This document shows positions 1 to 51,331 of a stretch of DNA of 51,331 nt, in pieces. Source of the DNA: a virus; the IMG/VR virus record IMGVR_UViG_3300045988_092522, positions 1 through 51,331 of that record. One strand, 5' to 3'. The number at the start of each line of letters is the position of its first letter. Positions within the stretch are counted from its first letter, which is position 1. The notes beneath the pieces were generated by a model. It was not told the DNA's origin. It made no database searches and worked only from the letters and a program-made list of their open reading frames with translations. The position numbers and the translations under genes were made by a program.

Positions 1-119
1 CGGCGGCAGCGCCTTGCCCCGTCGCTCCGCACGCCGCAGGATGCCCTCGCAGGCCCTCGCGCTCAAATAATATTTCTCCGGCGCGTCCGCCTGCAAAATC
101 TGCCACAAGGTAGATTCTC
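1..119. repeat. Terminal direct repeat, identical to 51213..51331 (overlap of a circular or terminally redundant assembly; unique length 51212 bp)
   Basis: Read directly. Both copies run cggcggcagcgccttgcccc...ctgccacaaggtagattctc with no mismatch. Confidence 0.95.
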
Positions 120-703
120 TTGCGGCGCTGGGGAACTCCCCAGTATTGCGCGTCGAGCTGTCTCCACGCGACGCTGTAGCCGTCACCCACGATCTCTCCG
201 GCAGTATTCCAGCGTCCGTTCGCAGGTCGAGGCACTGACAGTTTTTCGTCGCAGACATGGACGAATTCTTCGAGGACGCAGCGGAAGTCCTCTCCTTTGT
301 TGCTGCTGAATGCACCTGGTACGTTTTCCCAAACAGCGAAAGTTGGATACCTACCATTGGTTTCCTGCCTCATTTCTCTTATAATTCTGACGGCCTCGTA
401 AAACAGGCCGCTTCGCGTGGTCTGATCGTCGCCGTTTCCCTCGTGCTTCATCCCGGCGCGCTTGCCTGCCACAGACATGTCCTGACAGGGTGAGCCGAAC
501 GTAATCACGTCCACCGGCTGCACCTTGTCGCCATGCACCCCGGTCACGCTGCCGAGGTGCCGCATCTGCGGGAAGCGGGAGCGCGTCACCGCAATGGGGT
601 ACGGCTCCACCTCCGCCGCCCATACCGGGCGGATGCCGGAGAGCGCCCCGGCGAGGGGAAAACCTCCGCTCCCGTCAAAAAGACTGCCCAACGTCATCTT
701 CAT
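1..703 (-). CDS. DNA (cytosine-5) methyltransferase, N-terminal part; the gene wraps the contig ends and continues at 51212..50197 (572 aa in total)
   Basis: Hand translation from the ATG at 703 (SD AAGGAGAA upstream) gives MKMTLGSLFDGSGGFPLAG (motif I), GSPCQDMSVAG (motif IV), ENVPG (motif VI) and QRRKRIY (motif VIII). There is no stop before base 1. The frame matches ORF 50197..51318 through the repeat. Confidence 0.9.
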   Translation of the reverse strand, partial: MKMTLGSLFDGSGGFPLAGALSGIRPVWAAEVEPYPIAVTRSRFPQMRHLGSVTGVHGDKVQPVDVITFGSPCQDMSVAGKRAGMKHEGNGDDQTTRSGLFYEAVRIIREMRQETNGRYPTFAVWENVPGAFSSNKGEDFRCVLEEFVHVCDEKLSVPRPANGRWNTAGEIVGDGYSVAWRQLDAQYWGVPQRRKRIYLVADFAGGRAGEILFEREGLRGHPAACGATGQGAAA

Positions 704-1080
704 TTCTCCTTCGGTTTGATCCCCAGCTTCTCTGCGACCACGGCTGGGATGGGATTGTCCCTGCATACCTTGCATGTATGCGTATCTGTCGTGCTTTTGC
801 TTGGACATTCAATGCCAAACGCCATCGGGCAAATCCAGCGCGTGTGCCTCGGGAACGTCGTCTCCTGATACTGATACCAGCTCGGGTACTCAGGGTGCTC
901 TTCCGCCCATTTCAACACGATGCGCTCCGCGGTATCGTAGTAAAGATACTTTTCGCCGAGATCAAACCGGCAGACCAAACCATCGTCATCATGCAGTGGG
1001 CATCCATCACAATCGCCCGGATGTTCAAGACATATCCTCCGCGCCTGCCGCATGATCTCCACAAATTCAGCCATTGTCAT
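700..1080 (-). CDS. Hypothetical Cys-rich protein (126 aa)
   Basis: ORF track. Its stop overlaps the methyltransferase start in an ATGA (700-703). Contains CDGC and CKVC pairs. No family recognised. Confidence 0.6.
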   Translation of the reverse strand: MTMAEFVEIMRQARRICLEHPGDCDGCPLHDDDGLVCRFDLGEKYLYYDTAERIVLKWAEEHPEYPSWYQYQETTFPRHTRWICPMAFGIECPSKSTTDTHTCKVCRDNPIPAVVAEKLGIKPKEK

Positions 1081-1086
1081 CCCTCC

Positions 1087-1269
1087 TCAATCCAGCGTCC
1101 ACACGGACAGAATACACACCTCGTTATATCCTTCGCCCTTCAGGTGATCTTTGATCTCTAACATCAGCGCCTCTTCACGTATTGCGGATCGGATTGCTCC
1201 GTTAAGCATCCGCATCTCCGGTGTGACGGCGGAATAGTAGTACGTCCGCAGCTCAGACCTCTTTCTCAT
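1087..1269 (-). CDS. Hypothetical protein (60 aa)
   Basis: ORF track; co-directional with the gene array; weak SD. Confidence 0.45.
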   Translation of the reverse strand: MRKRSELRTYYYSAVTPEMRMLNGAIRSAIREEALMLEIKDHLKGEGYNEVCILSVWTLD

Positions 1270-1375
1270 TTTCCCACAGCTCCCTGTCTCCGGCCCCGCA
1301 CTCGGCCTCCTCGTTGATCCGGCAGCATCCGCCGCCGAGGTTGTGTCTGCATCCTTCGCAGCTGTCGTGGGTCAT
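1253..1375 (-). CDS. Small Cys-rich protein (40 aa, MTHDSCEGCRHNLGGGCCRINEEAECG...)
   Basis: Internal ATG of track ORF 1253..1453, preceded by AAAGGAGG 9 nt upstream. The longer version would overlap gene 1380..1757. Confidence 0.45.
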   Translation of the reverse strand: MTHDSCEGCRHNLGGGCCRINEEAECGAGDRELWENEKEV

Positions 1376-1379
1376 GCGC

Positions 1380-1757
1380 TCAAGCCTCCTTTGGTTGCAG
1401 GCTATCAAGAGGGACAAGCCGCTTGTGGTTATACGCGTAGTACACGATTGCAACCACTATAGGGTCGTATTTCTCGAAACGGTAGCCCTCCTTGCCATAT
1501 GGTGGGGTTTCGTAACTACATTCAAGCCTGCGGCAAATCGTTGTTGTCCCGACATAAACGCCGTCAAATTGCATGTCCACGAATTTGATGCGCTCGCAGT
1601 TGTGAAAGCCGTCTACCTCTATGGGTTCTTTCGCCCCATGCTCGAAATACAGGGCTGTTTCCACGTTGTCCATCGTGTTTTCAGCCGGGATAACCTCGTA
1701 GTGGTTTCCGGTCTTTCGAATGCAGCGGGTACAATGCACCCAATCGCCGAGCTTCAT
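1380..1757 (-). CDS. Hypothetical protein (125 aa)
   Basis: ORF track; protein-like composition; no family recognised. Confidence 0.6.
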   Translation of the reverse strand: MKLGDWVHCTRCIRKTGNHYEVIPAENTMDNVETALYFEHGAKEPIEVDGFHNCERIKFVDMQFDGVYVGTTTICRRLECSYETPPYGKEGYRFEKYDPIVVAIVYYAYNHKRLVPLDSLQPKEA

Positions 1758-1776
1758 TCACGACCACGCTCCCTTC

Positions 1777-2088
1777 CTATTCTCTCCACATCCTGATCAG
1801 CTTGGGATACGTCACGATGCACCCCATCACCCACGCCCATCCGTCCGCGATCCTGTCCCGCACGCGCTGGCGCAGCGGGCGCTTCCGCACGGTTCGCCGC
1901 AGCCGCAGGTCTTCGGCCAGCAGCCTGTTCCGCCGCGCTCGGGTCACGGCCAGCTCCGCCCGCAGGGCGGCTTCCTCCGCCTCCCGGATGGCGTTCTGGC
2001 GGCGCAGCTCCTCGGAGACCACGCCGTTGACGTAGGCCTCCACGCCGCCGTTGCCCTTAATGATGCTGCACGTCGCGATTCTGTCCAT
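1777..2088 (-). CDS. Hypothetical protein with an Arg/Glu/Ala-rich helical segment (103 aa)
   Basis: ORF track; SD AAGGGAG upstream. Confidence 0.55.
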   Translation of the reverse strand: MDRIATCSIIKGNGGVEAYVNGVVSEELRRQNAIREAEEAALRAELAVTRARRNRLLAEDLRLRRTVRKRPLRQRVRDRIADGWAWVMGCIVTYPKLIRMWRE

Positions 2089-2091
2089 CGA

Positions 2092-2952
2092 TCAAAATCT
2101 CCCTTCTTCTGCTCGGCTTACCTCCCACGGAAATTCCTGCCGAAAGCTGCCTTTCATCAGGTCGCGTAAGCTATCTTTCATGAACACAGGCGTTCCGTAC
2201 TTCTTGCAGACTTGTGCGATTTCTTCCACCCATTCCTTGTTGGGGACGGTTCTGTGCTTTGACTTGCCAGTTTCAGCACCGATAACCACCCATTCCCAGC
2301 GTCGAAACGTGCTGTAATCTCCGTTGCTTCCGCTTGAACTTATGAACCATTCCGGCTCGATAGGCTCAAGAATAGGTTCTACGGATACCCATTCAGCATT
2401 GGATTTATACGCGACAGCCATCATGGCATCATCAGTCGCAGATGCACCGAACATCATAACCGGCCTGCTTTTTTCGAGATACATTTCCTCCCACGAAGGC
2501 ATCAAGGATGAGATTTTCTCGTATCTGGAGGGAGCTTTCGTTAGAAACAGATACCGATGTTGTGGAGCAGCATCGCACGCTTTCAAGACTTCTGCAATCC
2601 ACTCGTCTGGCACCCAATGGCCGAACAGGTCTGCCATTGAGCACACGAAGACGTTGCGCGGCTTCTTCCAGTGCTGCGGCTCGTCCAGTTTGTAGCGGTA
2701 AAAGGTTGGCAGAAAACCGAACGGATACGGTTGAATTTTCCCGGCGCTGATTCCTGCATCTCGCATATATGCGTATGTATCGGTGCAACGCACAGGCTCA
2801 TGCAGCACGGGATAATCAGCAAATATCGGCATCTGGTTTGCGCCGAACCGCTCCGCAATCCTTCGAGCGTAGCAGTATTCGCAGCCGTGCAAACAGCCTG
2901 TTACCGGATTCCATGTGCTTTCGCACCAGTCTATCTTAGTCTTAGCGCCCAT
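2092..2952 (-). CDS. Phage Gp37/Gp68 family protein (DUF5131)
   Basis: The N-terminus TKIDWCESTWNPVTGCLHGCEYCYA is the family signature (TKIEW..WNPv.GC....C..CYA). Confidence 0.8.
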   Translation of the reverse strand: MGAKTKIDWCESTWNPVTGCLHGCEYCYARRIAERFGANQMPIFADYPVLHEPVRCTDTYAYMRDAGISAGKIQPYPFGFLPTFYRYKLDEPQHWKKPRNVFVCSMADLFGHWVPDEWIAEVLKACDAAPQHRYLFLTKAPSRYEKISSLMPSWEEMYLEKSRPVMMFGASATDDAMMAVAYKSNAEWVSVEPILEPIEPEWFISSSGSNGDYSTFRRWEWVVIGAETGKSKHRTVPNKEWVEEIAQVCKKYGTPVFMKDSLRDLMKGSFRQEFPWEVSRAEEGRF

Positions 2953-3088
2953 CTACACTATTATCCTCCTCAAACTCTCCGTCAAAGCTGCGCAGGCCGA
3001 AGCCCAGCAGGGCGAGGTTGTAACCGGCGACGCCGCCGATCAGGAAAATGTAGGCGATGAGCACCGCCTTGATGATCTGATTCAGCAT
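2942..3088 (-). CDS. Small membrane protein (48 aa, MLNQIIKAVLIAYIFLIGGVAGYNLALLGFGL...)
   Basis: Internal ATG of the otherwise Arg/Gly-rich track ORF 2942..3400. One clear hydrophobic helix. Fills the gap between flanking genes. Confidence 0.4.
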   Translation of the reverse strand: MLNQIIKAVLIAYIFLIGGVAGYNLALLGFGLRSFDGEFEEDNSVDGR

Positions 3089-3675
3089 ACTTCCTCCCAC
3101 ACGAAGCGGCCTTTGCCGGAATTGCGCCACTGGCCGAGGCCGCGCAGCGCGCCATAGTCCAGGCACTCTTTGACGGCCGCCTCCAGCTCGTCCGTCAGCA
3201 TCACAATCGTCATCGTCATCGTGCTCCCCGCCGGAACGGTCTCGCTGCTGGCCAACGCGGTGCGGCTGCCCGTCGGGCCGTCCGTTCGCAGCGAGCGCTG
3301 ACAGTTGCCCATCTCGCCGCACACCTCCACGGGGATTTTGCGCTCCCGGACAAAAATCAGACCGTCGACGAACTTTTTGTAGGCCTTGAGCTTGCTGCAC
3401 GCCGTACCCGGCACGCGACGAAGCATGCCGATGGAATCCTTGAACATGCCCCGAATCTGATAGTCCCAGAAAAACGGGTGGCCGTCCTCCAGCCTCGGGA
3501 AAACGGTGGTGCCGCTCTCCACCATCGCGTCCACGCCGTTTTCTTCGATCTCCTCCGCCAACTTCGCCGCATCGGGCGCGTTGCTGGCGATGTAGTCGCG
3601 GTAGATTTCAGGGTTCGCGGGCATCATGCCCAGGGCTTCTTCCGTCAGAGTGATCCTGATTCTCAGTTCCTTCAT
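3082..3675 (-). CDS. Hypothetical protein (197 aa) ending in a Gly-rich loop GLGQWRNSGKGRF
   Basis: Track ORF 3082..3711. I prefer the start MKELRIRI at 3675 because GAGGAGGAAAAAAAC precedes it. Confidence 0.7.
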   Translation of the reverse strand: MKELRIRITLTEEALGMMPANPEIYRDYIASNAPDAAKLAEEIEENGVDAMVESGTTVFPRLEDGHPFFWDYQIRGMFKDSIGMLRRVPGTACSKLKAYKKFVDGLIFVRERKIPVEVCGEMGNCQRSLRTDGPTGSRTALASSETVPAGSTMTMTIVMLTDELEAAVKECLDYGALRGLGQWRNSGKGRFVWEEVC

Positions 3676-4087
3676 GTTTTTTTCCTCCTCAATTGTTTGG
3701 CCCCGCGCCATTTCATATCGCAGCTATGCAGAGCTATTCCTTTCCATTGCAATTCGTATCAGTGCAGTGCAAATCCCTCGCAAGTCTGATCTTTTCACCT
3801 CGGCTCTCAGCTACTCCCATCCCTTCCGTTGCAATTCATTGCTTCTCAGTACATCTCATATCCTTTTCCACGCGCGTCTTTTCTCCTCCGTTTCTTTTCG
3901 ATTCATGTCGTATCCAATCTTATCCTTTTCAGTTCATGTCGTATCCAATCCGTTCCTTTTCGTTTCAATTCGATTCATCGCGTTGCACTGATGAGCTATT
4001 TCTTATCAACGCAGTTCATAGCAAGTCCCGTCGCATCTTCTCCATTTCTTTTCACCTCGGCTCAGGGCCGCTCTCATCCATTTCCTC
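3676..4087. repeat. Non-coding, AT-richer, strand-asymmetric region with phased degenerate repeats (candidate iteron array / ori, or a structured GGA-rich RNA)
   Basis: No credible ORF on either strand. 30-bp tandem copies at 3891-3920 and 3921-3950. A 17-bp exact repeat tcttttcacctcggctc at 3790 and 4047. ttgcaattc at 3747 and 3829. Confidence 0.7.
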
Positions 4088-4672
4088 TCATTCCCACACC
4101 CGGACGTATCCAGGCATGACCGTAAAATTGCTGAGCACCTCTTCCGGCAGGGCGTATCGGTCGGGATCGTAGTCATGCCCGGGGCGGTAGTTTTTCGGCA
4201 GCATGCCCACGCACTGCTCCTCGGTCAGGCCGTAGGCCTTGGCGATGCGCTCGACGATCTTGGGATGGGTGACGGTCTTGTCGTCCTGCTCCAGCCAGTC
4301 CAGCAGCAGCGGGGAGATTTCGAGCTTCCGCGCCATTTCCGCGACGGAGAGGCCATAGGCCTGCCGGCCTCGCATCAGGTAGTATCGCGGGCCAAGCGTG
4401 GGGACGTAGACCGCCGCCGGTGGAGCGTCGGAGACGCGCGTTTCACCTTTGAGCGCTTTTCTGCTTTGTTTCTTGGTTTGCTGCTCTTTGACTGCGCATC
4501 CGGCGCACATATGCGTATGCCCGTAACGGAGCGTTTCACCGTGGATTATTTTTTCAAATCCGCAGTCGCAGCGGCACATGTATCGGATTCTTCCGCTCGG
4601 GCTGGGTTCCGCTTCGGCGATCACCGTCCAGTGGTTGTAGCGCCTGCCGATCATGTCAATCTTTGCGCCCAT
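4088..4672 (-). CDS. Zn-ribbon plus helix-turn-helix DNA-binding protein (194 aa)
   Basis: N-terminal CRCDCG...CAGC cysteine cluster. C-terminal XRE-like segment YGLSVAEMARKLEISPLLLDWLE. Confidence 0.7.
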   Translation of the reverse strand: MGAKIDMIGRRYNHWTVIAEAEPSPSGRIRYMCRCDCGFEKIIHGETLRYGHTHMCAGCAVKEQQTKKQSRKALKGETRVSDAPPAAVYVPTLGPRYYLMRGRQAYGLSVAEMARKLEISPLLLDWLEQDDKTVTHPKIVERIAKAYGLTEEQCVGMLPKNYRPGHDYDPDRYALPEEVLSNFTVMPGYVRVWE

Positions 4673-5061
4673 TACATTCCCTCCATCATCGAGACAATCT
4701 CGATCTCCACTCGCGGGTTTTCCCGGTCGAGGCGCACGCGGCTTCCGTCGTGGGCGGCGACGATCTGACTGTTGTCGTCTACCAGCACCTCTGCCCGGAC
4801 GAGGAGGTCGTCCGTGGCCTCCAGCAGGTTGGTCAGGTCGACCCTGCGCCGTGTGGGCATGTAGTACACGCAGCGCACGTTCACCGGCAGGTCGATTCGC
4901 TGGCGGGCCTTTCCGGGTATCTGCCTCAGGCAGTCCGCCTCGTAGGCCTTGTAAGCCTCTGAGGGACTGATAAAGCGCCTTCCCGTTCGGGAGTTACAAC
5001 GTATCGACTGGCTGTTCTTCTTCGTTCTGGGGGCGCCCCAGAGCGTCAGGATGAGCTTCAT
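4672..5061 (-). CDS. rusA: RusA-family Holliday junction resolvase
   Basis: Starts MKLILTLWGAPRTKKNS. Has the DLTNLLEATDDLLV acidic catalytic region. About 129 aa. SD GAAGGAGG upstream. Confidence 0.85.
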   Translation of the reverse strand: MKLILTLWGAPRTKKNSQSIRCNSRTGRRFISPSEAYKAYEADCLRQIPGKARQRIDLPVNVRCVYYMPTRRRVDLTNLLEATDDLLVRAEVLVDDNSQIVAAHDGSRVRLDRENPRVEIEIVSMMEGM

Positions 5062-5227
5062 GCCGCTTCCTCCTTCGCATGATGGTGTTCAGGCCCTTCC
5101 ACGCGGCCTCCGGGTCGCTGTGGGTCTGGCCGAGGAGCGTCCTGCGCTGCTGGGCGGTCAGCTCACCGCGCAGGAGGGCGATGCTGTCGCGCACCTGGCG
5201 GCGCAGGATCATGTCTGCGCTTGTCAT
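4994..5227 (-). CDS. Hypothetical protein (77 aa)
   Basis: SD GAAGGAGG and an ATGA overlap with the organizer gene stop. Its 3' end overlaps rusA by 68 nt (4994-5061), so the true extent is uncertain. Confidence 0.45.
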   Translation of the reverse strand: MTSADMILRRQVRDSIALLRGELTAQQRRTLLGQTHSDPEAAWKGLNTIMRRRKRHEAHPDALGRPQNEEEQPVDTL

Positions 5228-6171
5228 TTGCCGTCGCCTCCTTCGCCATAGAGCTTGTTCAGATCGATGTACAGGTCGTCGTAGTCGCTTTCGGCGTGCG
5301 GGCGCTGCTCGTATTGCAGGGCGGGGTTGGGCTTTGCCGGATACGGGCTGCGAGAGGTCTGCGCCGGGCGCTCCTCATTCCGCGCGTCGCCGATGGTCTT
5401 AAAGCCCTTGGACTGCCAGCTGCGCAGTATGCCGCGCACGTAATTCCAGGTGGGCTTTCCCGCTCCGACGGCGAGGTCGATGGCGTAGCGGAGCATGTCC
5501 GCCGGAAAGTCCTCGACAAAGGATGCAAGCTCCTCCATGTTGCCCGGAGACAGATAGCGGAGATTGCCCGAGGCGTAGGCCTCGACGGTGTTGAAATCAG
5601 GGCGATGATCTGTCTCCACTGCCGCCGCCGCGAGGGGGCGCTCATGCAGCAGTACTTTGCTTTCCTTTACTTTACTTTCCTTTACTTTACTTTGTGTACT
5701 TCTGTATGCATTTTCCGGGGTTTCTGCCTGCATGGTGTTGACATTAACCGGGGTTTCTGCATACATGATGTTGACATTTACGGGGATGAGCTCGCGGGAA
5801 ACCAGAAGGTAGCGCTGTTCAACCTCTACATTTCTTCGACGGGCGACAATCTCGAAGTAGCGTTTCTGGATGCCTCTGCTCGTCAAAACGCCGTACTTCC
5901 TGTAGATTTCCTCGTCAAACAGCGACCTTCGGATCGCGGCGGACACTATTTCCGAAACGGCCTTGCCACCCGTCCCTAGACGCTTCCCGAACAGCAAGGC
6001 AACCTCGTCATTCCATTCACAGTAATAACCAAGCTTGTAGATGCGTTGATAAAGCTTGACGATTACCGCAAACCCTGTCAGCCCAAATTCCGCCTCGATT
6101 AGATCAAGCTTGTCGTCGTTTTCGACGTCAAGCGGAAAGTACTCTACCCCCGCCTTCTGGGGTCTCGGCAT
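5224..6171 (-). CDS. Replisome organizer / replication initiation protein (DUF4373-like N-domain plus DnaD-like C-domain)
   Basis: N-terminus VEYFPLDVENDDKLDLIEAEFGLTGFAVIVKLYQRIY. C-terminus AIDLAVGAGKPTWNYVRGILRSWQSKG (DnaD-domain pattern). Confidence 0.8.
   Translation of the reverse strand: MPRPQKAGVEYFPLDVENDDKLDLIEAEFGLTGFAVIVKLYQRIYKLGYYCEWNDEVALLFGKRLGTGGKAVSEIVSAAIRRSLFDEEIYRKYGVLTSRGIQKRYFEIVARRRNVEVEQRYLLVSRELIPVNVNIMYAETPVNVNTMQAETPENAYRSTQSKVKESKVKESKVLLHERPLAAAAVETDHRPDFNTVEAYASGNLRYLSPGNMEELASFVEDFPADMLRYAIDLAVGAGKPTWNYVRGILRSWQSKGFKTIGDARNEERPAQTSRSPYPAKPNPALQYEQRPHAESDYDDLYIDLNKLYGEGGDGK
5661..5780. repeat. Tandem repeats inside the organizer gene linker: 2 x 15 bp (5661-5690) and 2 x 33 bp (5715-5747 / 5748-5780)
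   Basis: tttcctttactttac occurs twice. ccggggtttctgcNtNcatgNtgttgacattNa occurs twice (29/33 identical). They encode KVKESKVKESKV and PVNVN(I/T)M(Y/Q)AET. Confidence 0.85.
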
Positions 6172-6174
6172 GGA

Positions 6175-6396
6175 TCAGTCCGTTGGGGTGCGCATGTTCC
6201 ATGCCTCACGCGCAAGCTCCTCGAAATCATTGTGATAATCCTTGTCGCTGAAAGTCGGCCCCTGTGCTCCGCAGAGGGCGCATTTCACGCGGCATACGTG
6301 ATCCGGGTTTTCCAGAGTGAAATCAGAAATGTCTGTTTCAAGACGCACAATCGGCGTTCTCGCTCCACAAAAGGGGCAGGGCATAAAATACGGCAT
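6175..6396 (-). CDS. Lar-family restriction alleviation-like protein (73 aa)
   Basis: CPFCG...C..CGAQGP...EAWNMR matches the Lar-family pattern as I recall it. Confidence 0.55.
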   Translation of the reverse strand: MPYFMPCPFCGARTPIVRLETDISDFTLENPDHVCRVKCALCGAQGPTFSDKDYHNDFEELAREAWNMRTPTD

Positions 6397-6725
6397 TACA
6401 TAACCTCCTTTTCGATTTCCATCTCCATCTGCCCGTTCGCCCGCCTGAGCGCCCGCCGCGCGCAGATCAGGAGCCTCGAAAGGCTGCGGATGCGGGCGGC
6501 GGTGTCGCCAATAAAGGCGCGGATTTCCTCCGGGTCACTGGTGCGGTAGTAGCCGCGCCCGCGGGAGGAGGAGACGACGATCATGCCGTCGCTGTCGTCC
6601 TCCCGAAAGCGGGCGATCTGCCTGCGCACCTTGCGGTCAGGCATGTCCCAGCGCCCTGCCAGCGCCATGCGGGTGACGGCGTTATTCCGCCCCACTGGGA
6701 TGTCCGTTCGGCTCGGCACAGCCAT
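6396..6725 (-). CDS. Hypothetical protein (109 aa)
   Basis: ORF track; SD AAAGGAG 7 nt upstream. Confidence 0.6.
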   Translation of the reverse strand: MAVPSRTDIPVGRNNAVTRMALAGRWDMPDRKVRRQIARFREDDSDGMIVVSSSRGRGYYRTSDPEEIRAFIGDTAARIRSLSRLLICARRALRRANGQMEMEIEKEVM

Positions 6726-6792
6726 GCTCGCACTCCTTTCTCACGCACGCGTCGCAGTCGCGGCAGCAGGTGCAGGCGTCACACGTCAGCAT
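6682..6792 (-). CDS. Possible small Cys-rich peptide (36 aa, MLTCDACTCCRDCDACVRKECEHGC...)
   Basis: Hand-translated. GAGGAGG lies 6 nt upstream of the ATG. It overlaps the next gene by 44 nt. Confidence 0.3.
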   Translation of the reverse strand: MLTCDACTCCRDCDACVRKECEHGCAEPNGHPSGAE

Positions 6793-6803
6793 TGTCGGCC
6801 TCC

Positions 6804-7400
6804 TCAAAAGGGCAGCTTGTCGTCCTCGACCGGCTGGAAGCCGTTTGCGTCCGGCTGCCCGACGGGCCGGGGCGCGCTGCCCGCGTCGGCCAGCAGCTTT
6901 TTCGCCGGAGGCGCGATTCCCTCGCGTACCTTTGCGACGCTCACCGCGTAGAAGGGCTTGACGGAGGTCTTGACGCTGCCGTCCTGCGCCCGGAAGTCCT
7001 CCTCGCCGAAGTTGAAGCCCACCAGCTTGCCGTTCAGCGTCCCTTCGTTTCCGCCACTCTGGCGGAAGCTGTAGCCCGCGTTGCTGGCCTCCACGGCTTC
7101 GATAAAGCCCTTGAAGTAGCTGTTGGTTCTTCCGTCCGTCGTGAGGATCGAGGTGCGGAACACGCCGGGCCAGTTGGCGTAGGCGTTGTAGGACTTGGCG
7201 CGCTCGAAGCGCCGCTGGAAGTAGCCGTTGAACTCGCCCTCCTCGACGACGTCGAAGGCCACCACCAGCATGTCGTTTCCGCTGCGGGACTGCTCCACCC
7301 GCGCGCCGCGGATGCGGCAGATGTGGCCGCCGGGAGTGAGCTGGAGCGCGCTGCCGTCATAGCCTCTGGCGCTGTCGTAGTCATTCGGGATCCGGATCAT
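6804..7400 (-). CDS. DUF669-type phage ssDNA-binding-like protein with an acidic SSB-style tail
   Basis: DUF669-like core (LTPGGHICRI...MLVVAFDVVEEGEFNGYF). C-terminal ...VEDDKLPF resembles the SSB DDDIPF tip. Sits next to a Sak4-type ATPase. Confidence 0.7.
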   Translation of the reverse strand: MIRIPNDYDSARGYDGSALQLTPGGHICRIRGARVEQSRSGNDMLVVAFDVVEEGEFNGYFQRRFERAKSYNAYANWPGVFRTSILTTDGRTNSYFKGFIEAVEASNAGYSFRQSGGNEGTLNGKLVGFNFGEEDFRAQDGSVKTSVKPFYAVSVAKVREGIAPPAKKLLADAGSAPRPVGQPDANGFQPVEDDKLPF

Positions 7401-8019
7401 TGCGTTTTCCTCCTAAGCTGTAAAATTCGCGGATCGCGTCGTCCACAATCAAGAGGTCGTTGTCGATCTCGTCGACCTCGAACATCCCCAGCGGGGTCTT
7501 GACCGTGTCGAAGCCGCTGTTGTGGGTGAGGAAGCCGTAGTGGCCGTCCTGCACGTGGGTCTTGAGGACGATGGTGAACATGCCCTCCAGCGTGATGTAC
7601 TGGTCGATCATGCGTCCGACGGTCTTGGCCCTCTCGTTGCCCTGCTGGTCGCGGTCGATGTGAGACATGAAGTACACGATCATGTCCTCGGGCAGGTTGT
7701 TGATGACGAAATCCACCAGACTCCAGTGGGCGTTGGCGATGTCCGTATACTTGTCGTAGCCCTTTTCCTTCGAGCGCCGCATGAACGCGTTGACCATGAG
7801 ATACTGGCTGTCGTCGATCACCATCGACGGAGCCCTGGCCAGCTTCAGCGCGCCGGTGATCTTGCCGTAGTCGTCCGTGTTGTAGGTCTTGAAGCTGCTG
7901 CGGAAGGGCAGCGGCTTTTTGCTGACGTTGATGATGCCGAAGCGCTCCGGGGGGCAGTTCCGCAGACTCGTGGTCTTGCCGGTGCCGGATTCGCCGAGAA
8001 TCAGAACCGGGATTGCCAT
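7381..8019 (-). CDS. AAA_24 / Sak4-like RecA-core ATPase (recombination)
   Basis: Walker A ILGESGTGKTTS and Walker B-like MVIDDSQ; size and position typical. Confidence 0.8.
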   Translation of the reverse strand: MAIPVLILGESGTGKTTSLRNCPPERFGIINVSKKPLPFRSSFKTYNTDDYGKITGALKLARAPSMVIDDSQYLMVNAFMRRSKEKGYDKYTDIANAHWSLVDFVINNLPEDMIVYFMSHIDRDQQGNERAKTVGRMIDQYITLEGMFTIVLKTHVQDGHYGFLTHNSGFDTVKTPLGMFEVDEIDNDLLIVDDAIREFYSLGGKRNDPDPE

Positions 8020-8249
8020 TACGCTTCCTCCTCAGCCTGCTGGCCGCGCGCCGCGAGCAGCGTCTTGACCAGCGTCATGTCGATGTAGCTGTTCTTTTCC
8101 GCGAATGCCGCGATCACGTCAAGCATCGCCGAATCCCACGTCAGGCGGGAATACTCGTCGGCGGGAACCGGGATCAGCAGCCTTGCGCCGCTCTGCACTT
8201 CCGCGCCGCGGAAGCCGGCGATGCGTCGGGTGTTGTCTCTCTGGGACAT
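8019..8249 (-). CDS. Hypothetical protein (76 aa)
   Basis: Internal ATG of track ORF 8019..8486, preceded by AAAAAGGAGGAAATTGAG. The N-terminal extension is Arg/Trp-rich junk. Confidence 0.55.
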   Translation of the reverse strand: MSQRDNTRRIAGFRGAEVQSGARLLIPVPADEYSRLTWDSAMLDVIAAFAEKNSYIDMTLVKTLLAARGQQAEEEA

Positions 8250-8250
8250 C

Positions 8251-8841
8251 TCAATTTCCTCCTTTTTCGATGGCCGCCGCCCGGCGGGCGAACTCGCGGC
8301 CCCAGTCCTCCTTGATGCGCTCGATCTGTCTGAGGTCGTAGGCGATAGTAAGCTCCATCTGCTCGGCCTGATCCACCAGATAGTCGATGAGCGAGGCCAT
8401 CGCCCGGCTGTCGTAGACGCTGCTGCCCTTGTAGGCCAGCACCTCCACATAGCCGCGCAGCGGCGCGTCGCCGACCACCTCTGCAAACCAGCCCACGCCC
8501 AGCAGCTTCCGGGTCGCCAGAAACGCCTCCAGCGCCTCCTCGCGGATGTAATACTGGTCGTATTCGCCCACGGCGCGGATGGCGTCCCGGTAGACCTCCT
8601 CCTTGGGCAGCGGCGGCGACAGGCTCCGGCCGATCTGGGAGCACAGCTCCCAGCACAGGGCGTTCGCCCTGATGCTACGCTGCTCCCGGTGGGGCTTCAG
8701 CTCCACGTCCAGCACGGTATTCTGCAGGGCCTCCAGCGCCTCGGCACGGTCGCCGAACACATCCAGAATCATCGTGGTCTTTCCGGCCGCCCGCAGGGGC
8801 GCGGCGGCGATCTGCGCCGTGGCCTTCACCGCCGCCCTCAT
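8251..8841 (-). CDS. Hypothetical recombination-module protein (196 aa)
   Basis: Start MRAAVKAT chosen because its ATG forms an ATGA overlap with the Gp157 stop. No family securely recognised. Confidence 0.6.
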   Translation of the reverse strand: MRAAVKATAQIAAAPLRAAGKTTMILDVFGDRAEALEALQNTVLDVELKPHREQRSIRANALCWELCSQIGRSLSPPLPKEEVYRDAIRAVGEYDQYYIREEALEAFLATRKLLGVGWFAEVVGDAPLRGYVEVLAYKGSSVYDSRAMASLIDYLVDQAEQMELTIAYDLRQIERIKEDWGREFARRAAAIEKGGN

Positions 8842-9335
8842 CGGAATCTCAGCCCCGCGCTCTGGGTGATTTCCACGCCGGGCAGCAGCTCGCCGGTGTA
8901 TTTCCAGTGCTTGAGGATCGCCGTCTTGTCGATCTTGTCGGGCTGTTTCACGTGAAATTCCTCGGGCACACGGGCTTCGTCCAGCACCTGACAGCTCGCC
9001 GGATTCATCTGAATTCGCCACTTGCCGATGCTGGTCTGCACGTCCTTAATGTTGAGGCGCTGCATGCAGTCCAGCAGGCGCGCCTTCAGGCGCTCGGCGG
9101 TGTTCTCTGCGGCCTTCTGGCGCTTGGCGAGGCGCTGGGCCTCGGCCTTGTAGCTCTCGGCCTCGGCCTGCTTGCTGCGGACGATCCGGGCGTAGGCCTC
9201 GGCCCTGTCCTTCACGTCATCCTCTATCGCGTCGAGCTGGCTCCAGAGGGCCTCGGCCTCCTCCTCGGTCTCGGCGCAGTCCAGCGCCGCCAGCAGGTCG
9301 GCGTAGCGGGCTTCGATCTCATACAACGCGGCCAT
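8838..9335 (-). CDS. Siphovirus Gp157-family protein
   Basis: MAALYEIEARYADLLAALD..., a central coiled coil, and C-terminal ...LPGVEITQSAGLRFR fit the Gp157 pattern. Confidence 0.7.
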   Translation of the reverse strand: MAALYEIEARYADLLAALDCAETEEEAEALWSQLDAIEDDVKDRAEAYARIVRSKQAEAESYKAEAQRLAKRQKAAENTAERLKARLLDCMQRLNIKDVQTSIGKWRIQMNPASCQVLDEARVPEEFHVKQPDKIDKTAILKHWKYTGELLPGVEITQSAGLRFR

Positions 9336-9559
9336 CAGCTTTTCCCTCCGTCCATCTGAGCGCTCAGCTCGTCGATTTCCTGATCGCAGCGCTCGGCGTA
9401 GTCGAGGGCGAGATGCGCGGCGGCCATTCGGCCCTGCTGCTGCAGCTCGCGGGATCTCTGCAACAGATACTCTCTGCGCTCCATCGCGTGGTTGAGCTTG
9501 ACGACGTTTTCCCGCACGCGCAGCAGAGGCTCTCCGGTTCGCGTCAGCTTTTTCGCCAT
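9335..9559 (-). CDS. Hypothetical coiled-coil protein (74 aa)
   Basis: Internal ATG (MAKKLTRTG...) preceded by AAAAGGAGGAAAAAGG. Confidence 0.55.
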   Translation of the reverse strand: MAKKLTRTGEPLLRVRENVVKLNHAMERREYLLQRSRELQQQGRMAAAHLALDYAERCDQEIDELSAQMDGGKS

Positions 9560-9716
9560 CCTTTTTCCTCCTTTTATGGGTTGGTTTACCTGTCGGACAA
9601 GTAAGTCGTGTAAGTCAGTTGAGTTCCACAGGGTTGCTGGCGGGAAGTCCCGGAGCCGCACCGGGCGAAGCGGGAGGTGAGACCGCTCCTGCACTGGCCT
9701 TCCCATGTCCGGGCAC

Positions 9717-9836
9717 TCAGGCCCGGTCAAACCACGGATGACGCTTGCGCCTGACCGGCGTGCCGGGGCGCGTCACCCAGACCAGGAACGCGGCCCCGAA
9801 GAGGATGCCCAGCCATTGGGCGATGTCGAACAGCAT
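9717..9836 (-). CDS. Small membrane protein (39 aa, MLFDIAQWLGILFGAAFLVWV...)
   Basis: Internal ATG of track ORF 9717..9947 with SD AAGGAGA; one TM helix. Confidence 0.4.
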   Translation of the reverse strand: MLFDIAQWLGILFGAAFLVWVTRPGTPVRRKRHPWFDRA

Positions 9837-9850
9837 GGTCGGTCTCTCCT

Positions 9851-10072
9851 TTACTCGTTTTTTCCGTTCATCGGGAACACCTGATTCAGGCGGTCGTGGG
9901 GCACGCGGTAGTGATTCATCACCGCGTACATCTCGCCGAGCTTCCACTCGGCGCGGTTGGACATCCGGTCGCAGACGGACTGCGGGCTGAGCAGCAGCAG
10001 CCGGGCGAGGTCTCTCTGGGTGTCGTCATGCTCCACCATCAGCCCGCGCAGTTTGGCATACGGCTTGGCCAT
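9851..10072 (-). CDS. Small putative DNA-binding regulator (73 aa)
   Basis: The HTH-like segment TQRDLARLLLLSPQSVCDRMSN fits an early-operon regulator. Confidence 0.55.
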   Translation of the reverse strand: MAKPYAKLRGLMVEHDDTQRDLARLLLLSPQSVCDRMSNRAEWKLGEMYAVMNHYRVPHDRLNQVFPMNGKNE

Positions 10073-10093
10073 AGGGGCATCTCCTTTCGGGCT

Positions 10094-10258
10094 TTACGCG
10101 CTCTGGCTCTGCTTCGGCTGCCGGGTTCTCAGCGCCGCGGCGAAGCCCAGAGCCAGATACTGATCCTTTTCCGGCAGCTTGGCCAGATGCTCCAGTATGG
10201 CCTCGCTGGGGGTCAGCGGGCGCTCCTTGGGAGCGGGGGGCTGGGGCTTTCTCTTCAT
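10094..10258 (-). CDS. Hypothetical protein (54 aa, MKRKPQPPAPKERPLTPSEAILEHLAKL...)
   Basis: Hand-translated. More protein-like than the overlapping track ORF 10026..10268. Weak SD. Confidence 0.45.
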   Translation of the reverse strand: MKRKPQPPAPKERPLTPSEAILEHLAKLPEKDQYLALGFAAALRTRQPKQSQSA

Positions 10259-10354
10259 CGAGTCTCACATCCTTTGTCTGTCATTGCTTGCCCTGCCATC
10301 GTCAGCGCCGGTGGGGCGGTTCCGGCGGACACCCTCGCGGGTGTTTCGGCTTGG

Positions 10355-10528
10355 TCAGATGCGCTTGCCCTCACAGGTGTATACGCCGTGCTGGAAGCAG
10401 TAGTTGTAGGCTTCGCGGCGGGAACGGAAGGAGCCGATCAGTTCGAATTGGCAGCCCGGCCACACGCTCTGGGTCTTTTCACGCTCGGTGTAGATGATGT
10501 TGGAGTTGCTGATGTAGTAGTTACGCAT
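10355..10528 (-). CDS. Hypothetical protein (57 aa)
   Basis: Internal ATG (MRNYYISNSN...) preceded by AAAAAGGAGGAACCCCCA. Confidence 0.55.
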   Translation of the reverse strand: MRNYYISNSNIIYTEREKTQSVWPGCQFELIGSFRSRREAYNYCFQHGVYTCEGKRI

Positions 10529-10568
10529 TGGGGGTTCCTCCTTTTTGTCAGATGCGCGGTCTTGACCA

Positions 10569-10597
10569 TTGTCATCGTTCTTTCCGTGTGTTATAAT
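10569..10597 (+). promoter_or_regulatory. Sigma-70-type promoter for the plus-strand DUF4145 gene
   Basis: TTGTCA (10569-10574), a 17-nt spacer ending in TGT (extended -10), then TATAAT (10592-10597). Confidence 0.6.
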
Positions 10598-10632
10598 CGT
10601 TTTACTCAATTCTTCGATTGGAGGTTGTTCCT

Positions 10633-11298
10633 TTGACTTCTTTCCGCTGTCCTTTCTGCGGTACTGTAATTGGCAAGCTCCCTCCCACTTACACCAGCCT
10701 TTTCCTGCCGCATGAGAAAATTCGTCGAGACCCCATCGGCAACTGCATTCCTGCCGGTGACGTGATCCAGTTTGAATTCTTCACATGCCCTGTCTGTCAG
10801 GAGATGTCAGTGACTGCTACCCGCCAATGGGGCGATCATCCGTTCATTGCCAACATTTATCCACGCGCTGCATTTATGCATGTCCCGGATTATGTCCCCG
10901 AGGCCATTCGCACGGACTATCAGGAGGCCTGCACTATCCTTCAGGACAGCCCGCGCGCGGCCGCTACTCTCTGCCGCCGTTGCCTTCAGGGGATGATCCG
11001 CGACGCCTGGGGGATTTCCGGCAGATCGCTCAACGACGAGATCAATCAGCTGAAGCCCCTGATTCCGCCCCTGCAATGGTCTGTCCTGGATGCGCTGCGC
11101 AAACTCGGAAACATCGGCGCGCATATGGAGAAAGACGTCAACCTTATCATTGACATCGACCGCGACACCGCCGCAAAGCTCATCGCCGCCGTTGAGCGCC
11201 TCATCAAGGACTGGTATATAGATCGGCATGAAACCAACGAGCTATATAACAGTATCCTTTCAGCCAGCGCGGACGCTGAGGCGAAACGTCACCCCTGA
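10633..11298 (+). CDS. Zn-ribbon plus DUF4145-domain protein (candidate prophage-expressed defence/exclusion gene)
   Basis: CPFC...CPVC N-terminus. The C-terminus (EACTILQDSPRAAATLCRRCLQGMI...LDALRKLGNIGAH...AAKLIAAVERLIKDWY) matches the DUF4145 pattern. The TTG at 10633 sits 7 nt after GGAGG; the track start at 10618 overlaps the SD. Confidence 0.75.
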   Translation: MTSFRCPFCGTVIGKLPPTYTSLFLPHEKIRRDPIGNCIPAGDVIQFEFFTCPVCQEMSVTATRQWGDHPFIANIYPRAAFMHVPDYVPEAIRTDYQEACTILQDSPRAAATLCRRCLQGMIRDAWGISGRSLNDEINQLKPLIPPLQWSVLDALRKLGNIGAHMEKDVNLIIDIDRDTAAKLIAAVERLIKDWYIDRHETNELYNSILSASADAEAKRHP

Positions 11299-11462
11299 CC
11301 GTTTTCCCGGAGCGGGTCATTCCGCGCCAGCAGCTCCCCCTCCATTGACCAGTACTCCGTCACGATACGGGACGGGTCGGCTTCCGTTCCCTTCCCGTAT
11401 GCGGACTGGACTTCGATCACCGTTCGGCTCTTCGCCGACCAGACTGCGGATTTTGCTTCCAT
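11289..11462 (-). CDS. Hypothetical protein (57 aa, MEAKSAVWSAKSRTVIEVQSAYGKG...)
   Basis: Hand-translated; SD GAAAGGAGAA upstream. Below the 60-aa track cutoff. Confidence 0.5.
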   Translation of the reverse strand: MEAKSAVWSAKSRTVIEVQSAYGKGTEADPSRIVTEYWSMEGELLARNDPLRENGQG

Positions 11463-11490
11463 TTGGGGTTTTCTCCTTTCGCGTCAGGGC

Positions 11491-11697
11491 TTAGGCTGTC
11501 TGGTCATCATCGGTGGCGAAGAGATAGTCATAGGGCTTTTTGAAAAGCCGAATGTAAGCATTGATCTCTCGCACGGTGAATTTGCCAGTTGCCAGCTTAT
11601 TTTCGAACGTTGGGCGGCTTACACCGATCACCGCAGCCATATCATCGTTTGACATTTTATGAAAGGCTTTTTGTCCAAGCAGATTAGGGAACATCAT
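11491..11697 (-). CDS. Cro-like HTH regulator (first gene of the leftward early operon)
   Basis: HTH MSNDDMAAVIGVSRPTFENKL; divergent from the CI-like gene; SD GGAGGTGAA. Confidence 0.7.
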   Translation of the reverse strand: MMFPNLLGQKAFHKMSNDDMAAVIGVSRPTFENKLATGKFTVREINAYIRLFKKPYDYLFATDDDQTA

Positions 11698-11722
11698 TTC
11701 ACCTCCAGTCTTTTATTAAAGA

Positions 11723-11737
11723 GTCGCGAATCGCGAC
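11723..11737. promoter_or_regulatory. Operator O1 (GTCGCGA-A-TCGCGAC, perfect 7-1-7 palindrome)
   Basis: Read directly. Lies between the -10 of the leftward promoter and the cro-like SD. Confidence 0.65.
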
Positions 11738-11748
11738 CTTGTGACTAT

Positions 11749-11777
11749 ATTATAGTCGCAGATTGCGATATTGTCAA
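11749..11777 (-). promoter_or_regulatory. Leftward early (PR-like) promoter: TTGACA-17-TATAAT
   Basis: On the minus strand, TTGACA is at 11777-11772 and TATAAT at 11754-11749. Both are consensus. Confidence 0.75.
11755..11769. promoter_or_regulatory. Operator O2 (GTCGCAG-A-TTGCGAT) inside the spacer of the leftward promoter
   Basis: Same 15-bp half-site architecture as O1. Confidence 0.6.
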
Positions 11778-11796
11778 GGGGTTTTGCAAAAAATAG

Positions 11797-11811
11797 TTCG
11801 CGAAATGCGAT
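11797..11811. promoter_or_regulatory. Operator O3 (TTCGCGA-A-ATGCGAT) just upstream of the repressor promoter -35
   Basis: Same architecture as O1 and O2. Confidence 0.55.
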
Positions 11812-11819
11812 GTTTTTTA

Positions 11820-11848
11820 TTGACTTAAAACAAAATATCGGTTATAAT
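11820..11848 (+). promoter_or_regulatory. Rightward (PRM-like) promoter for the CI-like gene: TTGACT-17-TATAAT
   Basis: TTGACT at 11820-11825 and TATAAT at 11843-11848, followed by GAGGTG and the ATG at 11867. Confidence 0.75.
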
Positions 11849-11866
11849 AAAACCGAGGTGAAAACA

Positions 11867-12316
11867 ATGACAGTTGGAGAGCGCATAAAAAAGGCGCGCT
11901 TAGAAAAAGGCTATACACAACTGCAATTAGCGGAAATGATAGGGGTCGCCAAGAACACAATTACTGGGTATGAAACAGGTACGCGTGAGCCGGACTCAAG
12001 TCGAATCACAGCTATTGCGAATGCGTTGAATGTATCAGGGGACTATATTATAGGTACTGAATACGACTGGCTTCCGTCATCAGCGGCGATGAAAATCGCC
12101 GCCAAATACGACAAGCTCGATCAGCATGGCAGGGAACTGATTAATTGGGTAGTCGACCACGAAATTGGAAGAGTGCAGTCCGCGGTACCGGCAAAGCGCG
12201 ACACGACCAAGGTCACGGTCGATCCCGGCGAGGTCAGCGTGTTGGAGAAGGCCCAGCAGGGCGCGGCGGTCGCCGCGAAGAAGGCAGAGCCCCTCCCAGA
12301 TGGGAAGGCTCAGTAA
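11867..12316 (+). CDS. CI-like XRE-family repressor (149 aa)
   Basis: MTVGERIKKARLEKGYTQLQLAEMIGVAKNTITGYETG is a canonical XRE HTH. The start was chosen from the SD and promoter geometry rather than the track start at 11771. Confidence 0.8.
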   Translation: MTVGERIKKARLEKGYTQLQLAEMIGVAKNTITGYETGTREPDSSRITAIANALNVSGDYIIGTEYDWLPSSAAMKIAAKYDKLDQHGRELINWVVDHEIGRVQSAVPAKRDTTKVTVDPGEVSVLEKAQQGAAVAAKKAEPLPDGKAQ

Positions 12317-12323
12317 CGAGGCG

Positions 12324-12345
12324 CGCCCCGCCGAAAGGCGGGGCG
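12324..12345. terminator. GC-rich stem-loop (CGCCCCGCC-GAAA-GGCGGGGCG) between convergent genes
   Basis: Read directly. There is no clear U-tract on either strand. Confidence 0.45.
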
Positions 12346-12351
12346 GTCAGA

Positions 12352-12564
12352 TCAAATTCGAATCAGGCGTGAGGTTTTCGCGCCGGGCCGCGCATCGAGG
12401 TTGATGTATCGGACGGGCTTGCCACCGCCGACCGGGGCCGAGACAAATTCGAAAATTTCCGGATCGTCCGGGTAGTGACCGAAGATCACCTGGAACCTCC
12501 CGTCGTGGGAGAGTTTGCGCGCAAGCTGGCCGCGGTAAACAGGATCATGCATGGCGTTTGTCAT
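12352..12564 (-). CDS. Hypothetical protein (70 aa)
   Basis: ORF track; SD GGAGGAAAAATCACG upstream. Confidence 0.55.
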   Translation of the reverse strand: MTNAMHDPVYRGQLARKLSHDGRFQVIFGHYPDDPEIFEFVSAPVGGGKPVRYINLDARPGAKTSRLIRI

Positions 12565-12735
12565 CGTGATTTTTCCTCCGTCCGTTGTAATAATCTGCTA
12601 TATATATAGTCGCACGTCTGCCTGAGAAGAACAATAGCGCACAGGAAGAACCGGAGAAGAATTTACTTTTTGTATGGAAAACTATTCTTCCCACGGGAAG
12701 AATCGAATAAGAATGTCGAAAAGAGGCGTACTGCA

Positions 12736-13212
12736 TTGGAACAGAAGGTGACGGCGTACTTACGACAGCTGAAGGAAGCGAGGGGATACACCCAGCAGCA
12801 GATCGCGGATGAATCGGGCGTGCCCATCGGAACCATCGGGAAATACTTTTCCGCGCTGGACGACGAGTCCGCGAGCTACGAGATTCTCCGCAGGCTGGTC
12901 GTCTGTCTGGGCGGCAGCCTGGACGAGCTGGCCGGGATCAGAGCGGACGGACACATGGCCGACGGAGACACGGATCAGGCCTACAAGGCCGTGATTGCCG
13001 GACTGGAAGCGCGGCTGGACGAAAAGGACGAGCGAATTGAGCACAGAGGCAGAATCGCCACGGAGGATCACCAGCGCGCCGAAGAGGCCATCGCCTACGA
13101 GCGCAGGCGCGCAAGGATAGCGATGGCCATTTCGTACATCGTGATGGGGCTGTTTGTGCTGATGTTTTTCATCGACTGGATGATCCCATCAGTTGGGTGG
13201 ATAAGAGGATGA
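12736..13212 (+). CDS. Membrane-anchored XRE-type HTH protein
   Basis: HTH YTQQQIADESGVPIGTIGKYFS. C-terminal TM helix IAMAISYIVMGLFVLMFFIDWMI. The start is uncertain: TTG at 12736 after AAGAGG, or the track's TTG at 12670. Confidence 0.65.
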   Translation: MEQKVTAYLRQLKEARGYTQQQIADESGVPIGTIGKYFSALDDESASYEILRRLVVCLGGSLDELAGIRADGHMADGDTDQAYKAVIAGLEARLDEKDERIEHRGRIATEDHQRAEEAIAYERRRARIAMAISYIVMGLFVLMFFIDWMIPSVGWIRG

Positions 13213-13217
13213 GATTC

Positions 13218-13249
13218 AAGCGGTGACGATCTGTCACCGCTTCATTTTG
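13218..13249 (+). terminator. Rho-independent terminator-like hairpin (AAGCGGTGAC...GTCACCGCTT plus CATTTTG)
   Basis: Read directly; 10-bp stem. Confidence 0.55.
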
Positions 13250-13263
13250 AGAGGAGCGAGAAT

Positions 13264-14397
13264 ATGGCGGTGAAACGGCATGCCGAAGCCATCTGGATAG
13301 AGTCTAAGGGCTACTGGCAGGTTAAAGTGCAGCTCGACGGAAAGCGTAAGGCGTTTACCTCGTCCATCAAGGGCCGCAAGGGCAAACACGAGGCAGAGGG
13401 CAAGGCGGACGAATGGCTGGAAAAGGGAACGACAGAGATGCGCTTTGATGCGGCGTGGGCGCTGTTTCTGGAGGACCAGAAGCAGCGCACCGGAACGGCG
13501 AACTGGAAAAAGCACGAATACCTGGGGCGCATATATCTGCTGCCGGAGTTGGGAAACACGCGGCTGTCTAAGATAACGCCGAACATGTGGCGCGCCTGCA
13601 TAGACGCCGGACAAAGAAACGGATTGTCGCGGCGATCATTGCAGAATATCAAGCTGTCGATTTCCGCATTTGTCAATTTTGCCCGGCGTGAGCGCTGGGA
13701 AATCGAATTGCTTGAGCGCGGCGATCTGCCCATTACCAAGGACGCGCCGGAGGCAAATCGGAAAATCCTACAGCCCGTTGCGCTGAAGACACTGTTTACA
13801 GAGGATACGATCATACATTGGGGCCACATAGAGCGCTCTTTTTTCATTCACGCGTGGCGTTTCCTCGTTCTAACTGGCTTGCGCCGTGGGGAATTGTGTG
13901 GCCTGAGAAACGAGGACATTGTCGACGGCGTAGTGACGATCAAGCGGAGCGTGAATGCGCAGCAGGAAATCACAGCCGGAAAAAACGATAACGCGCGCAG
14001 GTCATTTGCATTATCCGACGCGGCGAAAGCGGAGCTGGACGCGCAGCACGAAATGCTGATCGGGATGTCGATTATTTCTCCGTGGGTTTTTCCGGACGAG
14101 CACGGCGAGATGCTGAACAGCTCCCATCTGTACTCCATGTGGGACACCTTCCGCAATCAGCACGACCTCGGATGCAGCCTGCACGAATTACGGCATACGT
14201 TCGTCTCAGTCGTTCAAAACGACGTTCCCCTGCCGCTGCTGAAATCAATGATCGGACACAGCGAAGATATGGATACGTCCGGCGTATATGGGCACGCCGT
14301 CAACGGCGATATGGTGCGCGCGGCAAATATTGTTGATGACGCGTTTTCTCGCTTTTTGCCGCAAGTGGGTGGAAAAGTGGGTGGAAGAAAAAAATAA
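13264..14397 (+). CDS. int: Tyrosine recombinase / phage integrase
   Basis: C-terminal catalytic pattern ...LRRGELCGL...HELRHTFVS...GHS...VYGH. SD GAGAGGAG upstream. Confidence 0.9.
   Translation: MAVKRHAEAIWIESKGYWQVKVQLDGKRKAFTSSIKGRKGKHEAEGKADEWLEKGTTEMRFDAAWALFLEDQKQRTGTANWKKHEYLGRIYLLPELGNTRLSKITPNMWRACIDAGQRNGLSRRSLQNIKLSISAFVNFARRERWEIELLERGDLPITKDAPEANRKILQPVALKTLFTEDTIIHWGHIERSFFIHAWRFLVLTGLRRGELCGLRNEDIVDGVVTIKRSVNAQQEITAGKNDNARRSFALSDAAKAELDAQHEMLIGMSIISPWVFPDEHGEMLNSSHLYSMWDTFRNQHDLGCSLHELRHTFVSVVQNDVPLPLLKSMIGHSEDMDTSGVYGHAVNGDMVRAANIVDDAFSRFLPQVGGKVGGRKK
14365..14385. repeat. Arm-type repeat (GTGGGTGG-AAAA-GTGGGTGG) within the 3' end of int
   Basis: An 18-bp block gggtggaaaagtgggtgg is repeated exactly at 14564-14581, on the other side of the tRNA-like core. 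Confidence 0.7.
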
Positions 14398-14398
14398 A

Positions 14399-14430
14399 CC
14401 ACCGAGAAAGTCCCTGTTTCTCGGTGGTTT
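14399..14430 (+). terminator. Hairpin terminator after int (CCACCGAGAAA...TTTCTCGGTGG-TTT)
   Basis: Read directly; 11-bp stem; short T-run. Confidence 0.55.
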
Positions 14431-14433
14431 CGC

Positions 14434-14462
14434 TGGTGCGGTCGACGGGACTTGAACCCGCC
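14434..14462 (-). other. attP core candidate: 3' fragment of a tRNA gene (T-arm plus acceptor 3' strand plus CCA)
   Basis: The minus strand reads GGCGGGTTCAAGTCCCGTCGACCGCACCA. No matching 5' acceptor strand or anticodon arm lies upstream, so it is a fragment and not a tRNA gene. Confidence 0.65.
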
Positions 14463-14563
14463 ACATTTGCCAAATATAGTGCATTTTGCTATAAGCATAG
14501 CCGTATTACGCCTATAAAATATGGCTATATCGTACATGGCAAAAGCGCGTCCGGAACCAAAAC

Positions 14564-14583
14564 GGGTGGAAAAGTGGGTGGGG
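14564..14583. repeat. Second copy of the arm-type repeat (GGGTGGAAAAGTGGGTGG)
   Basis: Exact 18-bp match to 14367-14384. Two inverted CCACCC copies follow at about 14590-14613. Confidence 0.7.
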
Positions 14584-14602
14584 ATTTCGCCCCACCCATA
14601 AC

Positions 14603-14923
14603 TCATTTCCACCCATCGATCATCGCCTTGACCTCTGCGGTCTTGGCGATTAGGTCATTGTGGATGGCTTCCCACGCGACGATCATACCGTCGGCGTAGG
14701 CGGGGTTGCGCTTGTACTCCTCGGAGGCCTTGTATCCCTCGATCAGCTTCTTCACAACGGCGTGGCCGTTGGTGTTGAAATTGATGTGGGCAGCGGCCAT
14801 TTCCCGGTACCATCCGGCGGCCTCGGGATGCTCCGCCTTGAGATCGTAGGCCGTGCGGATTTTGCTACGGGCCTCCTCGATGTTACCGGCGATGTCGTTG
14901 CTCAGGCGCTTGATGATCTTCAT
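14603..14923 (-). CDS. Hypothetical helical protein (106 aa), last gene of the attP-proximal cassette
   Basis: ORF track; no family recognised. Confidence 0.6.
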   Translation of the reverse strand: MKIIKRLSNDIAGNIEEARSKIRTAYDLKAEHPEAAGWYREMAAAHINFNTNGHAVVKKLIEGYKASEEYKRNPAYADGMIVAWEAIHNDLIAKTAEVKAMIDGWK

Positions 14924-14935
14924 ATCCGCGCCTCC

Positions 14936-15376
14936 TTAGGCCAGCTTGACCATGCTTGCACAGACGTGGTTTACCACGCCGGCAACGCCGCTGATCTGCG
15001 CGGAGATGACCGGGTTGACGCTGGGGCAGCTGTTGAGGCTGATCACCGTCTCGACGTGGGCGGTCTTAACGCCCGCTGCGGTCACGGTGTCCTGAGCAAT
15101 GGCGCAAGGCAGCGCCACGGAATCGTGGTAGAGCTGCACAATGCCCGTGCCCGCCGCCGTAGCCGTGTAGGTCACATCATAGCTGATGCGATACATGCCT
15201 CGGGCGTTGACGCGGAAGCCGCCGCTCTGAGTGGTGATGGCGCATCCGGTGTCCATGCCCAGATTGCCGAGGATCGCCACCTGCGATCCCGTCGCGGCAA
15301 ACGTCTGGTCGGCGTTGTTGTACGCGGTCTGGACGCTCTTGTAGTGAATGTTTTTCACATTGCAGTTACAGGCCAT
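14936..15376 (-). CDS. BclA C-terminal-domain-like (C1q/TNF-like jelly-roll) protein (146 aa)
   Basis: Start MACNCNV after GAAGGAGGA. The pattern ...GMYRISYDVTYTATAAGTGIVQLYHDSVALP...ASMVKLA resembles the BclA C-terminal domain (GFYKITV...IQVNGVPVP...IIIEKVA). Confidence 0.55.
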   Translation of the reverse strand: MACNCNVKNIHYKSVQTAYNNADQTFAATGSQVAILGNLGMDTGCAITTQSGGFRVNARGMYRISYDVTYTATAAGTGIVQLYHDSVALPCAIAQDTVTAAGVKTAHVETVISLNSCPSVNPVISAQISGVAGVVNHVCASMVKLA

Positions 15377-15378
15377 TG

Positions 15379-15546
15379 TCAGTCCTCCTTCTTCGGCAAA
15401 TTGAAGGTGCCAATCCCCATTATCGGGGTAAACTTCCATAGCAGCGCGGCGTAGCGCTCCAGTTCGTCCACCGACATTTTTTCCGGCTCCATCTTTTCGA
15501 GCGCCGTAATCGCTCGGGAGCGGAGTGCGTTGATTCTTTCTTCCAT
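15379..15546 (-). CDS. Hypothetical protein (55 aa, MEERINALRSRAITALEKMEPEKMSVDELERYAALLW...)
   Basis: Hand-translated alternative frame. More protein-like than the Arg/Gly-rich N-terminus of track ORF 14936..15553. Confidence 0.4.
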   Translation of the reverse strand: MEERINALRSRAITALEKMEPEKMSVDELERYAALLWKFTPIMGIGTFNLPKKED

Positions 15547-15633
15547 TATTCATTTTCTCCTTCCATTTACAGCGCCCGCCCGGCGCATGGCTCGGACGGG
15601 CGCAGGCGCTGTTATAACGCGTATGTCAGTTGG

Positions 15634-16332
15634 TTACGCGACGTAACCGGCTCCGCAGCTTCCACAGCCCTGCGTGGCGTAGGGGTTGTAGCCCGACTGA
15701 TACGGGCTGCACGTCAGGTACGCCGGCACAGGGGTCTTGTTGATGGCCGAGAGCAGCGTGTTGGTCTGCGACAGCGTGCCGAGCTGGAGCTGAGCCGCCT
15801 GCAGGTTGTCGCGCAGCTCCTGCATGGTGTTGGCGTTGATGAGCGCGCGGGTGGCCTCGCCCTCCGCGTGGATGGCGGTCTTCACGTCGCAGCAGCACTG
15901 CGCCTGCTGGGCCTGCATGGCCTGAGCCTGCAGCGCAGCATCGTAGCGGTTCTGCATGATTTCCTTCTGGGTGGTGCAGCAACACTGCTGGGCGGCAAAC
16001 CGATTTTCCATGATGGATTTGTCGATGCCGGCCAAGCCGAGCTGGGTGTTGTAGCGGTTCTCCAGCACGTCGCGCTGCACGCCGAACTGGTCGCGCATCA
16101 GGCCGTTCTGGTTGCGGAGGATTTCGGCGGTATTAAAACCGTCGGCCATCTCGCCACGGGTGAGCGCGCCCTGAAGGCCGGCATTGCCGTTACCCCACAG
16201 GCCGCCGCCCATCATCCCGAATACCAGGAAGAGCACGACGATCCAAAAGAAACCGCCGTCGCCGAAAAATCCGTCGCAGTTGCGATCCTTATTGGTCACG
16301 GCCGCGATGTCGGCAAGGGTCATATTGTCCAT
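15634..16332 (-). CDS. Membrane protein with a Gly-rich TM segment, Gln-rich helices and two CCC triplets (232 aa)
   Basis: ORF track; SD AAAAAGGAGTG upstream. FFWIVVLFLVFGMMGGGLWG is the TM segment. Repeats are ...AAQQCCCTTQKEIMQNRY and ...AQQAQCCCDVKT. The C-terminus is CGSCGAGYVA. Confidence 0.7.
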   Translation of the reverse strand: MDNMTLADIAAVTNKDRNCDGFFGDGGFFWIVVLFLVFGMMGGGLWGNGNAGLQGALTRGEMADGFNTAEILRNQNGLMRDQFGVQRDVLENRYNTQLGLAGIDKSIMENRFAAQQCCCTTQKEIMQNRYDAALQAQAMQAQQAQCCCDVKTAIHAEGEATRALINANTMQELRDNLQAAQLQLGTLSQTNTLLSAINKTPVPAYLTCSPYQSGYNPYATQGCGSCGAGYVA

Positions 16333-16387
16333 TTAGGTCACTCCTTTTTGATATTTATCCTCAGCCCGTAGCGCTCCGAGCGAAGAA

Positions 16388-16606
16388 TCATTCCTTGAAA
16401 AATCCCTGCATCTGCTCGGCGATCTGCTTCGCCTGCTCAAGCTGCTGGGCGTTGATCTGGCCGCTTTGCAGCATCTCGTTGATCTTCTGCTGGGCGGATT
16501 GCGGCGACCACATCTTCCGAAACTGCCGGAACTGCTGAAGCATCTGCATTCCCGGCATCTGGGCGTTGGCCTGTTTGGCCATCATGCCGATGAGAGGGTT
16601 GCTCAC
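16388..16606 (-). CDS. Gln/Met-rich small protein (72 aa)
   Basis: ORF track; ATGA overlap with the upstream gene. Confidence 0.6.
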   Translation of the reverse strand: MSNPLIGMMAKQANAQMPGMQMLQQFRQFRKMWSPQSAQQKINEMLQSGQINAQQLEQAKQIAEQMQGFFKE

Positions 16607-17031
16607 AGGTTGATCCCTCCCAGCGCGTTTTCAAGCTGCGACAGTTTGTCCGACACAGCCTTAATCTCGTCCTTGGTGGCAAACTGCGACATGTCGATCT
16701 GGGGCGCGGGCGCAGCCTGCGTCTGGGCCTGCGGGTCGATTTCCAGCAGCCGGAACGACTTGAGCGTCGCCGTGCCCATGCTGTCCACGGCCTTGACGTG
16801 GATGACCGGGTCGTTGTTGTCCATCATCCACGCCGTCTGTCCGGGCTGGACGATGTGGTCGCGCGCGCCCTGCACGCCGTTGACGTAGATCCACGACACA
16901 TTGCTCTGTGCGCCGCTGTTCTGCGGCGGCAGCTGTTGCGTCATCTGCATCATCTGCGGCTGAGGGGGCATGTAATTGGCGTTGAAATATCCCGGCACAG
17001 CGGGCTGGGGGAATGGGTAGTTATAAGCCAT
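16603..17031 (-). CDS. Pro/Gln-rich N-terminus plus small beta-rich domain protein (142 aa)
   Basis: Start MAYNYPFPQP after GAGGTG. The track's N-terminal extension to 17235 is AT-rich and non-coding-like. Confidence 0.65.
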   Translation of the reverse strand: MAYNYPFPQPAVPGYFNANYMPPQPQMMQMTQQLPPQNSGAQSNVSWIYVNGVQGARDHIVQPGQTAWMMDNNDPVIHVKAVDSMGTATLKSFRLLEIDPQAQTQAAPAPQIDMSQFATKDEIKAVSDKLSQLENALGGINL

Positions 17032-17239
17032 GCGTTGCACCTCGCTTTCTGAGGACATTTTCGCACAGGTGGCGATGCGGCGCGGGAAATTATGCGAGTT
17101 TGGCGGGAAAAATCGAAAAAAGCGAAGAGATTGAAGATACAACACAAGAAAAAACGTAAGACGTATCAAAAAAATAGTGAAATTTGAAGTGTACTTACAG
17201 AAAATCTGGTCAAAAATGAAAATAACGCCCGTCATAGTA

Positions 17240-17268
17240 TTGACAATGCGTTGATGTTGTGTTAAGAT
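17240..17268 (+). promoter_or_regulatory. Promoter TTGACA-17-TAAGAT with a TGT extended -10
   Basis: TTGACA at 17240-17245 and TAAGAT at 17263-17268. Confidence 0.6.
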
Positions 17269-17274
17269 ATAGGT

Positions 17275-17400
17275 GTCGTCAGAGATGGCGGCTGTCAGGC
17301 TCGGAGCACCGAGCGAAACTGCCCTGATGCTGGGCAGCTGGGGATGAACCTACCGATGACAAAAAGACCGCCGAGTTTATCTCTACGGTCTTTTTGTTTT
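17275..17400 (+). ncRNA. Candidate small RNA (about 125 nt) running from its own promoter to an intrinsic terminator
   Basis: No SD-led ORF. Closing stem TGTCGTC/GATGACA (17274-80 with 17355-61). Hairpins GCTCGG-AGCA-CCGAGC (17299-17314) and CTGCCC-TGATGCT-GGGCAG (17319-17337). Terminator AAGACCG...CGGTCTT plus a T-run (17363-17400). Confidence 0.45.
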
Positions 17401-17401
17401 A

Positions 17402-17623
17402 TCAGTCCTTAAGCAGCTCGTCCACAGTGCAATTCAGCGCCTCGGCCAGTCTGAGCAGGGAGTTGATGCGCGGTTCGCACTTGCCAAGCTCCCATCGGCA
17501 GATGTCCTTTGGGTAACAGCCCGCGACTTCCGCGAGTTGCTTTTGGGTCATGCCCAGCGCGATGCGGCGCTGGGCGATGGGGCTGCTGCTGGTGTTTCGG
17601 TTTGGGCGTGGATCAGTGCGCAT
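17402..17623 (-). CDS. XRE-type HTH protein (Aca-like position at the operon end)
   Basis: HTH LGMTQKQLAEVAGCYPKDICRWELG. I prefer the start MRTDPRP at 17623 over the track start at 17686. Confidence 0.65.
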   Translation of the reverse strand: MRTDPRPNRNTSSSPIAQRRIALGMTQKQLAEVAGCYPKDICRWELGKCEPRINSLLRLAEALNCTVDELLKD

Positions 17624-17897
17624 TGGGCTGCCTCCTGACGCGCGATACGCGCTTGATCTCTGCGATGCACCAGTTTTTATCGACAAAATAAGGCTCGTCG
17701 TTCCACGGACTGTTTAGGTTGATCGTTCGGTTACCGCTTACCCAGTACTCGCCCCACACGCCTTCTTCCGCTCTTCCGCCGTCGATCACGACATGATAGG
17801 CGCCGCCACGGCCTAGAGACCACTCGTAGGCCTCTTCAGGGTTGTCGAATTCGCATTCGTCGAAAATACCGTTCTTTTGCAGATACATCTTAAACAC
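17613..17897 (-). CDS. Hypothetical protein (94 aa)
   Basis: ORF track; no family recognised. Confidence 0.6.
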   Translation of the reverse strand: MFKMYLQKNGIFDECEFDNPEEAYEWSLGRGGAYHVVIDGGRAEEGVWGEYWVSGNRTINLNSPWNDEPYFVDKNWCIAEIKRVSRVRRQPNAH

Positions 17898-17938
17898 AGT
17901 TTCTTCCTCCTTTTCCGTTTATATGCTACGTCTTTAAT

Positions 17939-18499
17939 TTAATCCCACATATGTTTGTCGACATGTGCCGTCCATTCAGTTTCCATATCGGCGATGGCCT
18001 TCTCGTAGTCTTCACCGTTGATGATCTTTTCAAGAGCCTTCTTTCCGGCTTTGGACTTTACGTCGTGCGCTGCATAACTGTATTTCTCCGCCTTGATGTA
18101 GGCAGTAGCGCGGGGATATTTCGCCATGAGCTCATCAACGTCTGCCTTCGGCGGCTTCGGTGGGAACGCACCATCGTTAAACTCATCATCCATCATGGCA
18201 TTAAACTCACGGTGATAGCGCTGGCGATCATAGATCGCCGACTTGATCTCTTTCAGCCCTTCAATCGCGTCGATCTTCGCTTGGATTGCGGCTTCTTCGA
18301 CCAATTGGGCGTTTCGCTCAGCAGTAAGATAGGCCTTAATTTCTTGCGCCTCTTCGCGCCACAGGCCCTCTTTGATTTCGCTGCAGATCGTCTTTCCGCT
18401 GGCTGTATGAGCAGAGATCATCATTTTCCCCTCGTTGGGGCCAAACAAGATTAGCTTGCAGTTGCAGTTCTGCATGATTTCAAGAGCTTTCTCCGTCAT
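17939..18499 (-). CDS. Hypothetical protein (186 aa)
   Basis: ORF track; visibly lower GC than the genome average; no family recognised. Confidence 0.65.
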   Translation of the reverse strand: MTEKALEIMQNCNCKLILFGPNEGKMMISAHTASGKTICSEIKEGLWREEAQEIKAYLTAERNAQLVEEAAIQAKIDAIEGLKEIKSAIYDRQRYHREFNAMMDDEFNDGAFPPKPPKADVDELMAKYPRATAYIKAEKYSYAAHDVKSKAGKKALEKIINGEDYEKAIADMETEWTAHVDKHMWD

Positions 18500-18549
18500 G
18501 GTTTCCTCCTTCTCCCGGTCTTTCGCCCGGCCGGGAGGGCTTGGTTGTC

Positions 18550-19071
18550 TTAGCTGTTGGCGATATCCATCATCTTGGCGTAGCCCTCGGGATCGCTGAC
18601 CTTATACTCATCCATCCACGCCTGCATGCGGTCGGCATACATCTGACCGCCGGAGGTGATGTTCTTCAGCTCGTCGCGATGGTCGATCCACCACTTGGCA
18701 CTGGTGTTTTCAGCGATGATCACGTCGAGCACATTGACGTAGTAGACGCGGAGGTCGTCATCGGCCTCGTTGACGTATTCGCGCTGGATCATCAGCGCGT
18801 ACTTGGCGCGGATGTCCTTGGCCCAGGCGATCTGCTTCTCGCTGCCGGTGAGGTTGTCCGGGAGCTCCACCGGCAGCGCCTTGACGGCCTCGGCTTGCTT
18901 GGCGGCTTCCGCTTCGCGGCGGGCCTTCGCGGCGCACTCGGGGCAAAGGGTGATGTTCTCGCGCGCCCAAGCCTCGCTGCTGTCAGCGTCCCGGCGGCTG
19001 TAGCATTTCTTCGACCACGTAAATTCGTTCCCGCACGCCTTGCAGATGAGCTTCACATTTGCCATTGCCAT
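18550..19071 (-). CDS. Zn-ribbon protein (173 aa)
   Basis: CKACG...CPEC ribbon followed by GSEKQIAWAKDIR. No family securely recognised. Confidence 0.65.
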   Translation of the reverse strand: MAMANVKLICKACGNEFTWSKKCYSRRDADSSEAWARENITLCPECAAKARREAEAAKQAEAVKALPVELPDNLTGSEKQIAWAKDIRAKYALMIQREYVNEADDDLRVYYVNVLDVIIAENTSAKWWIDHRDELKNITSGGQMYADRMQAWMDEYKVSDPEGYAKMMDIANS

Positions 19072-19138
19072 TGTATTTCCTCCTCTTTCTGGCGGGCCTG
19101 CCGCCGGTCGGTCTTGTCTCTCTCAACCTTTTGACTAT

Positions 19139-19167
19139 ATTATATACCAAATTTGGTAATTAGTCAA
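19139..19167 (-). promoter_or_regulatory. Consensus promoter TTGACT-17-TATAAT with a 14-bp perfect palindrome TACCAAATTTGGTA in the spacer
   Basis: On the minus strand, the -35 is at 19167-19162 and the -10 at 19144-19139. The palindrome is at 19145-19158. An outer inverted repeat TTGACTA/TAGTCAA is at 19131-37 and 19161-67. Confidence 0.7.
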
Positions 19168-19211
19168 GCCTTTTTAGAGGATTTCCCAAACTTTTTTTGC
19201 AAAATCCAAAA

Positions 19212-19244
19212 GAAAAAAAGGCCGGCGGATTGCTCCACCGGCCT
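19212..19244 (-). terminator. Rho-independent terminator ending the late/lysis operon
   Basis: On the minus strand: AGGCCGG-loop-CCGGCCT followed by TTTTTTTCTTTT. Confidence 0.75.
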
Positions 19245-19250
19245 GAAAGC

Positions 19251-19499
19251 CTACATACACTTGTCCACCGCCTGCATCACCAGCTCGATGCGCGGGACGA
19301 TCTGCCCGCGCAGGCGCTTGGAAACGGCGCTCCTGTCCATGCCCACCGCCGCGGCGATGTCCGCATAGTCCATGCCCCAGACGAGGCGAGAGGCGGCGAT
19401 ATGCACATCTGACGGCGCGAGCCGCGCCTCGATGATGAGGCGCGACATCACCGACGAGGTCACGCCGTCAAACTGCGGGTACTCGTCGTATTTCATCAT
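19251..19499 (-). CDS. Small sigma-70 region-4-like HTH protein (82 aa)
   Basis: MDYADIAAAVGMDRSAVSKRL is a region-4 type HTH. Confidence 0.5.
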   Translation of the reverse strand: MMKYDEYPQFDGVTSSVMSRLIIEARLAPSDVHIAASRLVWGMDYADIAAAVGMDRSAVSKRLRGQIVPRIELVMQAVDKCM

Positions 19500-19517
19500 A
19501 TGCGCGGCCTCCCGGGG

Positions 19518-19877
19518 TTATTCCTCGGGAGGCTTTTCGTCCTCGGCTTCGGTTTCCTCCTCCCGTGCCTTCGTTTCGCTGGGGGAGTAAGTGTGCAGGG
19601 CATCCATGTTCTCTTTAATAATTGCCTCAATTTCGCTTCGATCCACGCTGTAGCCGCGCTGACTGAGCTGGTAGATTACCCAGTCCAGCTTCTCGGTGCC
19701 GTTTTTGGCTCCGTAGAGCTGTTCGGCGGCAAAGACCATCGTCTTGATGGTCGCTTTGAGCAGCGCCTGCTGCTCGTTGGTCGTCCGCGCCTTGATCCAC
19801 GGGATCAGCTTGTAGGTGATCAGCGCCGCAAGCAGCGCGATGATCGCCTGGATGATGGGGGTCAGATTGATGTTCAT
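19518..19877 (-). CDS. Holin (LL-H / phage_holin_6-like)
   Basis: N-terminal TM INLTPIIQAIIALLAALITYKLIPWI with a charged C-terminus. Sits next to XhlA and the endolysin. Confidence 0.7.
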   Translation of the reverse strand: MNINLTPIIQAIIALLAALITYKLIPWIKARTTNEQQALLKATIKTMVFAAEQLYGAKNGTEKLDWVIYQLSQRGYSVDRSEIEAIIKENMDALHTYSPSETKAREEETEAEDEKPPEE

Positions 19878-19895
19878 GGTTTTTCTCCTTTCTCG

Positions 19896-20243
19896 TTATA
19901 CCCCTTTGATGATGTAGCCCACCGCCACGCCGACGGCGGCCAGCACGACGTATTTGACGATTTCAAAGGCCAGCTTTTTCCATTTATCGCCCGGCTCCTT
20001 CTCGATCACGTCGATGCGCTTGCCCAACTTGTCCACCTTGCCGTCGATGCTGTTGACCTTGGTCACGATGTTCTGTTGGGCATTGGAGATGTTCTGGATG
20101 GCCAGCAGCATCTCCGTCTGCTTGGACTGAGCCTCCTCCAGCGCGCCGATGCGGCGCTGATAGCTTTTGTGATCCGCCTCGTTCCGGGCCTTCAGCGCCG
20201 CAAGCTCCTCGCCGATCTCGTGGAGGTGGTTTTCGTCGTTCAT
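19896..20243 (-). CDS. xhlA: XhlA-family hemolysin-like lysis protein
   Basis: Coiled-coil N-terminus plus C-terminal TM LAFEIVKYVVLAAVGVAVGYII. I prefer the start MNDENHL. Confidence 0.65.
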   Translation of the reverse strand: MNDENHLHEIGEELAALKARNEADHKSYQRRIGALEEAQSKQTEMLLAIQNISNAQQNIVTKVNSIDGKVDKLGKRIDVIEKEPGDKWKKLAFEIVKYVVLAAVGVAVGYIIKGV

Positions 20244-20263
20244 GGGCTTGCCCTCCAATCCTG

Positions 20264-21256
20264 TTATTTCAGCTTCCCGTATTTGCCGGACACCCATCCG
20301 TTTTGATTTTCATAGGCCACCAGCAGCCAGCCGTTGTCGGCCTTCTCGCCGCCGTAGGGGAGCACGTCGCCCCGATGCGCCACGCCGAGGATTTTGCCGT
20401 CGGTGTTGGGCGCGGTGCGCACGTAGCAATTGCCGCCCTCGATGGCCACATAGCGATGCTCCGCCTCTGGCTTGTCCGCTTCCAGCGCCTCCAGCATGGC
20501 CGCGTGGCTCTTGGGGCCGTACTGGCCGTCCATGCCGAGCTTGTGGTCGCCCTGAAACGCCATCACCGCAAGCTCCGTGGCGTCGCCGAACTCGCCGTCC
20601 GCGCCCCACTTGCCCAGATCGTAACCCAGCTGGATGAGGTAATGCTGGAGCTGCTTCACATCCGCGCCCTCCGCGCCGTGCTTCAGCAGCCGCTCACCCA
20701 GCGCATACTCCCTGGCCTCGACAGTCCCCTCGTACTTTGCGCCGTCATCCAGCACCACCACCGTGTGGCCGTTGGTCTTGGTCACGAGGATGTCGCCCTT
20801 GCCGAGGTACGCGCTCTGGTCGGTGTACTTCGCGCCCTTCAGCTCCACAAACGCGCCGGTTTTCAGCAGATTCGCGGGCATGTTCCCCGTCCGGAAATCG
20901 CTGGGCAGCCCCATGATACCCGCGTAGGCGCAGCACACCCGCACCAGCGCCGAGCAGTCCGTCTCGCAGTTGGTCTTGACCTTGGCGCAGTCAAAGCCCA
21001 GCGGTTCAGCCACCTTGTACAGCGTGTTGCGCTGCCACTGGTCGTAGCCGATGTGGCTGTTGCCGCACGCCGCCTCCATGTCCGCGGCGATCCTCAGCGC
21101 CGCCGCGCGATCCTTGGCGCGGAACACCCGCCAGCCCTTTTTGTGCAGATACCACTTCTGCGTGCTCAGCTCGCGTCCGGTCTGGTCGCCCGCCTTGCCG
21201 CCGTAGGCCTTGCCCCTCTCGTCGATTCTCGCCGATCCTACCCGTACCGTCGCCAT
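20264..21256 (-). CDS. Endolysin: Cys/His peptidase-like N-domain, PG_binding_1 and SH3b
   Basis: ...ETDCSALV...GHTVVV (NlpC/P60-like dyad). GADVKQLQHYLIQLGYDLGKWGADGEFG (PG-binding repeat). C-terminal SH3-like YVRTAPNTDGKILGV...GWVSGKY. Confidence 0.8.
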   Translation of the reverse strand: MATVRVGSARIDERGKAYGGKAGDQTGRELSTQKWYLHKKGWRVFRAKDRAAALRIAADMEAACGNSHIGYDQWQRNTLYKVAEPLGFDCAKVKTNCETDCSALVRVCCAYAGIMGLPSDFRTGNMPANLLKTGAFVELKGAKYTDQSAYLGKGDILVTKTNGHTVVVLDDGAKYEGTVEAREYALGERLLKHGAEGADVKQLQHYLIQLGYDLGKWGADGEFGDATELAVMAFQGDHKLGMDGQYGPKSHAAMLEALEADKPEAEHRYVAIEGGNCYVRTAPNTDGKILGVAHRGDVLPYGGEKADNGWLLVAYENQNGWVSGKYGKLK

Positions 21257-21273
21257 GTTTCATCCATCCTTTC

Positions 21274-21585
21274 TCATTTCGGCGTTCCCGCCGCAATCCA
21301 TGTCACAGCGGGCATGCGTCCCGATGAATCACCGTTAAAAATCCGCGCCGTGAAACCCGTGGTCGTGGGCAAACCGTTCACCGACACGCAGCATCGCCCA
21401 AATGTCCCCGCAGTGGACTCTGACTTGAAGCCCACCACCACTACAGGCACGCTCTGAAACGCCTTGGGGAACGTCACCGATACATCTGCATAGCTGCCGC
21501 TGGATACGTTCGTCGCAGCGATAAGTCCGCACTGCACCCCCACATCCGCCGGAAAATGGTTGTGCCCCGTGTTCCAGTTTGCCAT
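21274..21585 (-). CDS. Tail-fibre-associated protein (gp53-like / H-type lectin-like C-terminal domain)
   Basis: VSVTFPKAFQSVPVVVVG...GFTARIFN fits this pattern; lies in the fibre module. Confidence 0.5.
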   Translation of the reverse strand: MANWNTGHNHFPADVGVQCGLIAATNVSSGSYADVSVTFPKAFQSVPVVVVGFKSESTAGTFGRCCVSVNGLPTTTGFTARIFNGDSSGRMPAVTWIAAGTPK

Positions 21586-21740
21586 TACTCCACCCCCAGC
21601 GCGGTGCGGATGGCCTCAAGGTCGTCCGTGGTCAGAGCGGGGTAGTCCGCCGCGATGTCCTCAAAGGATTCGCCGTTGCCGATGCGGATGCGGAACGCCC
21701 GCACCATGATCCGCAGTTTCAGATTGTTCAAAGTCTTCAC
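21585..21740 (-). CDS. XkdX-like small protein (51 aa, GTG start)
   Basis: Hand-translated as VKTLNNLKLRIMVRAFRIRIGNGESFEDIAADYPALTTDDLEAIRTALGVE. TAATG overlap with the next gene. Confidence 0.45.
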   Translation of the reverse strand: MKTLNNLKLRIMVRAFRIRIGNGESFEDIAADYPALTTDDLEAIRTALGVE

Positions 21741-21741
21741 G

Positions 21742-21996
21742 TTATTCACCCCCTCCAATCAGGTCTGCCATCATCAGGATAATATCATCTGTCGTGCCCT
21801 CCAGCACATCGAGGCGCTCTCGTAACGTCGGTGCTCCCTGCGGTTGCTCATCAGGGGTCGGTGTGTACCCGTCCTCATCTGGCTTTGGCTGGATCTCGTA
21901 ATTAACGTGAAACACGTCATCCTCCAACTGATAGGTTTCATACAGATTGTGCGTTGTAGGATTATACTCAGGCTTTGCCGCGTAAACGTATCTCAT
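21742..21996 (-). CDS. Hypothetical fibre-module protein (84 aa)
   Basis: ORF track. Confidence 0.55.
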   Translation of the reverse strand: MRYVYAAKPEYNPTTHNLYETYQLEDDVFHVNYEIQPKPDEDGYTPTPDEQPQGAPTLRERLDVLEGTTDDIILMMADLIGGGE

Positions 21997-21998
21997 AA

Positions 21999-22997
21999 TC
22001 AGCCTCCCGCCTGCGCAGTCCAGCGCACAATGCCGTCATCGCCCACAGTGCACCCAAGCCGCAGGAGCGCCGCAAGCCGTTCAGCACTCGTCCACGCCGC
22101 GCCTTTTCCGTCGCACATGGCGGCTTTGACGGCTTTGTCCAAATTCGTTGGCGTGATAGGTCTGTCCAACACACGTCTTTCAATATTATCTAATTCTGCC
22201 GGATAGATTTTGATAAGGTTATCACTAATATACAATCCATGCGAGATGGATGGCGCAGATACGCCCGGATGTTTTGCTCCGGTTACCCACGTCTGCGCTA
22301 CTGGCACATTCGCCACACCGTCAGCCAGCACACTCGTCCCAGCCACCTGCACGTCTTTAACCGGTGCATACCCCAGCGCAGATTGGATGTTCTCAGCGGT
22401 CACAGACGCGTCGCTGCCCGGCTCGCCCTTCGGGCCTTGTTCACCGGGATCGCCTTTAGCACCGGGTGCTCCATCCTTACCATCCGTGCCGTCCCTGCCC
22501 GGCCTGCCCTCAGGTATGCCAAAGTGCATCGTCCCCGTTTTGCCGTCGTATTCCGCCGTGGCAGGTTCGCCATACGCCACGCTCTCAGCCTCGGCCTTCA
22601 TGTTCTTGACGCTGTCGATGGCGGTGGTAATCTTGTCCACCCAGTCCATACCCGGCTCCGGTGCGTCCGTCTCCTGCCCCGTCAGGCTCTTATCAACCAT
22701 AGTGGAGAGGATTTTGGACTTGGCCAGCACTCCGTTCACCGTCACGCGCACCTCGGCCTCGCCGTCGCCCACAATGGCCGTGTCCGCGCTGGTGGGCTGC
22801 CAGACGAGACACCCGTCCCGCAGCTCCGCCGCAACGGGATAGATGCCGCTCTCGCCATGCCGCCGGTGCAGCAGCGTCACCACCGCACCGGGGTACTCCT
22901 TGAGGTATTCGGATACATCGATCTCCACCGTCCTCGCGAGGTTCTCACCGCATCTGCCGAGCAGTATGTATCCGCCCTTGGTCACATCATATTTCAC
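21999..22997 (-). CDS. Tail fibre / baseplate upper protein with a collagen-like segment
   Basis: BppU-like N-terminus. Gly-X-Y run GRPGRDGTDGKDGAPGAKGDPGEQGPKGEPG. Confidence 0.75.
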   Translation of the reverse strand: MKYDVTKGGYILLGRCGENLARTVEIDVSEYLKEYPGAVVTLLHRRHGESGIYPVAAELRDGCLVWQPTSADTAIVGDGEAEVRVTVNGVLAKSKILSTMVDKSLTGQETDAPEPGMDWVDKITTAIDSVKNMKAEAESVAYGEPATAEYDGKTGTMHFGIPEGRPGRDGTDGKDGAPGAKGDPGEQGPKGEPGSDASVTAENIQSALGYAPVKDVQVAGTSVLADGVANVPVAQTWVTGAKHPGVSAPSISHGLYISDNLIKIYPAELDNIERRVLDRPITPTNLDKAVKAAMCDGKGAAWTSAERLAALLRLGCTVGDDGIVRWTAQAGG

Positions 22998-23011
22998 AGG
23001 TTTCTGCCTCC

Positions 23012-26000
23012 TTACTTGCGATAGCTTATCTTCAGCACCGGCGCGCCCGATTCGCCATTTCCAGCAAACCGCGCATAGCTCGCCGTGTAAGACTTGCTGC
23101 CAGCGGTCGTCGTGTCGGGATTGTAGAGCATCAGGCCCGTATAGCCGCTGGTCTTCATGGCCTTGACCGCGCTCGTCACGTCGATACTCACCGTCTGGTT
23201 TTCATACGCCGTCTTGCTGGCGTAGAGTGTGCCCGGCACATCGTAGCATCGCACATGCACGTTCACGCCGCCGCCCTGACCCACGCCGCCGATGCGCTTG
23301 ATCGTCAGCGTCGCAGAGTCGATCTTGTCCGCGCTCGTTAGATCGCTGGGCAAGCTAAACAGCATCACACCTTTGCGCAGCGACTGAGAGCTGCTGTAGC
23401 GGCCCTGATAAAGCTTGCTGCCGTAACCGCTGGTGGACGTGCTCGTGGGAGACAGGCTCACCGTCACCGTCTGGGTCGTGGGGATGCTGGGCGAGCTGGC
23501 CGCCGTAAATGTGGGATCGGGCGTGGCGTTGTAGACTTCAGCACCGTTAGCGAGAGAGATCGTGCCGGTAGGTTTGCCCGAGCCTTGGACTCGCAGTTGC
23601 GATGCCCAATTGACCCTTGCCATAACACTGCAATCGCCGCCGCAGTTGTATACGATAGCCTTTGTAGGCCAATCGTCGCCCATTGCGATTCCAACACTTG
23701 CATTAAACGTGCATTCAGAAATGAATAGTGCCGACGAATTCTCTAAAAGCAAAGCAGTCCCAGCGCTTGAAAAATTAACCTTCAGAACGTATACAGACGT
23801 CGATCCGCAGCTGTCAATCTTTAGTTGGTTCATCGTTCCGTTAGTGAGTTTCACTATACCTTCGCCAGAAAGATTCGCAACAGTATAATTACCCGAAGTG
23901 ACATTTTTGCAGTCGATGTAAACAAACCCCGTCAGGTGTTTTCCGCTCAATTCCTCAAGAATCACCGCCAGCTCGCCCGCATTGGCCGGGGTGTAGCTCG
24001 CCGCGCCTTGAGTGTGCACCACGGACTCCGACACAATCTGATCCGCCTCGACCACCTCGGCATGCACGCCGTCAGCGTCCACGCGCAATACGTCGTCCTC
24101 GCCATCCTCCGACGGCACCGCTACCTCCATCTCCCTGCTGACGATCTTCACCTGATTTTTGGTGATTTCCACCCTGCTGTAGTCGCTGTCGATGCTCAGA
24201 GCGCCCGCCGGGTCTTCCGGCGCGGGCGACCAGTCGGTAGACTTGTTGCCCTTTTCCAGCTTCAGGTTTTTGAAGATATGGACGGAGCCGACCGTCGTCG
24301 GCAGTCTCGTAATATAGATTTCGGTGGAGCCAAGCAAGAAATCCGGAATGTTTTCAACCGTTGTGAATGTACCCGAGACATGCGTCCATTCATTCGCCGG
24401 AATCTCTTTCCAGTAGCCGCCGTCATTCGTTGCAGCGTTCGAGCCGTCGTCTCTTCGGATGGAAAACATAACTCCGTTTGCCGTCGCGACCGACGGCTTG
24501 TAATCGAAGCTCAGCGTGTACTCCGTGTTCGGCTCCAGCAGGGCGTATGCGTCTTCGCTGACCGAGTAGGCTATAACGCTCCAGCCCGTCTGTTCCACTG
24601 CATCCCTCGTCATCTTGACTGCCCGAACACCGTCATCCAGATACTCTTCGATGGTTTTCCCGCCTGTCTGCATAGACCAGTCCCAATTGACCGCGCCCTG
24701 ATTCGTGTTCCGTAGCAGATTCCTACCGCCCACAGCGATTCCATCAACCTTGTCCGTCACATACAGCTGCAAATACTTGTTCCCGCGAATATCCATCGCG
24801 TTGAGCGAATTTATAGTCGCTTCCCGGGCGAACAGCGTGTCCACGTCGATGTTGGCCGCGATGAGCTGCTTGATGGTCGCGTTGTTGGCAAAGATGTCGT
24901 TGGCATTGAGACATGCCGCCGTGACCGTGCCCTCGATGATCTTCTCCCCGGCGTTGATGGAAAGGTCTTTCACGTCGCTGTTCACGACCTGCTTTTTCTC
25001 GGTGACGATGTTCCCATCCGTGTCCACGGACACGGAGTAAAACGAGCCGTCCTGCCCCTTGACAAGCAGCTCGCCCACGCTCAGGCTGACCATATTCGCC
25101 TCAGTAACGGCCAGCCGCGCGATATGCAGCTTGTCACCCACGCCCGCGGTAAAGATGGCCGTGCCCGCCACCAAGTCCTTGATATGCGCCCAGTCGATGT
25201 CCGCCACGGCGATCTTCGCCGCCGCAATGCGCGCGACTTCCGCCTCCAGATCGGTGATCTGCGCCGACTTGATCTCCGCTTCGCCGATCTTGGCCGTCGC
25301 GATGTCCGCGATGGCCGCAGACAGGGACGTAATCTGCGCCCAGTTGATATTGGCCTCGTTGATGTTCGCCGTGGTGATCTGTGCCTTGGAGATACTCGCG
25401 ATCTGCGCCGTCAGCTCGGCGATCTGCGCCCAGTCGATCCTGGCCTCCTTGATGTTCGCCGTCGTGATCTGCGCCACGGCCAGTCTGGCGAGGTCGGCAT
25501 ACAGCTGATCCGTCGTCACGCTGCCGGCCACGATCTCGTGGATGTCCGCCCGGATGGCCACGATGCTGTCCGCCGCCAGCTGCTCAATGGCCGCCTGAGC
25601 GATCTTGGCGTAGCCGATGGTGGCGTTGCGCATGACGCTGTTGGCGTTGACGCTGCCCGGCAGGAGCTTCACGCCGGAGACGCTGCCATCGGCGATCTCG
25701 TAGCCGTAGGTGGTCTGCTCCAACTCAGAGATGTCGCCCACATACACGTCCTGATAGCGCTTCAGCAGGCAGTCGTAGACGTAGCCGTTGACGCGGAGCT
25801 TGGCGTTGATGCCCACGTAGGAGGCGACGACACGCACGCTGTCATACAAAAACACCGTCAGCAGCGGCGCGTAGTCCGCGTATTCCGCCGAGTTTTCCAG
25901 CGCCGCGAGCTGCACGTCGAGGCTCACCGCAGCCGCGTCCATGCCGTCCGCAAAATCCTGCTGGGCGAGGCGCTTCAGCTCGGCCCGGGCCGCCGCGTTG

Positions 26001-27127
26001 TTTTTGAACTGCGCGTCCTTGGCCGTGGAGACGCTCACGTCGTATTCGATTTCCGCGTCCCGGCTGGTGGGGTAGAGGCCCTTGTTGGCGCTCTCCACCC
26101 ATCCGTTATTCTCGGTGAGGATCAGGCGGTTGCCGTCCTTGTCCTTGCCCACGGGCCGGATGCGCGTCACCACGCCGGATACATCCATTGTCAGCACCGC
26201 GCCCAGAAGGTTTTTGCGATGCCGAATCTCCATGCCGCGATCCATGACCTCGTCCGGCAGGATATACACGTCGTAGTTATCGCGGATGATCCGCGCGCCG
26301 GTCTGGGACACGATGCCGATGTCCGGGTCGAGCAGTGCCTTGACGATGGATGCGCCGGTGTAGTCGCCGGAAATCGCCTTGGTGACCTTGCAGTGGAAGG
26401 TAAAGCCATGCTCGGCGCTGGCGCTGGCCAGAATGGTACTCAGCACCGTGTCGGCGGCGACGTTTTCCGGATGATAGTCTCTGGTACAGATCACGCCGGA
26501 CAGGTCGTAGAATATGTGGGAGGCCTTGACCTCCACCATGCCTGTCTCCGCGTCGCGCCCCACGGAATAGATGCGGAAGAGCTGATCCCGCGTCTGTTTG
26601 CTCTCGATGACGGCGCTGGGCTGGTCGTTGTCGCCCTTTACGGTCTCCGTCTCGTTGCGGTCGAATTTGAGATACTGGCTGTACATCCAGCCCGTCGCGC
26701 CGCCGCTCTTGATGACGACGCGCGACCAGTCGCCGGATTTGGAGAGCTGCACGACCTCCGTCCCGACCTTGTAGGCGCGGATGATCTTGGCTGAGGTGCT
26801 GGGCTTCGCCCGCAGTCTCAGGCGCGCGCCGGTGTTGGTTCGCACCTTGTAGATGGCGCGGGTGACGGTCTGCGTAGCGCCGCTGGGCACGTTGTCGAGG
26901 ATGCGCACAATGGGCGCTTCGCGCACCGCGCAGGGAGCCTTGATGATGCATCCGTTTTGGAGATACGTCCATTTCATGTGATCGTCCACGGGATGCTTCA
27001 TCTCCAGCTCCATCAGGCCGCCGGCCTTTTCCTCCACGGTGCATTCCGTGGGCTGGAGCACGGCCAAACCAAGCGTGGAAAAGTCCTCGGTGTCTGCCGG
27101 GTAGATGTTGATCATAGATACCTCCAT
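23012..27127 (-). CDS. Tail-tip / tail-associated protein (1371 aa): prophage-tail endopeptidase-like N-domain with an inserted SH3b, plus repeat and receptor-binding regions
   Basis: Size and position directly after Dit. SH3b-like RLRAKPSTSAKIIRAYKVGTEVVQLSKSGDWSRV. Repeats AQITTANI(K/N)EA.I.WAQI. Confidence 0.8.
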   Translation of the reverse strand: MEVSMINIYPADTEDFSTLGLAVLQPTECTVEEKAGGLMELEMKHPVDDHMKWTYLQNGCIIKAPCAVREAPIVRILDNVPSGATQTVTRAIYKVRTNTGARLRLRAKPSTSAKIIRAYKVGTEVVQLSKSGDWSRVVIKSGGATGWMYSQYLKFDRNETETVKGDNDQPSAVIESKQTRDQLFRIYSVGRDAETGMVEVKASHIFYDLSGVICTRDYHPENVAADTVLSTILASASAEHGFTFHCKVTKAISGDYTGASIVKALLDPDIGIVSQTGARIIRDNYDVYILPDEVMDRGMEIRHRKNLLGAVLTMDVSGVVTRIRPVGKDKDGNRLILTENNGWVESANKGLYPTSRDAEIEYDVSVSTAKDAQFKNNAAARAELKRLAQQDFADGMDAAAVSLDVQLAALENSAEYADYAPLLTVFLYDSVRVVASYVGINAKLRVNGYVYDCLLKRYQDVYVGDISELEQTTYGYEIADGSVSGVKLLPGSVNANSVMRNATIGYAKIAQAAIEQLAADSIVAIRADIHEIVAGSVTTDQLYADLARLAVAQITTANIKEARIDWAQIAELTAQIASISKAQITTANINEANINWAQITSLSAAIADIATAKIGEAEIKSAQITDLEAEVARIAAAKIAVADIDWAHIKDLVAGTAIFTAGVGDKLHIARLAVTEANMVSLSVGELLVKGQDGSFYSVSVDTDGNIVTEKKQVVNSDVKDLSINAGEKIIEGTVTAACLNANDIFANNATIKQLIAANIDVDTLFAREATINSLNAMDIRGNKYLQLYVTDKVDGIAVGGRNLLRNTNQGAVNWDWSMQTGGKTIEEYLDDGVRAVKMTRDAVEQTGWSVIAYSVSEDAYALLEPNTEYTLSFDYKPSVATANGVMFSIRRDDGSNAATNDGGYWKEIPANEWTHVSGTFTTVENIPDFLLGSTEIYITRLPTTVGSVHIFKNLKLEKGNKSTDWSPAPEDPAGALSIDSDYSRVEITKNQVKIVSREMEVAVPSEDGEDDVLRVDADGVHAEVVEADQIVSESVVHTQGAASYTPANAGELAVILEELSGKHLTGFVYIDCKNVTSGNYTVANLSGEGIVKLTNGTMNQLKIDSCGSTSVYVLKVNFSSAGTALLLENSSALFISECTFNASVGIAMGDDWPTKAIVYNCGGDCSVMARVNWASQLRVQGSGKPTGTISLANGAEVYNATPDPTFTAASSPSIPTTQTVTVSLSPTSTSTSGYGSKLYQGRYSSSQSLRKGVMLFSLPSDLTSADKIDSATLTIKRIGGVGQGGGVNVHVRCYDVPGTLYASKTAYENQTVSIDVTSAVKAMKTSGYTGLMLYNPDTTTAGSKSYTASYARFAGNGESGAPVLKISYRK

Positions 27128-27831
27128 CGCGGCGTGATCTCAACCTTGGTCACGCTGCCCGTCCACGTGATGATATTCGTCCCGGGCCGCAGCACCGGGA
27201 ACTCGTCCATCACAAAGCTGCTGTTGAGCGACGCGGTTTTGGCCAGATTAAACGTCTCCATCAGCTCGCAGTCGATGATCGCTCCGTCCGTCAGGCTCCG
27301 CGCCTCGACGGAATAGCCGTTGACCACCAGCGTGATGTCGCCGCTGCCCGTCAGCTTGATCTGCGGCTGAGAAAACACGGTGCCGGGATTGGTGATCGTC
27401 CCGCCGGAGGTGGTGATCTCCTGTGCGGCAGGCGCGGGGTAGACATAGCGGAAGGGCTCGCAGTCGAACACAACGGTAAACTCCTGCCCGCGAAGGCGGG
27501 AATTGCGATTGCTGACGCTGAACTCCTTGGTCACGGAGGCGTTGTAGGCGCGGGTCGGGTCGTCGCCGAAGCGCAGCAGACCCCTGCCGGACAGCCAGCC
27601 GTTGACCGCGTCCATGTTGCCGTCCACGGCGATCACCCGGACAGAGACGAGAACGCGGTCATACGCGCCCTCGTCCATGAAGAGCTTGCCATTGCGCCCC
27701 GGAACGTCGATCAGATCGCCCTTGCGGGCCGGATGCGGCCGCGTGGGCATGGACAGCATCTCCACGCCGTATTCCGTGTTTTTGTGGCCCGCATATTCCA
27801 GCCACGCGTTTGCGCTTCCGACTGCTTTCAT
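27112..27831 (-). CDS. Distal tail protein (Dit)
   Basis: Position between the tape measure and the tail-tip protein. Start MKAVGSANAWLEY forms an ATGA overlap with the tape-measure stop. Confidence 0.75.
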   Translation of the reverse strand: MKAVGSANAWLEYAGHKNTEYGVEMLSMPTRPHPARKGDLIDVPGRNGKLFMDEGAYDRVLVSVRVIAVDGNMDAVNGWLSGRGLLRFGDDPTRAYNASVTKEFSVSNRNSRLRGQEFTVVFDCEPFRYVYPAPAAQEITTSGGTITNPGTVFSQPQIKLTGSGDITLVVNGYSVEARSLTDGAIIDCELMETFNLAKTASLNSSFVMDEFPVLRPGTNIITWTGSVTKVEITPRWRYL

Positions 27832-30576
27832 CGCTGCCCATACCCCCTTGCGTCTCTCGCGCGCAGCCACGCGAGCTGCGACGCATTATTCTGCCCTTGG
27901 ATTTCCGCGACCTTTCGACCGTCGATGTTGACTGGCACCTTGTTCTGCTCGGCGGCGATGGAAATCTCCTGCCGCAGCTCCGGCATGTTGACGTTGGTCA
28001 TTCGCGTCAGGTCTGCCGAGGTAGTCAGGCCGCCCAGCATGGTGTTCGCCACGCGCACCGCGCGCGCCATCGACTCGTTCAGGCCGATTTCGAGGCCCTC
28101 GCCGGTGTAGCGGCCAAGGCGCTTCATGACCTTCGACGGCGACTGGATTTGCATCGTCTGCCGGTATCCGCTGGCAAAAGCACTACCGGCCATTTTACCC
28201 ATATCCCTTGCGATGCTCACCGCGCTCGAAAGCCCGGCCTTGAGGCCTGCCGCAGTATCCTGTCCAGCTTTTTTCGCTCCGTCCGCGTCATCCATGTTGT
28301 CAGTGGCTTCTTCGATAAGCGACTTCGCCGCTTCGTTGACTTCCGTGGATGCGCCGCTGTAAACATTGCTCATCAGCGCCGCCACAGCGTCGGACTTTTC
28401 CGTCACGTCGAAATCTGTTCCGACCAATATGCCCTCATCCAGCGCATTTGCCCAAACCTCCTGCGCCTTGCCGGATATAACGGACGTGTCTATGTCATCA
28501 AGGAGATTCGCGTAGGCCTCTGACAGCACAAGGCCGAGGCCTCGGAAGTCCATCATCTCGACGGAATACGCTTCACCGCCGAAAATGCTCGTCAACATTT
28601 CGGAAACGGCCTGTTTCTGCTCCGGCGTAACGGCTTCTAAGCCACCCTCGGAGATCGCGTCAAACATTTGCTTTACGATCTCCGCCGCGCGCGCTTTGAT
28701 AATCGTGTCATCATCAAACGCCGCCGCATTGCCCTCGGATTCTGCAATGCCCCGGATAATTGCCGCCCAAGCCTGCTCGTATGCTTCCTTTGCAGCATTT
28801 ACAGCGTCGCTTCGCGTTGTCTCCGCCTCCAGAACGCCGGCGTCGTATTGTTCCTTCGATATGTCGCGATTCGAAAACTGCTCGTTCAGCTCGGCGATTG
28901 TCTTGTCGTATTCATCCTGCGCCGCCTGCTCGTCGACCTTAAACTCGTTGAATTTCAGGCTGACCGCCATGCTGATAGTAGCGTCGTCGGCCTTGCCTCC
29001 GGCGGTCACAACCTTGTAGGCATTTTCCGCTGCGGACAGCGCCTCGCCCTTCATCGCGGCTATACGCTCTTCCAGACCGTTAATCTCCGTTTCGAGGTCT
29101 GCAATATCCTGATAAGCCGCCTGAACGGCCTTTGTGGATTGCCCGGCGAGTGCGTCAACGACCTCCAGCGAGTCGTTTTTGATCGTCTGCACGTCCTTCT
29201 TGGCCTGCTCGTACTGTGCGGTCAGCTCCGCGACTTTCGCTTCATAATCAGGTGCGGTGGGGTCGAGCTTTTTAAGGGCTGCGTTATAGCCCTCTTCTAT
29301 GTCGGTCATGCGGTCGGTCGCCCATGTTTCCACCTTGGCCTTCAGCCCGGAGACCGTCTCCTCGTCGTCCGTCAGCCCGTCCGTCAGCACGTCGTAGATC
29401 GTCTCGGCGATGTTCGGCGTTTCATCCGCCAGTCTGCCGTTCGCCTCATTGTATACGCCGATGATAGCGTCAACGTCATCATCGTCCAGCCCAGCCATTT
29501 CGGCGAAATGCCTCAGCGCCACATTGCTGCCGTTCGCCTGTATAAACCATTTCGCGATCGTTCCAGCGTCAACGCCCAGATTCAGCGCATTCAGCGCATC
29601 AACAATCGTTGCTCCGCCGCTGCTGATCTGGTCTGCAATGCCCTGTGCCTCAGATTCGGGAAGCCCAAATTCCATGAGTTTGCTCTTGATGGCGCTCGCA
29701 TCCTCGCCGAGCATGCTCATGATCTCGTTCTTCTGCTCGTCCGTCAGCAAATCCGTCTGTAGGGCTTCGCGGATCGTGTCGTAGGCCGTCGCAATTTTAG
29801 ATGTGGCCGCGCTCGTGTCCACATCCACGTCCATCTTAAAATCGAGGTTCTTCAGCGCGTTCGTATCAACGCCATCCGTGATAAATTCCTGATTCAGGTG
29901 CTTAATCGTATCGCGAACACCGTCAAACACGCTGACAAACATATGTAGCGCACCTTCCGCGAGCGATTTTGCCATGTTCCCGATGCCATTCAGCAGCGCC
30001 GGAATCAGCTCCGGTAGCATGTTAATTAGGTCATAAACCACCATAGACGCAGTATCAAACAGCGCCGTGGTGATCTGAGGGAGCATCGCTGACGCGCCCT
30101 TGATCGCACTGGGCAGCGTGGACATAATCGCGCTAACGCCCTGCGGGAGCCATCTGGACAGGCCGGAAATCGCGTCCTGAAGTCTGCCCGTCATCATGCC
30201 CAGCAGATCGGGAAGCATGTCCGTGGCCGTGTCCAAAAGGCCCTGATAGCCGCCCTCGTCAAATGCGGTCTGCAATTCGCCGACGATGTTGTTTACCATC
30301 GGGAGCATTTGGGAGGCGAGGTCTTCCGACATGTCCTCCGTGATGCTTCCAAGCAGTTGCATGGCGTTGTCCTTCAGCGTGGAAAGCTGGCCGTTCAGCG
30401 TTTTGGACTGCTTCTCCATCGACTGGAAGAATTTGCCGCCCTCGCTGGTGGCGTAGCGCATACTGTCGGTGATCTCGCTGACGGCCATCTTACCCTTGCT
30501 GATGCGGTCATACAGAGAGGCCATGCTCTCGCCGGTGCGCTCGGAGATCTCCTGCAGGGGATTAAATCCGCCGTTT
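27828..30576 (-). CDS. Tape measure protein, exon 2
   Basis: The frame stays open upstream of the track ATG: NGGFNPLQEISERTGESMASLYDRISKGKMAVSEI, which continues the tape-measure N-domain begun in 31559..32040. Confidence 0.8.
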
Positions 30577-31558
30577 CAAGTGTTATCGCGCGGGCTTTTT
30601 ATCCCACGCTTCTCGCGGTTTCCCGCGAGGTCAGCATATCTTTTCACCTTCAGCCCAACAAAAAAGCAACCTTTCGGCTGCTTCATTGGCTGGTCAGGTG
30701 TCCCGGGCTCGTGGGCGAATTATTGCTCTCATAGCGCTCATCGCCTATGCGTTACGGACGTGTCCGATTCACACGCCCTCGGGATTAACTTGCTTGATTA
30801 TGTATCGTCCTCTGTAGGTTTTTCCGCTCTTGACGACTCTGGATAACGCGGATTGCGTCACGCCGCATTCAGCCGCGAAGGACTGAATGCAGTCATAAAT
30901 CTTTTCCGTGTTTGTCTGTATGTCAATAACGGAAATCGACTTTTTTCTGGATTCTGCTATGCGTTTACGAACATCGTTTGAAACCGGGTGATTCATGAGC
31001 TTTTCAGAACGCTTGCGCCTTGTTTCCTCACTCTGCTTTGTTCCGAGTTTACAAGCCCGGCACCGTGCTTTGTAGGCATCATCCATTTGATTGCCCTTAT
31101 TCCACGGTTCATGCCTCTTTCTAAATTGCGTCGGCTTCATCTTTGCAAGTGTAGTTTCGTCAACGAATTTGCCCTTGCCGCCAAATTCATGACACGCTTG
31201 CGCTTGTCCGAGGCTTTTCAGCTTACACCCGTATTCCATCTCATACGCCAGCGCTGCCTCGTCGGTATCGAATTCTCGAACGATTCTATAAGCACATTCT
31301 TTCGTCTTGCGAATGCGCTTAAACTCGTCGTTTCTGTCCTTCATCGAAGTCGCGCGATTGCCAGAGCCTTTCCCGACATAGAAGATTTCTCCGGTTTCAA
31401 CGATATACCATTCGTAAACATAAAATGCTTTGGCGTTAATCATCTATTTTACACCTCCGCATTTATTATAGCATATATCCCTCCAATAATCAAGTTTAGC
31501 CTTCCCCGATACACCGGGATTTTCATCCGCGTATTTCTACGCGGCGTGACAAACGTTT
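30577..31558 (-). mobile_element. Group I intron (982 nt) carrying a GIY-YIG homing endonuclease ORF
   Basis: P1 hairpin UGAU|AA-ACGU-UUGUCA has a U-G wobble at the 5' splice site. The intron ends in G. P2-like CCGCGUA-GAAA-UACGCGG. The two exons sum to 3231 nt in frame. Confidence 0.75.
30769..31443 (-). CDS. GIY-YIG homing endonuclease (I-TevI-like, with NUMOD3-type repeats)
   Basis: FYVYEWYIVETGEIFYVGKGSGNR...EMEYG (GIY-YIG core). HEPWNKG and LGTKQSEETRRKRSE. Own SD GGAGGTG. Confidence 0.85.
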   Translation of the reverse strand: MINAKAFYVYEWYIVETGEIFYVGKGSGNRATSMKDRNDEFKRIRKTKECAYRIVREFDTDEAALAYEMEYGCKLKSLGQAQACHEFGGKGKFVDETTLAKMKPTQFRKRHEPWNKGNQMDDAYKARCRACKLGTKQSEETRRKRSEKLMNHPVSNDVRKRIAESRKKSISVIDIQTNTEKIYDCIQSFAAECGVTQSALSRVVKSGKTYRGRYIIKQVNPEGV

Positions 31559-32040
31559 ATCATCTGCTTGATGTCCTGCAGGTTGACCTTTCCGGCGCTG
31601 CTCATCTGGGCGTAGCCGGTGGCGATGGAAACCATCGCCTCCTTGTTGCCCTGAGCGATGTCGCCGAGCATGCTCATCTTTTCAATTGCGTCGTCGGCGG
31701 TAAAGCCGTACTGCATGAGCAGCTGGGTGACCTGGACGAGGTCGGTTGTTTCAAAGGGCGTTTCCGCGCCCATTGTCCGCAGGCGCTCGACCACGTCCGC
31801 GGCTTTTTCCGCCGAGCCGGTCATGACCTCAAAGGAGGTGCGGTACTGCTCGAGCGTGGCGTTGTAATTCACGCCCTTGGAAGCGACCTCTATCAGCTTG
31901 CCGACGGCCTGCGTGGTCATGTCGATGCCGGCCTTGATGTCGGCGAGACCGGCTTTCGTTTTGCCTTTTAGCCCTGATAGTACTTTTTCGAAATCGCTAG
32001 CGTCGCCATTAATGCGTATTTTTAGACCATTCTCAGCCAA
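31559..32040 (-). CDS. Tape measure protein, exon 1
   Basis: ...RLRTMGAETPFETTDLVQVTQLLMQYGF...GKVNLQDIKQMI(N) is a typical tape-measure N-terminal domain. The track ORF runs 7 codons into the intron before a stop. Confidence 0.8.
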
Positions 32041-32054
32041 AATTTTCCCTCCTC

Positions 32055-32648
32055 TCAGGAGTTATAAAACAGCTCGTCAAACGCGTCGAGCATCGCCTGA
32101 TCCTCCGCCGTGGTCTCCCGTGGCAGGGCGTAGCGCTGGGCCTGACGCTTGAGATCGCTGTCCTTGCCGTCATAGCCACGGATTTCCATCAGACGCAGTA
32201 TGTAATGGTTCCCGGCAAGCGCGCGGAAGTAAAGCAGAAACTCCCACCAGTGAAACGGCTCCGTCCGCCGGTAGGAGAGATCGACGCCGAACTGGTTTTG
32301 AATTGCAATGATGATGTAGTTCAAGTCCCAGTCGAAAGAATACGTCGGCTGGGCGCTCTCGCCGGCCTCGACGGGCGGCTCGGGATAGCCCCGGGAAAAG
32401 TCGATCACTGCGGACAGCACGTCCGCCGCGGGCTGGGGAATCAGATCGCCGAACACGGCCCTCTCCATCTCGCCGATCACCTCGGCGTTATGCATGGCCT
32501 GTTCAACCGTCGCGGGCGTGGAAATCAGATCGCGCAGCAGCCGCAGCACGTCGATCCACACCCGGAAATCGACGTTGACGGTATAGTCAGCGCCCCCGAC
32601 CGTGATGGCGGTAGGGGGCGCGTCCTGCGCCAGATTCGGGCGCGGCAT
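32055..32648 (-). CDS. Tail assembly chaperone (Phage_Gp15-like)
   Basis: Position between the major tail and tape-measure genes. Pattern ...YTVNVDFRVWIDVLRLL...FDWDLNYIIIAIQNQFGVDL. Confidence 0.65.
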   Translation of the reverse strand: MPRPNLAQDAPPTAITVGGADYTVNVDFRVWIDVLRLLRDLISTPATVEQAMHNAEVIGEMERAVFGDLIPQPAADVLSAVIDFSRGYPEPPVEAGESAQPTYSFDWDLNYIIIAIQNQFGVDLSYRRTEPFHWWEFLLYFRALAGNHYILRLMEIRGYDGKDSDLKRQAQRYALPRETTAEDQAMLDAFDELFYNS

Positions 32649-32651
32649 GGG

Positions 32652-41703: not shown

Positions 41704-43157
41704 TTTACCTCCAAAATTTCATCGTCCTCCGCGATCTGACGCGCCGAAACCCATCCGCGCCGGGTCAGGATCGGATGCTCGCCGCTCGCTCGGAGGATTC
41801 GACCGTCCTCCAGCTCGATTTCGAAAATCTCCTCCGCCCCCGTCTGCCGAACGTTAAAAAAGCGAGCCGTCACCGCTCGCTCGTTTTCCTCGTCGTAGCA
41901 GATCACCGCGCCGGTCTGACCGACCAGCTCGTCGATGCGCTTTTCGCCGTCCACGGTGCATACCAGCGTGTCTCCGGTCAGGCAGTGGTTGTCCTTGTCC
42001 GGATACGCGGGGAGGAAATTCCCGTTCTTGTCCTGCAAATATTCGTATTTCTGGAATTCCCGGGCGATGTTGGGCGTTCGCCGCGGGTCGACGACGATTG
42101 CGCCCAAGTCCTCCAGCCATCGCATGCCGTGCTCCACGCTGCCCGCGCCCTTGCGAACGCCAACGGCGGTCACGCCACGCCGCTTCAGCTCGGCGATCAT
42201 CCGCGGGTCGGCGCTGTCGCAGCGCACGATCTCCCGCCCTGCCAGCGCGGCGACCTTTTCCGCCAGCGTGTCGATGTTGGTGTGGGAGCCGTAGTACTCG
42301 GCGACGGCATACAGCCTGCGCGTCCTGCGGCTGTAGGCCCAGCGTGTGAAAGCGTCCGGATCGGTGGCAAAGCCGAAGTCGAGGCCGTTGTAAAAGGTCT
42401 CAAGGGAATCAATTTCCTTGGAGTCGATCTCCCGCAGCTCGAGATTATCGAACACATTGCCGCCGGTGCCCGTGACCTCGCCCAGGTACTCGTTGCGATA
42501 GGCGCGCTCGTTGGTGGCGCGGATGCTGTCTGCGAGGGCGATGAACGATTCGCCCAGCCAGTCCCGATGCTCGGAAATCACGTCCAGATAGGTACTGGAA
42601 TGGATAAATCGATCCGCCCGAGGCTTCAGCGCCTCCTCGTTGACCCAGTTCTGCGCCGTTTTGGGCGGGTTGTAGGTGAAAATCGTGACGGCCCGATCCA
42701 CGCCGCGAAGCACGGACTGCTGGATGGAATGCACGTCCTCCAGCGAGCGGAACTCCGTCAGCTCCTCAAACCACAGAAATTTGAAATAGCCGCGGGTCAG
42801 CGTGATGGACTTGGACTTCATGGGATCGTCGGCCCCGCGGAACATGATGCGCTGGCCCGTGTCCACGCGGGCGATCTCCAGCGGCGATTTACGGAACTTG
42901 AAGAGCGACTCCCAGCCGAGGCGGCCGATGGCCGTGGCGATAGCCGCGTATACGCTGTCGGCGAGGGTGTTGCCCACGCGGCGGTATACGATGGCGTTGG
43001 CGCTGGTGTCCTCCAGCAATCCCATGACGATCTGCATGGCGGCGAAGGACGACTTGGTTGAGCCTCGGCCGCCCAGAAGCCAGTACTCCGCATGGCCCAT
43101 GCGCCCCATGTCCTCGGAGACCTCGTTGAATTTGCTGCACGTCACCACGCGCGTCAT
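41700..43157 (-). CDS. terL: Large terminase N-extein (391 aa, PBSX/XtmB-like) fused to the N-intein (94 aa)
   Basis: Walker A LLGGRGSTKS. The body runs through ...LPAYPDKDNH and then switches to CLTGDTLVCTVDG...ASGEHPIL...EILEVK-stop. Confidence 0.85.
   Translation of the reverse strand: MTRVVTCSKFNEVSEDMGRMGHAEYWLLGGRGSTKSSFAAMQIVMGLLEDTSANAIVYRRVGNTLADSVYAAIATAIGRLGWESLFKFRKSPLEIARVDTGQRIMFRGADDPMKSKSITLTRGYFKFLWFEELTEFRSLEDVHSIQQSVLRGVDRAVTIFTYNPPKTAQNWVNEEALKPRADRFIHSSTYLDVISEHRDWLGESFIALADSIRATNERAYRNEYLGEVTGTGGNVFDNLELREIDSKEIDSLETFYNGLDFGFATDPDAFTRWAYSRRTRRLYAVAEYYGSHTNIDTLAEKVAALAGREIVRCDSADPRMIAELKRRGVTAVGVRKGAGSVEHGMRWLEDLGAIVVDPRRTPNIAREFQKYEYLQDKNGNFLPAYPDKDNHCLTGDTLVCTVDGEKRIDELVGQTGAVICYDEENERAVTARFFNVRQTGAEEIFEIELEDGRILRASGEHPILTRRGWVSARQIAEDDEILEVK
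41703..41984 (-). other. Split intein, N-terminal half (blocks A and B)
   Basis: Cys1-LTGDTLV (block A) and SGEHPIL (block B, TxxH-type); 94 aa and then a stop. Confidence 0.8.
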
Positions 43158-43618
43158 CCGTCATGCACCTCGATTGCGCCGTCCGCGCGCCGCACGATTA
43201 CAGGCCGGGCGGCCGTGGAGCCGTTATTCTCCATCGCCTTGATTTTCTCGCGCTCCACGCGGAGCTTTTCTTTGCCCAGCGTTGTAGCCGCGTCCTCGCC
43301 GGCGAGACTGGCGAGCATCTGCACGGCGCCCAGATCGCCCTTGAGCGCGAGGTTGACCACCTGCGCGAGGATCAGCGTCTGCACGTTGGGTGTTTCATTA
43401 TCGATGCCTATCTTTCTGACGTTTCCCAGCTGGGCTTCGCTCAGCTCCGGAACGCAGGAGAGTATCTCCCGCGTCGCCTGTTGAAGGGCCTTCCGCTTCT
43501 CCCGCGCTTTCGCTGATTTTTTCCCCATCTTCGCCGCTCGCTCGCCGTTGAACCGCGTTTTTCTGCCGCGCTCGACGAGCTCCGCGTAGGGATTCTGCCC
43601 CTCGAATTTATCAGCCAT
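43154..43618 (-). CDS. terS: Small terminase subunit
   Basis: 154 aa, basic N-terminus, 4-nt overlap with terL; called by position. Confidence 0.65.
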   Translation of the reverse strand: MADKFEGQNPYAELVERGRKTRFNGERAAKMGKKSAKAREKRKALQQATREILSCVPELSEAQLGNVRKIGIDNETPNVQTLILAQVVNLALKGDLGAVQMLASLAGEDAATTLGKEKLRVEREKIKAMENNGSTAARPVIVRRADGAIEVHDG

Positions 43619-43677
43619 AGCGCCTTACCTCACGGCTCAGTAGCGCCCGCGGCCGACGTATTCTTTTTTGACCAGTC

Positions 43678-44475
43678 TCATTCTGCCCGCGCCGCGCTTC
43701 TGCGCTTTCGAGCTGTTTTTGACGTAGGTTCGGCGGATGTTGCCGCTTCGAACGGTGATAGAACCGCTTGCCATGTGTCATGCCTCCTCATGCATTGCTT
43801 GTTGATCATCCCGTATTTTGCAATAAGCTCCTCCACAATCGCCGCGTTGAAATCATACAGCTCCGGACTGCACTCGCACATGACCTGCTCGATGGCTCCG
43901 CAGGTACGCATGTTCGCGCTGCCGTGAAGGATCAGCTTGTTTCCGCGATGCGTCTCGATGCCGATGATCTTGGTGTGGATGTGGGCAAAGGCCACGTCCA
44001 GCCGATCCTCTGCGTCCAGCGTCTGGTAGAGGTATGGGACGAGGCCGAATTTTTCGTGGCTGTAGAAATAGTCGGACAACACTATGTCGACCTTCTCCAT
44101 CCCATAGTAATCCACGCAGTTTCTGAGGTTGTCGATGTTCTCCTGCGACATGGAGAGCGTGGAAATGAATACGCGCCTTGGGAACAGGATTTCCGCGTCG
44201 GCGAACGCCTCGATGACGTCTCCGAAAATAAATGAGCCGTCCACCCATGCATAGGTTCGCGCGCCGGGCGAGAGATCGACGTTTTTGACGAAATCCCGGG
44301 CATACTTGTAATTGCCCGTCCGCAGAATCTCCCGCTTGTCCGCGCGTGGTTTCCAGTAGCGCACGTCGCTGGGGCGATCATCGAATGAAAAGCCCTCGTC
44401 CTGATCGATCACATCGAAATCGTCCAGGTCAAAATCCAGATCGGCTCCGCCGAAGTCAAAATCGAAATCGAGCAT
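43678..44475 (-). CDS. PLD-superfamily (single HKD motif) nuclease-like protein with an acidic DFD-repeat N-terminus
   Basis: Start MLDFDFDFGG after AAGGAGGA (the track's 95-aa N-terminal extension is rejected). HKD-type motif HIHTKIIGIETHRGNKLILHGSANM. Confidence 0.65.
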   Translation of the reverse strand: MLDFDFDFGGADLDFDLDDFDVIDQDEGFSFDDRPSDVRYWKPRADKREILRTGNYKYARDFVKNVDLSPGARTYAWVDGSFIFGDVIEAFADAEILFPRRVFISTLSMSQENIDNLRNCVDYYGMEKVDIVLSDYFYSHEKFGLVPYLYQTLDAEDRLDVAFAHIHTKIIGIETHRGNKLILHGSANMRTCGAIEQVMCECSPELYDFNAAIVEELIAKYGMINKQCMRRHDTWQAVLSPFEAATSAEPTSKTARKRRSAARAE

Positions 44476-44672
44476 ATAAATCCTCCTTGCGCTTCCTCCC
44501 GCCGAAACCGCGCCCTGCCCCCAGCCTGCAATAAAAACGGACGCTCCCGCAGCCGGAGAGGAGGAAAGACCCCGGCGCACGCCAAAATCGGCAAAGAGAG
44601 AGGACAGGCCGCAGTTTCCGACCTGTCCACGCTGAAAGTATAACGCAAAAGTACTGCACCGCACTGCCAACT

Positions 44673-45122
44673 TTACGCCGCGTCGCTGTTGCGCAGCTCC
44701 CGGAGCACATAGAAGAACCTGCGGCGCATGCGGTAGAATGAGCGCTCGCTGCATGGGCATCCGTCGGCGATGATGCGGGTCACGCCGTCCTTGCGGGTCA
44801 CGGCCCGCAGCAGCCAGGGTGCCAGCTCGGCCCCGGCGAGCTTTGCCGCCCGGTCAATGAGCCGCACGTCCCGCAGCAGGCGCTCCCGCTTTTCGGCCAT
44901 CGCGGCCACGGGATCGGACACGCCTCCGCCGCCCCTGCCCGGGAAATCCGCGCTTCCGTCGGCGGCGACGATCGGCTGCGGCGTGGAGACACGCAGCGTC
45001 AGCAGGTTCTCCGCCTCCTGTTTTTTGCGATGGTACTGTCGGCAGAAGTAGTCCAGCTCCTTATACTCGTCCCAGGTCACGTCCCAGCCGTCCAGATTTA
45101 CGCCGCGCTTGCTGACCGCCAT
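44673..45122 (-). CDS. Putative late-gene transcriptional activator (RinA/ArpU-like, sigma region-4-like C-terminus)
   Basis: Position just upstream of the packaging genes. The C-terminus CSERSFYRMRRRFFYVLRE resembles the HTH of this regulator class. Confidence 0.45.
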   Translation of the reverse strand: MAVSKRGVNLDGWDVTWDEYKELDYFCRQYHRKKQEAENLLTLRVSTPQPIVAADGSADFPGRGGGGVSDPVAAMAEKRERLLRDVRLIDRAAKLAGAELAPWLLRAVTRKDGVTRIIADGCPCSERSFYRMRRRFFYVLRELRNSDAA

Positions 45123-45123
45123 T

Positions 45124-45456
45124 TTATTCTTCCTCCCGATGCAGGGAATGCTCCGCGTCGAACCCCTCCGGGTAGCGGCGCCGGAGCTTGCGGATGTTGA
45201 GAACCGCCACCGTCTCGAGGCTCACTCCCAGCACGTCGGCCAGCTCCGCGGCGAACCAGAGCAGGTCGCCCAGCTCGTCCACGACGCTGTCCGTGTTCAG
45301 CGAATGCCCCTGAAAGACCTTCTGATACAGCGCGTGGATTTCGCCGACCTCGCTGGCCAAGCCGTGGAGCGCGTGCATCCTGCGCTCGCAGGGATTGAGC
45401 CTGTCGTTCTGGGTTCGGCGCGCGAGGTTCTGATAATCCTGAAAATTCATGCTCAT
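45124..45456 (-). CDS. mazG: MazG-like nucleoside triphosphate pyrophosphohydrolase
   Basis: ...GLASEVGEI...VVDELGDLLWFAAELA... is the EExE/D-type MazG helix pattern; 110 aa. Confidence 0.75.
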   Translation of the reverse strand: MSMNFQDYQNLARRTQNDRLNPCERRMHALHGLASEVGEIHALYQKVFQGHSLNTDSVVDELGDLLWFAAELADVLGVSLETVAVLNIRKLRRRYPEGFDAEHSLHREEE

Positions 45457-45848
45457 TGTACAATGTCCTCCTTAATCCTCTCCATCGGGTCGCTGAAATT
45501 GATCGTCAGCCCAATCTTGTCAAACACATCCTGAATCAGGTCATCGCCTGTAAGCCGATACAGTATCGCGTCGTCCACAGCCTTCAGCACGTCTTTGCAG
45601 CGCTTCTGCCCAAATCCATGCAACTCATGCAGCGCAAGACACAGCGCCGCGTAGCAAGCCTTTACAGTGTCCTCGCCGGCCAACTTGTAGCCCGCGTTAA
45701 ATCCATCGTCGTAATTGCGCTTGAGATCGTCCAGCGTGATGCCGTTTTTGCAGATGCGCTCGATTCGTTCCTGCTTGGTCATGTTGTGGAAAATGGGCTT
45801 TTTCCTGGGCGCATCCCGCTTCGCCTCTCGGCGCTGTTTACGATTCAT
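45453..45848 (-). CDS. Hypothetical protein (131 aa)
   Basis: ORF track. Confidence 0.6.
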   Translation of the reverse strand: MNRKQRREAKRDAPRKKPIFHNMTKQERIERICKNGITLDDLKRNYDDGFNAGYKLAGEDTVKACYAALCLALHELHGFGQKRCKDVLKAVDDAILYRLTGDDLIQDVFDKIGLTINFSDPMERIKEDIVQ

Positions 45849-46554
45849 GCCGCGCCTCCATCGTAATCAGGTCGGAGTGGGGCAGCTTCTCCAGCATTTT
45901 GCAGTAGTCAAGCCATTCGTCCAGCTTGTGGTTTTTCCGGGCGTGGTATTGATTTCGCGCGACTGCGTAATTCAACGTCACCGTTGCCCGCAGATTATAT
46001 CCGCTCGGCAGCAGCTCGATAATCGCGCGCCAATATTTACGCTCTTTGGTCTCGTTGAACAGGATACGCAGTGCCTCAAGCTCCACCAGTACGCGCAGAA
46101 ACAGTTCCTTCGTCCCCCCTCCGACCTCATCAATCCCCTCGTGGCTGAAATCGTCAGGCTCGAAGGACTTGATGTGGATGGTGTGCATCTTCGAGCACGA
46201 ATTTCTGACAGTGCCGACCTTGTAGGTGTCAAACTCTGCCCACCACACCTGATGGCTGGTAATGTCCATTCCGATTCCTATCATCCGTAGGAACTTGGAG
46301 TGATCCGAACCAGCAGTAACGAGATTTTTTGCAAGCTTCAAATCCTCAGCCCCAAAAACGAAGCGCTGTCCAATCATCATATCGGCAAAATAGCACGGTT
46401 CGTACTCACCGGGATTCAATGAGCACGTGTCGCACCTTGCTGATCTTCCCTTGCAATATCCGCTGTCCGACTTCTCCCAGCTGTTCAGCGGATTACGCAT
46501 GCCTCTGACGGCGGTCTCCCAGCCAAAGGTTTCGACGTGTTCGATTTTGATCAT
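45838..46554 (-). CDS. ThyX-fold-like protein lacking the canonical RHR...SxRY signature
   Basis: By eye it aligns to ThyX (GSDHSKFLR ~ [34 protein letters not shown] ~ [41 protein letters not shown] ~ LPNAAETRIVVTMNARE). Confidence 0.45.
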   Translation of the reverse strand: [238 protein letters not shown]

Positions 46555-46566
46555 TTTTTGTCCTCC

Positions 46567-46974
46567 TTAAGGTTTCAGCTCGACCGTAAACGGTACGTCA
46601 TTGGTGTGGAAATACAGCTTGTAATGGTACGGGTCGGTGTGCGTTCCCGTGATGTCCTCGACGACATACATGGTGTACTGGTTGAGGTAGATGTAATTCT
46701 TCTTATATTTCCCATCTCCGACCTTTACCGTGACGACCAGCTCCTGATTGCTGTTGTTGGAGATGTTCATCCAGCCCTCAGCTTCCATGATGATTTTGTC
46801 CGTGCGCGCGTTGTAGACGGTAATCTTGCGCTCACATTCAAAATATTCTGCCTGTTTGCTGATGTTCACGTTGACCTTGTCCGCTTCTGAGCATCCGCAG
46901 AGTAACAGGCCCAGCCCAATCAGCCCCAACAGAGCAATCGCCAGCAGTCTGACATTGTGACTGTATCTTTTCAC
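46567..46974 (-). CDS. Lipoprotein (135 aa)
   Basis: Signal peptide with lipobox LLLCGC. Visibly lower GC than its neighbours. Confidence 0.7.
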   Translation of the reverse strand: MKRYSHNVRLLAIALLGLIGLGLLLCGCSEADKVNVNISKQAEYFECERKITVYNARTDKIIMEAEGWMNISNNSNQELVVTVKVGDGKYKKNYIYLNQYTMYVVEDITGTHTDPYHYKLYFHTNDVPFTVELKP

Positions 46975-47909
46975 TTTTCATCCTCCTCCTTATCTTTCTT
47001 ATTTTCAGGAGCTTCTACCCACCAGTACATGACGTCCTCGGCGGTTTCCCATTTTCCGTTTTCTTGATTTCGCAGAATCTCGTTGTGGGCTATGCACCAT
47101 TTTAGCATTCTATTAAACGCCTTTAGGTACAACTGCTTGTACTTTGGATAGCGTTCAAATCCCTTTTTTTGACTTTTTTTGCCGCTCAGCGGACACCCGA
47201 TGCACCCCAAGCGTTCAAACCCCTCGTCGTACAGGCAGCAGTGCGGGACTTTCACAACGTTGTTCAAAAATTCCCATACTTCTTCGTCTTCCCAGTCAAC
47301 AATGGGATTGACCAGCGTCTTTTGCGTTCGATAGCACTGCTCAACCATTCTGCGGCTCGGATCGTTGTCATCATTGAGGATTACGCCCTTGTTTTTGTTC
47401 AGCCGATAATTTGCTCCCACGTCCTCGGCGAGTTTCCGCGTTGATTTGGGCTTGTTTTGGATATTTACGACATCCTGATTGGCTCTTCTCCGTGTCGATT
47501 CTGCCCAGCGAACGCCCGTGACTGTGATCCGCCCTTTGCCCTGAGATTCCTTTAGTGTTTGACAACAGTATCTCGCGAACATCGTGGGCGGCATTTTATT
47601 TTTGACAATGAGATTCCACATCGTAATTCGCTTGCCGTCCTCGTCTCTTGGGTAATCAAAGATCACGTCGGGATAATGCTCTCGGATGAAATAGATAAGC
47701 TCCGGAGGGTCGACGCTGGTCACATTGTAATGGGCGTCGAATTTTACGCCCGCCATCTTTGCGAGATGATAGATGCACTGGCTGTCCTTGCCGCCGGAGA
47801 AGGCGAGATAGTAACCCTCCGGCGGTTCAAACGACTGAAATCGCTGGATTGCGATATCCAGCTTCGTGCGGATGACCCCGTCCGCGCAGATGATCTGCTG
47901 CATCAGCAT
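46971..47909 (-). CDS. PAPS-reductase-family / DndC-like PP-loop ATP pyrophosphatase with a C-terminal Cys cluster
   Basis: PP-loop AFSGGKDS and C-terminal CCLYDEGFERLGCIGCP. Confidence 0.8.
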   Translation of the reverse strand: MLMQQIICADGVIRTKLDIAIQRFQSFEPPEGYYLAFSGGKDSQCIYHLAKMAGVKFDAHYNVTSVDPPELIYFIREHYPDVIFDYPRDEDGKRITMWNLIVKNKMPPTMFARYCCQTLKESQGKGRITVTGVRWAESTRRRANQDVVNIQNKPKSTRKLAEDVGANYRLNKNKGVILNDDNDPSRRMVEQCYRTQKTLVNPIVDWEDEEVWEFLNNVVKVPHCCLYDEGFERLGCIGCPLSGKKSQKKGFERYPKYKQLYLKAFNRMLKWCIAHNEILRNQENGKWETAEDVMYWWVEAPENKKDKEEDEK

Positions 47910-48050
47910 TCATTCGTTCTCCTCCTTATGTCTCGCCTCTTTCCACCGTTCATATTCATCATCCGTGTCGCCCCCGGCGACGATGCAGGCGTACACCGTT
48001 ACAAGTCCCAGCGCGGCGACGATGCCGATTGCGATCCAGATGGCGATCAT
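47910..48050 (-). CDS. Small membrane protein (46 aa)
   Basis: Internal ATG MIAIWIAIGIVAALGLVTVYACIV after AAGGGGGA. Confidence 0.45.
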   Translation of the reverse strand: MIAIWIAIGIVAALGLVTVYACIVAGGDTDDEYERWKEARHKEENE

Positions 48051-48193
48051 TACACGTCCCCCTTTCGCCCAGCCAAAGCACCGGCAACAACAATTGCCGC
48101 GGTCAAAGCCATCATATTGCATGAAAATTCTTCTCCCGCCATCAAAGCATATAAGAGCGGCCAAACGAAATACAGAATTCCGGCAATCGCCAT
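48050..48193 (-). CDS. Small two-helix membrane protein (47 aa)
   Basis: Hand-translated as MAIAGILYFVWPLLYALMAGEEFSCNMMALTAAIVVAGALAGRKGDV. SD GAGGAGGG. TAATG overlap with the next gene. Confidence 0.45.
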   Translation of the reverse strand: MAIAGILYFVWPLLYALMAGEEFSCNMMALTAAIVVAGALAGRKGDV

Positions 48194-48195
48194 TG

Positions 48196-48546
48196 TCAAC
48201 CCTCCTCAAGCTGCTCCCTATAGATTTCCACCGCGCTCTTGGGCCATTTGGTATGCGCATCCCACTTCGGCGTTTCAGCCTCCATCTTATAGCATTCGAC
48301 GATTTCCCCGTCCATGTCAAGCTCTGGTACGGCCCACGTGGACGCAAGATAGGTGTACTCATTAGTGATCAACTTCCCGTTCTCGTAGATCACGCCGCCG
48401 GTAAATTCCCAGTCCCCGCGCAGCCCAGCCATCGCAATCCGAGGCTTCCTCTGCGCAATCAGCCGCGCGGCCTTGTCCCAGTCAAAGACCATCATCTCTT
48501 TGTCGCGGTTCGCCTCTCCCATCATAAATGCGATCAAAGTATTCAT
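48196..48546 (-). CDS. Hypothetical protein (116 aa)
   Basis: Start MNTLIAFMMGE forms an ATGA overlap with the upstream stop; SD GGAGGCG. Confidence 0.6.
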   Translation of the reverse strand: MNTLIAFMMGEANRDKEMMVFDWDKAARLIAQRKPRIAMAGLRGDWEFTGGVIYENGKLITNEYTYLASTWAVPELDMDGEIVECYKMEAETPKWDAHTKWPKSAVEIYREQLEEG

Positions 48547-49172
48547 TTTTCTTCGCCTCCGTCCATCATCGCGCCGCAGAACGGGCAGAACCAAGACAGT
48601 CGCTCCCGGCCGAAGCGGTCATGCAATGCAAATTCAGTGCACACAGAGCAGTATTTTTTGCCGTGGTATTCAGGCGGCAGCATCCCGTCCGCAGTCATCC
48701 ACTTCCCGTGTCGCACCGGCTCCAACGCGCCGATTCGAGCGATTGCTTCCACTGGCGTATGTCCGTCCCATTCCGGCGCACGGTCAAGTTCCCGGCAAGC
48801 GAACATCTCCCAATACGGATCAACGTCGTAATGATAAGTAGCCTGCCCCTGCGGCGTGTCGATTCCTACGATAAACATCCCGTCGTACATCGTACCGTCG
48901 TGATGCTTTCTGGACTTCCATGCCCGCTCCGGGAACGCTTTTACAATTACTGAGAACAGCACTGCGCGATGGTGGTACAGCTCGTTGAAGGTGTGGTAGC
49001 CGTCAGAAGTGTCACCGTCGATCTTTACGTCCACGGCGGGAAGTTTCTCGAGCATGTTGGCGCAATGGTAGAAAAATGAGGCTGCGTTCTTGACCTCTTC
49101 AATCGCCATGTCTGCTTTTGCCTGCAGGATTGCCACCGCCGTTTCACGGCTGATCAGATCACTCATGCTCAT
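48543..49172 (-). CDS. Hypothetical protein (209 aa) with a C-terminal Zn-ribbon
   Basis: ORF track. CSVC...CPFCG at the C-terminus. Confidence 0.65.
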   Translation of the reverse strand: MSMSDLISRETAVAILQAKADMAIEEVKNAASFFYHCANMLEKLPAVDVKIDGDTSDGYHTFNELYHHRAVLFSVIVKAFPERAWKSRKHHDGTMYDGMFIVGIDTPQGQATYHYDVDPYWEMFACRELDRAPEWDGHTPVEAIARIGALEPVRHGKWMTADGMLPPEYHGKKYCSVCTEFALHDRFGRERLSWFCPFCGAMMDGGEEK

Positions 49173-49513
49173 TCCTCCTCCGGCGGCAGCGGCAGCGGCA
49201 TCCAGTGGGTGATGACGTGAGAAATGTTGTTCAATTCTGGCTCAGGCGTGAGAAAATCTCCATCACCATAGTACATGCAGACAACCTCCGGCGAGCCGTC
49301 GTTACGGTAGCACAGGAAGTACCCATCGTCCTCCGGCAGCCGCTCCCCGACACTGATCCAGCGCGGCTGCTGCGCTTCGAGTTGCTGGATGTAGGCGAGG
49401 GCATCTCTCTCAAGCTGCATGTCGCAGTTGCCATTGTCATACGGACAACCTCTACAGCTTTCATCTGCTGTGCAAATTTCCAGCCCCTTCTTGATCTCTT
49501 CAGGCGTTCTCAT
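49169..49513 (-). CDS. DUF551-like protein
   Basis: RWISVGERLPEDDGYFLC...VITHWMPLPLPPEEE fits the DUF551 C-terminal pattern. Confidence 0.55.
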   Translation of the reverse strand: MRTPEEIKKGLEICTADESCRGCPYDNGNCDMQLERDALAYIQQLEAQQPRWISVGERLPEDDGYFLCYRNDGSPEVVCMYYGDGDFLTPEPELNNISHVITHWMPLPLPPEEE

Positions 49514-49529
49514 TTATCCACCTCTCCTC

Positions 49530-49895
49530 TCAATTCCCCACAGTCAGGATGATGCACGGTTTCCAGTAAGGCTCATACTCGGCAAATATCCGCTCCGTTT
49601 CGCGCTCAAGCTGCTCGTCGGTGATTTCCTGATCGAGATACACCGTTTCGGCGATTTCGTCGCGGAATTCATCTCTGTCGGTAAAACAGTAGCAATCGTT
49701 GTATTCCTGCTGGCAGTCCAGAAATTCGCCAACTTCTGCGGAAATATCCGTACAGCTCATTGCGTAATAGTCGCCACTGTTTGCGCTATCCTTGGCAAAT
49801 ACAACCAGCGGCAGCTCAGGGTATTCCAGTAGCAGCTTACGGAGCTGCTCTCCAGAGTGCATCAGCCCGGTCGGCTGTTTTTCGCGGTCAAGCAT
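49530..49895 (-). CDS. Hypothetical acidic protein (121 aa)
   Basis: I prefer the start MLDREKQ; the track start at 49952 would overlap the upstream gene by 65 nt. Confidence 0.55.
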   Translation of the reverse strand: MLDREKQPTGLMHSGEQLRKLLLEYPELPLVVFAKDSANSGDYYAMSCTDISAEVGEFLDCQQEYNDCYCFTDRDEFRDEIAETVYLDQEITDEQLERETERIFAEYEPYWKPCIILTVGN

Positions 49896-50193
49896 CGTCA
49901 TCCATCCTCTCTCCATTGCTGCAAAAATCCTCCGGCAGCACCACTCGCCCATGCAGCATGCACCATCCGCAATCCTCCCGGTAGCCCTCCGGCAGCGGAG
50001 GCCGCTTGCCCATGCACACGCAGTCCCTGCACCTGACCACCTGCGTTACGTCAGCGGCAGGGGTCTCGTCGATGATGTCCAGCACGTCGCGGATCAGCAC
50101 ATCCGCCAGTAATCCGAAATCTCGCGGCTTCAGGCTATCGCAATACGCGCTTACAGCCGCTTTGAGCGTTTCAGCGTCAATGTACTTCGACAT
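49888..50193 (-). CDS. Hypothetical Cys-containing protein (101 aa)
   Basis: ORF track. Confidence 0.55.
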   Translation of the reverse strand: MSKYIDAETLKAAVSAYCDSLKPRDFGLLADVLIRDVLDIIDETPAADVTQVVRCRDCVCMGKRPPLPEGYREDCGWCMLHGRVVLPEDFCSNGERMDDDA

Positions 50194-50196
50194 CGT

Positions 50197-51331
50197 TCAT
50201 TCCTCCTTCGGCCAGATCCTTAATTCCTCCGCAACGCCGCCCAACACGAATGCCGCGCATGGGAGCGCGATGCCGTTGCCCCACATTTTGTACTCTGCAC
50301 TATCCGTGTGCAGGGAGTTATACCACTTGGTCAGCGCCTCCGCGCTGTATTTCTTGGGCTGCTTCCCCGCAATGGACGCAGAAGTGTCGCGTACCTGCTG
50401 CCAGAACGCCAGTTCTTCGTCGGACAGCCTGTCCTTATGGTCGGGGACGCCCCACCCGTCGGGGAAGCCCTGCAAGCGGCAGCATTCCAGCGGTGTCAAA
50501 CGGCGAATGATGTACTTGCGCGGCGGCTTGCCGGAGGTCAGCACGCTGGGTGTGCAATTCAGGCTTTGCCCGCCATTCGCCTTGGCTTGCAGCGTGTGCG
50601 TTTTTTCTTCGTCCAGTACGGCGTTCCGGCAGTCCACGCCGTAGACGGGAGGATGCTCGACAACCAGATCGCGAGGACTTTTGAAATCTCGCGCTGCCAT
50701 TGTGGATGCTATGCCATCAGCGGCATACTCTCCAATTTTCGGGCTGCGATATACTGTGACCGCCGTGTAATCCATCACACGGTTCTCGTGGTCTCCGGTC
50801 AGCGTCGGGCAGCGCGTCCCGTCGCCATTCCCGCGTGCGTCGTAGCACACAACGTTCTGTCCGCGGTCTATGCAGGGGGACGCATCCGCTTCCGCCGTCA
50901 GCGTCCGGGCGACCTGCGGATAGCAGACGCAATTCGGCTGCTGCGCGCTTTCAACGTTTCCAGCATTCGCCGCAGTCAGCGAGTGAAAGACCTTTGGATA
51001 GCACACCGCAGGCACGGAGTTCCCGCCAGCCTCGCTGCCCAGCGTCGGCGTGACGGTTTCGCTTTCGCCCAGACTGCGCGCCTTCGCGCCCTGTCCAGCT
51101 TTAAAGCAGATCGCCGGGAACACGCCGTCAATGGCGTACTGCCGGATGGTATGCGCGTCCCACAGATTCAGACACTCAACGCCACGGCTTCTTCCAGTGC
51201 TTCCCGGAGCATCGGCGGCAGCGCCTTGCCCCGTCGCTCCGCACGCCGCAGGATGCCCTCGCAGGCCCTCGCGCTCAAATAATATTTCTCCGGCGCGTCC
51301 GCCTGCAAAATCTGCCACAAGGTAGATTCTC
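50197..51331 (-). CDS. DNA (cytosine-5) methyltransferase, C-terminal part (long variable region plus motifs IX and X)
   Basis: RRLTPLECCRLQGFPDGW (motif IX) and WGNGIALPCAAFV (motif X). The track 'M' at 51318 is an internal GTG (Val). The frame stays open to the contig end and joins 703..120. Confidence 0.9.
   Translation of the reverse strand, partial: RIYLVADFAGGRAGEILFEREGLRGHPAACGATGQGAAADAPGSTGRSRGVECLNLWDAHTIRQYAIDGVFPAICFKAGQGAKARSLGESETVTPTLGSEAGGNSVPAVCYPKVFHSLTAANAGNVESAQQPNCVCYPQVARTLTAEADASPCIDRGQNVVCYDARGNGDGTRCPTLTGDHENRVMDYTAVTVYRSPKIGEYAADGIASTMAARDFKSPRDLVVEHPPVYGVDCRNAVLDEEKTHTLQAKANGGQSLNCTPSVLTSGKPPRKYIIRRLTPLECCRLQGFPDGWGVPDHKDRLSDEELAFWQQVRDTSASIAGKQPKKYSAEALTKWYNSLHTDSAEYKMWGNGIALPCAAFVLGGVAEELRIWPKEE
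51213..51331. repeat. Terminal direct repeat, second copy (identical to 1..119)
   Basis: Read directly. Confidence 0.95.

Follow-up and report, generated by a model that had tools for sequence, protein, structure and literature searches.

Linkage of a G-phased non-coding array to a predicted Cas7-like RAMP gene in gut phages points to an undescribed protein-coated RNA filament

Background

The trp leader RNA bound by TRAP carries (G/U)AG triplets separated by 2–3-nt spacers and is wrapped round an 11-mer ring. In the assembly-origin RNA of TMV a G recurs at every third nucleotide, at 3 nt per subunit, while potex- and potyvirus coat proteins take up 5 nt per subunit and PapMV carries GCAAA pentamer repeats at its 5' end. 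In phages, non-coding RNAs (Racr) that engage Cas-type proteins in non-canonical complexes were reportedly described by Camara-Wilpert et al. in 2023. The known Cas7 backbones occupy 6 nt of RNA per subunit ("5+1") and show no base specificity (PMC13069675).

Here we analyse a gene-free region of a viral DNA stretch of 51,331 nt (IMG/VR record IMGVR_UViG_3300045988_092522; hereafter, the window). The original prediction saw in positions 3676–4087 a phased repeat region and proposed either an iteron array (hypothesis A) or a CsrA-type sponge RNA (hypothesis B). The region is real, but its organising principle, a lattice of 5-nt units opening with G, had been missed. The general idea of a phased non-coding element that is read off the minus strand and offers a protein many binding sites holds, whereas neither of the two specific hypotheses does. 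A full-text literature search found no description of a module combining such an array with a RAMP gene.

Results

The region is bounded by the stop codon of the gene at 4088–4672 (minus strand) and the ATG (3675) of the gene at 3082–3675 (minus strand). It is AT-richer than its surroundings, as had been noticed, if only moderately so (GC 0.46 [0.44–0.48] vs a window mean of 0.58), and its strand bias is pronounced, with a minus-strand purine content of 69%, the highest among all 412-nt segments of the 51 kb. We agree that there is no credible gene: the sense strand has no ORF, and the stop-free runs on the plus strand (3626–3991, 3693–4172, and 3829–4119) are compositional, being due to pyrimidine richness. 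The second and third of these runs would be frameshifted by a 5-nt indel that separates the window from its relatives L001 and L004, and antisense ORFs were rejected on both grounds (2/3 frameshifted). An alternative genetic code or hidden ORF was also rejected, TGA, TAG, and TAA stops being mixed in every sense frame. The repeat search found no inverted repeats in the array region. A structured RNA, for which folding analysis had been suggested as a check, was rejected as well: the array folds no better than shuffles (MFE z=−1.5 and −1.0) and has no hairpins or inverted repeats. Rfam returned no match for the window array or eight other arrays at either gathering or permissive thresholds, and deposited phages gave no DNA match.

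The following features describe the array and its internal segmentation:

3705..4115, minus strand: G-phased pentamer array of 80 contiguous G(A/C)NNN units, head-to-tail
3750..4105, minus strand: eleven 6-nt "punctuation" units within the lattice
4105, 4084, 4048, 4002, 3961, 3930, 3894, 3868, 3832, 3781, and 3750, minus strand: starts of the 6-nt units
3887..3967, no strand assigned: 31-nt tandem duplication (six lattice units, 5×5+6) in 2.6 copies (TRF and repeat search)

On the transcribed (minus) strand the lattice runs unbroken from 4115 to 3705 through purine-rich (69%), unstructured sequence; G comes first in 79/80 units, of which 69 are 5 nt and 11 are 6 nt long, giving a mean period of ~5.14 nt (411 nt/80 units). 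With this true extent, the array reaches into the upstream gene and covers its final ~25 nt. Its chain score is 66, compared to 7.0±2.1 (maximum 22) in 1000 dinucleotide shuffles, and in a scan of the whole window it scores 71, with at most 22.5 elsewhere, making it the only strong array present. A second candidate at 20919–21309 (minus strand) had a weaker chain and was rejected as a chance run in G-rich coding sequence. Autocorrelation of G positions gave 87 at lag 5 vs 44 expected, and 80 at lag 10. The 6-nt units mostly read GAAA(A/T/C)G or GCAA(C/T)G and are followed by GA, and most GGA triplets of the array arise where such a unit, ending in G, meets the next GA unit.

The repeat structure reported earlier is confirmed in part. 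The 17-bp exact repeat is present at 3790 and 4047, and so is a repeat at 3737 and 3819. The adjacent 30-bp duplication is indeed a tandem, but its period is 31, the core occurring at 3902 and again at 3933. The 31-, 41-, 67-, and 82-bp spacings, read as iterons set at helical turns, turn out to be sums of 5- and 6-nt units, and the TATCC pentamers taken for DnaA-box-like sites are GGATA lattice units on the minus strand.

Directly downstream of the array lie the following features:

3082..3675, minus strand: solitary Cas7/Csm3-like RAMP of 197 aa, by predicted fold and profile
3684..3690, minus strand: Shine-Dalgarno sequence GAGGAGG of the RAMP gene, 8 nt before the ATG at 3675
3052..3069, minus strand: weak terminator-like hairpin with T-run, 13 nt past the RAMP stop (consensus scan; tentative)

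The window array stops ~15 nt upstream of the Shine-Dalgarno sequence. The hairpin may mark the end of a transcription unit carrying both the array and the RAMP gene; the number of terminator-like sites in the consensus scan was not above that in shuffles, and promoter and terminator scans round the arrays of four loci gave nothing informative.

The RAMP protein had no match in Pfam, PHROG, or NCBIfam. Its AF2 model (pLDDT 87, pTM 0.80) shows a predicted RRM-like fold with a beta-hairpin "thumb" at approximately residues 123–147, and the top 50 Foldseek matches in the PDB were all type III or type VII CRISPR effector subunits, mostly of Cas7 type (including type III Csm3, type VII Cas7, Cmr4, and Cas7-11; best E 1.2e-7, TM 0.5–0.55). 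The C-terminal G-rich loop GLGQWRNSGKGRF aligns to GIGGWLNKGYGRV of type VII Cas7, and a family profile searched against PDB sequences hit type VII Cas7 (8yhd and related; E 9.4e-6, 28 bits) and Csm4 (E 0.006). PADLOC gave only weak matches, all to RAMP families, and a homologue in BFVD bears the automatic name "Cas system-associated RAMP superfamily protein". We conclude from the predicted structure that this protein is a Cas7/Csm3-like RAMP. The catalytic Asp of Csm3/Cmr4 has no invariant counterpart in the diverse family alignment A3, a hint that the subunit may be inactive, as in type VII Cas7. W183 is invariant in the RAMP family and Q182, R184, and N185 are nearly so, making these four the candidate residues of a putative pocket for G.

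Clustered at 90%, the family has 5216 homologues, and at 50% identity it falls into 1610 clusters; among deposited phages the RAMP protein matched only four unannotated human-faecal phage records. Tandem double-RAMP fusions occur naturally (P0133 and P0169), and both domains of the P0133 model align to the multi-Cas7 fusions Cas7-11/gRAMP and type III-D (E ~1e-12). Confidence in that model is moderate (pLDDT 73; TM ~0.4 to Cas7-11), and we therefore take the fusion as consistency rather than proof. Some family members (P0236 and P0266) have AT-hook-like N-terminal extensions.

Across the ~200 phage and MAG contigs surveyed, the array and the RAMP gene show a near-obligate, co-oriented linkage, seen from both search directions. 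Protein-first searches, reaching down to ~47% identity, found a sense-strand array beside the RAMP gene in ~126/129 loci (79/80 from IMG/VR and ~47/49 from MAGs). Arrays are lacking at two distant homologues (three loci, L260–L262) and at a single IMG/VR locus (L056). One Chloroflexi homologue, found with the tandem double-RAMP P0133 and 35% identical to it, also has an array. A search by DNA pattern, made with no protein information, returned 99 arrays, 87 of them adjoined by a RAMP gene; the remaining 12 come from the ends of loci, or close to them, or from short loci of only ~1–5 kb. No RAMP gene was found beside any of 21 chance pattern hits. In all 166 distinct pairs the purine-rich strand of the array is the sense strand of the RAMP gene, even though the array may sit upstream (81 pairs) or downstream (69 pairs) and placement has switched independently at least 14 times. 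Arrays of the upstream type end 17–45 nt before the RAMP start codon, and those of the downstream type lie directly 3' of the gene.

Clustering of neighbours at 81 loci revealed no conserved third gene. The surroundings consist of interchangeable phage early genes (HTH repressors, antirepressor, Sak4, SSB-like, AAA ATPase), with no other cas gene and no CRISPR array around the array-RAMP loci; in other phages the array often adjoins a cI/cro/antirepressor module, away from replication genes.

Steps between G anchors in 118 distinct arrays were almost always 5 nt (9229 cases) or 6 nt (1909 cases), with 4 or 7 nt in 156, so that phase is never lost. The family unit begins with G (94%), followed by C (52%) or A (35%) and then A (51%) or G (22%). 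The 6-nt motif reads G-C-A-A-N-G and is followed by G-C/A-A, the extra base being G in 92% of 2025 cases. Such units make up a fraction of 0.167±0.027 per array, whereas a binomial draw would spread more (0.041), and the mean period is 5.167 nt, two units amounting to 10.33 nt. The interval between 6-nt units is variable (21–41 nt) and therefore implies no simple ring or turn size. Array length ranges from 130 to ~1700 nt (median 443 nt), or ~25–330 units.

Close relatives of the window have flanking genes that are 94–99% identical and an array whose sequence has been rewritten while the G lattice was kept. In relative L002, whose flanks are 94–98% identical, the array's centre defies alignment, but G still comes first in 86/90 units. 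Identity by unit position is 86/72/50/33/48% to L002 and 97/88/67/65/68% to L003. In comparison with these diverged relatives, conservation favours G at position 1 and A/C at position 2 and declines toward positions 4–5; unit number among close relatives varies between 74 and 90. As judged from these alignments, selection acts on the lattice pattern rather than on the sequence.

Discussion

The linkage of the array to the RAMP gene points to an undescribed protein-coated RNA filament. The array probably works as an RNA to which one protein binds in many copies, and we consider, with a probability of roughly 60%, that the array and the adjoining RAMP together make up a self-contained phage module of two parts, with the RAMP polymerising on the module's own G-phased RNA. 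The ~410-nt non-coding array would be part of the early operon's transcript, read from the minus strand. In each 5-nt unit the G, together with A or C, would anchor one RAMP subunit, and the RAMP is therefore proposed to polymerise head-to-tail on the unstructured, purine-rich RNA into a filament of ~80 subunits resembling a Cas7 backbone. The extra G approximately every sixth unit, which creates a GG doublet, could offer an alternative register and keep the average spacing at 5.17 nt. Three steps of this reading are inferred, namely that the array works as RNA rather than DNA, that each unit takes one subunit, and that a filament forms; the tandem double-RAMP fusions make side-by-side subunits plausible. 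Our leading guess as to function is an early-expressed anti-defence or RNA-protecting particle, combined, where array and ribosome-binding site adjoin, with feedback control of RAMP translation.

More tentatively, and with a little less than even odds, we suggest a whole class of undescribed phage ribonucleoproteins. A solitary Cas7-type RAMP, exapted from or ancestral to class 1 effector backbones, would polymerise base-specifically on a non-CRISPR lattice RNA that the module itself encodes and that has a 5.17-nt period, each subunit taking one G, and would give filaments of tens to hundreds of subunits. The class would be widespread in temperate phages of gut and rumen Clostridia (~1600 clusters at 50% identity) and used early, for example against RNA-guided or RNA-sensing host defences.

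An unlikely alternative is that the array works as duplex DNA, a phased track contacted every half-turn whose register of ~10.3 bp per turn is kept by the extra G and which is coated or wrapped by the RAMP or another protein, as in a nucleoprotein organiser or partition-like site. Two units (10.33 bp) do come near the duplex helical repeat, with a spread tighter than chance (sd 0.027 vs 0.041), AT-hook-like extensions occur in P0236 and P0266, and a DNA site would inherit the same gene adjacency. However, characterised RAMPs all bind single-stranded RNA (PMC13069675). Strand is kept in 166/166 pairs over at least 14 rearrangements, which a symmetric duplex site does not need, and the purine bias and lack of secondary structure suit a single-stranded ligand.

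Distinctly unlikely, too, is a purely cis-acting leader or trailer, whose main effect would be on how well the adjacent mRNA is translated or how stable it is, either because the RAMP autoregulates at the ribosome-binding site or because RNases are kept away, with no functional particle of its own. As precedents, T4 gp32 and TRAP repress translation through cooperative binding to a leader, and the upstream-type arrays end 17–45 nt before the ATG and next to the Shine-Dalgarno sequence. Nevertheless, 69/166 arrays lie downstream of the gene, where they are unable to occlude its ribosome-binding site, and lengths of 130 to ~1700 nt are far beyond operator size.

Both hypotheses of the original prediction are now very improbable. 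Under hypothesis A, an iteron-type replication origin or centromere would be bound by the neighbouring Zn-ribbon/HTH or DnaD-like protein, and the array does lie in the replication module, where a Lin1244_N/DnaB_2 replisome organiser and RusA precede it; its AT content exceeds that of the neighbouring sequence, and it contains some longer direct repeats. Against this, what is conserved is a strand-specific 5-nt unit, relatives whose flanks are 94–99% identical have lost the 17-bp and 31-bp repeats, and the array travels, in strict strand coupling, with the RAMP gene and not with the replisome-organiser gene. The features of an iteron origin (conserved 17–22-bp direct repeats, an AT-rich unwinding element, inverted repeats, and DnaA boxes) were looked for and not found.

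Hypothesis B, in which a CsrB/RsmZ-like sponge titrates host CsrA via GGA, or in a variant a TRAP-type host protein, drew on a sponge-like density of ~19 GGA triplets. The count is high indeed, with 21 GGA in 412 nt of probable transcript, but there is no enrichment: shuffles contain 15.6±2.9, and 101/2000 of them reach 21, so that composition explains the number. There are no stem-loops to present GGA (folding z=−1.5) and no Rfam match, and GGA is not conserved, homologous arrays holding 0–6.6 per 100 nt (median 2.7). As for the variant, the 5-nt spacing resembles TRAP sites, but the conserved dinucleotide is G-C/A, not (G/U)AG, and a dedicated phage-encoded RNA-binding protein always adjoins. 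A non-functional, degenerate pentanucleotide microsatellite born of slippage, which would fit the differing unit numbers of close relatives (74–90) and internal duplications such as the 31-nt tandem, has a negligible likelihood, since decay would strike all unit positions equally, whereas G1 is 94% conserved and positions 4–5 are near random in 118 arrays, and since the link to one protein family is obligate in both search directions.

If an RNA-based RAMP filament is correct, Cas7-type proteins also exist apart from CRISPR-Cas, in a very common phage module of which they are the only protein, and the RNA "code" that places a RAMP is a G every 5–6 nt. There would be consequences for where class 1 effector backbones come from, how Cas7 filaments measure out RNA, and how phages counter host defences. 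The module would also offer a simple programmable protein-on-RNA scaffold in which unit number sets length. By sequence, the array-RAMP pair is present in hundreds of gut phages. The rule G[C/A]ANN with GCAANG punctuation approximately every sixth unit lets long "gene-free" gaps be annotated in at least the ~200 phage and MAG contigs examined, and probably in many more that carry a gene of the RAMP family.

Among known systems, CsrB/RsmZ sponges and iteron origins have only multi-site protein binding in common with the phage array, and their defining features are absent here. TRAP RNA is closer, with one short motif per subunit, 5–6-nt spacing, an unstructured RNA, and tolerance of two spacer lengths. 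It has, however, 9–11 units of (G/U)AG, compared to ~80 units of G-C/A in the array, which does not classify as a TRAP RNA; its partner is a beta-sandwich protein rather than a RAMP, and we see no sign of a closed ring. The assembly RNAs of helical viruses are similar in that a periodic G, here even in GCAAN-like units, matches the footprint of the polymerising protein; there, a coat protein covers a genome, whereas the dsDNA phage would combine a non-genomic RNA with a CRISPR-type protein. Racrs and phage-borne solitary CRISPR repeats likewise let a phage non-coding RNA engage a Cas-type protein. Racrs imitate the CRISPR repeats of the host and hijack its Cas proteins, unlike the present case, where the Cas7-like protein is the phage's own and the RNA does not resemble a CRISPR repeat.

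The array itself is no CRISPR array: the repeat search and TRF found only the 31-nt tandem and degenerate 35-nt families of 60–74% identity, and Rfam CRISPR-DR scored 15.4 bits on the window array vs a threshold of 36. When guide-like targeting of the phage itself was considered, no match longer than 13 nt was found between the array and the rest of the window. Compared to class 1 CRISPR effectors, the module is without Cas5, Cas10, Cas8, Cas6, Cas14, adaptation genes, and a repeat-spacer array, and it resides on temperate phages, among early genes, with no matching targets in the phage itself. The closest relationship is nonetheless to the Cas7 backbones (type III Csm3/Cmr4, type VII Cas7, and Cas7-11/gRAMP), which have the same RAMP fold, thumb hairpin, and G-rich loop. 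Their subunits assemble head-to-tail along single-stranded RNA, each taking a set number of nucleotides, much as we propose here; natural tandem fusions exist in both, and in both the RNA partner is encoded beside the protein gene. A crRNA guide measures 30–45 nt, whereas the phage array is a continuous lattice of ~25–330 units, and in place of the 6-nt ("5+1") Cas7 period without base specificity this lattice has a period of 5.17 nt with a conserved G.

A phase-continuous G lattice on the minus strand

Every gene in this part of the window lies on the minus strand, and the segment 3676-4087, originally singled out as gene-free, is indeed the gap between the stop codon of one gene and the ATG of the next:

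4088-4672, minus strand: Zn-ribbon/HTH gene, its stop codon bordering 3676-4087 on one side
3690-3684, minus strand: GAGGAGG, ribosome-binding site of the 197-aa ORF
3082-3675, minus strand: 197-aa ORF, its ATG at 3675 bordering 3676-4087 on the other side

The segment is AT-richer, as had been noted (GC 0.46, where the window averages 0.58), and the reported strand bias is borne out by a minus strand that is 69% purine, the maximum of any 412-nt stretch in the 51 kb. The repeats described there are present, although the tandem duplication has a period of 31 and not 30.

Autocorrelation of G on the minus strand reaches 87 at lag 5 (44 expected), 80 at lag 10 and 71 at lag 15, beyond which it drifts to lags 16, 21 and 26. 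Segmentation yields a single unbroken chain from ~4115 to ~3705 of 80 units G(A/C)NNN, 79 of which start with G; 69 units measure 5 nt and 11 measure 6 nt. The chain's score of 66 compares with 7.0 ± 2.1 (maximum 22) in 1000 dinucleotide-preserving shuffles, and it is the sole array of its kind in the window. The spacings of 31, 41, 67 and 82 bp that had been read as helical turns are sums of 5- and 6-nt lattice units. The last ~25 nt of the 4088-4672(-) gene are already in lattice phase; its product has a C-terminal HTH_31 domain and an N-terminal Zn-ribbon resembling a segment of PHROG 374 'HNH endonuclease' (E 3e-15).

When the region was aligned with five near-identical IMG/VR phages, the flanking genes were 94-99% identical and the intergenic sequence strongly rewritten, with invariant columns at every fifth position. 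Unit number among near-identical relatives ranges from 74 to 90. The centre of the array at phage locus L002 is unalignable, yet G starts 86 of its 90 units; compared with the window, unit positions 1-5 are 86/72/50/33/48% identical in L002 and 97/88/67/65/68% identical in a second locus, L003. The position-wise identity and the G kept in the rewritten L002 array show that the phase-continuous lattice is under selection, which, judged from these alignments, acts on the phased G and the following base and not on sequence as such.

The adjoining gene encodes a predicted RAMP protein

Pfam, PHROG and NCBIfam give no assignment for ORF 3082-3675(-). Its C-terminus (…GLGQWRNSGKGRF…) resembles the RAMP glycine-rich loop; phmmer gave a weak match to type VII CRISPR-Cas Cas7, and a profile of diverse homologues matched type VII Cas7 (E 9.4e-6) and Csm4 (E 0.006). 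With an AlphaFold2 model built from 38 homologues (pLDDT 87, pTM 0.80), the best 50 Foldseek matches in the PDB were all type III or type VII CRISPR effector subunits, the majority Cas7-type (Csm3, type VII Cas7, Cmr4, Cas7-11; E down to 1.2e-7). PADLOC models gave weak matches only, every one to RAMPs, and a viral homologue in BFVD (53% identity, TM 0.90) is auto-named 'Cas system-associated RAMP superfamily protein'. These sequence and model comparisons support the suspicion raised by the C-terminal loop that the product is a RAMP.

The family comprises 5216 matches in a 90%-clustered database (1610 clusters at 50% identity), whose members carry no informative source name, the few named ones being 'hypothetical protein'. 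P0133 and P0169 are tandem double-RAMP fusions; the P0133 model, of moderate confidence, aligns in both domains to Cas7-11/gRAMP and type III-D fused Cas7s, and these rare natural fusions would be consistent with side-by-side subunits. P0236 and P0266 have Lys/Arg-rich N-terminal extensions with AT-hook-like RGRP motifs, and P0157 has an N-terminal PLD-nuclease fusion.

Array and RAMP gene are linked across phages

Among 80 IMG/VR loci with RAMP homologues of 55-99% identity, the strongest G-period-5 chain of the locus lies on the RAMP gene's strand in 79, directly before or after the gene in 78 of these; at L086 the array is ~900 nt upstream. In MAG contigs, mostly from Oscillospiraceae and other gut and rumen Clostridia, an array stands beside the gene and on its strand in ~47 of 49, the exceptions being one truncated gene and one homologue of just 29% identity. 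For a Chloroflexi-associated homologue found with P0133 (35% identical to it), a 400-nt array occupies the gap that follows the gene. No array was found within the available sequence of L056 (IMG/VR 3300002163_000321), a locus with a close homologue, or of L260-L262, three loci with two distant homologues; these could form a subfamily that functions without any array, or whose array is encoded at another site. The distant homologues are 265-322 aa long, one on a 254-kb contig.

The linkage also holds from the DNA side. A search of IMG/VR with the pure lattice pattern GCAANGGCANNGCANNGCANNGCNNNG, ignoring protein information, returned 120 loci, 99 with an array, and the RAMP gene lies beside 87 of these arrays. 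The remaining 12 lie at the end of a locus or close to it, or their locus spans only ~1-5 kb, so the gene may be cut off there; it was present in none of the 21 chance matches without an array. Over 166 distinct protein/array pairs the array is upstream in 81, downstream in 69 and on both sides in 5, with at least 14 independent switches of placement on a UPGMA tree, and its purine-rich strand is the RAMP sense strand in all 166. Neighbour-gene clustering revealed no third conserved component. A protein with a modelled Cas7 fold is thus the lattice's constant, co-oriented neighbour.

Across 118 distinct arrays, successive G anchors are 5 nt (9229 steps), 6 nt (1909) or 4 or 7 nt (156) apart. 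Within a unit, position 1 is G (94%), position 2 C (52%) or A (35%) and position 3 A (51%), with the final two positions almost free. The median array measures 443 nt (86 units), and clearly periodic arrays run from ~130 nt to ~1.7 kb. The 6-nt units share a definite motif, G-C-A-A-N-G with G-C/A-A next, in which the added base is G in 92% of cases, and they occur at intervals of 21-41 nt. The fraction of 6-nt units in an array, 0.167 ± 0.027 (one in six), is held tighter than the binomial spread of 0.041; the mean period is therefore kept at 5.17 nt. Some phages have very long arrays (~290-330 units, 1.5-1.7 kb), and in others arrays flank the RAMP gene on both sides.

Loci with very long or two-sided arrays
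L092: 1472-2956
L149: 9452-11119
L235: 3519-5150
L155: 2062-4173
L243: 12070-13488

Genomic setting

In many phages the module of array and RAMP gene directly follows cI/cro/antirepressor genes; in the window the genes before it are those for replication, and the early gene block ends not far downstream of it. The RAMP gene is followed by a DUF5131 gene (Gp37/Gp68; 2092-2952(-)), which is not conserved beside the module in other phages; promoter-like and terminator-like sites lie upstream of it, and its product has a CX3CX2C motif near the N-terminus (GCLHGCEYC). Other features of the window are:

10287-10351, minus strand: early region, full-length match to the type II hammerhead ribozyme model (Rfam RF02276; 40.6 bits, gathering score 37)
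37332-38846, minus strand: phage minor capsid protein 2 (PF06152) with a C-terminal Ntox50 bacterial toxin domain (E 8e-9), possibly a virion-delivered toxin
41700-43157, minus strand: large terminase whose C-terminal segment is weakly intein-splicing-like (27.6 bits, short of the 35.8 that Pfam requires)
46971-47909, 40456-41703 and 50197-51318, all minus strand: a PAPS-reductase-like gene and, near it, methyltransferase genes of Dam and Dcm type, not far from the packaging genes; together they may be a DNA-modification cluster

Alternative readings of the array

We consider it unlikely that the array is a track in double-stranded DNA: this reading keeps a small share of the probability because two lattice units span 10.33 nt, near the DNA helical repeat, and a few RAMP family members have AT-hook-like tails, but it sits poorly with the strict strand coupling of array to gene and the RNA-binding ancestry of the protein. 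A degenerate microsatellite is excluded by the position-specific conservation and the two-way linkage to one protein family.

RNA folding of either strand of the region is no better than shuffled (z = -1.5 and -1.0), no inverted repeats were found in it, and an Rfam search of it gave no match. Many GGA triplets are indeed present, 21 by computation and not 19, mostly where a G-ending 6-nt unit joins a following GA unit; shuffles contain 15.6 ± 2.9, and 101 of 2000 reach 21, so that the number is as composition predicts. The iteron origin and the CsrA sponge RNA of the original prediction are rejected, each failing its own defining features, for the sponge because GGA is compositional and folding resembles that of shuffles.

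A putative Cas7-like filament on RNA

The sense strand of the array is purine-rich and unstructured, and the array has no other partner gene. Cas7 subunits assemble into polymers on single-stranded RNA at a constant spacing. The TRAP-trp leader, the TMV assembly origin and the potexvirus 5' pentamer repeats are all marked by a base that recurs in step with the footprint of a polymerising protein. In all class 1 systems, Cas7 subunits follow a '5+1' pattern of 6 nt (PMC13069675). We suggest that the array acts as RNA, on which each G(C/A) anchor would dock one RAMP subunit, while GG doublets would relieve strain by permitting a choice between registers one nucleotide apart; a long Cas7-like filament would result.

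As a first guess, prompted by early expression and CRISPR ancestry, the product may be an anti-defence particle. Where the array abuts the Shine-Dalgarno sequence, feedback on translation is plausible, but the downstream placement of 69 of the 166 arrays rules it out as the main role.

No Rfam family corresponds to the arrays, and full-text literature searches returned no description of the module, though one may exist outside the searched literature; the only trace of prior recognition is the RAMP name assigned automatically to one virome protein. The chance is substantial that the module deserves the name of a new class of phage RNP. Its known kind is the Cas7-on-RNA filament, of which array and RAMP protein, with the filament inferred here, would be a variant.

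What the first reader, a model, noticed from the sequence alone, without database searches (positions are those of the whole stretch)
30577..31558. Group I intron with a GIY-YIG homing endonuclease interrupting the tape-measure gene
- ORF 31537..32040 is a tape-measure N-terminus that ends ...VNLQDIKQMIN followed by VCHAA-stop.
- The frame of ORF 27828..30524 is open upstream of its ATG as NGGFNPLQEISERTGESMAS..., which is the expected continuation.
- Joining ...CAGAUGAU to AAACGGCGGAUUU... gives ...QMINGGFNPLQ..., and the exon lengths (482 + 2749 = 3231 nt) are in frame.
- Intron hallmarks read directly:
  - The last exon base is U and pairs with G in a P1 hairpin (UGAU|AA / UUGUCA).
  - The intron ends in G.
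  - The pentamer AAACG occurs both at the intron start and at the 3' exon start, giving P10 potential with GUUU.
  - There is a P2-like CCGCGUA-GAAA-UACGCGG hairpin, and a GCAGCC-GAAA-GGUUGC hairpin in the 3' portion.
- The GIY-YIG ORF (30769..31443) has its own SD. It leaves 115 + 192 nt of non-ORF intron, a plausible ribozyme core.
- Together with the terminase intein, two essential late genes of this phage carry self-splicing elements.
Basis: partly seen in the sequence, partly recalled or inferred. Interest (0 to 1): 0.7.

Follow-up and report, generated by a model that had tools for sequence, protein, structure and literature searches.

The report
Group I intron in tape-measure gene
The phage's tail tape-measure gene is interrupted by a 982-base self-splicing group I intron that carries its own homing-endonuclease gene; this is a real but already well-known kind of selfish element in phages of Gram-positive bacteria.

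Summary
The observation and the interpretation both hold. On the minus strand, a 982-nt insert (31558..30577) splits a tape-measure gene (32040..31559 and 30576..27828).

- **Junction.** Joining the exons gives one 1076-aa ORF. Pfam TMP_3 then matches end to end across the junction, and uninterrupted homologues read ...KQMINGGFNPLQ... straight through it.
- **Intron family.** The insert belongs to a large family of phage introns found in DNA polymerase, terminase, ribonucleotide reductase and tape-measure genes.
- **Independent model.** I built a covariance model from 38 other members, leaving out this window. It hits 30783..30575 at 121 bits (E 6e-31).
- **Covariation.** It supports P3, P4, P6, P7 (with a bulged base), P7.1, P8, P9 and P9.1. 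The P3/P7 pseudoknot, the U·G at the 5' splice site and the terminal G are all present. The same model also hits two of the Twort orf142 introns, a reference group I system.
- **Rfam.** It finds nothing in the window, because the ORF sits in P5 and the filters are strict. It scores an ORF-less relative at 43 bits.
- **The ORF.** It is an I-TevI-like GIY-YIG endonuclease.

Group I introns in prophage tape-measure genes, one of them with a GIY-YIG gene, were described in 2008. This is a new member of a known kind. Splicing itself is not tested.

The parts
31559..32040 (-). Tape-measure exon 1 (TTG start at 32040, SD GAGGAGGG upstream). Its last base, U31559, is the 5' splice site.
   Evidence: Pfam TMP_3 and PHROG tape-measure hits. 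PHROG 9959 match ends at profile position 177.
30577..31558 (-). Group I intron, 982 nt, subgroup IA-like, with the endonuclease ORF in the P5 loop.
31547..31562 (-). P1. Exon UGAU plus intron AA pairs with the internal guide UUGUCA (31552..31547). U31559·G31550 is the wobble pair at the splice site.
   Evidence: Sequence. In relatives L243 and L244 at the same site the pairing is UGAU|AG / CUGUCA, a compensatory change.
31527..31544 (-). P2 hairpin CCGCGUA-GAAA-UACGCGG.
   Evidence: recovered in the minimum-energy fold. P2 hairpins with GNRA loops occupy the same place in relatives.
31514..31519 (-). P3 5' strand UCCCGG, pairing with 30706..30701.
   Evidence: P3 is 99% paired over 40 distinct family members, against 63% when partners are shuffled, with many pair types.
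31504..31509 (-). P4 5' strand UCGGGG, pairing with 30784..30779. It is followed by J4/5 AA and P5 GGC(U).
   Evidence: P4 is 100% paired, with covariation at positions 5 and 6.
31465..31493 (-). Promoter-like site TTGATT-17-TATAAT (TG-extended -10) inside the intron, upstream of the endonuclease gene.
   Evidence: 10 of 12 matches. One site was found against 1.3 expected in shuffles, so it is suggestive only.
30769..31443 (-). Homing-endonuclease gene, 224 aa. Architecture: GIY-YIG catalytic domain, NUMOD3-like repeats, C-terminal helix-turn-helix. SD GGAGGTG lies at 31457..31451.
30779..30790 (-). P5 3' strand (A)GUU, J5/4 AA and P4 3' strand UCCCGA. These lie inside the end of the endonuclease ORF (codons ...V N P E).
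   Evidence: The C-termini of the endonuclease homologues conserve N-(P/T)-E.
30756..30777 (-). P6 hairpin GGCGUGU-GAAUCGG-ACACG(U)CC. The ORF stop codon UGA (30771..30769) lies in its loop.
   Evidence: (helix 1, all 5 pairs covary).
30746..30752 (-). P7 5' strand A(C)GCAUA with a bulged C. It pairs with 30638..30633.
   Evidence: helix 2: 100% paired, A-U/G-C and G-C/A-U swaps in 18 of 38 sequences. Aligned identically in Twort.
30714..30745 (-). P7.1 helix GGCGA/UCGCC enclosing a conserved 22-nt loop (UGAGCGCUAUGAGAGCAAUAAU). This extension lies between P7 and P3'.
   Evidence: helix 3: 99.5% paired, 4 of 5 pairs covary. The first BLAST hit fell on this block.
30701..30706 (-). P3 3' strand CCGGGA. 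It forms the P3/P7 pseudoknot.
30645..30700 (-). P8, CACC...GGUG, with a long extension. The tip is GCAGCC-GAAA-GGUUGC followed by a U-run, which looks like a terminator.
   Evidence: (helix 4).
30633..30644 (-). J8/7 AAAAGA and P7 3' strand UAUGCU.
30612..30629 (-). P9 hairpin CUCGCGG-GAAA-CCGCGAG.
   Evidence: (helices 5 and 6).
30577..30609 (-). P9.1 hairpin GCGUGGG-AUAAAAAG-CCCGCGC and the 3' tail GAUAACACUUG, ending in the terminal G at 30577.
   Evidence: (helix 7).
27828..30576 (-). Tape-measure exon 2. Its first base, A30576, completes the Ile codon AU|A. It then reads NGGFNPLQEIS... to the stop at 27828.

Best explanation
The tape-measure gene is one gene interrupted by a mobile group I intron of the IA type.

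**Splicing (inferred).**
- The tail-operon pre-mRNA folds into the group I core.
- The guide sequence UUGUCA pairs with the end of exon 1, placing a U·G wobble at the 5' splice site.
- A free guanosine bound in P7 attacks there.
- The first bases of exon 2 then take the place of the intron's first bases on the same guide sequence (P10).
- The terminal G (30577) enters the G site, and the exons are ligated. The result is CAGAUGAU|AAACGGCGG, encoding a 1076-aa tape-measure protein.

**Mobility (inferred).**
- The intron's P5 loop holds a GIY-YIG/NUMOD3/helix-turn-helix endonuclease gene with its own ribosome-binding site and possibly its own promoter.
- By analogy with I-TevI, its product cuts intron-less tape-measure alleles near the conserved KQMI|NGGFNP site.
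- Repair then copies the intron and endonuclease gene into them (homing).

**What is shown.** The interrupted gene, the exact junction, membership of an intron family whose secondary structure is supported by covariation, homology to experimentally proven group I introns, and the endonuclease signature.

**What is inferred.** Catalysis, splicing efficiency, endonuclease activity and its target.
For: **Junction.**
- In-frame 1076-aa product.
- TMP_3 rises from 52 to 95.7 bits and becomes one full-length match.
- PHROG 9959 ends and restarts at profile position 177.
- 431 homologues were found, many uninterrupted. P0002 and P0004 read DIKQMINGGFNPLQEISERTGESM across the site.
- The DNA of an intron-less allele is collinear, AAGCAAATGATCAATGGTGGT.

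**Intron family.**
- Related cores sit between split halves of a DNA polymerase (Alicyclobacillus phage MMB025) and in terminase, ribonucleotide-reductase and tape-measure genes.
- 106 isolated phage genomes carry relatives.

**Structure.**
- On 38 sequences without the window, 96.2% of cells are paired against 71.2% when shuffled.
- 30 of 36 pairs have double changes.
- The covariation score is 0.676 against 0.185 (0 of 500 shuffles reach it). Slid controls give 30-42% paired.
- P3 is 99% paired and P4 100% paired, both with covariation.

**Membership and link to proven group I introns.**
- Model R1 hits 30783..30575 at 121.1 bits, E 6e-31.
- R1 hits two Twort orf142 introns at 47.3 and 39.5 bits, with P7, P9 and P9.1 in register in both and P8 in the stronger hit.
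- Rfam Intron_gpI scores the three Twort introns at 64-101 bits and the ORF-less family member L079 at 43.1 bits, E 5.7e-10.

**Same site in other phages.**
- Endonuclease homologues at 54% and 63% identity lie in the same arrangement (TMP fragment, endonuclease, TMP remainder) in other contigs.
- R1 hits there at 145 and 118 bits, and the guide sequence shows a compensatory change.

**Endonuclease.**
- Invariant residues are Y8, Y10, Y22-V-G-K-G26, R30 and E68.
- Profile against the PDB: a GIY-YIG protein at E 3.3e-4, the I-TevI DNA-binding domain at E 0.016, I-HmuI at E 0.009.
- Foldseek top hits are GIY-YIG enzymes, including the I-TevI catalytic domain (TM 0.65).

**Composition and folding.**
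- GC drops to 0.40-0.50 in the insert against 0.56-0.61 in the flanks.
- The 3' domain folds at z = -5.96.
Against: - There is no RNA evidence of a spliced junction.
- Rfam finds no group I match in the window, either at gathering score or at E <= 10. Its match to the ORF-less relative is below the gathering score (43.1 against 50).
- Pfam gives no significant GIY-YIG hit for the ORF, and the structural matches are modest (E about 4e-3).
- P5 pairing in the family is only partly supported.
- The promoter-like site is no more than chance expectation for the region.
- The P8 extension resembles an intrinsic terminator. If it were active, it would work against read-through into exon 2.
Confidence: 0.9

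Rival explanations
1. The insert is an intron relic that no longer splices. The tape-measure gene is then a pseudogene in a defective prophage, or is rescued only at low level.
For: Splicing was not tested. Rfam finds nothing in the window. The long P8 extension with a U-run looks like a terminator.
Against: - Every core helix of the family model is formed in the window, at a full-length score of 121 bits.
- The endonuclease ORF is intact, with all signature residues.
- A near-identical relative (L049) differs by substitutions that keep the pairing, for example C to U at the first P2 pair.
- The exon codons right after the 3' splice site show many synonymous differences among window, L243 and L244, while the protein sequence is kept. 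That implies they are translated.
Confidence: 0.07
2. A free-standing homing-endonuclease gene has split the tape-measure gene into two separately translated polypeptides that assemble without RNA splicing, as in the split genes of some T4-like phages.
For: Exon 1 ends in a stop five codons into the insert. There is an ATG at 30524 in the exon 2 frame.
Against: - The 307 nt flanking the ORF are a conserved, covarying ribozyme core shared with introns in unrelated genes.
- The 17 codons between the 3' splice site and that ATG are conserved as protein and match uninterrupted homologues from the first residue.
- The break lies in the middle of the TMP_3 domain.
Confidence: 0.02
3. The insert is another kind of intervening element: a group II intron, an intein or a translational bypass.
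For: None beyond the bare fact of an interruption.
Against: - The boundaries are not GUGYG...AY, and there is no reverse transcriptase.
- The insert has stops in the exon frame, so it cannot be an intein.
- 982 nt is far beyond any known bypass.
- The structure fits group I.
Confidence: 0.01

Closest known systems
Group I introns in the tape-measure genes of Bacillus cereus-group prophages (TMP-IVS1, -IVS2 and -IVS3; Tourasse & Kolstø 2008, PMC2504315)
   Same: These are subgroup IA group I introns inserted in conserved parts of prophage tape-measure genes. One of them, TMP-IVS3a of B. cereus E33L, carries a GIY-YIG endonuclease gene. The terminase genes of the same prophages can also be interrupted.
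   Different: The host lineage differs: here a high-GC gut-type phage whose relatives lie in Clostridia and Bacilli MAGs. I did not compare sequences or insertion sites with the Bacillus introns directly. Most of those introns lack an endonuclease gene.
Staphylococcus phage Twort orf142 group I introns (AF132670). From memory, one of these is the ribozyme crystallised as PDB 1Y0Q and classed IA2.
   Same: The P7 strands with a bulged base, J8/7, P9 with a GAAA loop, P9.1 and the tail ...GAUAACA..UUG align in register. Model R1 scores them at 47.3 and 39.5 bits.
   Different: The region between P7 and P3' differs. Twort has its own P7.1/P7.2, whereas this family has one helix enclosing a conserved loop or a nested hairpin. 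Rfam detects Twort easily (64-101 bits) but not this window. The two orf142 introns that R1 hits are compact, with no room for an endonuclease ORF.
Phage T4 td intron with I-TevI
   Same: Both are phage group I introns with a GIY-YIG endonuclease gene that has its own translation signals inside a peripheral loop. The endonuclease has an N-terminal catalytic domain and a C-terminal NUMOD3/helix-turn-helix DNA-binding region. The I-TevI biology is from established knowledge.
   Different: Here the ORF is in P5 rather than P6, and it runs into P5', P4' and P6. Sequence similarity to I-TevI is marginal (E 0.016 for the DNA-binding part; TM 0.65 for the catalytic domain). The target gene is a structural gene rather than a nucleotide-metabolism gene.
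Alicyclobacillus phage MMB025 DNA-polymerase intron (PV686781) and the unannotated relatives in Staphylococcus, Clostridioides, Streptococcus and Bacillus phages
   Same: They share the same ribozyme family: 92% identity over the P7/P7.1 block, with compensatory changes in P2, P3, P4, P7.1, P8, P9 and P9.1.
   Different: The host genes differ and so do the endonucleases (LAGLIDADG in MMB025). The public records do not annotate these sequences as introns.

Membership tests
Group I intron | P1 helix formed by an internal guide sequence, with a U·G wobble at the 5' splice site. | tested here: met
   UGAU|AA pairs with UUGUCA, with U31559·G31550. Same-site relatives have UGAU|AG / CUGUCA, a compensatory change. 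ORF-less L079 has GGU|UAU / AUAGCC, and Rfam aligns that P1.
Group I intron | The intron ends in G (omega G), and the 3' exon can pair with the guide sequence (P10). | tested here: met
   G30577 is the last base. The family tail is GAUAACA(N2-6)G. The first bases of the 3' exon, AA (or AG in L243 and L244), covary with the guide UU (or CU).
Group I intron | Conserved core with P4-P6 and P3-P8 domains and the P3/P7 pseudoknot, supported by covariation. | tested here: met
   P3, P4, P6, P7, P8, P9 and P9.1 are 91-100% paired with many double changes, and the controls are far lower. The window fits the model full-length.
Group I intron | Guanosine-binding P7 with a bulged nucleotide and an invariant G-C pair. 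| tested here: met
   P7 is A(C)GCAUA / UAUGCU. The bulged position is present in all 38 sequences, and the adjacent G-C pair is invariant (columns 48/183). That this pair binds guanosine is inferred from established group I structure.
Group I intron | Match to the curated Rfam model RF00028 at its gathering score. | tested here: not met
   No hit in the window at gathering score or at E <= 10. The ORF-less relative L079 scores 43.1 bits (gathering score 50), E 5.7e-10, and only when a 301-nt stretch is searched. The Twort controls score 64-101 bits. The window's 675-nt ORF lies inside P5, which the model cannot span.
Group I intron | GTP-dependent self-splicing that yields ligated exons. | not testable with these tools
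   This needs RT-PCR or an in vitro splicing assay.
Subgroup IA of group I introns | Extra helices (P7.1/P7.2 or P7.1/P7.1a) between P7 and the 3' strand of P3. | tested here: met
   The helix GGCGA/UCGCC lies immediately after P7. It is 99.5% paired and 4 of 5 pairs covary. Many members have a nested hairpin in its loop. I did not settle assignment to IA1 or IA2.
GIY-YIG homing endonuclease (I-TevI-like) | GIY and YIG motifs about 10 residues apart, followed by the catalytic Arg and Glu. | tested here: met
   Y8-V-Y10, Y22-V-G-K-G26, R30 and E68 are invariant in 28 homologues.
GIY-YIG homing endonuclease (I-TevI-like) | Significant match to a curated GIY-YIG profile or structure. | tested here: inconclusive
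   Pfam gives only LEM-3_GIY-YIG at E 0.098. The family profile against the PDB hits a GIY-YIG protein (9u75) at E 3.3e-4. Foldseek gives 9u75 at E 3.6e-3, the I-TevI catalytic domain at TM 0.65 and UvrC GIY-YIG at TM 0.53. PHROG 314 'homing endonuclease' scores 8.9e-8.
GIY-YIG homing endonuclease (I-TevI-like) | Separate C-terminal DNA-binding region (NUMOD3 repeats and a helix-turn-helix). | tested here: met
   Homologues carry Pfam NUMOD3 (PF07460). The profile matches the I-TevI DNA-binding domain 1i3j (E 0.016) and the I-HmuI C-terminal region (E 0.009).
GIY-YIG homing endonuclease (I-TevI-like) | Site-specific cleavage of the intron-less allele, and homing. | not testable with these tools
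   Indirect evidence only. The same intron and endonuclease occupy the same site in diverged tape-measure genes, and intron-less alleles exist.
Phage tape-measure protein (Pfam TMP_3) | Full-length TMP_3 domain above the gathering score. | tested here: met
   The joined product scores 95.7 bits (cut-off 41) over profile 2-191 of 192, spanning the junction.

The most novel reading that the evidence does not exclude
The intron may be more than a passive passenger. It could be a small autonomous transcription unit that couples endonuclease expression to splicing.

- An internal sigma-70-like promoter (31493..31465) and ribosome-binding site could drive the endonuclease gene.
- The gene's last codons form P5', P4' and P6 of the ribozyme, so translating ribosomes would unfold the core.
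- A terminator-like extension of P8 (30684..30663), shared with relative L244, could end endonuclease transcripts before exon 2.

Endonuclease translation and tape-measure splicing would then be mutually exclusive. That would time homing and tail assembly differently during infection.
Probability: 0.2. Interest if true: 0.45.

Novelty: new member of a known kind. Interest (0 to 1): 0.25.

Why it matters
**For annotation.** Gene callers report three ORFs here: a 167-aa 'tape measure', a hypothetical protein and an 898-aa protein with no hit above Pfam's cut-offs. In fact there is one 1076-aa tape-measure protein plus a homing endonuclease. Tail length inferred from the fragments would be wrong.

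**For detection.**
- This intron family is widespread. It is in more than 100 isolated phage genomes of Staphylococcus, Bacillus, Clostridioides, Streptococcus and others, and in many metagenomic viral contigs.
- None of the five family-bearing loci I scanned gave an Rfam group I hit under the filters used for long stretches. None of the feature names shown for the listed records mentions an intron.
- A dedicated covariance model recovers it cleanly.

**Biologically.** It is one more case of selfish introns targeting the most conserved stretch of an essential late gene. It is not a new mechanism.

Tried and rejected
- **Rfam on the window.** Gathering thresholds on the whole window, and E <= 10 on 30400-31700, gave no group I hit. 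At first this looked like evidence against the intron. It was later explained by the ORF in P5 and by the filters.
- **blastn against phage genomes.** The whole insert matched only a 55-nt block in two records. That block became the lead to the family.
- **14-mer pattern.** ATGAGAGCAATAAT in viral contigs gave mostly chance matches. Only 7 of about 120 loci were real members, L001 and L002 among them. The pattern GATAAAAAGC-N5-8-GATAACA was far more specific.
- **First hand-drawn pairings.**
  - The local hairpin CCCGG-UGUA-UCGGG, which I read as P4/P5, was dropped because relatives do not conserve it. Its two arms are really the P3 and P4 5' strands.
  - A P4 3' strand at GUCCG was dropped in favour of UCCCGA inside the ORF end, which covaries in all members.
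  - P7 partners for GCUGAC sought in the 5' region, or in CACGAG, were dropped in favour of A(C)GCAUA/UAUGCU.
- **Pfam on the ORF.** Nothing significant. A family alignment, a PDB profile search and a structure prediction were needed.
- **Host identification.** One scan of reference genomes found only distant relatives, in Bacilli and Clostridia MAGs. The exact host is not identified.
- **Other element types.** Group II intron, intein and translational bypass were considered and rejected on boundaries, frame and size.
Full report
**What is in the sequence.**
- All features lie on the minus strand.
- The tape-measure N-terminal ORF runs 32040..31537 and ends ...DIKQMIN-VCHAA-stop.
- The large ORF 30524..27828 is open upstream in the same frame only as far as 30575 (NGGFNPLQEISERTGES...).
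- Directly upstream of that is an in-frame stop, TGA at 30578-30576, which straddles the proposed 3' splice site.
- Removing 31558..30577 (982 nt) joins 482 + 2749 nt into one 1076-aa reading frame.
- In between lies a 224-aa ORF (31443..30769) preceded by GGAGGTG. It leaves 115 nt 5' of the ORF and 192 nt 3' of it.

**Is it one gene?**
- Pfam TMP_3 matches the N-fragment alone at 52 bits over profile positions 2-116 of 192.
- The joined product matches as a single stretch over positions 2-191 at 95.7 bits.
- PHROG 9959 ends at profile position 177 in the N-fragment and restarts at 177 at the first residue of the downstream frame.
- A search with the joined N-terminal 307 aa found 431 relatives. 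Many are uninterrupted and cover 94-100% of the query.
- In the alignment, P0002 and P0004 read DIKQMINGGFNPLQEISERTGESM across the site. The surrounding columns are the most conserved of the protein.
- The DNA of one intron-less allele (L241) is collinear with the joined exons, apart from synonymous changes.
- The interruption and its exact position are therefore established.

**Is the insert a group I intron? First results.**
- Rfam gave no group I hit in the window, either at gathering score or at E <= 10 on 1.3 kb.
- blastn of the insert against phage genomes matched only a 55-nt block just 3' of the ORF.
- In Alicyclobacillus phage MMB025 that block lies between an 'endonuclease' gene and the second half of a split DNA polymerase gene.
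- Comparing the two inserts by eye showed the same order of helices, with compensatory changes.

**Collecting the family.**
- Two pattern scans of viral contigs recovered a large family. 83 pattern matches carried the P7 motif within 1.2 kb, and they yielded 50 distinct 3' domains.
- Members lie in ribonucleotide-reductase-like, terminase and tape-measure genes, among others. One terminase gene carries three of them.
- Some members have no ORF at all, such as the ~240-nt intron in the tape-measure-like gene of L079.

**Structure of the 3' domain.**
- I aligned 38 3' domains, deliberately leaving out the window and its near-identical relative L049 (alignment A2).
- I imposed a hand-derived structure of P6, P7, P7.1, P8, P9 and P9.1.
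- 96.2% of cells form standard pairs, against 71.2% after shuffling. 30 of 36 pairs show changes on both sides.
- The covariation score is 0.676 against 0.185, and none of 500 shuffles reaches it. Sliding the partners by 1-3 columns drops pairing to 30-42%.
- P7 has the bulged nucleotide and invariant G-C pair typical of the guanosine-binding helix. Its outer pair switches between A-U (20 sequences) and G-C (18) without a single mismatch.

**Structure of the 5' half.**
- The 6-bp P3 is 99% paired over 40 distinct members with very different sequences. Shuffled partners give 63%, with a maximum of 72.5%.
- J3/4 is always 4 nt.
- P4 (UCGGKR/YMCCGA) is always paired and covaries at two positions.
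- J4/5 and J5/4 are AA/AA.
- P5 is short and only partly supported.
- P3 and P7 interlock as the group I pseudoknot.
- The helix between P7 and the 3' strand of P3 (P7.1) is the mark of subgroup IA.

**Does the window belong to this family?**
- Covariance model R1, built from A2, finds exactly one hit in the 51-kb window: 30783..30575 on the minus strand, full length, 121.1 bits, E 6e-31.
- The window's 5' part supplies matching P3 (UCCCGG/CCGGGA) and P4 (UCGGGG/UCCCGA) strands at the family's fixed spacing.
- It also has a P2 hairpin with a GAAA loop, and a P1 in which U31559 pairs with G31550.

**Link to experimentally established group I introns.**
- R1 hits two of the three Twort orf142 introns at 47.3 and 39.5 bits. 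P7, J8/7, P9, P9.1 and the 3' tail are in register in both, and P8 in the stronger hit.
- Rfam RF00028 detects all three Twort introns at 64-101 bits.
- When only 301 nt are searched, RF00028 scores the ORF-less family member L079 at 43.1 bits, E 5.7e-10. It aligns P1 to P9 as I had assigned them.
- In a 35-kb search the same intron was missed.
- The Rfam negative for the window therefore reflects filters, plus a 675-nt ORF inside P5. It does not reflect absence of the fold.

**Same site, other phages.**
- Endonuclease homologues at 54% and 63% identity (P0150, P0134) lie in other contigs in the same arrangement: TMP_3 fragment, endonuclease, remainder of the tape-measure gene.
- R1 hits there at 144.7 and 118.1 bits. 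It finds nothing in the intron-less allele L241.
- Their junctions are ...AUGAU|AGAC...CUGUCA... and ...UUG|AGAAGC. The window's are ...AUGAU|AAAC...UUGUCA... and ...UUG|AAACGG.
- The guide sequence thus changes from U to C exactly where both the second intron base and the second base of exon 2 change from A to G.
- The codons just after the 3' splice site differ at many synonymous positions among the three while the protein is conserved, so they are translated.

**The ORF.**
- Pfam finds nothing significant. PHROG 314 'homing endonuclease' scores 8.9e-8.
- 115 homologues were found, and the more distant ones carry NUMOD3.
- In 28 aligned homologues Y8, Y10, Y22-V-G-K-G26, R30 and E68 are invariant. 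This is the GIY-YIG signature.
- The family profile hits a GIY-YIG PDB protein (E 3.3e-4), the I-TevI DNA-binding domain (E 0.016) and the I-HmuI C-terminal region (E 0.009).
- An AlphaFold model has mean pLDDT 82. Its best Foldseek matches are GIY-YIG enzymes, including the I-TevI catalytic domain at TM 0.65.
- The homologues' C-termini conserve N-(P/T)-E because those codons are the P4 3' strand (AAU-MCC-GAG). The ORF's last ~8 codons encode P5', J5/4, P4' and half of P6, and the stop lies in L6.

**Other features.**
- GC falls to 0.40-0.50 across the insert, against 0.56-0.61 in the flanks.
- A TTGATT-17-TATAAT site with an extended -10 lies 31493..31465, upstream of the endonuclease gene. 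One such site is about what shuffles give.
- The distal P8 hairpin with its U-run scores as terminator-like. A similar hairpin is present in L244.
- The 3' domain folds at -87.2 kcal/mol, z = -5.96, and the fold recovers P7.1, P8, P9 and P9.1.

**What is known already.**
- Tourasse & Kolstø (2008, PMC2504315) described IA1 and IA2 group I introns at three sites in the tape-measure genes of Bacillus cereus-group prophages. One of them carries a GIY-YIG gene. They also described introns in terminase and tail-tube genes.
- Spliced introns in capsid and tail genes are documented for Cluster J mycobacteriophages (PMC3706429).
- Relatives of the present ribozyme are present in 106 isolated phage genomes, though none of the feature names shown for the listed records mentions an intron.

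**Verdict.**
- The finding is correct and well supported at the level of sequence, structure and comparative evidence.
- It is a new member of a known kind.
- Splicing and endonuclease activity remain inferred.

Noticed in passing
window 43157..40256 (- strand): The terminase large subunit seems to be encoded as a split-intein 'fractured' gene, not with a contiguous intein. ORF 43157..41700 ends ...DKDNH|CLTGDTLVCTVDG...EILEVK-stop, which is an N-intein of about 82 aa. Next comes a 415-aa D12 adenine-methyltransferase gene (41703..40456). Then ORF 40522..40256 holds ...VYNMEVERFHNFAVNGGLIVHN|CIDSSRYALEPE..., a C-intein plus the terminase C-extein.
   Followed up: partly
window 10287..10351 (- strand): Rfam type II hammerhead ribozyme match at 40.6 bits (gathering score 37), E 6.3e-5.
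   Followed up: no
window 31465..31493 (- strand): A near-consensus sigma-70-like promoter (TTGATT, 17 nt, TG-TATAAT) lies inside the intron, just upstream of the endonuclease ribosome-binding site. It is not statistically enriched.
   Followed up: partly
window 30663..30684 (- strand); also L244 about 4760-4800: The distal part of P8 is a G+C-rich hairpin flanked by an A-rich stretch and a U-run, resembling an intrinsic (bidirectional) terminator. It sits downstream of the endonuclease gene but upstream of exon 2. A similar hairpin is in relative L244 and is absent from L243.
   Followed up: partly
window 30769..30790 (- strand) and alignment A3: The endonuclease homologues end in a conserved N-(P/T)-E-(G/S/V)... 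because their last codons are the ribozyme's P4 3' strand and P6. Protein and RNA constraints overlap here.
   Followed up: yes
L120 about 3070-5170; L002 about 2100-3180 and about 3600-4715: One viral contig carries three introns of this family in a single terminase gene. The human-faecal phage MT835539 carries two, and its ORFs are broken by TAG codons, which suggests stop-codon recoding.
   Followed up: no
window 40785..40904: A 9-nt tandem repeat (about 13 copies, CTTGCAGCC) lies inside the methyltransferase gene and encodes LQG/LQS repeats.
   Followed up: no
window 37332..38846 (- strand): The minor capsid protein 2 homologue carries a C-terminal Ntox50 toxin domain (Pfam 36.5 bits).
   Followed up: no
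L079 9693..9916: Rfam RF00028 finds this ORF-less family member only when a 301-nt stretch is searched (43.1 bits, below the gathering score of 50). It misses it in a 35-kb search. Routine Rfam scans may therefore overlook this widespread intron family.
   Followed up: yes
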